Positions 1 through 64,000 of a stretch of DNA of 64,000 nt are shown here, one piece after another. The position numbers and the translations under genes are program-made. Source of the stretch: Elsinoe ampelina. Lineage: Eukaryota. Each line of letters opens with the position of its first letter. Position 1 is the first letter of the stretch. The stretch covers positions 725,781 to 789,780 of the forward strand of contig ML992512.1 of NCBI GenBank assembly GCA_010093995.1, given 5' to 3'. The notes under the pieces were generated by a model. The model made no database searches. It was given only the letters and a program-made list of their open reading frames with translations, and had not been told where the DNA came from.

Positions 1-1123
1 TATATTAGGCTATATAGAATAGGCTAGGTAATAACTCTTAAGCTACTTAGGGTCCTTATAGGTTTAAGAGAGCTAATAGGCCTTAGAGTTAAAGTATAGT
101 TAGCTAAGGAATATCTAGTATATTAGTTACTATAAGTATAGCAAGTGTAGGCCTTATTAAGCTAACTAGGTAAAGTAATACACTTACTAAACTTACTACC
201 CCTACTCTTGCTCTAATTATTACTAGGGTTAGATCCCTAATACTTAGTATAGCGATTAGTGCTATAGTAGACTACTCTACTAGTAGCACTAGAAGCTATT
301 AAAGTAGTAGAGTAGTTAGTAGATCTAGTAAGGTTAACTTACTTAGTTAGATCCTTAACTAGAATAGAATTAGTAACTACTAGGTATACACTATAGGTAC
401 TAAAGGCCTAGACTACTATAGACCTTTAGATAGAATATAAGTTAGTATAGTTATAATAACTAATTATTCTAAGCCTAAGGAGAGTATTCTAGATTATGTC
501 GGCTAACTATTAAGTTAAAGTCTAAGTTAATTAGGCTATTAATATTAGCTTATGCTATTAATACTTTATAGCTACTTACTAAGAGTATTAAGACGAGTAA
601 TTAGTCTTATAGTAGTATTATAATTAACATTAGAAGTACTAGGCAACCTTAATAGAGAATTTCTCTTCTTACTACTACCTCTACTACCTAGTAGACTACT
701 TAGAGTACTAGCACTAGTAGTAATACTACTAATACCTAGCTATTACTATACTATAGCACTTATATTATAAGTATTATTAATATAGTATAGTAAGAAGGTA
801 AAAGTGTTATATAAAAGAAAAGGCTACTACTATAAGTATAATAAAGGAAAGAGAAATTATAAAGAGGCTAGTTAGATACTTATATCTCTTTAATTAAGAC
901 TTATAAGCTAGTCTATTTACATAAACAATAGCTGCCTAGCTATTGTTAATAGTTACTATTGTTACTAGCAATTATAAGCTAAACTAATAGTAAATTCTCA
1001 CTAATAATTAGCTAACACTAACAATTACAAGCAATTACAAAGAGATAAAGTAATAAGCTAATTACTTTACTTACATGTAATAGGACAGTTCTCTAGCTTT
1101 AGCAATCTATACTAGAGAGGGAG
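1..1123. mobile_element. RIP-degraded AT-rich repeat, probably retrotransposon-derived, continuing beyond the left edge of the window
   Basis: Very AT-rich with strong TpA excess and CpA/TpG depletion. No ORF over 60 aa before 1107. Composition returns to normal near 1200. Directly abuts a PPT plus LTR-like unit. Confidence 0.8.
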
Positions 1124-1265
1124 TGTTGTAATGGAAGGCTAGTATAGCTTCTCTAGTACTAAAGAACTGGTACTGATGAGTCAGCGCACGCACAGTAGAT
1201 AAATCGGTTATTGTAACTCTCTGAATGAAACACACGTCTCTCGATCCGATTTGCCAGTTACAACA
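1124..1265 (+). mobile_element. Putative 3' LTR (142 bp) of a Copia-like retrotransposon
   Basis: Starts TGTTGTAA and ends TTACAACA (8-bp terminal inverted repeat, TGTTG...CAACA type). Immediately preceded by the polypurine tract AGAGAGGGAG (1114-1123) and marks the edge of the RIP region. Confidence 0.65.
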
Positions 1266-1927
1266 CCCCCGACATGGTTCCACCAACGATCGACTCAACC
1301 ACAACTCAAGTTACTCAACTTTGTTTCACCCTGTCATGGAAGATCCACCCTCTCATCTCCGTCTTTTTCCTCCACTTCATCTCGCTTGTCAATGGCCGAC
1401 AGTCACCTGAATCACTATACAATCTGCGGAGTCGCGGCATCCTGATCATTCGGAATAACACGATCCGCGTATTCCTCAAGTCGCTGGATACTCGCCCACC
1501 GGGGTTTGAAGATGTAGCATCGTTCCCAGGTCATGGGAACTGAGCATCCTGCCGGCTCCATGCAACTAAGGAAATAAGCACACAGATTAAGCTCCACAAG
1601 TAGCTTTTCTAATGCTTACGGCTCGAGCTTGACCTCTTGCATGCAGTGGAGGAGCACTAGACCATCGAGAACGGACGCTCCGTTTCAGCCTACGCCTCAT
1701 GCCTGACTAAGAGCTGTAGCCCGTTCCTTGAGTGTTTGGCATCCACGCGTTGCTACTGAGTCAAGCTGCAATTTGCTGTGGACATGGGCCTGGACAGAGA
1801 CTGTAAGTAGCGCCTCGTAGGCACACTTTTTCAACATCACCTTCTTCGAGCCTGCTAGCAGTGCTGTTATCTATTTCTTGCACATCTGACTGCAGTCTCT
1901 CATTTGTTCTTTATTCTCAAATTCGTT

Positions 1928-3317
1928 ATGCGGTGTATCAGTTCCATCTTGGCGGCCGCTGCCCTACTCAGCTCGCTGGTCGAAGCACAATTGGCTGGCG
2001 CGGTCGGCCCTACCACAAACACTGCCGCGAAGAGGGCAAAAAAGCAATGCAACGTCCTCGATGCGGCTTACGGAGGCAAGGCTGATGGTAAGACCGACGT
2101 CGGTCCTGCCATTACAAAGGCCTTTGCTGCCTGCAAGACTGGCGGTGTCGTTGTCATTCCTGCCGGCAACTATGCACTCGGCACATGGGTCAACCTCAGT
2201 GGAGGTGCAGGCTGGGCGCTGCAGCTCGACGGTGTGCTCAACCGCGTTGGAACAGCTGGAGGCAACATGATATTTGTCCAGCACACCTCCGACTTTGAGT
2301 TCTTCTCGTCGACTGGCAAGGGTGCTGTGCAAGGCAATGGATACGTCTTCCACAAGGATGGCAACATCAGTGGAGCTCGTATCCTCCGTCTGTACCAGGT
2401 CGATCGCTTCTCCATACATGATCTCGCCCTCGTCGACGCCCCGGCCTTCCATCTGAGCTTGGACACCACTACCAATGGCGAGGTATGTTGCTAACATGCT
2501 TCGTTAACCCACCTAGACTAACAGAATCAAGCTCTACAATCTCGCCATCCGTGGCGGTAACATGGGCGGTCTCGATGGCGTCGACATCTGGTCCACCAAC
2601 ATCCACGCCCACGACATCATGGTCACCAACAAGGACGAATGCGTCACCGTCAAATCACCCAGCAAGAACATCTTGATCGAGAACATCTACTGCAATTGGT
2701 CCGGTGGATCAGCCTTTGGCTCTCTCGGTGCCGACGTCGCCATCTCAAACGTCGTCTACCGCAACGTCTACACCACGAACTCCAACCAGATGATGATGAT
2801 CAAGTCCAACGGTGGCAGTGGTACTGTCAGCAACGTCGTCCTCGAGAACTTTATCGGACACTCCAATGCCTACTCCCTCAACGTCGAGCAGTATTGGTCA
2901 TCCATGAAGGCCGTCGCCGGCAACGGTGTCAAGCTCACCAACTTCAAGTTCTCGAACTGGACCGGCACGGCAGCCAACGGCAAGCAACGTGGTCCCATCC
3001 AATTCAAGTGTGCCGACGGTGCGCCCTGCACTAACATGCTCGTCGACAATGTCAACATTTGGACCGAGACAGGTACAACAGCGTGGTGGAGCTGCAGGAG
3101 TGCGTATGGCTCTGGTGCTTGCTTGAAGGGTGGCAGCGGTGCTAGCTACCCGATCACCACCAAGACTTTGACTGCCGCTCCTACTGGCTACCAGGCGCCG
3201 AAGATGAAGGAGGATTTGACCACGCACTTTGGCACTGCTGCCAGCATTCCTATTCCTACTCATCCGGCTTCTTACTTCCCGAATGCGAAGCCGCTCAAGG
3301 CTCAGCCTACTGGCTAA
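1928..3317 (+). CDS. rhgA: Secreted GH28 rhamnogalacturonase A-like hydrolase; 2 exons (intron 2483-2531)
   Basis: Signal peptide [20 protein letters not shown], then [10 protein letters not shown]...KQCNVLD. Motifs [26 protein letters not shown] and [15 protein letters not shown]...CTAAC...AAG intron restores the frame. Confidence 0.9.
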
Positions 3318-3448
3318 GCGGCTGCCATTGAGCGTCGAGTCGGTCTTCAGCAAGACTTGAGGGCGAGATGGACTGCTTAATAACCCGTGCAGTGTTTCAC
3401 CTTGGATGGTGACATATCATTAAATATATTTTATGTACATATTTACAA

Positions 3449-4651
3449 TCATAACCGCGACTTTTCCCGCAGCTCAAGTCCTCCATCTACTACATGATAT
3501 TGCCCGCCGTTCTTCCAACCCACCCACCGCTCCAATGTCTCCTCACCTCCTTCACCCGGACTCAGCGCCTGCCCCGTCCATCCACCTCCTTCCAGTCCCA
3601 ACCCTTGCCCCTCCGCAGCCTCCCTCTCCGGATCCCCATCCGATATCGCGTTTCCCGGACTCTCCCTCAACGTCACCAACGGCCTTTGATCATACCCCTG
3701 CTCCTCCAACTCCCCCATGCCTAGCACCGGCGTAACACACGCATCCGTCCCATCAAACACCTCCTCCCACTCCTTCCTCGTCTTACTCTTAAACCTCTCC
3801 TCAAAAACCCTCCTCATCCCCTCCCACTCCCCCCTATCCTCCCTCTTCCGCAACCACTCCCCCTTGTCCAATCCCAACCCCTCCACAAATCTCGCAAAAA
3901 ATTGCGGCTCCAATGCCCCAACCGCCACATACCCCCCGTCCCTCGTCTCATAAGTATCATACCACGGACACCCGCCATCCAGGACATTCCTCCCCCTGGG
4001 CCCACCCCACATAGCCGTCCGCCTCCCCACCCTCGGAAACGTCGCCAGATGCGCCACCCCATCCACCATATTCGCCTCCACGACCTGGCCCTTACCCGTC
4101 CTCCCCCTCTCCAACAAGGCCATCAGTATCCCAGTAAACAACACGTGCCCACCCCCCGCGAAATCCCCCAGAATATTCCCAGGCGCGTAGGGCTTCTCCC
4201 CCGCGCGACCCAGCAGCGCCAACGCCCCGGACACGGCGAGGTAATTGATGTCGTGCCCCGCCATGTCTCTGTACTTGCCCTCGCGGCGGAAGCCGGTCAT
4301 TCGCGCGACGATCAACCTCGGGTTGATCCCCAACAACCTCTCCGGCGCCAGACCTAGTTTCTCCAGCACCCCGGGCCGGAAAGGGTCGATGAGGACGTCG
4401 ACGCGCGGGACGAGCGCGAGGACGAGGGCGAGGCCGCCGGGCGTTTTCAGGGACAGGGCGATGGAGGATTTGCGGCGGGCGAGGTTGTCAGGGGTCGGTG
4501 GCGGGAGGGTCGCGGTGTGCGCTGATGGGTGCGGGCGGTCGATGCGCAGGACGCTGGCGCCGTAGTCGGAGAGGAGGAGGCCGGCGTATGGGGCCGGGGC
4601 GAGGCCGGCGAGTTCGAGGACGCGGAGGGAGGTGAGTGGGGGTGGTTGCAT
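3449..4651 (-). CDS. Alpha-methylacyl-CoA racemase-like, CoA-transferase family III (CaiB/BaiF); probably peroxisomal
   Basis: Motifs [36 protein letters not shown] and [11 protein letters not shown]-terminal SRL is a PTS1 signal. True start taken as MQPPPL at 4651. Confidence 0.9.
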
Positions 4652-5035
4652 GGTGGTTGGTGGTGCTGGTGGGGTTGGGGAGGTGAGGAGGAGAGGCAGG
4701 TAGGGGGGCTGGTGATGAGCAATAGGAGGGGGGTTCAATGCTGCATTGGATTGGCAAGGGGATGATGGTGAGGGTGTGGTTTTCAGTCGACACTGAAGGT
4801 GATATTGCGGGGAGAGCTCTATTAGGGACAACCGAGGTGTTGGTGGAAATACAGTATCCGAGACATGTCCGGCTGCACCCCGGATTTCACCCCACCATGC
4901 TACCCCAATTCTCCAGGGCGTTCCCGGCGTTGGGTCGTGTTGGAGATATGGGATACCAGGTGGCAGTGTTTGAAGTAAGTAGTGTTGTGCTTGCGTATCG
5001 TGAATTTCTTCCATATCCAAAAGGACAACTTCAGA

Positions 5036-5548
5036 ATGCCAACTCCCGCTCACCGAATCCACGACTGGATACAGATCCAAGACCTCTACGCCACTTATAT
5101 CCATGCGGTCGACGACCATGATTGGGCACTGCTAGGCCAGGAGGTGTTCACGCTTGAGACTCTCTTCGATTGGAGTGCGTCTGGAGGACCACGTCTTACC
5201 TGGTCCGAAATCCGAGCCACGCCATACGGAGGATTTCCCATGGCAGAATGGTTCCCCTACGGCTTTCATGTTTGCACAAACTTGGTGATTGACTTTGTGA
5301 AAGGGAATGGGACAAACAAGGAAGCAAGAGTGAAGAGCAAGACAATCCACCCATCAGGCCTGCCAAAAGAAGGAGGCGGAGACGCTTTCTTCCAAGTCCA
5401 AGGAGTGTACAAGGATGTTGTCGTCAAGACGGAAAGTGGATGGCGGTTCAAAGAGCGGAGATGGGAAGATGGCTTCGTGATGGGTGTTTTTACCAAACTC
5501 GAAGGCATGCCTGAGATGATGAAGGCAGCGGGAAAGTCAATACAATAA
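5036..5548 (+). CDS. SnoaL-like / NTF2-fold protein (SnoaL_4/BaiE-type), intronless
   Basis: Pattern [19 protein letters not shown]...VFT...[19 protein letters not shown] is typical of SnoaL_4 proteins. Confidence 0.8.
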
Positions 5549-5627
5549 AGGTTGGAGGTGGACTGAAAGGAACAGGGCGAACTCTGCATCGTCGAGGTTA
5601 AAAAGGGTATATGCACCGAATGTAATA

Positions 5628-7049
5628 TCAACCAGCCCGCCAGCCCAGCGGTGCACGAGGCCGAAAGTCTTCTTCAGCAGGACTATCCGCTGGTCGCTTC
5701 TTGCTTGTCGCTGCTCTGAAGACGTCCTGCGTATGATCCCAGATTTGTTTGCCCAGCCCGTTCTCGCGGTAAGGCTTCAGGATATCTTGATCACCAGTCG
5801 ATTGTGCGTCCCAGTCCAAAAGGTAAGCGCCGCTGCCCTGTTCGCCATCGCTTCCCTTGCAGACTTCGAAACCTTCCGGGATATCAACACCGCCACTGCC
5901 TCGCCGTGCCGGATACATTGCGCTGGTGATCTGGAAGAAATGACGTTCGCCACTTTCCCGCAAGTGGATGATCCAGGGCGAGGAGACGGCATAGAGGATC
6001 TTGACTGCAAGACGAGCCGGTCCGCCAAGCTCATTTGTGATTCCAGACTTCACAGTACCAGGGTAGGAGTGCGAGAATGCTGTCAACGGGAACCGTTTGG
6101 CGAGCTCCTCAATCAAAAAGTCGTTCATCACCACACAGTGAGCCATGCATGCATGTACTGTGTAATTGTATCTCAGAGAGAGATCGTCAGTCCTGATGTG
6201 TCCTTCCGATCCGGCTGCCAGGACGGATAAGACTCGTGACAGCTCGTTGGCTTTGGCAGCGTCCGTGAGGAGTGGCATCAGGTTGTGGATGAATCTGGCC
6301 CGCGAGTAGTAGTTGACAGCCATCTTGCGATCGAGTCCTTCCGATGTTTCTGATCACGATTAGACCGAGTGAATTTTGGCTGGTGTCAAATTTGCAGCAT
6401 ACCAGTTCGTCCTCGCATCGACATGAATCCCGCAGACAAGAAGAGGATATTAATCTTCTTCTCCTTCTGAATGATTTGATCGCAGACCTCGTCGACATTC
6501 TTCAGCAGCGTCACGTCCGCCTTGATGAAGTGACATTCTGCATCGATGCTGGTCGATGTCACCTCTTCAATGAGCTCTTCTGCATTCTTCTTGTTCCTGC
6601 GAATTGTCAGGTGGCGAATGGCGGAGTGGAGATGCCACGTACCTGCCGACGATATACGCCTTGGGTCTAATTGTACATTCAAAGAATTCTTTCAATGTAC
6701 TTGCACCAATCCCCGCTGTACCGCCCACTAGAGGATGTCAGCATGCTTATGCACCATGTCACGTGCGTCTCGAAATCCTCGCTTACCAAAGACACCGACT
6801 AGTCCCTCGAGACAACTCGCCTTCAAGTTTGACTCGCGGACTACTTTGATCGGTATCGAGTGGGCGGTCTCACTGAAGAGTAGTGAGGAAATGGTGACGA
6901 CTGGATCGAGACGTTGTCAAGGGGGCTGTGTCTGTACGCCGGCAGTCGGGTCACGACACGGGGGAGTTCAGAGACATGGACTGCATTCACGCGAGAAAAG
7001 AGAGTGAAGCTTGCTATCACGATGAGGTCACATACCAAGGAATGGGCAT
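5628..7049 (-). CDS. Short-chain dehydrogenase/reductase, multi-exon
   Basis: Spliced exons give VRESN..GLVGVFVGGTAGIG (Rossmann motif), YIVGR, FIKADVTLL, INILFLSAG, NYYSRARF and HSYPGTVKS. The only in-phase ATG is in a short first exon (7036-7049, MPIP), so the start is less certain. Confidence 0.8.
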
Positions 7050-7374
7050 GTTGGAAGGGCTTGTGAGACGAGAAATGGTGCAGGTGGAGCGCACAGAGAT
7101 TTCTCGAGTTCAGCCTGTGAAAATGATCAGAACATCACCTGGCTCAGCTGAACCTGTGTTTAAGCACGGCAGGGACGGGAAGGACGGGAGCAAGCGAGCG
7201 TGGGGGTGCAGATCATGACTCGCAATGCCGGCGGGTTTCTGCGCGACATGTCAACAATGAGCTTCGAATAAACATTGATCCTGCGACACCAGTATTCTTC
7301 ACACGACACACGTCACGAGCTTATCGAAGTGGAGAGCAAAGACCACTCTTCGTGTCTTCGTACCAGACAAGAAG

Positions 7375-9378
7375 ATGGACTCTTCACCTCCTCTACCAGC
7401 GCACCACTCGCTGTCGCATCCTTCGTCACCAGCACATTCGGCGCATAACGATGCCCAGTCAGATTATTCTTTGGACCTCGGCGCTCTCACGAAAGATTCT
7501 CTCTCAGCCCCGCCATCGCCACCCGTCATGCGTAAAGTGGATGAGGTACGAAGTGAGGACATTGACGGACCTAGCGACTTCACTTTGCACATGGAAGAAT
7601 GGATGCGTGGCACGCGCAAAGGCAAATCTAAGGGCACACTGGGTCGCGGCACTCAACGAAATCCATTCGGCACCATGAAGAAGGGGACTGTCAAGAGCAT
7701 GTTTGCACAGCCGCCGGATTCGCAGATCGAAGAAGAGGATGAAGCCGTTCCACAGCAAACGGTAGAGGAGAGCCCTTCGCCGGCGAGACAACGTCAAGTG
7801 GATACACCTGTGCCTGACAGCTCTTTGTTCCTGGAAGATCGGGAAGGCAGTGCTACACCTAGAGTAAATGGCAATAGCTCTATGCTCGACGCCAATGTAG
7901 AGCAAGCGTGGATGAAAGGCAGACAATTCCTACAGCCAACAGTGGAGGATTACAACTCCGAGCTGACCCCTGGGCGACCGCTCTCTGCACCACTGATGTC
8001 TCGGCCAAGTCCACTCGCATATATGGACAGAGCCAGCTCGCAAGGACCGCCTGTGCCAAAGCACAGCTCTTCCGATAACCACGACGAGATGGATCAGCTG
8101 AGGAGACAGTTGGAAGAGTCGCGGATACTGCGTGAGAAAAGTGAGCTTCGAGCACAACATTTCGAGGATCAATTGCGGTCTTCGAATGAAGCCAGGAAGG
8201 AATTGCAGAATCAGCTGGACCGGACTACCGACGCCTTGCGGTCTGCAAATGAAGGGCAATCGGACAAAGCGAGCGACTCAACAAAGATTACTGCGCTGGA
8301 AGAGCGGCTTCAAAAGTCACAGGATGAAACTGCAGAAGTTCGAAAGGAGCTCTCCAAAGCCAAATCACTCGCGGACGAGCTAAGAACGCAGCTTGACGAG
8401 ATGCGAGAGAGCGAGGATGCAGAGCTTCATGATCTTCGTTGGCGAGTCAAGAGCCTAGCAGAGGGCGAGAAGAGATTCACCACAGAAGCAGAGGACCTCA
8501 AAAGTAAGCTTAAAACCGCAGTTGACGAAGCCACTCGGCTACGGACCGACCTCGACAGCGAGAAACGAGCAAAGGATGACCTGCAATCGCGCCTCAGTAT
8601 CGCCCCATCGCATCAATCCGCACCCACTCCCACCATATCAGAAGCCGACCTCCACTCCCTACGCACCCAGCTCCAATCCGCAAAAGACGAAGCCACCTCC
8701 CTCCGCGCACGTCTCCAACAATCCTCCCTTCAAGCGCCCACAACCACACAGACCGACCTAGACGCCGCCAAGCAAGAGATCTTGCACCTCCGCGAAGAGC
8801 TCGACCTCCTCCAAGACCTCTCCCGCCTCGACGACGACGACGACCGACCTACGCAAAAACACGCCCGTACCGAGTCCACAGTCTCGACCAGCGACGAGCA
8901 GCTCCGTCCTCAACTCGACGCGGCAGTGCAGAAGGCAGAGCACTTTGAGAGTATGGTCAAAGAATACGCTGCGCAAATCGCTAGTCTACGTTCGGGTCTA
9001 CTGGCGAGCAAAGACGACGCGGAGGGGCTGCGGAAAGAGCTAGATCTTGCGCACAAGCAGACGAGTGTACCGGAGCCCAATGATGCTGAGCTGCGAGAGT
9101 CGGAGCGGAAACGGCTCGATCTCCACGCTACGGTAGACGAGATGCGCAAGGAGCTGGATGGGTTGAGGAAGGCGAATGAGGCGATGGATCAACGGGTGTC
9201 GGAGAGTTTGAGGAAGAGAGAGGAGGGGTGGCAAGTGAAAGAGCAGGAGTGGATCAGGGAGCGGAAGACGATGGTCAAGGCGCTTATGAGGCAGTGGGGG
9301 AGAGAGGAGGTGGGGGTTGATTCGAGGGAGCAGAGATATAGATATCAGTTTGGGGGGAGAGGAGAGGTGGTATCGTGA
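7375..9378 (+). CDS. Uncharacterised coiled-coil protein (667 aa) with disordered N-terminus
   Basis: Long ATG-initiated ORF with heptad-like E/L/R/K-rich C-terminal two thirds. Conserved-looking islands DGPSDFTLHMEEWM and KALMRQWGREEVG. Confidence 0.75.
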   Translation: MDSSPPLPAHHSLSHPSSPAHSAHNDAQSDYSLDLGALTKDSLSAPPSPPVMRKVDEVRSEDIDGPSDFTLHMEEWMRGTRKGKSKGTLGRGTQRNPFGTMKKGTVKSMFAQPPDSQIEEEDEAVPQQTVEESPSPARQRQVDTPVPDSSLFLEDREGSATPRVNGNSSMLDANVEQAWMKGRQFLQPTVEDYNSELTPGRPLSAPLMSRPSPLAYMDRASSQGPPVPKHSSSDNHDEMDQLRRQLEESRILREKSELRAQHFEDQLRSSNEARKELQNQLDRTTDALRSANEGQSDKASDSTKITALEERLQKSQDETAEVRKELSKAKSLADELRTQLDEMRESEDAELHDLRWRVKSLAEGEKRFTTEAEDLKSKLKTAVDEATRLRTDLDSEKRAKDDLQSRLSIAPSHQSAPTPTISEADLHSLRTQLQSAKDEATSLRARLQQSSLQAPTTTQTDLDAAKQEILHLREELDLLQDLSRLDDDDDRPTQKHARTESTVSTSDEQLRPQLDAAVQKAEHFESMVKEYAAQIASLRSGLLASKDDAEGLRKELDLAHKQTSVPEPNDAELRESERKRLDLHATVDEMRKELDGLRKANEAMDQRVSESLRKREEGWQVKEQEWIRERKTMVKALMRQWGREEVGVDSREQRYRYQFGGRGEVVS

Positions 9379-9543
9379 TCGAGTCGGAGAGAATGAGAGA
9401 GAGCTTTTATGATTGTACTCTATTTCCGGCTCAGTGGCTTGCACAAGATGCGCTTGCACAAGCTACACTTCACCCAGATCGTGCACAGAGGAGCTGGCAT
9501 TTGTCTGATTGTGACCAATCATGACAGAGGCTTCTGCAGCACT

Positions 9544-10154
9544 CTATGCCTTCTCATAAACCCAATCAAACTCCGCCTTCTTCCACGCATTCAGCTCCTC
9601 AGGCTTGAACCACAACGCAATCTCCTTCTTAGCCGACTCGACAGCGTCAGAGCCATGGCAGACGTTGCGGCCGACATCGATGGCGAAATCACCACGGATG
9701 GTGCCCGGGGCCGAGGCGAGCGGGTTGGTGGCACCGAGGAGCTGGCGGCCGACCTTGACGACCTCCTTGCCCTCCCAGACCATGGCGCAGATGGGGCCGG
9801 AGCCCATGTAGCTCACGAGACCGGGGAAGAAGGGCTTGTCGGATAGGTCCGAGTAGTGCTTCTCCAGGTGCTCCTTGGAGGCGGTCACGAGCTTGATGGC
9901 GACGAGCTTGTAGCCGCGCTGTTCGAAGCGGGTGATGATGGGGCCGACGAGGCCGCGCTGGAGGGGGTGTTAGTCGGGGGTGGGTGGGGTTGTGGATATG
10001 GCGATTGGAAGCTGGTGGTGGGGAGATTCCGATTGATGCTGGGGACGTACCTGGACGCCATCAGGCTTGATAGCGATGAAGCTGGCAATGGTCAATTTGT
10101 GCCCCTCTTTGTCCACCATGGCGGGGTGTTTGCATACGTCTGCTCGGAAGTCAT
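9544..10154 (-). CDS. ndk1: Nucleoside diphosphate kinase; 3 exons
   Basis: [28 protein letters not shown]...[21 protein letters not shown], with the catalytic His present. Confidence 0.95.
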
Positions 10155-10334
10155 CTTGGCTGCTTCTTCTTCTTTGAGTGCTCTGTGGGCGACGGTGAGG
10201 TGTGATCGGTCTTTTGCTCCGAGATGCTTGAAGATGGGAGGATTGAATTCTTCTTGTTGGGATGAAGACATTGGAAAGAAGATCAGGGTGGCATTGAAAT
10301 GTGCTGTGTTTTTTCTGGGCAACCCCACTACTGC

Positions 10335-11958
10335 CAAGGCTTAGCGAATTTGGAGACTGCCGCCCCCCTTTCTTGGCACTTTTCAAGCCCAGATTTATAC
10401 CAATTTTTTGGTGAATATCCGGGATTTATAAGCATTTAAGTAATCTGATTAATTTAAAAAGATAAAGCTAAAAAAAGGTGTTACTAAAACTCTATAAAGG
10501 CTCTTTACTACGGAGTGTAAAGGCCTTCTTGTCTAATGCCCTTCTTAATCCTTTCTAGTATACTCCTTACAAGGTTATTAATCTCCTCCTAATCGATATA
10601 GTTCTATTTATAGAGGATAGCTGCCTTTAGCTCGTCGATAGTAGTATAGTAATAGTTCTTAATACGCTATTTAAGGATCCTCTATACATTCTTAATAATA
10701 TTAAAGTTAGGTAACTAAGGGCAATTAGTATACTAATAAAAGCCCCCCTTAGTGTTAAGATAAGCCTTATAACAAGCAACTACGTTGTTAAGGCTCCTTA
10801 TACCATAGCTGCTATTATTATTCTCTAAAAGTATAAATAGCTAGTACTTCCTTTTAGCCTCTAAGAAGGCTAGTTTAATATAGAGGTATAATATCTTAGT
10901 AAGGTACTATATCTAAGTAAGGTTACTAGCAGCCTTTAAAGGTAGTTAATCTACTTTATAATAGCGGTGTTTATAAGCCTCCTTATTATAATACTAGTAC
11001 TTATATATTAAAGGCCTTATATTACTAAGAAGTTAATACTCTTCTTTCTCTATCTCGATTACTAGCTCTAGTGATAATCCTTCCTTGTTAATGTAGTTCT
11101 ATATAAAAGTAGTACTCTCCGACTTGTCGTTAGAGTTAAAGAAGACTATCTCTAACTTATAGTTATATTTAACTATAGCCTAGTAGTGTAATTAGCTCCC
11201 CTTTAACTATATCTTAAACTAGATACAAGTCTTATACTAGCGCTCTATATTGTTCCGGATGACTCGAGTAGTTCTCTATAACTCTAATGCGAAGTGTACT
11301 TTATCTATAAAGTATACTAACTTCTACTATCTCTAGGTTTACTACCTATACTTCTTATAAAAGGCTAGTCTTACTACTACGTTCTCCGGCCTTAACTACC
11401 CCTTTTAACAAGCTAGGCACTTATAATATCCGGCTAAATTTATAGCGTTCTTTACTATATATAGATAGATATTATCTATAAAGAGTTTAGTAAGCTAGAC
11501 CTATATAGTTTAGTAGTTTTTATAGGACTTAACAACGTAGTAGATTATATAGTAGAGGATTCTTGAATTGATCTTTTTAGATGCTCCTTTACGTAATTTA
11601 CCTAGCTAATAGTCTTACTATATTTCCTATAAGTACTAAGTCTAGATAGGCACCTTTATAAGCTTCTTTATCTTTTGTTATAAGGTGCTAGTTTCGAATA
11701 AGGTCTTTATACACACGCGCGTTAGTGTCGGCTATTTATGTACTAACTCCTAGTCCTTATTATGCACCTTCTATCTCTTTTTTAATATATTTCTTTCTAG
11801 TGATATAAAGCATATAGTGTTCTAAGCATTTTAGCTTCTTACACGTCCCATTTAGTGCAGTGTTAGTGGAGTTATAAATTATTAAAGTTTTGAGGTGTGG
11901 AAATTGTATACAAAGCTAAGCAATTTACCCCGGCAACCTCCAAATTCGCTAAGCCTTG
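10335..11958 (-). mobile_element. RIP-inactivated Tc1/mariner-superfamily DNA transposon with 28-bp TIRs
   Basis: TIRs CAAGGCTTAGCGAATTTGGAGnnTGCCG at 10335-10362 and inverted at 11931-11958 (26/28 identical). The minus strand carries transition-mutated transposase motifs that de-RIP to WKLVxFxDEVHF (~11305), HxWAxVGYNYK (~11180), LLEDNDSSHG (~10820) and NCPQSPDFNIIENVWRILKQR (~10700). Confidence 0.85.
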
Positions 11959-12178
11959 TGCGTTGCACCAACCAGAAGGCCAATTGGGCCAAATGGCGGT
12001 GGGCAGAGCCAGCTCCGTTTTTCAGGGACCGGACTTTCGGGCCGACGATGCCGTCGATAGCCTCGCGGTCAGGAGTCCAAGGAGAGCTCCACCACGACTT
12101 CGTTCTCTTCAAGGGATAGGGGATTCGTGGGGGACTCATCGTGTTTCCTACAAATTGTCAAGGGCGAGCGTCTTCATC

Positions 12179-15100
12179 ATGGCTCGCCAAATCTCACATT
12201 CACGACTCTGGGTGTTCCTGGCTGCGTTCCTGTTTCTTCTTAGCTACGTTTCGCTACCAGCTTGTAAGTCGCTCCTCGAGTACATTTGCTACACTAGCAA
12301 AAGGAGTACAAGACCACCTTCTGGAATGTCTGCTAATAGTCACAGATGCCGTCAAGAAAGACAACTTTAAAACCTGCGACCAGTCAGGCTTCTGTAAACG
12401 GAATCGAGCATATGCCGACACAGCATTGGGATCCTCATCATGGTCAGCGCCTTATGCACTGGACTCTGGCTCGCTCAAGTTCAACAAGGGAAAGCTGACC
12501 GGCACCATTCTGAAGACTCTGAAGAACTCCGAAAAGGTCAAGTTGCCAATCACGATCACCTTCCTTGAATCCGGAACAGCACGAGTGACCGTGGACGAAG
12601 AGAAGAGGCAGAAGGGAGAGATCACACTACGTCATGACTCCAAGGCGAGGAAGGAAAGATACAACGAGGCTGCTTCGTGGGCGTTGATAGGAGATCCGGA
12701 AGTCAGCAAGGGCGCCGCGATCAACAAGGAGTCTCCATCTGGCGAGACACGTGTGGTTTACGGACCTGGCAGCAAATTCGAGGCAGTCATCACTCATTCT
12801 CCTTTTGCCATGGAGTTCAAGCGAGATGGCTCTACACAAATCAAATTCAACGACCGCGGTCTTCTCAACTACGAACACTGGCGGCCAAAAGTTGACAAAC
12901 CTACCGAGGAGAAGAAGGAAGGCGAGGAGACACCTGCCGCAGAAGTCAGCAAGGACGAAGAGGATGAAAGCACATGGTGGGAGGAAAGCTTTGGTGGCAA
13001 CACTGATAGCAAGCCTCGAGGACCAGAAAGTATCGGCTTGGACATCACTTTTCCTGGCTACGCTCATGTTTATGGCATCGCGGAACACACTGGACCTCTG
13101 TCGCTGAAGCAAACCCGGGGTGGTGACGGCAACTATGACGAGCCCTACCGCATGTACAACGCTGATGTATTCGAGTACGAGATGGACAGCCCCATGACAC
13201 TTTATGGATCGATCCCGTTCATGCAAGCCCAGAAGAAGGACTCGACTGTCGGAGTCTTCTGGTTGAATGCTGCTGAGACTTGGGTGGACATCACAAAGGC
13301 CACGACTGCCGCCAACCCGCTCAGTCTCGGCGTGCCGGCGCAGACCACCACTCACACTCACTGGTTCTCCGAGTCAGGACTGCTGGATGTTTTCGTCTTT
13401 CTAGGACCGAAGCCACAAGATGTCATTGGTGCATACACTGATCTCACTGGATACACTCAGCTGCCGCAATCCTTCGCCATCGCCTACCATCAATGCCGGT
13501 GGAACTACGTCACTGACACGGATGTCAAAGATGTGGATAAGAAGTTCGATCGTGCAAACATTCCATACGACATTATCTGGCTCGACATTGAGTACACTGA
13601 TGGCAAGAAATACTTCACCTGGGACCCTGATAATTTCCCTGATCCAGTCAGTATGCAGAACCAGCTTGATGAGAATGAGAGGAAGCTCGTCGTCATTATT
13701 GACCCGCACATCAAGAATACCGATAGCTACCACGTTGTCGAGGAGTTGAAGAACAAGGGGCTTGCTACCAACAACAAGGATGGCAATATCTATGAAGGAT
13801 GGTGCTGGCCAGGATCTTCGTACTGGATTGACGCCTTCAACGAAAAGGCTCGCAAATGGTGGACTGAACTCTTCCAGTATGCCAGCTTCCCTCACAGCAA
13901 GCCGAACATGTGGTTGTGGAACGATATGAATGAGCCTTCGGTGTTCAATGGACCAGAGACCACCATGCCAAAGGACAATATCCATCATGGTGGCTGGGAA
14001 CATCGTGATGTCCACAATCTCAATGGCCTTACTTTCCACAATGCGACATATCATGCTCTTCTTGCCAGGGATAAGTCTGAGGAGAAGAAGGGAGGTGTGC
14101 GTCCATTCGTTCTGACTCGCAGCTTCTTCTCTGGAAGTCAGCGCGTTGGTGCTATGTGGACCGGTGACAATCAAGCCTCGTGGCCTCACCTTGCTGCATC
14201 CTTCCCCATGGTCCTTGGCCTAGGGATTTCTGGCTTCCCTTTTGCAGGCGCAGATGTAGGCGGCTTCTTCGGCAACCCTGAGCGGGAGCTACTGGTTCGT
14301 TGGTACCAGACCGGCATCTGGAATCCTTTCTTCCGTGCTCACGCACATATCGATACTCGTCGTCGCGAGCCATACCTCCTTCCCGACACCGAACGACAGA
14401 TCGTCACTCAAGCCATTCGCCTTCGCTACTCCCTCCTCCCATCATGGTATACCGCTTTCCACCGCGCCAGCATCGATGGCACTCCGATCGTCAAGCCAAT
14501 GTACTACGTCCACCCCGACGACGAGTCCTCCTTCGCCATCGACGATCAACTCTACCTAGGTAACACTGGCCTCCTCATCAAGCCCGTCACCACCGAGGGC
14601 AGCTCCAGCGTCGACATCTACCTCCCCGACTCAACCCCTTACTTCGACTACTTCGACTACACCCGCCACTCCGGCCGGGGCACCAAAACCATCGCCGCCC
14701 CACTCGACAAAATCCCCGTCCTCATGCGCGCAGGCCACATCTTCCCCCGCCGCGACCGCCCCCGCCGCTCCTCCGGCCTCATGAAGCGCGACCCCTTCAC
14801 TCTCGTGGTCGTCCTCCCAGACGACGGCGACGCATCGGGCGACCTCTACTTCGACGACGGTGAAAGCTTCGACTACCAAGCTGGCGCATACACATGGCGC
14901 AAATTCCGCTACACGGGCGCGACGCAGACGCTCATCAGCGAAGACCAAGGCAAAGAGGGGAAGAAGACGAAGGAGTACCTCAAGAGTATAGAGGGGATAA
15001 GGGTGGAGAAGATTGTGGTGGTGAACGCGCCGAAGAGCTGGAAGGGTAAGACGGAGGTGGCGGTGAGTGAGGAGGGGCTCAAGGGGAAGAGTGGTGAGGT

Positions 15101-15212
15101 GAGGAAGGTGGGGGTTGTATTTAACGAGGGAGGGAAGGGGAGGGCGGATTGGGCGGTGGTGAGGGATCCGAAGGTTGGGGTTGGGAGGGGGTGGAGCGTG
15201 GATTTCTCGTAG
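12179..15212 (+). CDS. gls2: ER glucosidase II alpha subunit (GH31); intron 12264-12345
   Basis: Signal peptide exon MARQISHSRLWVFLAAFLFLL. Motifs FKTCDQSGFCKRNR, WNDMNEPSVF (nucleophile), WTGDN and PFFRAHAH. Confidence 0.95.
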
Positions 15213-15667
15213 AAAACGGAGAAGAGGAGGGAGTCCTGCCAGTGTGGGATGTCGGGAAGTGTAGGATATGAATATTAGGGAAAAGTAGACTGTCATCATA
15301 TTATCATGCAGCTTCATTTGCCGCGCATGTGTGATCGCACGTCCATCTGCATTCTTGCAAGAGCATACACGATATGACGTGACGTATCCTTCAAGCCTCA
15401 TGCGCAGCGACGATGGCCAGGGCTGCGCATGGAGAGAGGAAAGCGCTTTGTTGACTATGTACCCCAGTCCGACTGCCACCACCTTACTCCCTTTCTCCCT
15501 CTTCCGACAAGGTATACGAGCGAGGCAAAAAAACGAGCCTACCACTGTGTATACCAACCCATTCCTTTCTCCAGCCCAGTACAACGCAAATTCGAGTCTC
15601 TCACCCCCTTCCCAGTCCCAGTGAAAGCCCCGCCTCTCCTACAACCCACCACCCCAGCCAAAAATGC

Positions 15668-15958
15668 AAAAAATCCGCCCCCCCTCTCGGGGAGTCGGAC
15701 ACAATTCAGCGCGCCAGGGACCGCCACCCGGTGGAGCCTGCACAGTTCAAATCCCCGCCTGCAGAATCCAGTCTCCAGATCCAGTGTATCCAGTGTCCAG
15801 TCTCCAGTCTCTGCAGACGGGAATCGAACTGTGGGCTCCGAAGGTGACGGTCCGCTCAGGACTAGATGCGCATTTTGATTTTGGCGCCGTACGACTGCGC
15901 CACTCCGCCCAGAGTGCCATGCACTTTACCCGGGGTGAGGACGATCGGCAGTACTTGC
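15668..15958 (-). ncRNA. Unidentified structured RNA candidate with Pol III-like signals
   Basis: Long hairpin (arms 15718-15765 and 15810-15853) whose substitutions become G-U pairs only on the minus strand. Terminal GNRA-capped hairpin at 15674-15699 followed by T6. B-box-like AGTTCGATTCCC at 15819-15830. TATA-like TTTATAAT at 15980-15987. The 5' end is approximate. Confidence 0.55.
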
Positions 15959-16094
15959 GAGGGGGGCAGGGTGGGAAGGATTATAAAGGTTGGTGCGAGC
16001 GGCTGGAGGGTGGCATGTGATTGCCGCTGCCTTGGGAGCGCTGGGGGGGTTGGGAGGGTAAGGGGGGTTTTTGGCAGGGAAGGGGATGTGATGT

Positions 16095-16865
16095 TCATCG
16101 TCGCGCGGCTTTTCGGAGGAGCGAGGAGATGGGGGCCACGGCGATGCGCGCGAACCAGGGGGTTGCCCAGATGCTGGCGATCAGGCGCGCGGGGAGGAGG
16201 ACTTTTGTGATGGCGTAGGCGGTGGCGAGCTCGATGATGATGCGGGCGCCTGTGCCAGCTTGGGTGTCGGCTGCGATGGTCCTGGGGTTTCGAGCTTCGA
16301 GGGATGGCTCTGATGTGATTGAGTTGAGCTTCTTCTCGAGTTGTGTGACACGGCTGTCAATTGGCTGGGTGATCTTTCCATCTTCCACGTAATCCCTTCC
16401 TTGCAATTCAGAAGTTGACTTTACGCCTGCTTCTCTTTCCACTTCATCTTCCTCGTCACCGCTGATCCATCCTTTCTTCCTTGCGTATCTTCCCCATTTC
16501 TTCACTCCTTCCTGAAAGTTCTCGCTTTCTTCCACTTTCTTCCTCCATCGTTCCAACCAGACTGCATTGGAGTAGTGGAATAGCGCAAAGAAGCCCGCCA
16601 GAGGGACGAGAGCGGTCAGCTCATGTAGGATGAGGAATGAGGTGACGTGTGACACTGGAGCGGACACAAGGGGAGCCAGGTATGGTCTCAGCCGCGGTGG
16701 AAGGCGAGCCTGAAGTCGTGCTAGTGCAGACACGCGATTGGTGGTGTCTGGACCTTGAGCTGTGCTGCCGGGAGGTGGAGTGCTGAAATGGCGGTGAGGT
16801 CTACGTGCTGGAAAGACGAGCTTCCAGCGATGAAGTTGAGGTCTACATCGCTGCATGAATTGCAT
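16095..16865 (-). CDS. FLILHELTA-family (Mrx11-like) mitochondrial protein
   Basis: Literal FLILHELTA motif, C-terminal ELATAYAITKVLLPARLIASIWATPWFAR and an Arg-rich presequence-like N-terminus. Confidence 0.85.
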   Translation of the reverse strand: MQFMQRCRPQLHRWKLVFPARRPHRHFSTPPPGSTAQGPDTTNRVSALARLQARLPPRLRPYLAPLVSAPVSHVTSFLILHELTALVPLAGFFALFHYSNAVWLERWRKKVEESENFQEGVKKWGRYARKKGWISGDEEDEVEREAGVKSTSELQGRDYVEDGKITQPIDSRVTQLEKKLNSITSEPSLEARNPRTIAADTQAGTGARIIIELATAYAITKVLLPARLIASIWATPWFARIAVAPISSLLRKAARR

Positions 16866-17153
16866 CGCAGGCCGTGATTGCGATGGTCAAAGACGAGACA
16901 GTGGTGGGATGAGGTTGACGTGAATTGCTCAGCTGGGGTTCGGCCCCACAGTTCCTTGGTTGTGGCTGCACTCAATCCATCTGGCATGCTGTTCACAGAG
17001 CAGAATATCTACAACGTTTCAGTTCAAGAGTAAAGGTCCTTATCAAGTCATGATCATGTATCTTCATATCGTGACGGCTGTCAAATCGGTTTGCCAAAGA
17101 CGTCTTCCCAGAAACGAAATTCCCTCCCATGGTCACCTGACCATCCCAAACAC

Positions 17154-18386
17154 CTACAACTCAGCATACGCCGCCCCCAGCACCGGACTAATCGCCGACC
17201 CCTTGTTCAATATGCCATCACTCGTCATGAAATAACTGTACCCTCCTACTTTCCCCTGCGTATCCATCCAATCCCCAACACTAGTCACAAAATCCGCCTT
17301 CTCCTGATCGGTCCCATCATTCAACCCGAACTCGGTGACCCAAACCTCGTCAATCCCGTACTTCTCCCCCAACGCGATCGTCTTATTCACCTGCAGCTGA
17401 AAGTTATACACCGCATTCTGCTTGTTCCCGTACCAATGCATGTTCAGGAAATCAACCGTGCAGTTGCCCGCGCACGCCTTGAGGAAGTTCTCCTGGTACG
17501 CGAGCCCCATGCTGCCCCCGCCGTTGGTCACCGCGGGGGACCCGATGAGGGCTTTGCCTTTGAAGGGGTTCATGTAGGCTTGGTGACCCGTCGCGGCCGC
17601 GGTGTAGGTGATGTCGCATTGGCCTTTCTGGTCGGGCTCGTTGAAGCCGAGGAGGCGCTTGGAGCCTTGCGAGATGGCTTTGTTGGCGTCGGTTGTCCAG
17701 GCGGATACGGAGAGTTTGGTCGGGCACCACATCATGGGGAAGTATTCCATTTCCGTGGGGACGTCGCCACGGGTGGTCCACCAGTTGTAGGTCCAGCCGA
17801 CGTTTTTGCCGGTCCAGGGGGTGAGTTGGCTGGGGTTGGTGAAGGAGAGACCTTTCTTCTTGGTGGATCCGGTGGGGGCAGATGGTGCCGGGGCGCTGCT
17901 GGAGGGAGTTGGGGCATAGGTGGAGGAAGGCGGAGCTGGAGCGGCGGTGGTGGCTGGTGGAGGACGGGTGGTGGGAATGGCGCTGGTAGGAAGGGCTGTC
18001 GTCGGCTCCGGGACTGGCTCCTCTGAGGTAGGCTCGACGGTAGGCTCAGCGGTTGGGTAAGCAGTTGGGGCATCTCCAGTGACTGTGACATCGGTGGTAG
18101 CAGTCACATCAGTAGTGACCACAGTGGTGACGATGACAGTCGAACCTCCAGGCACGTCAGTGACAGGGTCGACGGGGGCAACGACTGAAGTAGGGAACAG
18201 GCCACCAGTGCCGGTTCCAGAGCCGCCGGTCGGGAAGAAACCCCCAGTAGGGCGGAGAGAGCGAGTACGGGTCCTGAACCTGCTTCGCCATCGACCACCA
18301 CGACCACGGCGAGCGGTCGTGGACTGAGCAAAAGCGGTTGCCAGCAACACGCTGATGAGAAAGAGGCGGAATGACATGATCGACAT
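17154..18386 (-). CDS. Secreted GH128 (Asl1-like) beta-1,3-glucanase with long Thr/Pro-rich N-terminal region
   Basis: Signal peptide and motifs KKGL, WTYNW, EYFPMMW, LLGFNEPD, DFLNMHWY and VWVTEFG. Both catalytic Glu residues are present. Confidence 0.9.
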   Translation of the reverse strand: MSIMSFRLFLISVLLATAFAQSTTARRGRGGRWRSRFRTRTRSLRPTGGFFPTGGSGTGTGGLFPTSVVAPVDPVTDVPGGSTVIVTTVVTTDVTATTDVTVTGDAPTAYPTAEPTVEPTSEEPVPEPTTALPTSAIPTTRPPPATTAAPAPPSSTYAPTPSSSAPAPSAPTGSTKKKGLSFTNPSQLTPWTGKNVGWTYNWWTTRGDVPTEMEYFPMMWCPTKLSVSAWTTDANKAISQGSKRLLGFNEPDQKGQCDITYTAAATGHQAYMNPFKGKALIGSPAVTNGGGSMGLAYQENFLKACAGNCTVDFLNMHWYGNKQNAVYNFQLQVNKTIALGEKYGIDEVWVTEFGLNDGTDQEKADFVTSVGDWMDTQGKVGGYSYFMTSDGILNKGSAISPVLGAAYAEL

Positions 18387-18940
18387 GTTGCCTGCTGGAA
18401 ATGAATGTAATCAAGAGAAAAAGAGTGACTCTTGGGGTGAATGACGGCTGGGGAGACAAGGTTCGGGAGAGGCGCAAGTGAAAGATGATATACTTGCCCG
18501 GCATACTTACGAAAGAGACTGTGCTTGTGGCATGGTGGAGCAAGTCGGTGGCCACGTCCGTTGTCCCCTGTACGTTGCGAGCGGACCATTGCATGATGAG
18601 AGAAGGAGTCCGCCTTCAATTTCCACAGTGTAGTACAGATGCAAACAGAGTGCATGGGCCCGCGCAGGTACAGATCCGATTGACCCGTGCCAGGGGTACG
18701 AGTCGACAAGAAGGGCGCCTGTCCCCCAGCAAATTGATTCTAGGGCGGCGGCAACGGCGTACAGAGGTCACATCGTTTGTCTGGACGTGTTTCGAAAGAT
18801 GCAGACGAAAAGACATGGTTGTTTCAAGTACAATTAGCGTGTGGAGAGGGAAGGGGAAAGATGCGACCAGAACCTGCCCCTGCGTCGGAACAGCTTAGTC
18901 ACCCGTCAAACCCGTCTGGCTGGAAGAGCCGCATGCCGTA

Positions 18941-18994
18941 GACTGCATGAGAGACTGCGTGAGAGTCTGCATGAGAGCCTGCATGAGTCTGCAT
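18941..18994. repeat. Short imperfect 12-bp tandem repeat, about 4.5 copies of GnCTGCATGAGA
   Basis: gactgcatgaga gactgcgtgaga gtctgcatgaga gcctgcatga gtctgcat. Confidence 0.7.
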
Positions 18995-19157
18995 CGGACA
19001 TGCAAAAGCATAAATTCAGCTTGCGTAACCAAAAGGGACAGGGTGGATCAAAACATGCGTCCGCGGAGATATGCGTGGGTCGTGGACACGCTTCTATTGA
19101 CGCCGTCGCTAATGCCAAAGACCAGTAACATGCACGAGATGGTGCAAATCGTAGCCG

Positions 19158-22100
19158 CTACGACTTGTTCTCGCCCTCTTCCTTCTTTCCGTCGGACACT
19201 TCCTCCTTTTTCTGTCCCGTTTCTGCCGCTGTCCCTTCCACCTTGCGGCCTTTGACCTTGTCCACCAAGGCTTTTGCAATGTCCGCAAACCCCTCGATCT
19301 TACTGAGTCTGTTGTCAAACAATTCGGCATCACGCAGCAGGCTGTGAACGAAATTAGCACACGTACAGCCCACCATACTTCATCTGTACATACCTCTCCT
19401 GTCCCTTCTCCGTCTCCACCTTGACGTCGTCAAAGGCTGGCACCCACACCTCCTTGTAGCTGCTTGCGATCTGGCTCATGATGCTTGCCACGTCAATCTC
19501 AGTAAGATGCCGATTCAGCACCCTGTATAGTGTCCCAGTCTCCTTCGTCAGCGTTTCCATGTACTTGTTAGGCTCGTCTGTGCTATCCTTGTCAAACTCG
19601 ATCTTCCTCATGGCTGCGCTATGGGATCTGGCCCGTGCTGTCATGATTTCAACAAGCTTATCGTGTATACCCATTTGATGGTCTTGGAATAGCCGCTTGA
19701 CCTTGTCGAACTCCGCGAGCGATTCCGTACGGCCCCCAACGTGTCGACGGACGGCTTCTCTTATGTACGGCGTCAATGTGACTACGAAACTGAGTGCTTG
19801 TGATGATAACGCCAGATGTTTCGTGGTAATATTTTTCAATCCAGACACACGCGTCGCGCCAGCACCCAGGATCAGCTGTGATGACCGAGAATTGAAAGTC
19901 CGCAAGACCTCGGACAAAGCAGGTACCACAGTCGACGCAATGTTAGGTATCGAAGCTATGAGAGCGAGAAAGTCGTCCAGCGTGGGAAGAAGGGCTATGG
20001 CAGATGCGACAAGTATGAAGCGAGTCTCGTCGATATACGCGGGTTTCGCAGATGATTTCTTACCTTCGGTGCTTGTATCTGCTTTCGTTCCATTGGAGAC
20101 CGGCTGTCCGTTCTGCACTGGATCTGTGAAGTCTTCCCACACTCTTGTGCCTCGTGTCCAGATCGAGGGATCGGAGTTCATGCCATCCAAGATCCTTGAC
20201 AGGATGACCTGATCTTTGTCCTGAAAGTCTTGCGCCTCCCATTGGTCAGACTCTAGCTGTGTGGCAATCCTCTGGCTTTCACTCTCCGCCATGTTGGCCA
20301 CAAAAGCTGTGAGCTGAGTATTGAGGATGTTCTTCAATGTCTGTCCAGATCTTCCAGAGATGGCCTCACATTCATCTGCGAAGAAGCGCAAGAGCGTGTA
20401 GTAGCGAACGAATCGTGCAATCGGTAGCTTGTGTGTTTGCTCAGCTCGCACTTTCAGCACGCGAGTAATTTGTGTCTGAGCAACGTCCACGGCTTGGCCA
20501 AGCAGAGACGACAGGTCCAAAGCTTGAATCAAGTTGCCAGGCAATCCTGGTGAGCTCAGGGGGGGCGTGATTCCATTGGGCGCTCTGAGATGGCCATCAA
20601 TAGATACCGTACCTGGGAGAACAGGTGAAGAAGGCATCTCCGGGGACGCAGCGCGAGACGGCCGATCTGAGCTACTCGTCACATCCAGCAACACCTTCAC
20701 TTGTGAGGACAGTCTTCTGAGGGCTTCACTGACATCAGTGCAGACACCGACAAGGAGTAGTTCGGCATCAATCTCGTCCAGAGCCCGAAGGTTGCGTGCC
20801 AGAATTGCAGACTTCTCTTGCTGGCTCGAACTGCGACCACCTCTTGTGGCTACCGAGGTGACAGATTCGGCATCTTCGTCGTTGGAGCTTGGAAGATGCT
20901 TTCTAATCAATGCTTTCATCTCTTTCATGACGGTATCCCTGAAGGCGTCGGCAGCAGGATTGATGTAATCTGCTCTTTCTAGCCCAGCCAAGTCAGCTGA
21001 TACTGCTCTCCTGAACTCTTGGCCCGTGTCGAGATACAATGGTGGCCCAACAGAAAGCTTTTGATCACCTCGATGTCTCTGCGTTGCATTTGCCCATCGT
21101 TTGATCGTATCGTTTGCCGGCACACGGTCCACATGTGCTCGGAGATCTTTCATCAAGGTCTCGAGGAAGCGAGATTCGAAGCCTCTGCCTATCCTTGATT
21201 GCAGTTCTCGGACTCCAGATGTTAAACTTTGTAACACCTGCAATTCTCGCAGATCTATGAGCTCTGGCTCTGTATTCTGTTCGGTCTTGAGCTTGGCTGG
21301 AGATGAAGGTTCCTCGGTTTGACCACAGATTAGACGATCAGTCGCATCAATTCCGTCTGCAGCAGCATCAAAGTTCCCTTCACCTACAAGCTCCTCGCAG
21401 CGAACGACCTGATCAACGACTCTCTGCACCTGTTGTGTGGCTCTGTAAAGCTTGCCAATGTTTTTCCTACGTTGCCGCATCCGAGAAATCTCCAAACCGC
21501 CGAGTGCCATACCCCGATCGAGCTCAGCAAGATCTGCGCGAAGCTGCTGAATCTGCGCTGCCGACTCCTCCGCCTCACGCTGCAGGTCTCGTAGAGATCC
21601 TAATGCAGCGAAGAATGACGAAGATGCGGTGGATATGGAATTGATCAAATGTACCTCCACAGTATCCATGTACCACGAAAGCTTCTCTTGGAGAATAGCA
21701 TTGGTCGCAAGCGATTTCCGGGGAGGGAGCGTAGTGCCATTTGCGGCCTTCTCCTCGGCTACCGTGCCCGGGGGAGGTCGCACGATCTCGGCTCGTTCGC
21801 TTACAATGTCAAAAGTCCTCGGGTTTTCAAGATGGAAGTCTTCTTCAAAGTAAACATTCGGTACTGTAGTTAGGGGAGTTGGCTCGTTGTACTTGCGCCG
21901 CGAGTACCCGCTTGATCGTCTTCTGCCGCTCGGGCTTTCCACGACGGGCGACAAAGTCGTTGTCGATCCTTGTCGAGATGTTCCTGGTCGACCTAATTTC
22001 TCTACCGCCGGGGTGCCCGGAACGCTCCCGGTATCCTCTGCTCCGTTTGGCTTGCTCGTCGCATCTTTGTCCTCCCTCCTCCTATTTATACTGTCGAAAA

Positions 22101-22576
22101 GCGGTCCAATCTTCGAGAGATAGTCCTTGAAGGCCGATGTCTCCACATGAGGAATGTTCGTAAGAGTGACTGGTGGGATATCTCTTGTGGTGGGAGCCTT
22201 GTAGCCAGGGGTGACGCTCGCATTGTGGGGCAGCAGACCTGTTCGGACGATAGGAGGTTGCAGTAGATTAGAAATGGCTATAGAAGTCAGAACTGTCCAT
22301 CCGGTACCGTGGCCTGCAGTTACCATTTTGTCCTGTCTCCCCTACCGCGAGATCTGTCCGTGAAGGTCTACTGTCCAGGGACCCCCCAATGGATGTCATA
22401 GTCGATCCGAATGACGCGACGCTAGCATTTGATCCTCTCCTGATGCTTGGATTCCTCGAGCCACTCGGGTGCCGCTGACTTGTGTCAATTCGTGGGAACG
22501 GATATGAAGCATGCGCCGACAATGGTGAGAGGGCGGAGTCGAGGCTGTCGATGGACCTCCGATTTGAGGATGACAT
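19158..22576 (-). CDS. VPS54: GARP complex subunit Vps54; introns 22278-22323 and 19342-19393
   Basis: Motifs YFEEDFHLENPRTF, LQEKLSWYMDTVEVHL, FNSRSSQLILGAGA and KNITTKHLAL. Canonical introns join the three ORF pieces. Confidence 0.92.
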
Positions 22577-22822
22577 TGTACGGGACAGAACGCCAGCTCG
22601 ACCTGGGAAGACATGTGGAAGTGCCGCATTAGCTCCAGGAAATCAGCAACGACATTGGCGTCCAGATGGTAGAAGAAACACAGTTGCGATAAATCCTGGG
22701 AGTTGGGGATAGTTTACGTTGCTCACTTGACCCAGCACCTTGGAGCTCGGATCGGCCGCGCTAAAATCATCGAAATTCTGTCACTTTCGCTTCCGGCTTT
22801 TGCCAAATTGGATCAAATTGAA

Positions 22823-22859
22823 ACGCGACCTCGCGTGAGCTTGGCGCTCCAAGACGCGT
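22823..22859. promoter_or_regulatory. Cluster of MCB-like (ACGCGT/ACGCGA) G1/S elements upstream of MCM5
   Basis: ACGCGA at 22823-22828, TCGCGT at 22831-22836 and ACGCGT at 22854-22859, about 110-140 bp before the MCM5 ATG. Confidence 0.6.
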
Positions 22860-22965
22860 CCGCCCGCGGGGGGAAGCGCTGAACGAAGGGATAATTCCCA
22901 AGCTTGAAGCACACTGCTTTATACTGTTGCATCTACAACTACCTGCACAGACGACTCCAGTCACC

Positions 22966-25219
22966 ATGGATCGACAGTCTATATACACAGCAAGTGTCTT
23001 TGCAGAGCAGCCAGAGCAGAATGAAGATACTTCGCGAAGAAAGATCATCCAGAAGCTCCTCTCCTTCATCCTCGAGTTTCATGTCGACAACACATTCAAG
23101 TATCGGTATGTCAGCGATAAACATAAGATGACATATAGTGTGCTAATTGGATTCCAGTGATCAGATACGCGAAAACATCCTCTCAAAGCAATACTATTGC
23201 GACGTAGACATCGCCGACCTGGTGGCATACGACGAGACAGTGGCACACCAGCTTAACAACGAACCGGGCGAGATCATTCCCCTTTTCGAATCAGCGATCA
23301 AGCAGTGCGCACAAAAGATTGTATATCCTTCACAACGCGACATCGTGCTACCCGAACATCAATTGCTACTTCACTCATCGGTCAATCAGACGCTTATCAG
23401 GGGCTTGACAGCCACACATGTCTCTCACCTCGTCCGCATTCCTGGTATTGTCATCGGAGCTTCCACTCTATCGTCAAAGTCGACAGTGCTACACATCCAG
23501 TGCCGCAATTGCCAGCACACGCAAAACATACCGGTGAATGGTGGCTTCACAGGAGTCTCGCTTCCCAGGACTTGCGCAAGAGTACAATTGCCTGGAGAGG
23601 GTTCGGCGAAATGTCCACTCGATCCATACTTTGTGGTTCACGAAAAGTGTCAGTTCATCGATCAGCAAGTCATCAAGCTGCAAGAAGCCCCAGACGACGT
23701 ACCGGTCGGCGAGTTACCTCGACACATCCTCATATCCGCCGATCGATACCTAACAAATCGTGTGGTCCCTGGCTCAAGATGCACAGTAATGGGCGTCTTC
23801 TCGATCTACCAGTCCGCGGGCAAGAAGAATGCCGCAGCAGTCGCTATTCGGAACCCATACCTCCGAGCTGTTGGCGTACAGACCGACGTCGATCACACCG
23901 CAAAGGGAGGAGCAATCTTTTCAGAGGAGGAAGAGCAGGAGTTTTTGGAGATGAGCCGAAGACCGGATCTGTACGACCGCTTTGCGGAGTGCATCGCGCC
24001 ATCCATCTACGGGAATAAGGACATCAAGAAGGCCATCACCTGCCTGTTGATGGGCGGCAGCAAAAAGATCTTGCCCGACGGCATGAAGCTCAGAGGTGAC
24101 ATCAACGTGCTGCTGCTGGGTGATCCCGGTACGGCAAAGTCACAATTGCTCAAATTCGTCGAAAAGGCAGCACCTATTGCCATCTACACGTCCGGCAAAG
24201 GGTCTTCCGCTGCTGGTTTGACGGCTTCGGTGCAGCGCGATGCCTCGTCACGAGAGTTCTATCTGGAAGGAGGAGCTATGGTCCTTGCAGACGGAGGTGT
24301 GGTCTGCATTGACGAGTTCGACAAGATGCGGGACGAGGACCGAGTCGCCATTCATGAAGCTATGGAGCAGCAGACCATCTCAATCGCCAAAGCTGGCATC
24401 ACAACGATATTGAACGCCCGAACGTCAGTACTTGCAGCCGCCAACCCCATTTTTGGTCGCTACGACGAGATGAAGTCTCCTGGTGAGAACATCGACTTCC
24501 AGACGACCATTCTGTCCCGGTTTGACTTGATCTTCATTGTTCGCGACGAGCACGATCGAGCTCGAGACGAGCGGATCGCAAAGCACGTCATGGGTATCCA
24601 CATGGGCGGGCCTGGATTGCAGGATGACTCCAATGCTCCAGCAGGCAGTATCCCAGTCGAGAAGATGAAGCGATACATCTCTTACTGCAAGACGCGATGT
24701 GCCCCACGACTGAGCGCAGAGGCAGCAGAGAAGCTCTCAAGTCATTTCGTCAGCATCCGGCGGCAGGTCGCACAGGCCGAGGCAAACGCGAATCAGAGGT
24801 CCAGCATCCCAATTACTGTCCGTCAGCTTGAATCGCTGGTTCGCATCACAGAGTCACTCGCGAAGCTTACGCTAAGCCCGATTGCTACGGAAGCGCATGT
24901 GGACGAGGCGATCCGATTGTTCTTGGGCAGCACGATGGATGCGGTGCTGAGTCAGGGCGGCGAGGCAGCAGGCCGCAACCCTGGTGCAGGTCTGAATGGC
25001 AATAGGGAGTTGATGGACGAGATAGGCAAGGTGGAAGAGGAGCTGAGGAGGCGACTGCCCATCGGATGGAGCACGAGTCTTGCAAGCTTGCAAAGAGAGT
25101 TTGTGGAGCGGAAGGGCTACTCGGAGCAGAGCTTGCATAGAGCACTTTGGGCGCTGCAGAGGAGGGAGAGTGTCCAGTTCCGGAGAGGAGGAGCTCAGGT
25201 GTATCGGAGTGGTGTGTAG
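22966..25219 (+). CDS. MCM5: DNA replication licensing factor Mcm5; intron 23106-23157
   Basis: Walker [19 protein letters not shown] and SRFD arginine finger. Mcm5-type [18 protein letters not shown] and CPLDPY. Confidence 0.97.
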
Positions 25220-25796
25220 GCATGTATGGTAATGATCGCTGCATGAGCAGGAGTTGGGGTCGGGATATACCTTGGATGAACTTTTAGCATGATGTCCAAT
25301 ATTGACATGTACGATCAAGTATTTCTGCAACCACGTCTGCTTGCCCCATCTGAGTCTCTGATACTGTATGGCTTTGTCAGGTCCGATGCTGCTGCGCGTC
25401 GTTCACGAACTCCGTCCCGTTTCTGTCTCACCTTCTGCCTTCACATCTACATATGTCCTGTTTCATTGTCCGCAGAGCGCCAGTAGCTCTGCCGTGATAG
25501 ACTCGATGGAGAATTGCTATTCCTCTACGATGGGTGCACCATCAAAGAAGATAAGTCGAACGATCAGCGCCGTCCCCACCGTTCCAGAACCCCTCTCGGC
25601 CAGACCGTTGAACTATCCCTCACCTACAGTCTATTCAAGACCTCAGCACCGTTTCGTCACCGCACTCCCTCTTCAACATCTCAGCTCCCCTTGACCTCCC
25701 TCCCCTCCTCCTCACCACCATCACACCCCCCTCCCAAGCTCACCAACCCACTAACCAACTCACCCTCACCTCACGATCCCAGACCCAACCACAACC

Positions 25797-26453
25797 ATGA
25801 CCACCGTCCCAGAGCAATACATCACCTCGCGCCCCAACGGCTGGATCGACTGGGCACACACCTTCACCAGCATCCTCCCCAAACCCTTCGGACCCCGCGC
25901 GTCGCCCCTCCCAACCATCTCCTCGCCCGCCCCCTCCCCCCTCGGCCCCGCCTCCTTCGGCCCCTCCACCCCTCCCACCCTCGTCGCTTTCGTCCGCCAC
26001 TGCGGCTGCCCCTTTGCCGAGAAAGAACTCCGTCTGCTGGGCGAGCAAGCCGAGCGGAACACGAGTTTGCGCGTTGTGATCGTGCAGCATTCCTCTGAGG
26101 CGGACACGAAGGATTGGTTTGAGCGTGTCGGGGGACATGAGCTGTTCCCGGAGCGAGACAGGGTGGTGTTGGTTAGTGATGTGAGCAGGGAGTTGTACGC
26201 GAAGTGGGGGATTGGGACGCTGGGGTGGACCGAGTTGGTGAATGCGGATATTATGAGGACTTTGCATGAGGGGAAGGTTAAGGAGGGGTTGGATATTACA
26301 AAGGGGGATTGGACGGGTTGGAGGTGGCAGAATAGTGGCGGGTTCGCGGTGGATGCGGAGGGGAAGGTGAGGTGGGTGCATTTGGCGAGGGATAGTAGTG
26401 ATGTGGGGAATTGGGGGGAGGCGGTGGATGTGCTGTTTCAGGGGGCCGCGTAG
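25797..26453 (+). CDS. Thioredoxin-fold AhpC/TSA-like (PRXL2/AAED1-like) protein
   Basis: Motifs LVAFVRHCGCPFAEK, DVSRELYAKWG and WQNSGGFAVDAEGKVRWVH. Confidence 0.75.
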   Translation: MTTVPEQYITSRPNGWIDWAHTFTSILPKPFGPRASPLPTISSPAPSPLGPASFGPSTPPTLVAFVRHCGCPFAEKELRLLGEQAERNTSLRVVIVQHSSEADTKDWFERVGGHELFPERDRVVLVSDVSRELYAKWGIGTLGWTELVNADIMRTLHEGKVKEGLDITKGDWTGWRWQNSGGFAVDAEGKVRWVHLARDSSDVGNWGEAVDVLFQGAA

Positions 26454-26543
26454 GGGGCACGATGATGGCGGATGAGGGAGTCGTGGCGTTGGACAGGGAT
26501 TGGGCATGGACGAGTTGGAGTTGGTTTGGGTATATCATGGATA

Positions 26544-28089
26544 TCAGATTTTCTCTGCTAGGCCGGCGCCTTCTATATCTTTCACGTCTGAAATCGGATT
26601 CGAGTCTGCGATCTCGGCGACCTTTTCTTCGGCACCGTTCAGTGTTTTGTAAGCTGCTGGGTTGCGCTTGACTTCTCCTGGACCTTCTGATTTGAATTGG
26701 TATCCTCGCACGCTGTGGCACATTAGCAGAGCTCAGGTATGGTGACAAGGAACAAACGTACCGTGGTCCTTGGCCTGTCTTCTCTGGTAAAGATGGCTCA
26801 TATTCTCTCTCGAATGCAAGCTTATCTTGTTCAAATGTACCTGCTTCAATGCTACTTCTGACGCCATGAAAGAATCTATCCATGATATCATGGTTGTGGA
26901 TCTGCAGGAGAACCCAGCCGAGCATTTCCTTGGCATTCAGCAGATGCTTGAGGTATGCTCTGTGATGGTGGGTGCATGAGTAGCAGTGGCAGCCTCCACT
27001 CAACGGTGTCACCTCTGTTGTGTGATCTTCTGCCCACATGTCTACTCCCAGTGGTCTCGGGCTATGGCCGTTGACATTACCATTGCCTTCGTTTTGCGAA
27101 ACCGGGAATGTAAAGTTCAGAGCGATCCCCGCGTCCGTGGCGGAGTCTATGAATGGTATAGTGAAGATGTCAATGCCTTGCGATACCTCCCAGAGCAGCT
27201 TCTGTGGTCCGTCTGGTTTCGTAAAGGATAGCTTGGGTAGCTTGTGTAAAGATTCGGGGACGCCTCTCAATGAGGAAGTGTCGTAGATGGCCAGACCAGT
27301 GACTGTGTCGAGCATGTTATCGATGATCTCTTCGATATACCACCTTTGGGCCTCGGGCTCAAGGGGCAACAATGGTGCGAACATGGCTGGACTTCCCTGA
27401 CGATCTGAACGTGCAGATTCGACCGCTTTTGTCTGCTCCAGCATCCATCGAGAAGATCTATCGGTCATCGTCTCCTGCCGCTTTTGCGAAACCCTCTCGG
27501 CGTTGAATGGGATATCGGCCAGACCAACCACAATATCAGGCCGGAGATGGTTCACAGCATCACTGTAGTATGATATAGCAAGTTTCGCAAATCCAGTAGA
27601 CGTGAAGACCTGGATATCATTGCTTGAGTTTGAGACGGGAGCAGCAACTGGCAGAACTCGTCTCGCGCCCAGGACCAGGATGGTCTCATCCGGACAGGCA
27701 TTGAAGCTTCGTAGTGGGGAGATATCGCCCGGCGGACTGAAATTGAGTATAGGAGGCTTCACAGCAGGAGCTCGTTCTATGACTGCGAGATATCTTGTAA
27801 GCAGGGAGTCAGCAAAGCGAGCGAAGCAGACATTAGTGGACGTACAATCTTCCAAGGCCATGTAGACGCCATTGATACTAGTGTTGTCGGCAAATACATC
27901 TTGTGCAACATGAGGTACCGCCCCTCGGGATGTGATTGCAATGTAATTGGGCGTCAATAGCGGCGATCGTTTAGGTAGCGCAAGACGGCCTGTTCTTGCG
28001 GCACATGTCTTTGACACTATTCCTATCCGGAACATGTCATCTGCAGCCTCAATTGGCTCACCATTCGCCTCCTCCCCCATGATGGTCAT
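26544..28089 (-). CDS. QTRT2: Queuine tRNA-ribosyltransferase accessory subunit (QTRT2-like); introns 27783-27845 and 26713-26761
   Basis: ARTGRL...TPNY...TSRGAVPH, Zn site CHCYSC...HHRAYLKHLL...EMLGWVLLQIHN, and spliced C-terminus GQGPRVRGYQFKSEG. Confidence 0.88.
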
Positions 28090-28272
28090 CAGGAAGACTA
28101 CTTGATGTTGGTGAACAAGTCTCTACCGCACCTAGAAGAATTCGAGCTTCAACGGCACATTTTGCCAAGCGGCAGAGCCGACGACCTCCATAACCAACAT
28201 TTCAATCTTTCGTTGTCGGGCATATTAGCGACTGGTTGAACCCCGTTATAAACTGTCTTGGTGTCTGCGAGT

Positions 28273-29019
28273 ATGGCTCGAGGCAAGTTGATTGTCCTCG
28301 AAGGGCTGGATCGTGCAGGCAAGTCGACACAGTGCAGTAAGCTGGTGGAGCGATTGTCCAGCACAGGACAGAAAATCAAGCATGTCAAATTTCCAGGTAT
28401 GGATGAATGGCATCAATGGGGCATCTCACCTGATTTTGTTTAGACCGTACGACACCTATTGGAACCATGATCGATAATTATTTGCGTGGCGAGAACCAAC
28501 AAGAGGATCATGTCATTCATCTTCTATTCTCAGCAAATCGCTGGGAAGCAGCGTGGGTATCATGTTTTGATCACTCTTCAGACCGCTACTGACACCGTCA
28601 GTGCTTCGATCGAAGAAGCCATCTTGTCTGGCACCTCTGTAGTTGTAGACCGCTACATCTACTCGGGTTGCGTCTACTCTGCTGCGAAACAAAACCCGAC
28701 CTTGAGCCTTCGTTGGGCTCGTCACCCGGAAGAAGGTCTTCCACGTCCAGACATATGTGTTTTCTTAGAGATCACTCCCGAAGAGGCTGCTAAGCGAGGT
28801 GGCTGGGGAGAAGAGCGGTACGAGAAGAAGGAGCTCCAAGATCGTGTGCGCCAGCTGTTCACGGAGATGAAATCAACACCGGACGGCGAGGATTTCGTCA
28901 CCATAGATGCTGGCCGATCTTTCGATGATGTCGAGCGCTCGATCTGGGATGCCGTCGAGGCGGCATGCAAGAATGTGGATGAGCAGAATTTACCCCTTCG
29001 GCGGATCCAGGGAATATGA
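28273..29019 (+). CDS. CDC8: Thymidylate kinase; introns 28397-28443 and 28553-28601
   Basis: P-loop LIVLEGLDRAGKSTQ, KFPDRTTPIG, HLLFSANRWE, VDRYIYSG and GEERYE. Confidence 0.95.
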
Positions 29020-29022
29020 GTG

Positions 29023-30286
29023 TCAGTCCACCTCATCAGCTCTACTCCAATCGCTTTCATTGATGACTCGATTCTCCTGATCTGACTTCTTGGTCTTCTT
29101 TAGTGTCCGCTTGGACGATGTCGGTCGCTTTGCAGCTTTCACCGGTTTGGGGGAAGCCTCGAGCTCATGCCAATCGTCCTCACTGGCCTGTTCAAGCTCG
29201 TCGACATCTATGGCTTCACTCAGATCGGACAGCGCCTCCAGTAGATCAGCTGCAGCCTCTTTCGGGGCATTGGACGTCTTCTTGCGGCCCTTCTGCTTGA
29301 ACAACGCAGCCTGTTCCTTCAGCCCCCTACTCCTGAGACTGAGATCTTTGACCAGGTCAGACCATCTGACGGGCGTCTCACAATTCAGGCAATGCTGGGT
29401 CTTGGGCAGTATGTCTTCGCCTTCCTGTCCGACCAAGCGATTGCCGAGGCAGGTGAGGTGATATGCACCGTCGCATCCGGGATTGGGGCAAACAAGGATC
29501 AGATCTGTATCTGACGAGAGGCTCTCTTGGCAACAATGACATTGCAAAGAATCCTTCCCAAGCACCGAAAGGCTATGCTCAAGTTGCTGCTTCATTGGTC
29601 CATAAGTGTAGTCGAGAGAATATACACCAGAGTCAAGCGACGGCTGCTCCTCTACATGCGGTTCACCGATATCAGAACGGCTAGGCTTTGCAGCAGGTGG
29701 GCCATCTAGAATGATGTCGGACGGATGTAGTGGTAGTGGCTGTCGTTGCAGCACTACTTTCTGCCAAGCCTTATAGACGTCGGGAGCGAAGAATCGAACA
29801 CTCAAAGGCCACCTCCGAAAACTCTGTGCACTCAAGAGAATATGAAGGTTGACAAGTCTGTCATTGAGTGACATTCGCGGCCGAGTAACCTTGGTGTGCT
29901 TTCGTCCGGTTCGAGGAGAATACTTTGTCTTCGTACCCATTCGACTGATTCGCTCATCCGGAGCAATGTGGCGTGTCAGATGCGTGTTTTGCCATGCCCA
30001 TCTTTGACCAGTCAGCACTTGTGTAACATGGTAATTGCACACTGGGCGGCTAAACGTACTCGAATTGCAGTGCAGCAATCTTGGAGGGAAAGCCGACCAC
30101 GATACACGACATTTCCCACGGACGTAAGCTGGCCCTTGACGTGCGAACTGCTCCTCCCTTGGTCTTCCCATTGTGCTGGCCAAGTCTTCTGACAGGATGG
30201 GGTGTGCTTCCAACATAGAGGCTGGAATGCCTGACAGTCGATCTTAACAGATAACAACAGTAGAACGCTGGAATGGGTCGATCCAT
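29023..30286 (-). CDS. SLX1: Structure-specific endonuclease Slx1 (GIY-YIG plus RING/PHD-like finger); intron 30002-30059
   Basis: FYCCYLLRS...[17 protein letters not shown]...GGA...RPWEM...ALQFEWAWQ and a C-terminal Cys/His finger. Confidence 0.93.
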
Positions 30287-31122
30287 ACTTTGGGACGATC
30301 GAGTCGCTCTGCAGAGTCCAGTATGTGATTGCTTCAAAATTTGAGGTCGTCGATGAGAAGCACCTGCACGTGTTTACGCGAAGCCGGTGCAAGCACGGGG
30401 GGTCGAGGACTGGTGACGATTGACCAATTGGAGCGCTTCCCGTCGGACCTACAGACGCATCGTGGCAGATCGACATTGCATCTCTGCTAATTTTGACTTC
30501 ATCCCGTCACGTGCAGGCTGACCTGGAGGCAGCAAATGGTACAAATTTGACAATGCGCATAGAGAACGCGATTGGAGTCACGGCTGAGATATGTCTGAAG
30601 TATAATTGTAATTCTTTGCGAATTATCAGGTCCGGTGCCGTCTCATCTGCCCGATATCTTGACTTTCAAGATCGTGCACCAAAAAGGGAAAGGGCGGCGT
30701 CTCGCTTCTGCCCGCAAAACGCAAATGGAGCCAAATTTGTGAGGCGTTTTGCCGTTCCTTCTTGGTGACAGCGAAAGCGCAAGCGCATGGCGGAGGATCC
30801 GCACCTTTGGTCCTCCCCTCGGTGTTGCCAACTCCACCTTTTGATATTCAGCTCTGCCGCCTTACCTTCCTCCTTTCCACACTTTTCACGACCTATCACC
30901 ATTGAATTCATCGACGAATCTAACCCTCATCTCACTCCGAATCACGACAGCCAGAAAATAAATCACTGCGAGGATATTCTGGCTCTTTGGGGCTGCCGCA
31001 TGGGCCGAACGTCAACCCGACGCCGCATCAAGGGATTCTTATATCCCCTCAAACTCATGTCAACCACCTGTTAACCGCCTTTTGCTGCATTTCAGACTTC
31101 CTGAAATCGATCCACTGCAGTT

Positions 31123-34100
31123 ATGGTGCAGCCTCCAAGTGTCGGGGGCGGCACTTTCGCTGCTGTGAATCGACCATCGACGGAGCCTGTCACAAATGGC
31201 TCACCCCTAGGCTTCAGCAAGCAGCCCGGCACTATTCTTCCGCCACGCACAGCTCCGGCCCAGGCTGCATCGGTTCCACTCAGCGCCAGACGAGCAGATG
31301 CACTGGATCTCAATACTGTCGAACGTAGAGGAACACCGACCCAAGTACGACACCCACCGAAGCGCACTCGACTCCACGACATACCTGAAGCGGCAGTCTT
31401 TACGCCAACCGAAGAGGAATTCCGCGATCCTGTGGAATATTTAAACAAGATTGCGCCGGAGGGAAGAAAGTATGGTATCGTCAAGATTATTCCGCCCGAC
31501 TCGTGGAACCCGGAGTTCTCAGTGGACACAACCGTATGTATGTTGAGCTTTGGCGCAGACAAGTTTGCTGACACTTTGCAAGCGTTTTCACTTTCGAGTC
31601 CGTCGACAAGAACTAAATTCTGTAGAAGGAGGTACGTACTTGGAGGATGGAGGCAGCAAGCCTGTGCTGACCGAAGAAGGCACGCGAGCGAATCTGAACT
31701 ACCTCGACCAACTTGCCAAATTCCACCGACAGCACGGCACCAGTCTTACTCGATTCCCCAGTGTCGACAAGCGACCCTTGGACCTTTACAAATTGAAAAA
31801 GGCGGTCGAGTCAAGAGGTGGTTTCGAGAGTGTCTGTAAGCTGAAGAAATGGGCTGAGATTGGGAGAGATCTTGGATACAGCGGGAAAATCATGTCTTCG
31901 CTGTCCACATCGCTCAAAAACTCATACCAGAAATGGCTGCAACCATACGAAGATTATCTTCGGGTGGCCAAGCCTGGTGTCCAACATCAGCTGGAGATGG
32001 AGAATGGAGGTCCCTTCACGCCGTCTCCCAATCCATCCCCGGTGCGGAAGGTGGGACCACAGCAAGGGACACCTGGACATGACCATCCTGTGATGCACGC
32101 CTCGGCAGCGTTACATGCCTCGATGAATGGTGGTCCATCATCGCATGGCACTCCACATCTCAACGGAGGTTCGCAGGCGGCCTCTGCACCACCACCACCG
32201 AAAATGGAAGACAGAACACCTGCGCCTCCAACTGGTGGCTTTACACCTGTCAACCCCGGAGGGTTCACCGCCGTCAATCACTCGCCAGGCTTCAACGCGG
32301 TCAATGGACCAGTGTCGAATGGAGGTTTCCGAAGCTACCCAACGCCGAGTGCTCAGTCAACGCCTGTCCCGCAGCATAGTCCGCCAGTTCAGACTCCCGC
32401 GTCAGCTGCACCAACACCACCATTCCATCCGGCTCCTGCTGAAGGGCCGAATGTGCTGAAGCGGCAACTTAGTCAGCCCGATGGACTCACAAATGGCGAT
32501 CACGACCGACGAAGTAAGCGACTCAAGAAGGACGATCCACCGACCGTGGTCGGGTCAAACATGCACCAGTCCAGGCATTCACACACAAAGCACCCGTCAT
32601 TGCGCGATCGATCAAAGGAAAAACCTGGCGAGTTCTGCGAGTCATGTGGACTACCCGATCGCGGCGATATGCTCTTGTGCGAAAGCTGCGACTACGGCTA
32701 CCACATGGGTTGTCTACAACCACCTCTTTCCTCCAAGCCAGAATACGATTGGAACTGTCCCAGATGTTTGGTGGGAACTGGCGAGTTTGGCTTCGAGGAG
32801 GGTGATGTGTATTCCTTGAAGATGTTTCAGGATCGGGCTCGCAGATTCAAGGACATTCACTTTTCCGACAAGGTGAAATATCATCCGGTGACGAACAAAG
32901 CTTTACCCGTCGGCGAAGATGATGTTGAGCGAGAATTCTGGAGACTTGTGGAAAGCATCACAGAAACTGTGGAGGTTGAATACGGAGCCGACATTCACTC
33001 GACCACGCACGGCTCTGCTTTCCCCACCATTGAAAGGAAGCCACGTGATCCATACTCGACGGATCCATGGAATCTCAATGTACTTCCCTTGTACGGCGAG
33101 TCCTTATTCAAGCACATCAAATCCGATATCTCTGGCATGACTGTACCTTGGCTGTACGTTGGCATGGTGTTTTCGACATTCTGCTGGCACAACGAGGACC
33201 ACTACGCTTATTCTGCGAATTACCAGCATTTCGGAGACACGAAGACCTGGTACGGGATCCCAGCTGAAGATGCCGAGAAGTTCGAGCATGCCATGCGCGA
33301 AGCTGTTCCCGAACTGTTCGAGACACAACCAGATCTCTTATTCCAACTTGTAACATTACTACCGCCGGAGAAACTCAAAAAGGCAGGTGTACGGGTGTAT
33401 GCAATTGATCAGCGAGCCGGCGAATTCGTCATCACTTACCCGCAGGCTTACCACGCTGGTTTCAACCACGGCTTCAACTTCAACGAAGCAGTCAACTTTG
33501 CACCAGTAGACTGGGAGCCATATGGGGATGCTGGCGTACAACGACTCCGCGACTACAGACGCCAGCCCTGCTTCTCCCACGACGAGCTCTTACTCACTGC
33601 CGCCATGAGGGACAACACAATAAAGACTGCGAATTGGCTGGCACCGGCATTGGAGCGCATGATGGATCGAGAAACTTTTGCCCGCAAGTCTTTCCTCTCG
33701 GATCCCGACCCCACTGCAGACGGAGTTGTCGATGATGTGTACCGAGGGCCAAGATACGCAGGAGCGCCGGAGATCAACCCGGAGCATCTCGAAGAGGAGG
33801 ATTACATTTGTGCATTCTGCAAGTGTTTCAGCTATCTTTCTCGCTACGTTTGTCAGAACTCTGGAAAGGTCTTGTGTCTTCTACACGCTGGTAGCTACGA
33901 ATGCTGTGATGACAAGGAGACTGAACGCTACTCTGGCAACTTGCGCGATCATGTCCTGTACTACAAAGTTGCCGACGACACCTTGCATGACACTGTCTCC
34001 AAGATCATGGACAAGGCTCGCGTACCAGAACAATGGACCAAGAAAGTGGAGGACCTTCTGGCGACGGAGCCACGCCCTCAATTGAAGGCTCTCCGAACAC

Positions 34101-36571
34101 TTCTGCATGAGGGGGAGCGTATCCCACATGAGCTGCCCAAGCTTGTGGACCTTCGTCGTTTTGTCGACCGATGCAATGAATGGGTCGAAGAAGCCACGAA
34201 CTTTATCGCCAGAAAGCAGGCCGGGCGCAGGAGGAGCGATAAGCCTGGTCGCAAAAGCTTTGCCCGACAAGCCGAGATTGACGAGCAGAACAAGGAGTAT
34301 CGCAAGCTCGAGAACGTTCGAAAGCTGTTGCTGGAAGCAGATGCTATCTCCTTCGAGTGCCCGGAGATCGAGACACTCCGAGAGAAGGCCGAGCAGATTG
34401 AGGAGTTCCAGAACACAGCCCGAGCTGCTTTAACCGACCCGAAGAAGCGTACTGCACAGGAATATGAAGAGATAGCAGAGCTTGGACGGGCTTTCAACGT
34501 CGACATGCCAGAAATCGATGCCCTGGAAAAGCTTATCGAACGTCTTCGTTGGCGCGAGGAAGCCAAGGATCGCCGTGCTACCACCCAGACCAAAGCGGAT
34601 GTAATCGCCTTGATCGACCGTGGTCTTGAGCTGGGTCTCACCAGGATGGATCAAGACATGCAGTACTACGAATATCAGAGAGAGCAGGGTGACATGTGGG
34701 ACACTCGTGCCAAGGAGCTTATGAAGGTCGACAATATCAGTACTGCTCAACTCGAAAGTCTTGCCAACCACGGAGCCAGCTTGCCGGTCGATGCCGAAAT
34801 ACTGGGTGAAGTGCAGTCGATTATCAAGAAACAGCGCGAAGCTCAGGACAAGATCTTTTCACTATGCGAACGCAGCCAGGACCCTGACTTCCGCAAGCGA
34901 CCAAAGTACCAAGAAGCCAAGGAAGTCATGGAAGCCTTGCAGGATATCAACAACAAGCCAGGGGGCATGGTCGACCTGGAGAGACACATTCGCCGCCATG
35001 AGGATTGGATGCGAAAGGGAAAGAAGCTCTTCGGGAAGACCAATGCGCCACTTCACATCTTGCTGCAGCACATGGACATTGTCAGACTCAGGAATGAAGG
35101 TTGCTTCGATCTCAAAGATAAGCCAAGGATGCCTGTGGAACCACCCAGTCGCGAAGTCACTCCAGTGAGGGGATACACTGGTGAAAGGCCACTATCGGAT
35201 GTCTTTTGCATCTGTCGCAAGTCGGAGGCGGGCATGATGATCGAGTGCGAGATCTGCCACGAGTGGTAAGTAACTAATTGGGTCTTGCTCTTTCTCTTTC
35301 TAACTTTTCTGCACAGGTATCATGGGAAATGCCTCAAAGTCGCTCGCGGCAAAGTCAAGGATGACGACAAGTACAAGTGTCCTATCTGCGACTGGCGACA
35401 AAAGATTCCGCGCGATGCAGCTCGCCCGAAATTGGAAGAGCTCATGGCCTGGCAGGATGAGCTGGAGAAGTTGCCTTTCCAGCCCGACGAAGAGGAATGC
35501 CTCGCGCAACTCATCGACACTGCCCAGGCTTTCCGCGACTCCATACAGCCAATCGTCAATCCTGTCACGGTCACTCCAGAAGAGGTATCCACCATGCGTT
35601 TCTACCTCCGCAAAGTCGAGGGCGCCGACCTTCTGCTAGCGTATGAGACCAACTTCCTCCGTCAAGAGCTACACAAGTGGGCACCCGTCAATGATGTACC
35701 GCCACCTGTGATCGATCACTCGGGCTCGACGCGCAAGCCTCGTCCAACAAAGATCCAGAAGCTCATGGCGCAGTACGGAGTGTCCAACCCCGACGATCTC
35801 CCAGAAGAGCACCGTCAAAAGCCAGGCACCAAGCGCCGTATCACAGAAGCTTTGGAGGAACTGAACAGACGCAAGCAGAACCTCTCCATCAAGCCAGCCG
35901 GTGGTACAGGGTACGCCGCTCATCAAGCAGCATACGGCATCCCGCCCAGCCTTCCCTCTGGAAGCATCCCACCCGGCGGGCAATCCGGATCTCCATCCCT
36001 CCTCGGCTCTGTGACAGGCGGCTCCGTCACCGCCGGCTCACCACCCACCCAGTCCGGACCGACAATGGCCACGCCCAACACCGGCGGCGGCCCCGCCTTC
36101 ACCTACGACTCCTCCCCTGCTCCGCGCCCATCAAGCGGCATCAACATTTCCGGCACCGGCTTCGGCGACCGTCCCCTGTACAGCTCCGCCTTCTCGCGTA
36201 ACGCGGAAAGCACACCCCAACCCACGCCCGGCGCAGCCAACCTCGACCCTGCCCTCTTCGGGCCTGGACCCTCGCCTGGCCCTTCACCCGGCACAGGTAT
36301 CGGCTTGTCAGCCGGCGGAGTGGCGGTGGAGCAACACCTCAGCAGTCCAGGACGGGACGAGGAGCAGGAAAGGAGGATGTTTGCTGATATGGTGCAGGAT
36401 CAAGAGGAAGGGCAGGGGGAGGCCAAGGGGGGTGAAGACAAGGGAGGTGTGGGAGGAGGGGAGAAGATGGAAGGGGTGGAGCAGGCGGCGGCGGCGGCGG
36501 TGGTGCAGGGGGGAGGGCAAGCGAAGGTGGAGGGAGGGGAGGGCGAAGCGGGAATGGGTGAGGAGGAGTAG
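31123..36571 (+). CDS. lid2: JARID1/KDM5-family H3K4 demethylase (JmjN, ARID, PHD, JmjC, C5HC2, PLU-1, PHD); 3 introns (~31534-31581, ~31632-31679, 35266-35316)
   Basis: JmjN PTEEEFRDP...GIVKIIPP, ARID PLDLYKLKKAV..RGG, JmjC FCWHNEDH...AYHAGFNHGFN, and a second PHD MIECEICHEWYHGKC spanning the last intron. Confidence 0.95.
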
Positions 36572-37218
36572 GTCTCTTTCTTGAGTAGGGGTCGGGGGTG
36601 GGTTGGTCGTGGTGGGTAGGTAGGGTGGAAGCGATGGGGTTTCCTTGCTGGGGAAGTGGCGGACCTTCGGGCGGCGTCGCTGTACAATTGATGGCGATGG
36701 GACAAGGAAATGATGTATGAGATTATGGAGCAGGGTTACATGTGCATTTTATCCAGTAGCGCTTGAATGAGATGAGTCTCTTCTCTGCTTGATTTTATCC
36801 CGCGTGAGCATCATAGTGTTTTGATCGCTTGGGAGTATTGGCCAATCAGGAGCAAAATACAAGGCAGCGGGTTGGGAGTGGAAGATCTGAAATGGATGTT
36901 TTATGATAAGTGAAGCCAGCGAAACGCCGCACGGCGGGGTGGGTATCTATCCTCTGTGATGTACGCCATGGTAACAAATGAGAAGGCCGCCATGCAGTTT
37001 CTCAGATGTCGAACGCCGCTCCCATGCCGTGTCCCAGTCCGGTATAACGAAGATTTGGAGCCAGCCTTCGCGCCGGTACATGAACCATACGTGTCTTCCT
37101 TTCTCGGTCCCATGAGCGTGCACCCATATGAAGCCAGCATCAAACGCCTCGGAGAAGATACTTCTGACAGTCTTGGCCCTTCCCTTGCGGCATTGACATT
37201 CTTCATGACCAACGGTGA

Positions 37219-37806
37219 TCAGACACCCCATCTCAAACACACCCCCTCTACGCCCCTGCTCAATCTATCCTGCTCCCTCTCCAACTCCTCCATTGCCCTT
37301 TCCACTTGCTCCGACCACCCTTGGACTTCTGCCAGCAGGGCATATGCTTCCTGCCCTTCGCTTGTGCGTCCCTTGTGCTGCAGTACCTGTGCCAGTCGCT
37401 CAATCCAGATGGCCAAGCTGTCGATCACGGCTGCTGGGGTCGGGCGGGCTGAGGCAATGTCGTTGAGAGACTGGCGGGCTGAGGAGGAGAGGGAAGAGTA
37501 CATGATCTCGTGCTTAGGGCGATCCTGGGTGGAAGAATATGTGAGTGAGGTAAGGTTGGTGAAATTAGAGGGTGAGTGGGGAGGAGTTTGCTGTGGGCTG
37601 GGTGGTGGAGTATCCAAGATGGTAGAGAAGATGGTGTGGATCTTGGTTGGGAGCTGATCGTCCAGGTCGCGGAGGGAAGGGACGAGCTTGTAAGGGATGG
37701 TGCATGACGAGGTGTGAGCGTGGTAGTAGAGGTGAGCGAGGATGGTGTCGTAAAAGCTGCGAAGTGTGACTTCGGTGGAGGTCGTGCCGGATGACGAGGA
37801 CGGCAT
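37219..37806 (-). CDS. Hypothetical protein (195 aa); possibly part of the snoRNA host transcript
   Basis: ATG in a good context (CACAATG) and a predicted-helical C-terminal half. No recognisable domain. Confidence 0.45.
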   Translation of the reverse strand: MPSSSSGTTSTEVTLRSFYDTILAHLYYHAHTSSCTIPYKLVPSLRDLDDQLPTKIHTIFSTILDTPPPSPQQTPPHSPSNFTNLTSLTYSSTQDRPKHEIMYSSLSSSARQSLNDIASARPTPAAVIDSLAIWIERLAQVLQHKGRTSEGQEAYALLAEVQGWSEQVERAMEELEREQDRLSRGVEGVCLRWGV

Positions 37807-38062
37807 TGTGGGTAATGACTCAGTGCCTTATTTTGATGGTGACGATTGAATGGTACCTGTGAGATGCGTGAAGCTGGAGGCCAGAGACTAAGCAAGGAAG
37901 ATGTGAATTGGGTTTTGGATGTGTGAAGAAAAGCAAGCTTCACTTGGACCTGGAGTGATGTGGAAAGCGCATTTCGCATCGACTCTTCCCGAATGAGGCA
38001 TGCCTGTGAAACAAACAGCAAACGCGGAGCAAAGCACAAAAGGATTACAAGTAACGACAAAT

Positions 38063-38250
38063 AGCTGTTTGATCCCTCTGACACCGCCCTCGCAACAGGT
38101 CCGAAGACTTGCGAGGCCAGCTCTTATGGGATCTTCATATTTCCCTCTCCGCACCTCTAAATCGCCCTACAGCAAGAAGTCAAGGCTCAATCTTCACAAA
38201 ATGTGTTGAGGAAGCACTATGCTGAATTGCACTGTCTGTTGGGTGCGTGA
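38063..38250 (-). ncRNA. snR3: Box H/ACA snoRNA, probable snR3 orthologue guiding LSU rRNA pseudouridines
   Basis: Two hairpins: CGCACC/GGUGCG, and GAUCCC/GGGAUC with a cUUCGg-capped upper stem. ACA box at 38066-38068. The 3' pocket UAAGA/GUCA pairs with LSU helix 69 UGAC-UC-UCUUA, 14 nt from ACA. The 5' pocket AGACAGU/GAUU pairs with LSU AAUC-UG-ACUGUCU. As recalled, these are the yeast snR3 targets (Psi2264, Psi2129). Confidence 0.85.
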
Positions 38251-38474
38251 TGTAGAAGGAAGGACTGAACGCAAGCAGAGAATTCGTATGTATGCGCCGG
38301 CTAAATTGCGGGCCATTTGAGCTCTGCTCCTCCGAGCTGTAAGGCATCAAAGCATATCTGTCACACTTGGAACATACCTGTGCATTCCAGCTGCCGACAC
38401 TACTTGCAGTGTAAACCAAATCGAGATTGTCCGGTCAGTGACTTTGCAATTGTTAGGATCACCACCGCGGCAAG

Positions 38475-39914
38475 ATGGCGTCGGCCATTTTCTTTCTCGA
38501 CCTGAAGGGCAAGGTAAGCAGCCCATCAGACAAGAGAAGGCATTGGCTGACATGCTGTAGACTCTACTTGCCCGTAATTATCGTGGTGATATCCCCATGT
38601 CAGCAGTCGAAAAGTTCCCCATCCTCCTGTCCGAAGCCGAAGAAGAGTCGTCCGCGGTGCCCCCCTGTTTCTCCGACGAAGGCATCAACTACCTCTACAT
38701 TCGACACAACAATTTGTATCTTCTTGCAATCACGAAACGGAACTCCAACGCGGCGGAGATACTGTTGTTCTTGCACAAGATTGTCGAGGTGTTCACCGAG
38801 TACTTCAAGGAGCTGGAGGAAGAGTCGATCAGGGACAACTTTGTCGTCATCTACGAATTGCTGGACGAAATGATGGACTTTGGATATCCACAAACGACGG
38901 AGAGCAAGATTCTGCAGGAGTACATCACACAGGAAAGTCACAAGCTGGAGGTGGCACGCCCACCAATCGCAGTCACAAACGCGGTATCATGGAGAAGCGA
39001 AGGGATCCGGTACCGAAAGAACGAGGTTTTCCTGGATGTGGTTGAGAGTCTCAACTTGCTCGTGTCATCGGCTGGAAACGTGCTGCGGTCAGAAATCCTG
39101 GGAGCTGTGAAGATGAAGTGTTACCTATCTGGAATGCCGGAGCTGCGACTAGGATTGAACGACAAAGTCATGTTCGAGACGACCGGTCGAGCGACAAGAG
39201 GCAAGGCAGTGGAGATGGAGGATGTCAAATTCCACCAGTGTGTACGATTATCAAGATTCGAGAACGACCGGACGATTAGCTTCATCCCACCTGACGGAGA
39301 ATTTGAGCTCATGAGCTACCGGCTGAACACACAGGTCAAGCCTCTGATCTGGGTCGAGTGCATTGTGGAGAGTCACAGCGGGAGCAGAATTGAGTACATG
39401 CTCAAAGCAAAAGCGCAGTTCAAGAGAAGGAGCACGGCAAACAATGTCGAGATCATCATTCCGGTGCCCGACGATGCGGATACACCGAGGTTCAGGACCA
39501 ATATCGGCAGTGTGCACTATGCACCAGAACAGAGCGCCATCGTGTGGAAGATCAAACAGTTTGGAGGGCAGAAAGAGTTTCTGATGAGAGCCGAGTTAGG
39601 TCTTCCTAGCGTCCGTGGGGATGACGAGAAAGGTGGAGGTATGATGGGTGGGTTCGGGGGAAGCATGGGAGGCGTGGGGGAGAGGGCCAAGGGCAAGCGA
39701 CCCATCAACGTAAAGTTTGAGATCCCCTACTTCACTACGTCTGGTATTCAGGTACGGTACCTGAAGATCATCGAGCCCAAGGTATTTGGAGGGAGCCATT
39801 GACATGTGGGGTCGTACTGACAATTGATAGCTTCAATATCCGTCGTTACCTTGGGTACGATACATTACTCAGTCGGGCGACATTGCGGTCCGACTACCAG
39901 ATGTCCAGGGATGA
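38475..39914 (+). CDS. APM1: AP-1 adaptor complex mu subunit; introns 38514-38560 and 39782-39830
   Basis: MASAIFFLDLKGK|TLLARNYRGDIPM, LEEESIRDNFVVIYELLDEMMDFGYPQ, VSWRSEGIRYRKNEVFLDV and LPWVRYITQSG. Confidence 0.96.
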
Positions 39915-41379
39915 TGCGACGAGCGTCCAAGCCAAGCTACAGTATCATGACCATCCATGATTACGCACACAAGCAGATGAAGTGCAAGCCGCCAGTACCT
40001 TGGTCGAGGGCCGCAAGCGAGTCAGGCCGCACGTGCTGTGACAGCAGCAGGATCTACCGGGGATTGCCCAGATGAACGACGGGCCACGAGGATGATCAAG
40101 GCGGGCCGCGGTCGGGAGGGCACGGTAGCACGGTAGCAACAGAACAGGGCGATGGATGAGGCAGATATAGCACAGCCTGAATTCCTGGCAAAGGGCAGGT
40201 CCAGCATACGTGGTCTGTCCTGACACTGATACAGTAGCATTTGTGAATCGGCACACACGATCGAGAATGCAATCTCGGAAGCTCGCGCTAGGGCCTGAAA
40301 AGCTGATGATTTCTGGACCTGATTGAGATGTTGTGAAACCATGACTTGGCAATTTTGCTTGAGCCGCTAATACTGTAAACGGGACCTGGAAGCAGCCCGA
40401 GGACGGGCTACAGCTCTGCGATCCTGCGTGTTGGAAACGCTCGGACGAACGCAGGCGATCAAGATGGGTTCCAATCTTGGTGTTTTCTTCTGCGTGTTTT
40501 CTCGAAGCTGTGGCCACGCCTCGGGCTGCAGCTCGTTTCGGAGCAGCGAGATGAGACGGGAGCGACATTTCACACAAAAAGCCAGAGCGGGGCTCTTTTT
40601 CCGCCACGGCGGCCACTCCTGCTCGCCGCTCGCGTGCTCTGGAAATTTGGCCGGGTGGTGGAGGGACCTCGAGGGACGTGTTTCAGAGCTGCCGGGCAGG
40701 GTGACAAGGTTATGTATGGCTGCCCTGTCATGTCAAGAGGGAGCTCTTAGCTCTTCTAGCTGTGTCTCTCCTTCTCCACCCCGTCATCAATCCGGCCACA
40801 TCCGCCTTGCTGGAATTCCTCCAGGCAGCATGTGGGTGGCTTGTTCCGCGCTCCGGGTCAGATTGATTGCTGCTCATGGTGTGACATTGTTGCGGGAGAG
40901 GAGATTCGTGGTTGGTGGAAGATGGATTGTAGAAGATGAGGTCAAGATTGGTGTGGTGTACCAGGTGTACCAGGTGGACTGTAGATGCGAGCGATTCCCG
41001 AGATGCAATGCCTTGTACAATAAGGTTCGGTTTGCCTTGGTCCGGCAGCGGCATCTCGAAACGTGAGAGAAGAGAAGGTCGAGCTGACACTGGAGTCTTG
41101 ACTACTTGGGGTTGCGAAAAGAATTCTGTGACATGCTTCCACCACTTTAATATCAATTCTCGGACTCTACAACTCGTCCTTCAACACGCTCGCTGTCGGC
41201 CGTTTATTTCTCGTAGCGATTACTGAGGCAGACTTTTTTTTTGCGGGACCGGGAATTAAACAACCAAAGCTTCCAGTTTCTGTACCTCGACTGCACCTCC
41301 AACACGCAAGCTCGCCCCAAAGCACCTTCCCAACCTTTGCGACCTGCCCTGAGCCTCTGCCAGCTCGCGACACACTGCA

Positions 41380-43404
41380 ATGGCGTCCAATCAAGGCGCC
41401 GGCCTGCAGCGATATGTAGTCATCCATGTCGCCACTACCTGCGACGAGCATGGTGTCTATGTGACAAAGGACTCGGCAGAAGTCATTGAGCTTGGATGGA
41501 TACTGCTCGATTCGAGCAATTGCGAAGAAGTACAACACTCCTCTGCACCTGCATGGTCCTGCAGCTGATACACGTCCTTTAGATCCACCGCGAAAGTGTT
41601 CTTGTCAAGCCCGTCAATACCCCGATAACACCTCTCTGCAGTACGTGCCCAGCTTCGAGGAATTTCGACTTCCCAAAGACATGCACTGACATTGTCACCA
41701 GCTAGTCTTACCACCCTCACTTGGGAGCATGTCCGAAATGCTGGCTCATTTCGCGATGCAATCAGCCGCTTCGATACCTTTGCGCAAGAGCACATTGTTA
41801 GCAAAAACCTCGACTTTGCATTCGTCACGCTCGACTCGTGGGATCTTCGGGTACAGCTCCCGAGGGAGGCAAGAGACAAAGCAGTCGTCCTTCCACCATA
41901 CCTGCAGCACTCCAAAACATTTGACCTTCGGACGGAATACCAGCGATGGCAACAACACCATCCCGAATCTCTACCTTTTGGGTCAAGTGCGTTGGCGAAT
42001 ATCTGTGCGGCCCTCGAGGTCGAGCCGGTACAAGGCTCCGCACCCATCAAACACAACCTGCCGTTCCACCTTCAGGCTCTCGCGCCGTCGTCTCCGAGAC
42101 GGGCGATGGAAGAGGCCGTCACTCTTGCTAGAGTCCTGCGAGGGCTGATCACCAAATCGCAACCTCCGCAGGACCATCCGGATGTCCTTACCCGGCCTCT
42201 CGACGCCCGAGCTGATGTCCGCGCCTTCTTGGGAGAGCGCAGCAAGGTCCTTCACATGAGTGGCCTGCCACACGACACTACTCAATCTGAGCTCGAAAGC
42301 TGGTTCACGCAATTTGGTGGGAGGCCCATTGCATTCTGGACGTTGAAGACGCCGGATCAACACAAGCCGACTGGAACGGGGTTTGCTATCTTCTCGTCTC
42401 ATGAAGAGGTATGCTCGACATGAATAATTTCGAAATGCTCATTGCTAATCGCTGTTCAGGCTGCTGAATCACTCTGCATGAACGGTCGTGCTCTCAACGA
42501 AAAGGCCATTGAGGTATCTCCATCATCCGATCGGGTCCTCTCCCGAGCTGCAGATATCCTTACCCCATTCCCTCCAAGCAAGAACCGACCTCGACCTGGT
42601 GACTGGACATGTCCTAGCTGCGGCTTCTCTAATTTCCAGCGACGAACCGCCTGCTTCCGATGCTCATACCCTGCGATGGGCGAGCAGCCGCATGCACCTA
42701 TGTATGGCGGATATGGCTACGGCCATCCTGGCATGATGCCTCATCCAGGCCATCATATGGGCGGCCACAGCCACGGCATGCATGGCGGCGGCGGTGGTGG
42801 TATGGGCCGAGGTAGCGGAGAGTCTCGAGTACCCTTCAGGGCTGGTGACTGGAGATGCGGTAACGAAGGCTGCAACTACCACAACTTTGCAAAGAACGTC
42901 AGTTGTCTGAGATGCGGCGCTTCTCGAGCGACCTCTGCCATGAGCGCCGTAGAAGTGCCTGGCATGGACGGACCCGCCTCGTACGGTATGCCACCTAGTA
43001 TGGGCGGCGGTCACGGTCCTGGTCCTTTCGGCGGTGCACCATCAGCGTACGGCTCAGCTGGTGGCTACCCAGGCCAAGGCTTCGGTGGTCCCGCACCATC
43101 AACCTTTGCTCTTCCATCCGGCATTGGTGCAGGCCCAACCGGCTACCCACCCATGGGTGGTCCCTACGGCGCCTCATCCGGTATGGCCTCCGGTGGCTTC
43201 GACAGCCGCGCCGAGTCCGCTTTCTCTTCTGCTGGTCAGAACTCCGCCGGCGGCTTCTCCAACGGCGGCTACGGTGCTGGTCCTGGCGCTGACTCGCACG
43301 ACCCCTTCAACTTCCTCAACACCGGTCTCAGCAACCTCTCCATGGGCGGCGGCAACGACGACGGACGACGCAATGGCGCCAACACGAGCAAGTCGCCCGC
43401 ATAG
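41380..43404 (+). CDS. NRP1: Nrp1/Arp-like RNA-binding protein (degenerate exonuclease-like domain, RRM, two RanBP2 zinc fingers); introns 41530-41582, 41642-41701, 42409-42459
   Basis: IHVATTCDEH...EVIELGW, RRM VLHMSGLPHDTTQSELESWF...GFAIF, zinc fingers RPGDWTCPSCGFSNFQRRTACFRC and RAGDWRC...NFAKNVSCLRC, and a Gly-rich tail. Confidence 0.9.
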
Positions 43405-44552
43405 ACTCCTCTATCAATCCGACACGTCAACATCGATCTTCTTCCAATCCTTCGCAACACTTATTCGCCACCACTTCGCTTGCTGTCTTTTGTCATCTCC
43501 TCGCCTCTCCTTTCAGCAAGACTGCTCCAACACTTCATTGAAACTTTTCCTTCTTTTCATCATCTCCTATCTGTACGTGCAATCACTTTCTTCAGTTGTT
43601 TGCCAAAAAGAACTCAAGCGCGGCGCCGGGAAAAGCACACAACCAGATTTTCTCTGGTTGAGGGTGTGGGGACAGGGGGGGGGGCTTGGTCGGGCATTGT
43701 ACGTACGTCTGTCTGTCTGTCTGTTGGTCGCTGGAGGTCGTAGCGTCATTGGCCGGGAAAAGTGGGGTTGCACAAACGTCGACACGTCCTGTTCCGAGAG
43801 CATTGCTGGTGCATTTTTCTGGTGCGGGGGGTTTGCAAGAGGAGCGTCGGGGGTCAGGGGAGGGGAGCATAGAAGGAGGGAATGAGGGGGAGCATAGCGC
43901 GTGGTTGATCGGGATGTCATGGGTCGATATCTTTGGCGGTCACCGAGCTAGGGATGGGATGGATATATAGGTCTAGGACGGGATAAGGGGCGGTACAAAT
44001 ACCCTGGGTTTGAGCGAATCAGGTGCATTGCGTGTGTACGGGTTGGGATCTCTCTGGGTCTGTGATTCTTTCGATGGGGAGGGGGTTTGTGATGTGTGAT
44101 GAGGTGGGAAGGGAGGGAAGGAAGGGCGGATTGGGGACGCTAGTCGTCGCTCTTGACATGGTGGAGGATGAGAGGAGGCAGGTGGGCGAAAGAAAAGGAG
44201 AAAGAAGGAGGAGACGGGTTTTCGCTTCTGTGGTAGCTGATGCTTTCCTTGACGCGGAGAATTGAGATATCTTTTACCATTCACTTTTGATGTCACACTT
44301 GCCCTGTGCTGGCCGAGGGATCATTGCTGGCTTTTTGTGTGTGCAATTCCATTCACGTTCAAGCCTGCCCTGCTCTGCTCGATTCAACCGCGACGATCAA
44401 ATCTGCACAAGCATTGTCATGTTGTACATTTCTTCCATTCGGGCTCATGCATGAGCACGCGCACCAGGCCAGTGTCTACCGTACGAAAAAAACCCACCCC
44501 GCTTCTCCAGCAGCCCACCCAGACATCTCCCAGCGCCCCCGAGGCCAACCAC

Positions 44553-47500
44553 TCACCCCTCGACCAACGCCCCCAAAATCAAACTCTGAATGACAAACTC
44601 ATCCCCGACGACCCTCACCCCCCCCTCCAAAAGCACCGACATCCTCCCCTCCCCTCCCTCCTCTTCCCCCCTACCACCACCACCACCCCTCTTCCTCTTC
44701 CTCCCCGCAGCGGCACCGCGCGCCCTGACCTCCTCCAGCCTCCCTTTCTGTCCCGCCATCGAGGCAGCGACGCTCTCCACCCGCTCGGGGCAAGTGTGCA
44801 GCCACTTCCACTTCCACTGCCCGCAACCCGCCTCCCGACCGTCGGGTCCGGGCGAGACGTCGAGGCACGCCCTCGCTTCCTCGATGGAGTCGACGAGGCG
44901 GACCCGTTCCGCGCCTAGAGCGAGGGATAGGAAGGCGTAGACTTCTCTCCTGTCGGCTTTCTTCTTGCCTTTTCCCTTGTCGTCGTCCGCGAGGAGGAGG
45001 ACGCCGCCGCCGCCGTTGAGAAGGCGGTCGCGGCGTTGGAGTTGTTGGGCTAAGGAGGCAGTGGCTGGTGGGTAGGGGACGAGGGTGCGGCTTCGGACGG
45101 TGCCGAGGAAGCTGCTTTCGCCGGCTGGGAGGAGGTAGCGGCCCCAGTCGAGGGGGTGGCCGGCGAGGAGGGAGTCGGAGATCCACCGGTGGTGGAGGGT
45201 GGGGATGGAGAGGGAGAGGGATTGGATGTACTTTTGTGTGCGGGAGTGGGTGTCTGCAATTAGAGCGACGAATTTGAGGTGCGCGTAGCGGGGTTTGAGG
45301 CGGAGGGCGGGTTCGGAAAGCGGATCTGAGGAGGTGGTGAGAGTGATGTCGAACAGTTCGTGGAGGCCAGAGTGCAGGATTAGACCTCCGGAGGAGGTGA
45401 GTTGGGTGATGGTGTGGTCTCGTGCTGCGTCGGATGCAGAGGAGGACGTGTATGATATTGCGAATGCCATGTTGGAAAACACTGAGCTGGTGACTGGGTG
45501 TGAGATGGGTGTGGGAAGGCCAATGGGAATGTGCCCAGAGTTCATTGTGAGTCGGCGAGACCGCGAGGACGGTGTGGCAGGCGTCGAAATCGCAGGGCCC
45601 GGAGTGCTCAGGCGCGAATTCGACGCCGTAGCTGGAGGTGTGAATGTCCGTGTGTTGAACTTCGGCCACATCGTTGGTGTCACCTTGATTGACATGGTGG
45701 GCACGGACAAAACCTCGTCCATCGTGGTTGCTGGAGTAGGCAAAGATTTGCGACCAGATGTTGTGCTTTTGATCTTGAGCTGGACATAAGCATGGCCATT
45801 AACATCGACCAGAAGAAGCTCTTGCTGGGTCTGCTCTGTTGGAGCTTCAAATCCGCAGATCACATACGTGTGCTGCCGTTTTCCATCAATATCCAGTTTG
45901 ATGGCATCGTCAAGTCGCAGGTCGAAAGCGGCGACCTGATGTCGCTCCAAGGTCGCTTCTGTACCTTCGTCAAAGCGAACTTGATACATGGCTTTGTCGC
46001 CAGAGCCAACCACGGCAAGGAACGTAGCCGGATAGAAAGCGTTGTAGCTGCCCTTGAAGAAGGCCAGAACTCGATTGCGGCCAGTATCGGAAGTAGAACG
46101 GGCAGCGCCGTCGGCGGGATCATCTACAGCAGCGACAGCAGCAGCAGCACCATCCACATAAGCAGGCTCATCAAGAGGAGCATCGGGCAACGTCGTCTCT
46201 ATCTGCTTTTGCGCCTGAACGGCTGGCACCTCAGGCTCATCGACAGATCTAGCACTTTCTTCGGCTGTGTGAAGCGATTCTGTACTGTCTGCGGCCTTCC
46301 CAGCGTCTTCGCCGGCAGCTGGATCTCTAGTCATGGTCTTGCGAGTCTTCCGGCGTTTCGGCGCAGGCATGACTGGTGAGCTGTGTTCGATCTGCGGAGC
46401 TGCAGCCGTTTCCTGCGCGGTGCTCAGGGCTGCAGGATCCCGCCCAGCACTTTCAGCCACAGGGGCCGACTCAACTTCCATGATGGTCTCCTCCACTTCC
46501 ATAGTGCTCGGGGCGACTGGTGCCTTTGTAGATTTTCGCAGGGCGTTCTTCTTCCCGTAGACTTTTTGGTTCACGCGCTTCACAGGTGACTTTGTCATCT
46601 GAAGAAAGTGCTGGTCATCCTCGTTCATGAGATCCATGCCAATACTGATGTCGACCTCACCGAGGGAGTCAGGTGGCGACGGGTCATTCGCTATGTCTGC
46701 CATCCTCCGCACGTTGCCAACTTTGCGAGGACTCTCGGACACCAGCCGTCGTCGTTGAGAACTTTGCGCAGATGATCGAGGCTGGGATGCTGAGATGTGG
46801 GTCGCTGCAGTATCAAATATACTGGTCTTGTTGGAGTCGCTCTTACCTGTAGCTTGTTTGGATACAGATTTGGTTGCGTTTGGCTCGACAAGCTCTTTCT
46901 CGTCTTTGCCAGCTTCTACCTCCGCGGGCATGTTGTCGCCATCATCGAGCGCCTCAGGCTGCTTATCTACTACCTCGAGAACCTCATCTTCACCAGTCGG
47001 AACATCGTCAGGATCGTCAAGAGGCACAGGGATCGGCGGACTGCTGGGCATGTTCCCGCTGGTCTCTTCCACAGGATCTTGTGGCCCGCTCGACTCCGGT
47101 GGTCTTGGAAGCGAAGACATTTTTGAGTCTTCCACCGGTCCTTCAAGAATCGGTCTCCATTGACTAGACGCAATAGGTAGCTGAGACCCAGGCACATAAG
47201 ATGCAATGGAGGAGGGATCGATTATCCTTGGTGGTCCATTGATACTGCTATTGATGTTGCCCGGCTGTGAATTTGCCACAACAGCATACGCTGGATTCGT
47301 CGAGCTTGCATCCTGGCTGGAATCGACTCGGGGAAGATGGTCAACCTGGTCTTTTGTGGGTAGTCGTGCTGCAGTCTTTGATGCTTCTGGCTCCGGAGAA
47401 CCTGCGACCTCCATGTCCTCTTCGCGATCTGACACCAGCACTTCGTCGTCATCCTCAACTTGGTCCTGCGACTGGCTCTTTCGTTGGCTCTGTACTATGT

Positions 47501-48880
47501 CGCCGCCGAATTCGTCGTAATCATATACTGAATCCTCGTCCTCTTCTGATTCCTCGTCATCATCCGCTATGATCACCGGCTGTCTGCGATCCGGCTTTGC
47601 GTTTCTTGATCCAGGTGCTGCCATCATTCGTGTCCGAGGAACAAGGTCCGCATGGGATCTTGCGAATTCTGACTTCGCTCTGCGGGCTGGAGTCTGCATT
47701 GAATCCCTAAAGCGCGTGCTTCTCATACTGGTGGGCACGTTGCCCGGCGATGTGCTCTGGGTGTCATCATCAAAGATGACCTTTGAGGAAGACGGTGGGT
47801 GAGTGCTGTCCCGGTGTAGGCGTGATTTGGCGTCACGACGTTCTTGCGATTCCTCCATAGGTTTGTATGTCTCGCGAGGTCCATTGGTAAATCTTGAATT
47901 GCTAGCCTTCGTGGGCGATGACAGTGCATGTATCGAAGGTGACACAGTATTCGCAAGCAAAAAGTTCGGACTAGGGCGAGACTCCACGGGATCTGACCGT
48001 GCTAAATCGCCAGCAGGAGATGTCATTGCTTGTGTATTGTCAAACATCTGTGTTGCTGTCATCAAAGGTTGTGCAGTCCGATTTCCAAAGATGTTGGATA
48101 GAGCCGAGCCAGGAGTCTTTGATGCTGTGGTGGGCGTAATGGTCTCGCCCTTTCTGTTTCGCTTGTGTCCTGCAAGCCCTGGTGTCTTGAGGTGAGTGTC
48201 CCTTTGAAGTGACGATGGCATGCCTGGCGACGCATCATCCTCGATCGACTCATGCACGCTGTGTACATCGACTGGCGGAATGCTGTTGCCCTGCGTCTGC
48301 GACCAGGCGCCACCAAAATCTACCATGCCTGGCTTGCCTGGCGTAGCATCGATTTGTGTGACCTGCTCTTCCATGTCCTCGTCATCATCTTCGTTCATGC
48401 TAGCCCCAGGTCCATTGCCTTGAGATGTTCCGGGGCGATGGAAGGACTTCTGATAGTCGCGATAGACCTGCGACGGCATTGGCTGGGTGTCGCCATCTTC
48501 TGCATCGAGTACGTGGAAGGTGACAGCCCTTGTCAGTCCGGCATGGTGCTGAGGCGAGGATTCGGTCATCATGCCACCCATGTTGGGTGCAGATCTGGTT
48601 GCTATCGGAGGCGGTCGCGGGTCATGAGGGGCAATTGTCGGCCTTGGGAGTTTGCGCCGAGGGGAGGTATGTTGGTAGTCGGATATGGGATGTTTGTGTC
48701 CGTTGCTATTGTCCTGCAAGACGATGTCGTTAGCAAAAGATGGTTGGCAATGAATCGTGCAGCTACCCTGCAAGTCGGCCGATCTAGCATGACACGAAAA
48801 TTGCGCGCACGTACCAAAAGCACTTTCTCAAGATTGCGGAAATGCTGGCTCTCCAGGCTGTCGTCCACCGCAGACGCCAT
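44553..48880 (-). CDS. RAD9: DNA-damage checkpoint mediator Rad9/Crb2 (53BP1-like); intron 48714-48814
   Basis: Disordered SQ/TQ- and SP/TP-rich N-terminus, Tudor-like NRVLAFFKGSYNAFYPAT...VRFDEG, and BRCT FSNMAFAIS...SRTQKYIQSL...HHRWISDS...YLLPAGES. Confidence 0.88.
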
Positions 48881-49014
48881 GACTGTTGTTGGTGGTGTAA
48901 GGCTGCAGCATAGCTATATTCAAGGTTATACATGTGCTTCTGGAGAAGATCAGGTCTTGTACCACACCTCACATCACACCTTTGTCTCAAAAGCGAAAAG
49001 CGGCTCAACCACCA

Positions 49015-49046
49015 ACGCGTCCGCTTTTCTCCCCGCAAACACGCGA
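49015..49046. promoter_or_regulatory. MCB-like elements upstream of RAD9/crb2
   Basis: ACGCGT at 49015-49020 and ACGCGA at 49041-49046, about 135-165 bp before the ATG. Confidence 0.5.
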
Positions 49047-49465
49047 TCAATTTTGGCCCGATGTGGCATAGTGTCGTCATCGCTGGGAAGTTTACCCGCG
49101 ACTTCACCTGCTACAATGTCACTTTCAAGCACATGAAGAATGCTGGTGGGCCTGGTCAAATATCTCTTCAGCACTGAATCTAGGCCTCCATGCAAAGCAC
49201 GAATGTCAATCAATCATGTGGAGCTAACATATCGAAGAGGCAATACCATGAGAAAGATGGGACCAATGTCACATAGGAAAGTATATCCACGCACGTGATT
49301 TGGATATCCCGGTAAGTATATCTCTTTGTTTTGTTGGGCTGTAGAGTTAGATATCCTCAGAGACTATGAAAGAAAAGAAGAAAGAAGCAGCACAAAGCTA
49401 CTGAGAGTGCACAAAGCACAATGACCCACCTACCAGAACTTACCACTCGATCACCTCCCATCTCC

Positions 49466-50206
49466 TCAGAAACCCGGAAAGTGCCTGCTCAAGATGGCCC
49501 TCAATCCCGTCATGAGCGTCCTCTTGAAGAAATTCCTGTCCAGCTCGGTATCCAAGACCACCTGCCCCTCCACAAATGTCTGCAACTCCGCCTCCAACGC
49601 AAGGATGGTCTGCAAGTCGGCTTCTTCAACCATTGGGAACTGACTCATAACATCACCAGGCATAATGAACCACACCTCTGCCCTAGGTGCGATCGTCAAG
49701 GCTACTTCCAGCCTATTGTTCCTGAAAGCCTTGTGACCATCCTCGCTGTAGTGCACGTGCCGAAAGTTAGGACACTCGAAAAGCACCGTGATGCACTGGA
49801 TCCTCGAAAATACATCGCACTCGGCCCAGCGGAACCAGTTCTCGAATTGTGCGCTGCCGTTGCGTGAGTAGCGACAGATGCGGATCTCGCGGTACTTGGC
49901 TTCGATGGCGGCGTCACGTAGCTGTCTGTTGACGGCAGCTATGGGAGGGAGCGCGAGTTGTTGGCGAAGATCGTTCGGCTGGCCATTGGGATGGTCCATG
50001 TAGATACTCAAAGGACCACCACGCTTTTGTTCAACTCGGCACGAGTGAGCGGCAATGAGCTGGGCAACCTCGGTGGGCAGTCGCGTGAGGACATTTTTGG
50101 TTGGATCGCTGGTGTAGGACGGGACACTTGGGTCGGCGAGAACGGAGGCCTCCTTGTCGCGCTTCTCTTGGGCCGAGCGATGGCCGGCGCGAGTAATGAC
50201 TGGCAT
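49466..50206 (-). CDS. F-box-like orphan protein, array copy 1
   Basis: LTRLPTEVAQLIAAH ... IAAVNRQLRDAA. ATG start taken at MPVITRAG. Confidence 0.55.
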   Translation of the reverse strand: MPVITRAGHRSAQEKRDKEASVLADPSVPSYTSDPTKNVLTRLPTEVAQLIAAHSCRVEQKRGGPLSIYMDHPNGQPNDLRQQLALPPIAAVNRQLRDAAIEAKYREIRICRYSRNGSAQFENWFRWAECDVFSRIQCITVLFECPNFRHVHYSEDGHKAFRNNRLEVALTIAPRAEVWFIMPGDVMSQFPMVEEADLQTILALEAELQTFVEGQVVLDTELDRNFFKRTLMTGLRAILSRHFPGF

Positions 50207-50687
50207 GATAAGTAGGGAGGGGACAGGCACTTACCGGAAGTGAGTCTGCTAGTAGGGAAAGGAAGGAAAGGTGACCAATTCTGGATGGATGGGAAGGCAC
50301 AATGATATAGTCGGTCTGAAACACGGAGACTCGAACAAAGCAAACCGCGACGGCAAAGACAAGTGCCACAAAGAAATCTGACCGATGGATATCTTTCTGA
50401 TTCACCTTCCTTTGTCACTTGATTGTGTCGAGTTTGTCGAGATCAGAGCAGATTTTCCTTTGTCCTCAGGCGGCATCGGTATGATACTACCGCTTTCCTG
50501 TGCCATTACACAAAGTACGCAGGTCAGTGAGCGAGATTCGGGACTTCTAATACTATGGTTCGCATCCAATTTCCAAAATCAGGCAAAGTTGTGTTTGGCG
50601 CAGATCTCGAAGTTCCAACTTAACACCAACGAGCGCTTACTTCGACTGTACTTGCCAGCTAGGTTTCCTTTTGAACGCTACTCTTGT

Positions 50688-51626
50688 CTAGTGCAGCGAA
50701 GCGGATCGGACTCCAGGTAAGCCAGCAGGTTTCTCTACATATAAATGGAGCTTCCTCTCGATGATACCAAGGATCTTGAGAACGATGTCAGAGGTAAGAT
50801 AGTCTGATGCGTCTTCACGGGGAGCAAGCTGGGTGTCGATGATCCGCGATAGCTTAGCTCTGGTTTCGTCCTCCATCCACTGCCTCTCTTCTGACCTCCA
50901 ATCAGCGTAGCGGCCGGACTAATTAGTACTGTTCTCCCATCTGAAGTCCGCGGAGACTGTCCGTGGCAGTACCAGCTCTAGAGTGATGTTCACCATATTC
51001 ACCATGTACTGTCTCTGGCCATGGAAAACCATCAAAGATCCACTTCTCCCAACGCCCAACCTAAGTCGTACAAGTCGGTGATTAATACTGGACTGAGTGA
51101 AAAGCAAGTCCTTAGCACGAAGTGGCTCTGAATGTCGAGGGTTTCCTTCTGAGTCGATCTGGAGGCAAAGTTGGCAATACTCTTGCATCTCAAGACGCAC
51201 TTTCCGGTTTAGTCTTGCGAAGTGGCCCACTTGGTTTGTCACCGTCAAGCCCATATCGGTGCGAGTGATTTCGATGCAAGAAAGGCTTCGCTTGGCTCCA
51301 TCTGTTTTCTCATAGCAACCGTGAATTATATCTCGGACTTCCCGTGGCAAGTATAGGAGGCCTGTTCTCACATCATTTGGGACGGAGGAAGCCTGATCTA
51401 CCAGTCGAGTTTCCAAACCGAAAAACCTTGGAGTCGACTCGGGTCGTTGAATTGAGAAGCGTGTAGTTCCTTGATTGGTGCTGGCTAGACTTGCGCCCAG
51501 CTCTGGCGCTTCGTTGGACTCGAGTGTTGATTTCAAGCGTGCGACTTTCTGTTCGCATGGTCGTTGCATGGCTCCCTCGTCCTTGAACCCAGTCTCGGGT
51601 CCTCTTTGCCACGACTTGAGGGTCAT
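50688..51626 (-). pseudogene. F-box-like orphan, array copy 2, interrupted by a single in-frame TAG (50919-50921)
   Basis: LLYLPREVRDIIHG ... FARLNRKVRLEM. The same frame continues past the stop to LTSDIVLKILGII. Confidence 0.5.
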
Positions 51627-52373
51627 CCGGGTGACATGGTCGAATCACGCAGTGGGATGCAGGTAGATCACGCGAGGAAGTTGCGGGACGACAATGAGAT
51701 CGACAGCGTCCAACGCACAAGAGGAGTGGTGATGGCACGCGTGGAAGACAACGTCTTTTCAGGCGGCGGCGTTTCGTGCACAACGCTGGTGACGACAAAC
51801 GAAGTATCTCCCGGCACAAGGGGCTTGATCGAGGTCTTATGTGGTACACTGCGCTACAATCATGCAGGTTGAAGCACATCGCAGGATCATCTTGGCATTG
51901 GGATCAGTGTATTGTGACAAATCAATGTATGAAGGGCTCCTCAACGACATCCTCATTGTCATCTCAGACTGGTGCACTGGACGTGTTCCCAGTCGCTGAG
52001 CTCATCTCTTATGCAATTGAATCTCCTTGGGCCTTCAGGGGACTACGCAATCAACCTTACAGGTCCACCGAAGTCACCTCCAATCATATTTTGAACCTGA
52101 GTTATCATGCTCCTATTGATTGTTCCAATCTTTACGCAGTGCTATTCCTTTTTCCCGATCTACACTCCGTCGAATGCCCGCACCGAATGACGCGCGCAAG
52201 AGACCCTCAAGACTACCCCGCCGTCCACACCTGCTGAGGAACAGTCGTGCTGACACATTCGAGGATCACCGGCCTAAAATAGCATTGCCAAAAGCCCTTC
52301 GCATGACTCAAGTGTATATCTGGCTCCAAATGCGGTGTGCCTTTGCCAGAAGACCATCCCTCGCGCACAAGAA

Positions 52374-53309
52374 TCACCAGGAAGAGATGGGCATATGAAG
52401 GGCGATCCACCATTGTTCATACTGTCCTGCAGGAGGTCCTTCGTCAATCGTGATCCCAACCTCACGTCCCAGAATGTCCAGAATCGCAAGTATGGCGTCA
52501 TCCGATAGCCGATGCTCCTTTGGTGGGGCGCGAGCCACAGCTGACTGGACAGCGGCATTCATCGCGTTGAGATAGCAAGCCTGGCCCCTTACAGCGAGTT
52601 CCTCAGCCACTGCCTGAGCGTGGGGGCGGAGAGGACGATAGCGCCTTCGCAGAAACGCGAACGAACTCATAATCTTGTGGGCGTAGGGTGGTTCCGCCTT
52701 CCCGAGTACAGAGACGGCGTTCGACGCGTTGATGGTAGCGTGGAACTTCAATTTTGGATTGGTGCATATGACTCTCCATCCACCTTCGCGATGCGCGCCA
52801 TTATGGAGCATCACACTGGCGCTCGTAAGGGATAGATGCTTGCTGGGGAGATTGTATGCAATCCACCGATTGACACGCCTGAAGTCGATGGGGTAAACGA
52901 GACCGGTTATGTGTAAGGCTGGAGTACAGAAATCAAGAATCTCTGCTCGGAGCTGTCTATTTGAATGAGCCAGAGAACCGGGCGGGAAGGCCAACTCGAG
53001 CTTCTTGTACCCGGCGTGAATGTAGAGGTAACAGCGGACCTGGTCTCTTCTGGAAAGCTCGACCGGATCGGTCGCAGAGGAAGACTCGTATGCCGGCAAG
53101 ACATGGCCGAATATCATGCGCCTGATCTCGAGAGGGAGATTCACAAGGGTTGACGCATCATTCTTTGTCGCCGAGCTCTTCTTTGTGAAACGGGGGCTGG
53201 TCCTGGTCGGTTTGGTGATGCTCTTGACTCGTCGGGCACGTTTCGCGGATTGTTCTCCAGTGGCGAGATCTGCTGAAGGCATTGCGATCGCTTTGCGTTT
53301 CTTAGCCAT
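52374..53309 (-). CDS. F-box-like orphan protein with basic NLS-like N-terminus, array copy 3
   Basis: MAKKRK..., LVNLPLEIRRMIFGH ... LAHSNRQLRAEI ... LSDDAILAILDIL. Confidence 0.65.
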   Translation of the reverse strand: MAKKRKAIAMPSADLATGEQSAKRARRVKSITKPTRTSPRFTKKSSATKNDASTLVNLPLEIRRMIFGHVLPAYESSSATDPVELSRRDQVRCYLYIHAGYKKLELAFPPGSLAHSNRQLRAEILDFCTPALHITGLVYPIDFRRVNRWIAYNLPSKHLSLTSASVMLHNGAHREGGWRVICTNPKLKFHATINASNAVSVLGKAEPPYAHKIMSSFAFLRRRYRPLRPHAQAVAEELAVRGQACYLNAMNAAVQSAVARAPPKEHRLSDDAILAILDILGREVGITIDEGPPAGQYEQWWIALHMPISSW

Positions 53310-53708
53310 GATGAACGTCTTTCTCTTGGATGGAGCGATTCAAAAGGATGATTGATGGTAGTATCAATCGTCTGTGCAGTGATCTGGAGATAGAAGTAAA
53401 GTGTCACGACGTAACTTGGATGATGTGGTTGTAGAAGTGTGAGTGTAGCTTACCGGAGCTGGTGACGTTGGCTTTGGTGTTCTGAGCACGTGACTCGCGC
53501 GCGGGAGTTCGGGTCATGTGTCGTCGGTCGCAATGGTCCGTATTTTGCTGGACCGCCATACGTCTTTGTCGAAGACCGGCAGGACGCTCTTTGTCTTTCC
53601 CTCGCCAGCTCGCGCACTCCACACCTTCGCGTTTGATCGCATGTCTAGATATGCAGACTCGATGGACTGGATCCAGCCATCTCCACATGAAGGTCTGTGT
53701 CCTAGCCC

Positions 53709-54734
53709 TCAGCACACGCCTCCAACGGACCGATGGATGTAGATCGGTGCAGCTTCGTATCTCTTGCCGGGTCGATGTAGGACTGGTGGTCTAGCAGCCA
53801 GGCGGTCCATGATGTTCAGTACGGCATCTGACTCGAAGTGGGCCCTACCGGCGGCATGATAGAACGCCAATTCATCTTTCGCAACCTCGGTGTAGTGAGC
53901 GATACAATGAGCGACAATCTTGCGTTGATCCTTGCTGCTGAACTCGTCCAATGAGCTGCTATCGTCACTGTCGTGGCTACTACCAGAGTCATCATTGGCG
54001 GCCGAGGAGCTCACCATGGAGCTGTCGCTGTCTGAAGATGGCATGTGGAGTGCCACTGTGTCTGCCGTGGGAGTCTGAGCCCCAGGCTCGTCACCAGTCG
54101 ATTCGTCCTCGTACTCCACCTCGCCTTCGAAATATGTGACCTGCACGGCATCAGGGAATCCCATGTCAAGTCGAAAGCAGAACTCCATGGTGAGGTTGTC
54201 TTCGTCTCCCAAATCTGAGTCCGCCTCCTCGGCGATACGGATGAAGTCGATCCGTAGTCTTCCGAATCGCTTTCAAGCAATTTTCGCTTCATGACGCAGC
54301 AGCCACCTGTCAAGATGTCTAATGGTCGGCCGGTCGTCTGATATCCTGAGATACAGCATGGGCGAGTACATGGCATTCAGCTCTGCTCGCAGCTGACGAC
54401 TGGCTTTTGATAAGACAGCATCAGACGTGACCACTTCCCATTCATTCTCCCAACAAGTCACCATTGTCACTGAGTGCACAAGCTGATCAAATACATGATC
54501 GCCGGAGTTGTATTCAAAGATTTCATCCGTGATAGCCAGGCAGTGGTAGCGATAAATCATGTGCCGTATCTCTATTGGCAAAGAGAAGAACCCTAGTCCA
54601 TTCCCATCACTTGCGGCTTGGTCGGGTTGAGTCCAATCCGAGCATGAGACGAGCGCAGGTGAAGTGGCATGAATAGCATCATCCGTACCCGACCGGCAGC
54701 CTTTCAAGGAGATCTTGTCTCGTGCTGTGACCAT
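53709..54734 (-). pseudogene. F-box-like orphan, array copy 4, interrupted by a single in-frame TGA (54273-54275)
   Basis: FFSLPIEIRHMIYRY ... LSKASRQLRAEL. The same frame continues (KRFGRLRIDF...) to FESDAVLNIMDRL. Confidence 0.5.
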
Positions 54735-55111
54735 GTTTGCCGTCTTCAATCTGGGACGAGTATGACATCCCCAGCGCAAGCTTGATTACGGATTTCTCAA
54801 GTATGATCGTGTCGGTTTCGACCCTCGCTCGTCCCTCTACAGTCCTCGGTTGTGGTGCGGTACCTCAAATGCAACGCTTGTGTGGATATCACTTGGGACG
54901 AATCGCAGAGATTGCTCCGATTGACACACATCCCATCGGACCGTCGCCGACATCCAATGGTGTATGATCAAGACAGTGATAAAGGCAGAGATACTGCGTC
55001 CCGCCGCGCCCGCCTCCATCTCCGAAATTCGGCCCTTCAATCGCGACCCCACCAATCTTCACATTCCTACCAACATCAACATCACCATCCAACCTCCCTT
55101 CTCAACCCAAC

Positions 55112-55736
55112 ATGCACGACGAACGTAAGCCTCCCTCTGCCTCCCCCTCATCCCCTTACCCACCCATCTGACGCAGCCCCAGCATCCCCCCTCCTAGCCC
55201 AAGTCCCCCTCACCGTCTCCCCCTTCATCAACCTCCCCAAACCCCCCACCCTCCCACACAACTACGCCTCCCTCCCCTCGACCCTTCCCCCCTCCATCCT
55301 CAACACCCCTCCCACCAACCCGACATCCCCGTCCCCCCCACCGCCACCACCCTACGTCACAGCCCCCAACTCCACCTCGGGCTTCTCCGCCCACCCCAGC
55401 CAGATCATAGCGCAGAACACGGCTCTCCTCGCGCGTCTACGCACCACGGAAGCCGAAGCCGGGGAGAAAGTCCAACAGTGGGAGCGCGAGATCAGGGAGA
55501 GGGAGTTGCAGGAGAAGCGAAGGCGGGCGCCGGGGTGGTTGGATCGGGATGAGAAGATGTTGAGTCCGGCGAGGAAGGGGCCGGGGGATTTGTTGGGGGG
55601 TGAGGGGGGGGAGGGTGAGCAGGATGTGGGGAGGGGGCGGGACGAGGGGCCAGGTGAGGTGGGAGGGCGGGGACAGAAGGGGCGGGGAGGGGAGTTGGGG
55701 GCGATGATGGATAGGGCTTTTGGAGGTTTGGGTTGA
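55112..55736 (+). CDS. Hypothetical Pro-rich/coiled-coil protein; intron 55125-55176
   Basis: ATG CAC GAC GAA C|GTAAGC...CTGAC GCAG|CC joins the long frame. Ends with ERELQEKRRRAPGWLD and MMDRAFG. Confidence 0.6.
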
Positions 55737-56169
55737 GTTGTCCTCTTGAAGGTCCGGACAGCAAAAGTAGGATATCTGGTACACCAGGAAGCGGCTGGTT
55801 CGCGACACATCACTGATCAGAGCACATGCTACGGGCTGTGTTCGAAGATCAGGCTCTGGTCAAGAAGCGTCGGCCAGGGGAGTCGGCTTCAGAACGTCAA
55901 GGGTGTAGAGGTCAGAAGTGGGGTCAGCACGGCAAGCAGGAAGTCGTGTCGTGACAGGGAGGATACTGCTATACTACAAGCTCAGAGCACTTGGCAGTAG
56001 GGATAGACATCGTACAAGACAGCCAGATACAATTTTTGGGCAACGCTATGCAAGCTACATACATCATGAGCAACATCCAATCATGACCAAACATAAGCTT
56101 CCTTCTCCTCTGCTCACCTTCCATCCCCCCTCAATATCAGTCCCCTCACCCACTCCCTTCCCTGTGTGC

Positions 56170-57565
56170 TCAACCCCCATCCTCCCCACCCACGGCTTCA
56201 ATCTCCCTCAACGCCTCCAGTGCCTCCCCCACCTCATCCTCCCTGACAATCACATTCCCCGCCTTTGCCGTCGACAAATAACTCATATTAAACCCCATCC
56301 CCTTGTCCCCCGCGCCGAGCCCATGCCCCACCCCGTTCCCATTCCCATTCCCATTCACCCCCTTCCTCCCAACCCACTCCCCCCTCTCCCCCCCTCCCAT
56401 AGCCTCCAACAACCTCCCCGCAACCCCGCACACAATCCCCGTGCTCTCATCCGGCAACCCCCTCAAGTCCAAAATAATCGGCACCGTCACCTCATCGCTC
56501 AACAGCAACACCTCCGAACCCTCGCCTGCGCGGCCGGAGAAGCCCATACTGCTGTCCCCCGGGAACAACCTCAGTAAATCCCGGTCCATGGTGAGGGAGA
56601 GACTGTCCACGTCCGTCAAGGTGAGGGACAAGAAACGCGGTGTGATGGGCGATATGAGCGCCGCGGTGATGTAATGCGTCAGTCGCGCTTGGGTGCCGTG
56701 GTCTGCGCGGTGGGCGGCCGCCGACGCCAGGCGGAGCGTCGTGTCCAGGACGGGGTGGATGCCGGAGCGACGGAGGAGGGCGAAAGTGCGGAGCTGCCAT
56801 TCGTGGATGGACGTGGCGGGGGGAGTGGTGGGGGATCGGCTGGCGGGGCGGGGGAAGAAGTCGAAGCCGTTGGCGCCGTTGGAGTTGCTGGACGAGTGAT
56901 GGTGGTGGTGCGGGAGGGAGGGGGAGTGGGGTGTTTTGTGGTGGTGGGCGTGGAGCGGGGAGGATATATTGGTCATTTGGCTGTGGCCGTTGGGTTGGGG
57001 TTCGAAGGCGAAGCCCTGCGATTCCAGGGCGGTGACGACGGTGGAGCGGGATTTCTGTGGGACGAGGACAAAGTCGGAGTAGTAGGATGTGATGAAGAAG
57101 ATGGAGATACCGGCGAGGGCGAGGGGGGCGGTGAGGTCGAGGACGCGTTGGCCGGCTTCGGTGCCTTCGCCTCCGACGGCGATGACGACGTAGTCGTCTC
57201 GGGAGATGGAGATTTCTGATTGTGCGGATGAGGAGAGGGAGTAGATGATGGGAGTGAACAGCTCCGTGATGAGGTGGCGAGGACAGACTATTGAGCACTC
57301 GATTGTGGTGACGGAAATATTGGCAAACGGGTAGGAGAATGCCCATGGCCGACGAGGAAGGCCATCTTCATCTTCTTCGTCTACTCCAACGAGAGCGAGG
57401 AGCTGCAAGATAGGCTGTATGAAGTGCGGATAGAGCTTCAGAGGGATGTGTATCAAGGCAAGCCTGGTGTTCTGGTGGTCATTAGCGATGGTTGTCAGAC
57501 AAGAATATTGCATGGCGTACCAGAAATTGAATCTGAGCATTGATAAGTGTGAGAGACCGATCCAT
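56170..57565 (-). CDS. CASTOR/GATS-like ACT-domain protein; intron 57472-57520
   Basis: FANISVTTIECSIV, ACT motif LTAPLALAGISIFFITSYYSDFVLVP, FLSLTLTD...SLTMD, and ESTGIVCGVAGRL...MSYLSTAKAGNVIV. Confidence 0.8.
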
Positions 57566-59678
57566 AGTGCTTGTATACTCTGATGATGCTCTGGGTGGTT
57601 GGGACAACCTTTGCCACGCAGTGACAGTTAGGCTCTTTTGACTGACAGACGTCCGAGAAAGTGTGCTCGAAAGGCTCAAGATAAGTGTGATATAGTCCTT
57701 GAACGAGTGACGAGTATCAGCGATTGGTGTTTTCTTGTCCAACTGGCCAATGGACTCGGGATGTCATAGTAATACAGTGGATCCTTTGAAGTGGAGCTCG
57801 TGTTGGGAGGACCTATCCCGAATGCAAGACCCGAGGACGACTATCTATGCAGACGTTCGGTTCGATGTTGTCTCAGATAAGTCGGTGGGTACCAAGTATT
57901 TGCAGAGGTCTAGACGAACAAAGAGCAAAGAGATTCCAATATGTAGGCGTCCGAGTCGTAGCGTCAAATGATGTAGAGTCCAGCCGACAACGTACAGCGG
58001 CCAAGCATGCAAGAGGCGCCTCAAATGCGGAGTATGCGTCTGGGTGGCTTGTAGCGACGTCAGACGTACAGTGGGAGTAGTCCTGTTCCTGATGGGCGTC
58101 GAAGATGGAGTCGACCTGGCACGTCACGTCGGGTCAGAAGTCCTCCCTGGTGTGGTCTTGTGGTGATGCCCGGAGAGGAGTGAGCTGCTGCGTGGGGGTT
58201 TCGGCTCGAAGCGGTCCAATAGAGGGGTAAATTGGGTGGATGGGTGTGAGGCTCTAGCTGGGGTGAAGAGCAGCGTGGGTTTTAGCCAAGTAGGACCTGC
58301 ATATCTTGAGTCGAGCGTCAATAGGACACGGGAAGTGCGATATATGAAAGTGGTGGTGGTACAAAGGAGAAGTCAAAGATGGACACGATTGAATGTCTCA
58401 ACCTGTTACCGTATCCCTCACCAGTCAGACCTCGAGTCCGTTATCGCAGCAAATTCTCCGAGTCTGGCCGTGAATCTGGGGCTCTACCAGAGTTTGAGAG
58501 CAACAGTGGAACGAACCACAACCGTGTGGTGAGATAGTTCAAGCCATGGCATGCGGCCAGGCACAACTTCGGTCGTTGAACTCGAGACCCTCTTTGGATG
58601 ATGCCATGATCCGAGCCGTGCGCAGTGGCATCCCCCGTCTTTGCTCTACATGCAGCATCTGCACGAGCGACTGTGCTCGAGCTTGAATAGCTGCATCCTG
58701 CGAGTTTCTGTGACGTGGGAGGAGGAATTGATGCGTGATGTCTGGACGCGGGGTTGGTCGGCAGTCGGTGCGATTTGAGTGGGATGGAGGCAATATCTGA
58801 CGAATAGAATCGGCCACTGGAAATTGCTATCAGAGGCCGCGCTATGCAGGTCATCTGGCGTCGCCTCCGGAGTCTGAAGAGTGGCCCGTCTAGGGCACGA
58901 CAAAAAGGAATGGCCGGCCTGACTCCTGCTCAGCCCGCCGTCGGTCGATCGCCCCCGACCTGATGGACCGCAGACGGTGATTTTCATCAATTTTTGGCGT
59001 GGGATAGCTGCAGGAACGTGTGCCGTCGGGAATATGAGGTCTTTATACGTGTGTCGATGCGAGTGCTGGCCACGGCTACACGCGGTTGCTGCACTCGTCT
59101 TCTCCCTCTGCCGTGAACGCACCATGACGAGATATTCATCCCTGATGCAGTCCACCACGGTCCGTCACACTTCTGCGCTGTATTCACCCGACATGCATTC
59201 AACATCCTCTATCTTTATCCCGACGATCGTGATGGTCAGGCCCGTCCCGGCAATCGACCGAGAATCTTTGGTCAAGGCATACCAGGTATCGAGGACAATC
59301 ACACGACATTGAACATGCGAGTAGCAAAATACGCTGATCAATCCATAATAATCTTATACAAGAATCAGAAGATACTTCTCCGCCACCTACTCCATCGCTC
59401 CTCTATATCCCAGACCAACCGTAATCCCGCAGAAACCCTATCAAACCAGTCGTTCCAGGCCCAAAGGCCTCAGACACTACACGCACTAAATACCAAGTCA
59501 GCTCCAACCCTCACCCTTCTCGTCCCTTCCGACTCACCTGGAAATAATAAGGATTCCACTCCTTGCACTCACTCCCCTCCGCACACTGGGCCTTTCCTCC
59601 CTGAAACCCAATCCCTCCGCAACGAGCATACTACACAATCACGGTCAGCCATCTTCTTCCCCTGGGAATGGTAGTCTG

Positions 59679-62623
59679 CTACTCCCAGCTCATCCCCCCC
59701 CTCCTCTTCGGCCCATCTCTCGGGATCCACCACGGCCTTCCCTTCACCGGCCTCGGGCCTCCGGGAACGCCAGTGGGTCTCCCGGGCTGCGGGCGCGCGG
59801 AAGGAGCAGGGGGGGAAGGCTGGGGGCGACGGGTAGGGCGGGTAGGTACCTTTGGGACGGTCGCGGTAGTGGGGACGGGCGCGGGGCCAGGAGTGCCCGG
59901 GGCGCTGGGGCCGGGGACGCCGGGGCCGCTGGGGGCGCTTGGGACTGGGGCAGGAGCGCTGGGGACGGGGACGTTGCCCGTGCCCTGTGGGGGGCTGGGG
60001 ATGGTAGGGTTGGCGGTTTCGGTGGGGGTGACGACGGGGGCGATGGGGAGGGTGCCGTTGCTGCTGCCGCCGGAGATGGGGAGGGCGAGGATGCGTTCCG
60101 AGGCGCGCTCGGAGACGGCGATGATCAGGGCGGAGGGGTTGGTGGTGACCATGCCTGGGAAGACGGAGGCGTCGACGACGAAGAGCTGGGTGGGTTAGAA
60201 GGGGGTATGGTAGGAGAGGGCAGGGGGGCTCACGTTGTCGGTGCCGTAGACTTTGGTGTCGAGATCGACGACGGCGCTGCCGCCTTCGAGACCGCTGTCG
60301 GTGCCCATCTTGGAGGTACCCATCCAGTGGTTGGCGGATCGGGAGCCGACGGTGACGGGGTACTAATGCGTGTTAGCTTGTGCTTTTCGATGTGTTGATG
60401 TGTTTGACTTACAGAAGCGACAAAGGCCTCGGCGGTAATATTGGCAGCTGGGTAGATGATCTCAACACCAGAGACATTAGCAAAAGCAGCCCTCAAGTTC
60501 TTGATACCCTGGACGACAGCAGCCTTGTCCTCGTCAGTCTTGAGGAAAGGTGGGTCGGACACAGTCATGGACAAGCTGGGGGTAATAGTCAGGCGACCAC
60601 GAGAAGTAGAGCCACGACCGAGGTACTGAGAGATGGTCATGGTGCCGTTGTTGCCCATGTTGGCAGACCCCTCAACACGTGCAGTCCACTGGAGCTGACG
60701 CTTGATGCCATCAGCACCGTCGATCTCCTCCCAGAAAACCGGGCCAATGTTGGGAGCAGACTGGGTAAGGATACCTGTGCGGCCGTTGAGGTAAGCATCG
60801 CGATCGGCTTCGATAGGAGCCTTGAAGGCACCGTAGAAGTCGTAAAAGACGGACGAGGGAACACGGACGACGGTGTCAGTGTTGGTGTGGTCGTCAAGGT
60901 TCTCACCGACCGGCAGGTCAATCCACTCGGACTCGGCAATCATCTTGCCACTGTCAGAGGTGCTGGCAGCGACGGTCTGGAGCTGATCGGCGGGACCAAT
61001 ACCAGAACGCATGAGAATCTTGGTGGTACCGAAGACACCGGCGGAGAGAATGACACGTCCTCCAGGCTTGACGTTGACGTGACCGCAGTGACCACCCTGG
61101 CCGAAAGCCTCGACATCAAGACCAGTGATTGTGCTGCCAGTGCGAGTGACACGAGCGACGGTGGTATTGACCCAAAGGGCAAAATTGTCACGGGCATCAG
61201 CCTCGACGAGGTAGGTGGCCATTGGACCGTTGCGCTCACCATGAGAGTACATGTAAGGAGTGTGAGAGAAAGTCCTATGCTTCTCGCCTGGCTGCTCGTT
61301 GGCAGTGACGCTAGTCCAGCCGGCAGATGCCAAAGCAGTGCTGAGAGCGTTGTAACCCTGAGGAAGGTAAAGCTCACCATCAGCAGAAGGCCTGTCAGTC
61401 CATGGGATCTTGTTGAAGACACGCTCGATGGACTCGGTCATGTCGGCGGATCTCCAGCCCGCGGGGAAGTTGTAGTCGAAATCTTCTGGGTTGGCCTTCC
61501 ACCAGAGAGCGGCGTTGACGGCGGTTCCACCACCGAGGACGCATCCAGCCATAGCACCGGCGTCAGGGCATGCAATACCGGCAGAGTCGGCCCAGATCTC
61601 GTTGCAAAGACCTGGGACGTCGAAGCGGGTCAAGTTGGTGCCCTGGAGCCAAGCAGGACGCATGGTTCCACCCCAGCGGCCCGAGGAAGGAGGACCGCGC
61701 TCGATGAGGAGCACGCTCTTGCCAGCCTCAGCAAGCTTGGCAGCCATTGGGATACCACCAGCACCAGCACCGACGACGATGTAGTCGTAGGTGTTGTTGC
61801 CAGGGGCTGAGCCAGGAGCGCAAGAAGCTGGAGCAGATGGGAGTGGGGCAGCTGAGCTGGAAGGCGCAGCAGCGCTGGAAGTGCTAGGTGTGTCGGTGAC
61901 AGTGACTGGGAGTGAGGAGGCTCCGGAGGTCGCTGGGATCGAGGTGGGCGCAGGGGCGCTGGTTGGGGCCGGAGCACTGGTAGGAGCTGGCGCAGCAGCG
62001 GAGACCCAGTCATTGTAGGCAGCCTGGCGAGCATCGTCAACTGGCACACCAAAAAGATTGGCGTAGGTGTGCTGGGTGAAGGCCGAAGCAGGGTCGGCGA
62101 GATCTGTGGGAGGTGTGGTACCCTGAGCATATCCGACGACCTGAGCGTTGCCATCCACGGGGATACGAGAAGCACCGTCCCAGGTCCAGCAGTTTTCGCA
62201 CCTGTAGATGAGCTCGAAGGTGGTGTCGGTCACAGTCGTCTTCAACGGAGTGATGGTGGCATTGCCAGTGTAGACGTCTGGCAGGATGTATCCGCTGGCA
62301 TATCGGAAGGATGTAACCATCTTGCCCTCATTGGGCCACAGGAGGAGCAGGAGCGAGTTCGTCATGCTGCCTCCGAAGCTGAGACCAGTCCATCCTACAC
62401 CTGTGGTTGTGCCGGCGACACGGCCGATGAATTCTGTCTGCTTGTCGGCGGCATCGGCAGGGGGGAGCGCGTAGCCAATCTGGAGCGAACCGGTACCGAC
62501 CGTGTCCAGGGAAGCCTGGGAGACGATGATACCCGTGTCTGCATCAGTGTACGGGGCGACAGATGCCTGGCCCAAGACGGCCGAGGCGAAAGAAGCGGCG
62601 GAGAAAAGAGTGGTGGCCCTCAT
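59679..62623 (-). CDS. cdh: Cellobiose dehydrogenase (AA8 cytochrome + AA3_1 flavodomain) with Pro-rich C-terminal tail; introns 60363-60412 and 60186-60233
   Basis: Signal peptide, heme ligands in GGSM and FTQH, YRCENC, FAD motif YDYIVVGAGAGG, LTRFDVPGLCNEIW, and catalytic ANHW and TTNP after splicing. Confidence 0.95.
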
Positions 62624-63417
62624 CCTGGAGGTCTGTGTGGTGAAAAGAAGGGATATGAAAACGAATGACAGCAGTTGGATACGATCAACGTATCGAATGA
62701 ATGGACGCTCAAGTGAGCAGAAGGTGTGTAGAGAAGAGAAGGCCTACCGACATGGGCTACAGCGACATTTTGTTCAGCTGGATCCCCTGTGGAATGATTC
62801 CCCACAAGCCATTCGGCCCTGATATGTCACCAAGAAGGGAGCCACGGTTGGTGAGCCGCATGTTGGAGTCGTTGGAGGCGCCTGTGTGCGCTGAGAGTGG
62901 ACGTGCAGTGTTCCACGAGCGCGTGGTGCGCATCTGGACCTGTCAGGGACGATTCGAATTGCGGCTGCTTGCAGTGGTTGCGCCGGAGAATCTCAGCCAC
63001 GTGCGACATGGTTGCCAAAATGCAAAGGCTTTCATTCGCGGAAGAGGTTGTGAAGGAGATGGAGGTGCGTTCTGTGGCGCCAGAGTGGATCTGGGTCAGA
63101 TCGCTTCGTCTGCTTGAAACGTCGGCCCAGACAGGCAAAACAGGCCAAGACCAATTCCCAGATCCCCTTCATCTCTTTTCCTGCACAATCCCGCCCTCCA
63201 ACAACCACCAAGCAATTCTTTCTCACTGCTTTTCTCGATCCATGCAGTCGACCTGGACTCCACCAACCATGAGATATGGTACGGTGGATGGATCTAAGGC
63301 AGCAGATTGTGTCGAGACCTCCTTCGCGACCCGCTTCGATTCATTCCTTCGAGACAAGCCTCTGTAGCATGAGTTCTTTGGCACTCGCGTACCGACAAAC
63401 CCTGGTTCCGGGTATGT

Positions 63418-63425
63418 CGGCTAAA
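63418..63425 (+). promoter_or_regulatory. Possible XlnR/Xyr1-type site (CGGCTAAA) about 800 bp upstream of cdh
   Basis: Consensus match only. The same word also occurs at unrelated positions (~30047, ~38298). Confidence 0.25.
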
Positions 63426-64000
63426 TGAACTAACTTGCAACAGCCTTGCGATGAGTGTTGCTTCATTCCACTGGGTCGCATACATGCGGCAAACATCATC
63501 ACCAACTACTGCTAGCCAAATCAGCATACAGGACGAGTACAGTAATACCATGACCAGTCGTCGAATGCAGAAGCCTTGATGCAGTAGACCACCTTGAAAG
63601 TTTGATTCATCAATTGTGCATTCTTTACATGTATCGATAGATCTACGGTCCCATCTAGCTGGGAAGCACAATGAGCGAGTTTGCTGTTCAAGGATCCCTT
63701 CAACCACTGGTATGTTTGAGTCATCCCGGTCTGATGTGGTTCTCTCGAGCGAGAAACACACTCACCACTTCGCAGAGGCGTGCAGCGTCTTTCGACCGCT
63801 CCTTGTTAGTCTCCAAGATATGGTGCGTTCGAGCCAGCAAATCGCGGTCCGAAGGGTCGTTCGCCTTGAGAAGACAAATATACACCACCATCATGGGCAC
63901 AAAAGAGTACGTTGTAAACATCCAGGTAACAAGATTCGTGTCGCGCAGCAGTAGTGAGCCTTCAGCGGTACACGGTACGTTGGTGAACGTAATGAGCGCG

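Follow-up and report, generated by a model that had tools for sequence, protein, structure and literature searches.

A 64-kb stretch of Elsinoe ampelina DNA (the window) carries, on its minus strand, a long RNA hairpin that is beyond chance and strand-biased. The hairpin sits between two convergent genes and is accompanied by matches to the A and B boxes of tRNA-type RNA polymerase III (Pol III) promoters and by a run of six thymines (T6). Such a set of signals (hairpin, boxes and T6) exceeds chance, without demonstrating that the element is a gene. Our preferred reading, to which we give a probability of roughly 0.45, is that a tRNA or SINE gave rise to a lineage-specific module, which was reshaped by an inverted duplication, is included in longer RNAs and may be a Dicer substrate.

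The element spans positions 15668-15990, and its 5′ end lies 105 nt beyond the stop codon of a FLILHELTA-family gene on the same strand. The gene for glucosidase II alpha (gls2) runs towards it on the plus strand, so that the element occupies the intergenic zone of a convergent pair (Table 1). The original prediction had placed a structured RNA exactly here, between gls2 and a FLILHELTA gene on the element's own strand with its stop at 16095, and this placement is borne out. Each of the sequence elements that it listed was also recovered by direct reading, with all coordinates derived anew. Downstream of the element on the minus strand, at about 15275-15300, there is an AT-rich patch. Elsewhere in the window, AT-rich, RIP-like repeat relics point to the past presence of mobile elements.

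Table 1. Genes and structural parts of the locus (window coordinates; minus-strand features are given 5′ to 3′).
Feature	Position	Strand	Basis or remark
gls2, glucosidase II alpha (GH31) gene	12180-15212	plus	One intron, about 12265-12346; exon 2 from 12347
FLILHELTA-family gene (PF10306)	16866-16095	minus	ATG at 16866
TATA-like TTTATAAT	15987-15980	minus	Direct reading
Small stem-loop, AGTGC-ATG-GCACT within CCCGG/CTGGG	15934-15908	minus	Paired in predicted fold; upstream of or at predicted start
D-arm-like stem-loop TGGCGC-9 nt-GCGCCA, containing A-box match	15902-15882	minus	Stem forms in predicted fold
A-box match TGGCGCAGTCG	15902-15892	minus	1 mismatch to TRGCNNAGTGG; inside D-arm-like stem
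A-rich spacer from tRNA-like head to hairpin	15881-15854	minus	Mostly unpaired in fold; part forms a short stem enclosing the hairpin
5′ arm of long interrupted hairpin, containing B-box match	15853-15810	minus	Arm alignment, fold
B-box match AGTTCGATTCC	15830-15820	minus	1 mismatch to GGTTCGANTCC
44-nt apical loop, degenerate heptamer repeat (ACTGGAG-like)	15809-15766	minus	
3′ arm, inverted copy of 5′ arm	15765-15718	minus	Arm alignment, fold
GAGA-capped 6-bp stem-loop	15694-15679	minus	Just before T run
T6, possible Pol III terminator	15673-15668	minus	T5 next at 15664-15660

The hairpin is the strongest single observation at the locus. When the 5′ arm is aligned with the reverse complement of the 3′ arm, 38 of 49 columns are identical; the rest comprise four transitions, one transversion and six gap columns in four gaps. 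Identical columns and four G-U pairs together give about 42 pairs along both arms. A 171-nt core folds on the minus strand at −90.7 kcal/mol (z −6.85, with 0 of 200 shuffles equally good), as against −65.5 kcal/mol (z −3.05) on the plus strand, and the full 323 nt give z-scores of −5.07 and −2.12 on the two strands, respectively. The minus-strand core is a stable stem-loop of the kind that a milRNA or hairpin small-RNA locus is expected to have on its transcribed strand. When the 64 kb were scanned in sliding 150-nt windows, the core came third of 5110 by GC-adjusted energy. Two other loci reach a similar rank, with shuffle z-scores of only −2.66 (59660-59840) and −1.55 (4260-4510); because these are weak, the hairpin is the single stand-out structure in the 64 kb. 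The GAGA stem that follows it drew two overlapping terminator-like calls, compared with 0.8 expected in shuffles.

Two things account for the strand bias: the four arm wobbles, and the CUGG-type units of the loop repeat, which can pair with one another through G-U on the minus strand only. The arm wobbles had been read in the original prediction as the signature of selection on RNA structure. The asymmetry is real, each of the four arm transitions making a G-U pair on the minus strand but an A-C mismatch on the plus strand, yet four out of four corresponds to p 0.0625 (one-sided). The pattern is thus suggestive at most of selection for RNA structure, and we consider it doubtful that the element is under selection at all.

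Promoter-like motifs were sought with consensus sequences for the A and B boxes; the first position of the B box is the least constrained. The B-box-like motif predicted in the 5′ arm was confirmed, and its one mismatch falls on that first position, leaving the core positions intact. The A-box match had been absent from the original prediction and was added by the present analysis. It lies 61 nt upstream of the B box on the same strand. The locus has the layout of a type-2 Pol III gene, with an A box and a B box in order and ∼30-90 nt apart, a T run downstream and none internally (the longest T run within the 242 nt from 15915 to 15674 is three). The predicted Pol III unit would start near 15915, end in the T6, measure about 245 nt and fold at z −5.66.

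Each box taken singly occurs at chance frequency in the 64-kb window, with 31 A-box matches found for 26.8 expected and 2 B-box matches for 4.67 expected. The window holds a single A-B pair at 30-90 nt spacing, the one described here, and a T6 follows it within 300 nt. Among 60 Markov-simulated windows, four contained an A-B pair and none contained such a pair together with T6. Other fungal DNA (49 distinct loci, 309,058 bp) yielded 126 A-box and 8 B-box matches and no A-B pair. T runs of at least six are themselves rare, with six on the minus and four on the plus strand of the 64 kb. Once the hairpin, the B box and the T6 are taken as already chosen, the chance of an A box falling within the 61 allowed positions is about 0.015 (31 per 128,000 strand positions). 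In a scan of some 250,000 windows, however, such coincidences should arise by chance a few times.

The Pol III hallmarks of the original prediction come out of this comparison both stronger and weaker than claimed: the combination of A box, B box and T6 exceeds what had been proposed, but the TATA-like box is misplaced. An upstream Pol III TATA element is expected about 30 nt before the start, and it is needed in some fungi. If the start is set 10-20 nt before the A box, TTTATAAT lies about 58-72 nt upstream of it and, being misplaced, probably does not belong to a Pol III unit.

The same counts bear on the simplest alternative, a plain palindrome in 3′ UTR or intergenic DNA without tRNA ancestry, in which local inverted duplication and neutral drift would have produced the hairpin and the box and T6 matches would be coincidental. 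Such a palindrome would explain why the boxes are singly at chance frequency, why the tRNA model gives no signal, why the loop is a microsatellite with an indel and why the site is lineage-specific; very many windows were available for coincidences, and template switching is described, in the accessible part of the relevant report, as a source of new hairpins (10.1101/2023.04.19.537475). We nonetheless hold this account to be quite improbable, given the rarity of the joint A-B and T6 arrangement (0 of 60 simulations; 0 A-B pairs in 309 kb), the position of the A box within a stem-loop of D-arm form and the retention of all B-box core positions.

Comparison with known RNA families was negative. 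A covariance-model search of the whole 64-kb window against Rfam gave no match at gathering score, in agreement with the original prediction, which had seen no hallmark motifs of tRNA, 5S, U1-U6, U3, SRP, RNase P/MRP or a telomerase template. When rows with E up to 10 were admitted for 1001 nt, only three chance-level rows (E 0.22-3.6) appeared, all on the hairpin and all far below gathering: mir-8927 (20.3 bits vs 160 for gathering), mir-345 (15.5 vs 65) and SNORD17 (13.2 vs 45). The 131 nt at 15800-15930 gave no row with E up to 10, the tRNA model (RF00005) included. A resemblance of GGGUAAAGUGC to RNase P CR-I, noticed by eye, was dropped, as it had no Rfam row.

An intact tRNA gene was also rejected. 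ARAGORN found no tRNA in the window and none in 15500-16200 at either its default or its 90% threshold; below 90% the program is uninformative, with 122 calls in the window at 80% and 182 at 70%. The locus shares with tRNA genes (RF00005) A- and B-box matches at a workable spacing and a D-arm-like stem, and differs from them in being without a cloverleaf, an anticodon arm or T-stem pairing and in being negative with both ARAGORN and the covariance model. The spacer at 15881-15854 shows no anticodon-arm-like pairing. The tRNA-like head may resemble the 5′ part of tRNA-Ala. Taken together, the lack of tRNA and Rfam matches fits the decay of a tRNA-type insert. It speaks against a tRNA ancestry that the case for it comes down to a pair of 11-nt motif matches plus a single stem.

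The order of events can be partly read from the arms. The bases that would form a 'T stem' on either side of the B box are unpaired, and the same defect is present in both arms, which implies that the source segment had lost its tRNA structure before it was duplicated. Only the central arms are repeated, not the outer flanks. An origin of the whole unit, 3′ tail included, as an inverted duplication of the tRNA-like head was considered and discarded: alignment of the outer flanks scores 19, whereas shuffles average 15.3 (sd 3.2) and 280 of 2000 shuffles score at least as high. RIP as the source of the arm differences was likewise set aside as unsupported. RIP prefers CpA, and the three sites with T in the 5′ arm and C in the inverted 3′-arm copy precede C, not A.

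Copy number was assessed at two levels. The element occurs once in the 64-kb window, where no second copy was found. In four sequencing runs (X3, X4, X6 and X10), two to four contigs per run fitted 14900-17300 at ≥85% likeness, all of them collinear; no contig in these runs fitted partly or continued into unlike sequence, and hence no second copy was seen among them. These results weigh on the idea that the element is one copy of a dispersed family, either a tRNA-derived SINE or a MITE/foldback element, an idea that overlaps with our preferred reading as to origin. Like tRNA-related SINEs, of which AfuSINE2 is a fungal example in the accessible text of its report (PMC5063351), the element carries A and B boxes in its head but forms no cloverleaf, and the arm-loop-arm unit of roughly 140 nt is of MITE-like size. 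A 7-nt direct repeat (15910-15904 and 15680-15674) brackets the unit, and the window holds RIP-like repeat relics. The repeat is not significant, being reached in 346 of 5000 shuffles, and the want of a second copy in 64 kb and the collinearity of the contigs of all four runs also count against dispersal, leaving membership of such a family only a slim chance.

The inverted arms invite a further interpretation, in which the site would be a TFIIIC-binding boundary of the ETC/COC type. ETC/COC-type TFIIIC sites exist in yeasts. Here, two inverted B-box-like sites, one per strand, would bind TFIIIC without Pol III and separate the two convergent units. The minus-strand B-box match, its inverted plus-strand copy with two mismatches and the position between convergent genes are all compatible with such a role. 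We consider it very improbable, as contigs bridge the site and the plus-strand copy has lost the G of TTCGA.

Assembled contigs offer a view of transcription at the locus. In all four runs, contigs bridge both the hairpin and the T6 (X3, 14900-16872; X4, 15275-16882; X6, 15301-16476; X10, 15454-15872), and those of X3, X4 and X6 are continuous with the FLILHELTA coding region. Beyond the T6, the contigs continue for 200-390 nt. The contigs carry no strand and none is RNA on record; an RNA origin is a guess for X3 and X4, and there is no such guess for X6 and X10. The positions of their ends and their differences in depth give a weak hint of an origin in transcripts. In its own coordinates, the X3 contig starts at about 12349, next to the first base of gls2 exon 2 at 12347. 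Contigs of three studies end at 16846-16882, beside the FLILHELTA ATG at 16866, and adjoining contigs differ in depth (249.6 vs 45.1). Contig cover is absent from 15143-15223 in X4, X6 and X10, and from 16925-17005 in all four runs; these gaps were given no weight.

If the contigs are transcript-derived, the region is transcribed within longer RNAs. The longer RNA would most simply be the FLILHELTA 3′ UTR, roughly 800 nt in length and ending near the AT-rich patch at about 15275-15300. Alternatively, the cover could come from the gls2 3′ UTR or from read-through on the plus strand.

The contigs also reveal some variation. A 7-nt deletion at 15796, within the loop repeat, is found in X4, X6 and X10, and X3 matches the window at this site. 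A G>C change at 15632 is common to X4, X6 and X10, and an A>G change at 15944 is common to X4 and X6. The arms show no change among the four runs, and none is expected at such low divergence. The hairpin apex is therefore not constrained: it consists of a microsatellite, and three of the four runs have a 7-nt indel there.

To look further afield, 50 loci from metagenome contigs were collected with the FLILHELTA protein; at 30-58% identity, these represent distant relatives only. A blastn search of 16094-15600 (minus strand, the 495 nt after the stop codon) against the 50 loci returned nothing touching the head or the hairpin. Its eight weak rows (E 0.008-0.44) were all in the opposite orientation; seven fell on the 62 nt that directly follow the stop codon, and the eighth on query positions 411-477, downstream of the T6. 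ARAGORN found no tRNA in the relatives' loci. A comparable structure was likewise missing from the FLILHELTA 3′ flanks of the 46 loci with enough flank, where the best 150-nt fold within 500 nt downstream reached z −2.08, as against −3.57 here by the same measure.

Gene order tells a similar story. The gls2 gene is also present in 13 of the 50 loci, and in none of the 13 is it convergent with the FLILHELTA gene: in 11, the two genes share a strand, with FLILHELTA upstream; the closest locus (L039, gls2 71% identical) also has both on one strand but with gls2 upstream; and in one (L030) the two genes are divergent. Because the convergent arrangement is absent from the relatives' loci, the intergenic DNA that holds the element is specific to the lineage of the window. 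An ancient conserved RNA at this site is excluded, by a comparison that reaches distant relatives and not the level of the genus.

These observations can be joined into a tentative history. The preferred reading starts from the remains of a tRNA- or SINE-type insert, whose tRNA-gene-type internal promoter would have become degenerate, with an A box in a D-arm-like stem and a B box 61 nt on, while no longer folding or scoring as a tRNA. The B-box-bearing segment would then have been duplicated in inverted order around a heptamer microsatellite, perhaps through a template-switch-like event, to give the hairpin, with the GAGA stem and the T6 after it. The hairpin RNA would be made at least inside longer transcripts between the convergent genes; a separate Pol III transcript, some 245 nt long, is possible, yet unproven. 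If the RNA acts at all, it would most probably do so as a Dicer substrate that gives rise to milRNA-like small RNAs, and cleavage of the hairpin within the mRNA might lower FLILHELTA expression in cis. Within this scheme, we infer the tRNA or SINE ancestry, the template-switch origin, Pol II read-through, Dicer processing and any function. Six 18-19-nt strings from the arms and head occurred in no paper in a search of full texts, supplementary tables aside.

Against the preferred reading, it should be noted that the intact B-box core, the lack of an internal T run longer than three, the rare T6 and the four-of-four wobbles would all fit a Pol III unit that is still in use. This was the view of the original prediction, which proposed an undescribed Pol III ncRNA or milRNA precursor. 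In such an autonomous gene, TFIIIC would bind the A and B boxes, transcription would start near 15915 and stop at the T6, and the ∼245-nt product would be either a selected ncRNA or a Dicer-processed milRNA precursor. The order of motifs, the T6 and the fold stand in support of it: A box, B box and T6 are in the right order and at the right spacing, which is rare by chance; internal T runs do not exceed three; the predicted unit folds at z −5.66; and all four arm transitions are of the G-U type. There is also precedent in Neurospora crassa. According to the accessible text of one study, all of its abundant milRNAs terminate in a T cluster and require Pol III; the mature milRNA of milR-4 lies between two tRNA-Ala genes, with which its precursor is co-transcribed, and RNase Z is needed (PMC3547838).

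Other parts of that proposal fared less well. Contigs pass the T6 by 200-390 nt, although, being unstranded, they do not show that minus-strand transcription continues past it. The TATA-like box stands in the wrong place, a tRNA moiety for RNase Z is missing, the apical loop carries an indel between runs, and the wobbles reach only p 0.0625. Moreover, the element is absent from the relatives, both from the 46 FLILHELTA 3′ flanks (by fold) and from all 50 loci (by blastn). On balance, we regard an autonomous Pol III gene as rather unlikely. Somewhat more unlikely still is a birth-of-small-RNA-gene scenario, in which the decayed promoter would still recruit TFIIIC and Pol III, and the inverted duplication of the B-box segment would have yielded a ∼245-nt hairpin RNA that feeds Dicer. 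The promoter element itself would then be part of the stem, in a unit nested in the 3′ UTR of a convergent pair.

The preferred reading, a decayed tRNA- or SINE-derived module, assigns the locus to known kinds, the tRNA-derived relic and the hairpin locus. The closest known system is N. crassa milR-4; the present locus may work in a similar way, though it lacks the feature that counts, a real tRNA. As far as the accessible account of milR-4 goes, both loci combine a hairpin small-RNA precursor with tRNA-type Pol III promoter elements and a T cluster downstream. In that account, however, predicted, real tRNA-Ala genes stand on both sides of milR-4, and the tRNA is where RNase Z cuts (PMC3547838), whereas no tRNA is detectable here. 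The B box of the present locus, in contrast, lies inside a hairpin arm, and its small RNAs and Pol III dependence are putative. Loci of the milR-1 type offer a second comparison: milR-1 is described in the available portion of the same study as having no A or B box and using TATA-like elements (PMC3547838). Such loci likewise have an intergenic hairpin followed by a T run and a TATA-like element nearby; here, the A and B boxes are better placed, the TATA-like box is misplaced, and there is no sequence similarity.

Parallels to the proposed origin come from two other sources. Fungal tRNA-related SINEs, as represented by AfuSINE2 of Aspergillus fumigatus in the accessible text (PMC5063351), share the head with A and B boxes and, as a candidate, the short flanking repeat. 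They differ in being multi-copy, with clear target-site duplications, whereas here one copy was seen and the repeat is not significant; nor is an internal hairpin of 45 bp, as found here, typical of SINEs. Template-switch hairpins resemble the element in that a local inverted duplication provides a ready stem-loop in transcribed DNA; the cited work, in its accessible part, concerns de novo miRNA genes of animals, whereas here the event would be deduced from arm similarity (10.1101/2023.04.19.537475). A re-analysis of fungal hairpin loci, so far as its accessible text states, asks for sRNA-seq support, genomic context and conservation before a locus is accepted, and the present one has so far provided none of these (PMC9757828). 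The evidence at hand weakly hints that the hairpin is located inside longer transcripts, and the hairpin is not conserved at the distances reached.

What the locus means depends on which of these readings holds. As no more than a decayed insert in a 3′ UTR it would be ordinary, and would illustrate how local duplication can incidentally produce a striking hairpin that bears 'Pol III hallmarks'. If instead Pol III transcribes it and the product is diced, it would join milR-4 as a second and independent example of a fungal hairpin small RNA under the control of tRNA-type promoter elements. The driver would in that event be a promoter relic, not a working tRNA, which would bear on how milRNA genes arise.

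The heptamer GGGCGGA occurs twice on the minus strand around the hairpin element, once at 15910-15904, where the tRNA-like head (with its A-box-bearing, D-arm-like stem) begins, and again at 15680-15674, immediately before the T6 tract. Judged from sequence, this pair is a possible target-site duplication, but a shared 7-mer arose by chance in 346 of 5000 shuffles. Runs of six or more Ts are very scarce in the 64-kb window, with six on the minus strand and four on the plus strand. No tRNA genes were found in the whole 64-kb window.

Contigs assembled from sequencing runs were aligned to 14900-17300. Those of run X3 were identical to the window, and those of runs X4, X6 and X10, taken together, differed from it by a 7-nt deletion and three single-base changes (see table).

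Features of the element, its surroundings and the wider window
Feature	Position	Location or source
7-nt deletion	15796	Loop heptamer repeat (hairpin apex); contigs of runs X4, X6, X10
Single-base changes	15632, 15944, 16614	Among contigs of runs X4, X6, X10
C-run and G-run arms	59693-59712 and 59797-59816	Within 59660-59840
Degenerate 9- and 18-nt tandem repeat, G-rich (C-rich on minus strand)	16032-16069	Just downstream of FLILHELTA stop codon

In a sliding scan of the window, the best GC-adjusted 150-nt fold fell at 59660-59840 on both strands, a stretch of 73% GC whose z was no better than -2.66 against dinucleotide shuffles. The scan also returned a second structured stretch, 4260-4510 (-), which is unremarkable given its shuffle z of -1.55. 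Elsewhere, 262-1081 and 10882-11497 are AT-rich and densely packed with short AT-rich inverted repeats; by appearance they look like RIP-degraded repeat relics, and one of them is just upstream of gls2.

Gene order was compared over 9550-22341, the loci named for the gls2-FLILHELTA neighbourhood being L004, L007, L008, L017, L019, L030, L032-L034, L037 and L039 (relatives' metagenomic loci). The two genes are neighbours in 13 of the relatives' 50 loci, where they take three orientations to each other; the window's convergent arrangement occurs in none of the 13. A small conserved gene (window ∼9550-9963, minus strand) accompanies both. Compared with L039, FLILHELTA is inverted in the window, which also carries an extra Glyco_hydro_cc gene at 17154-18410.
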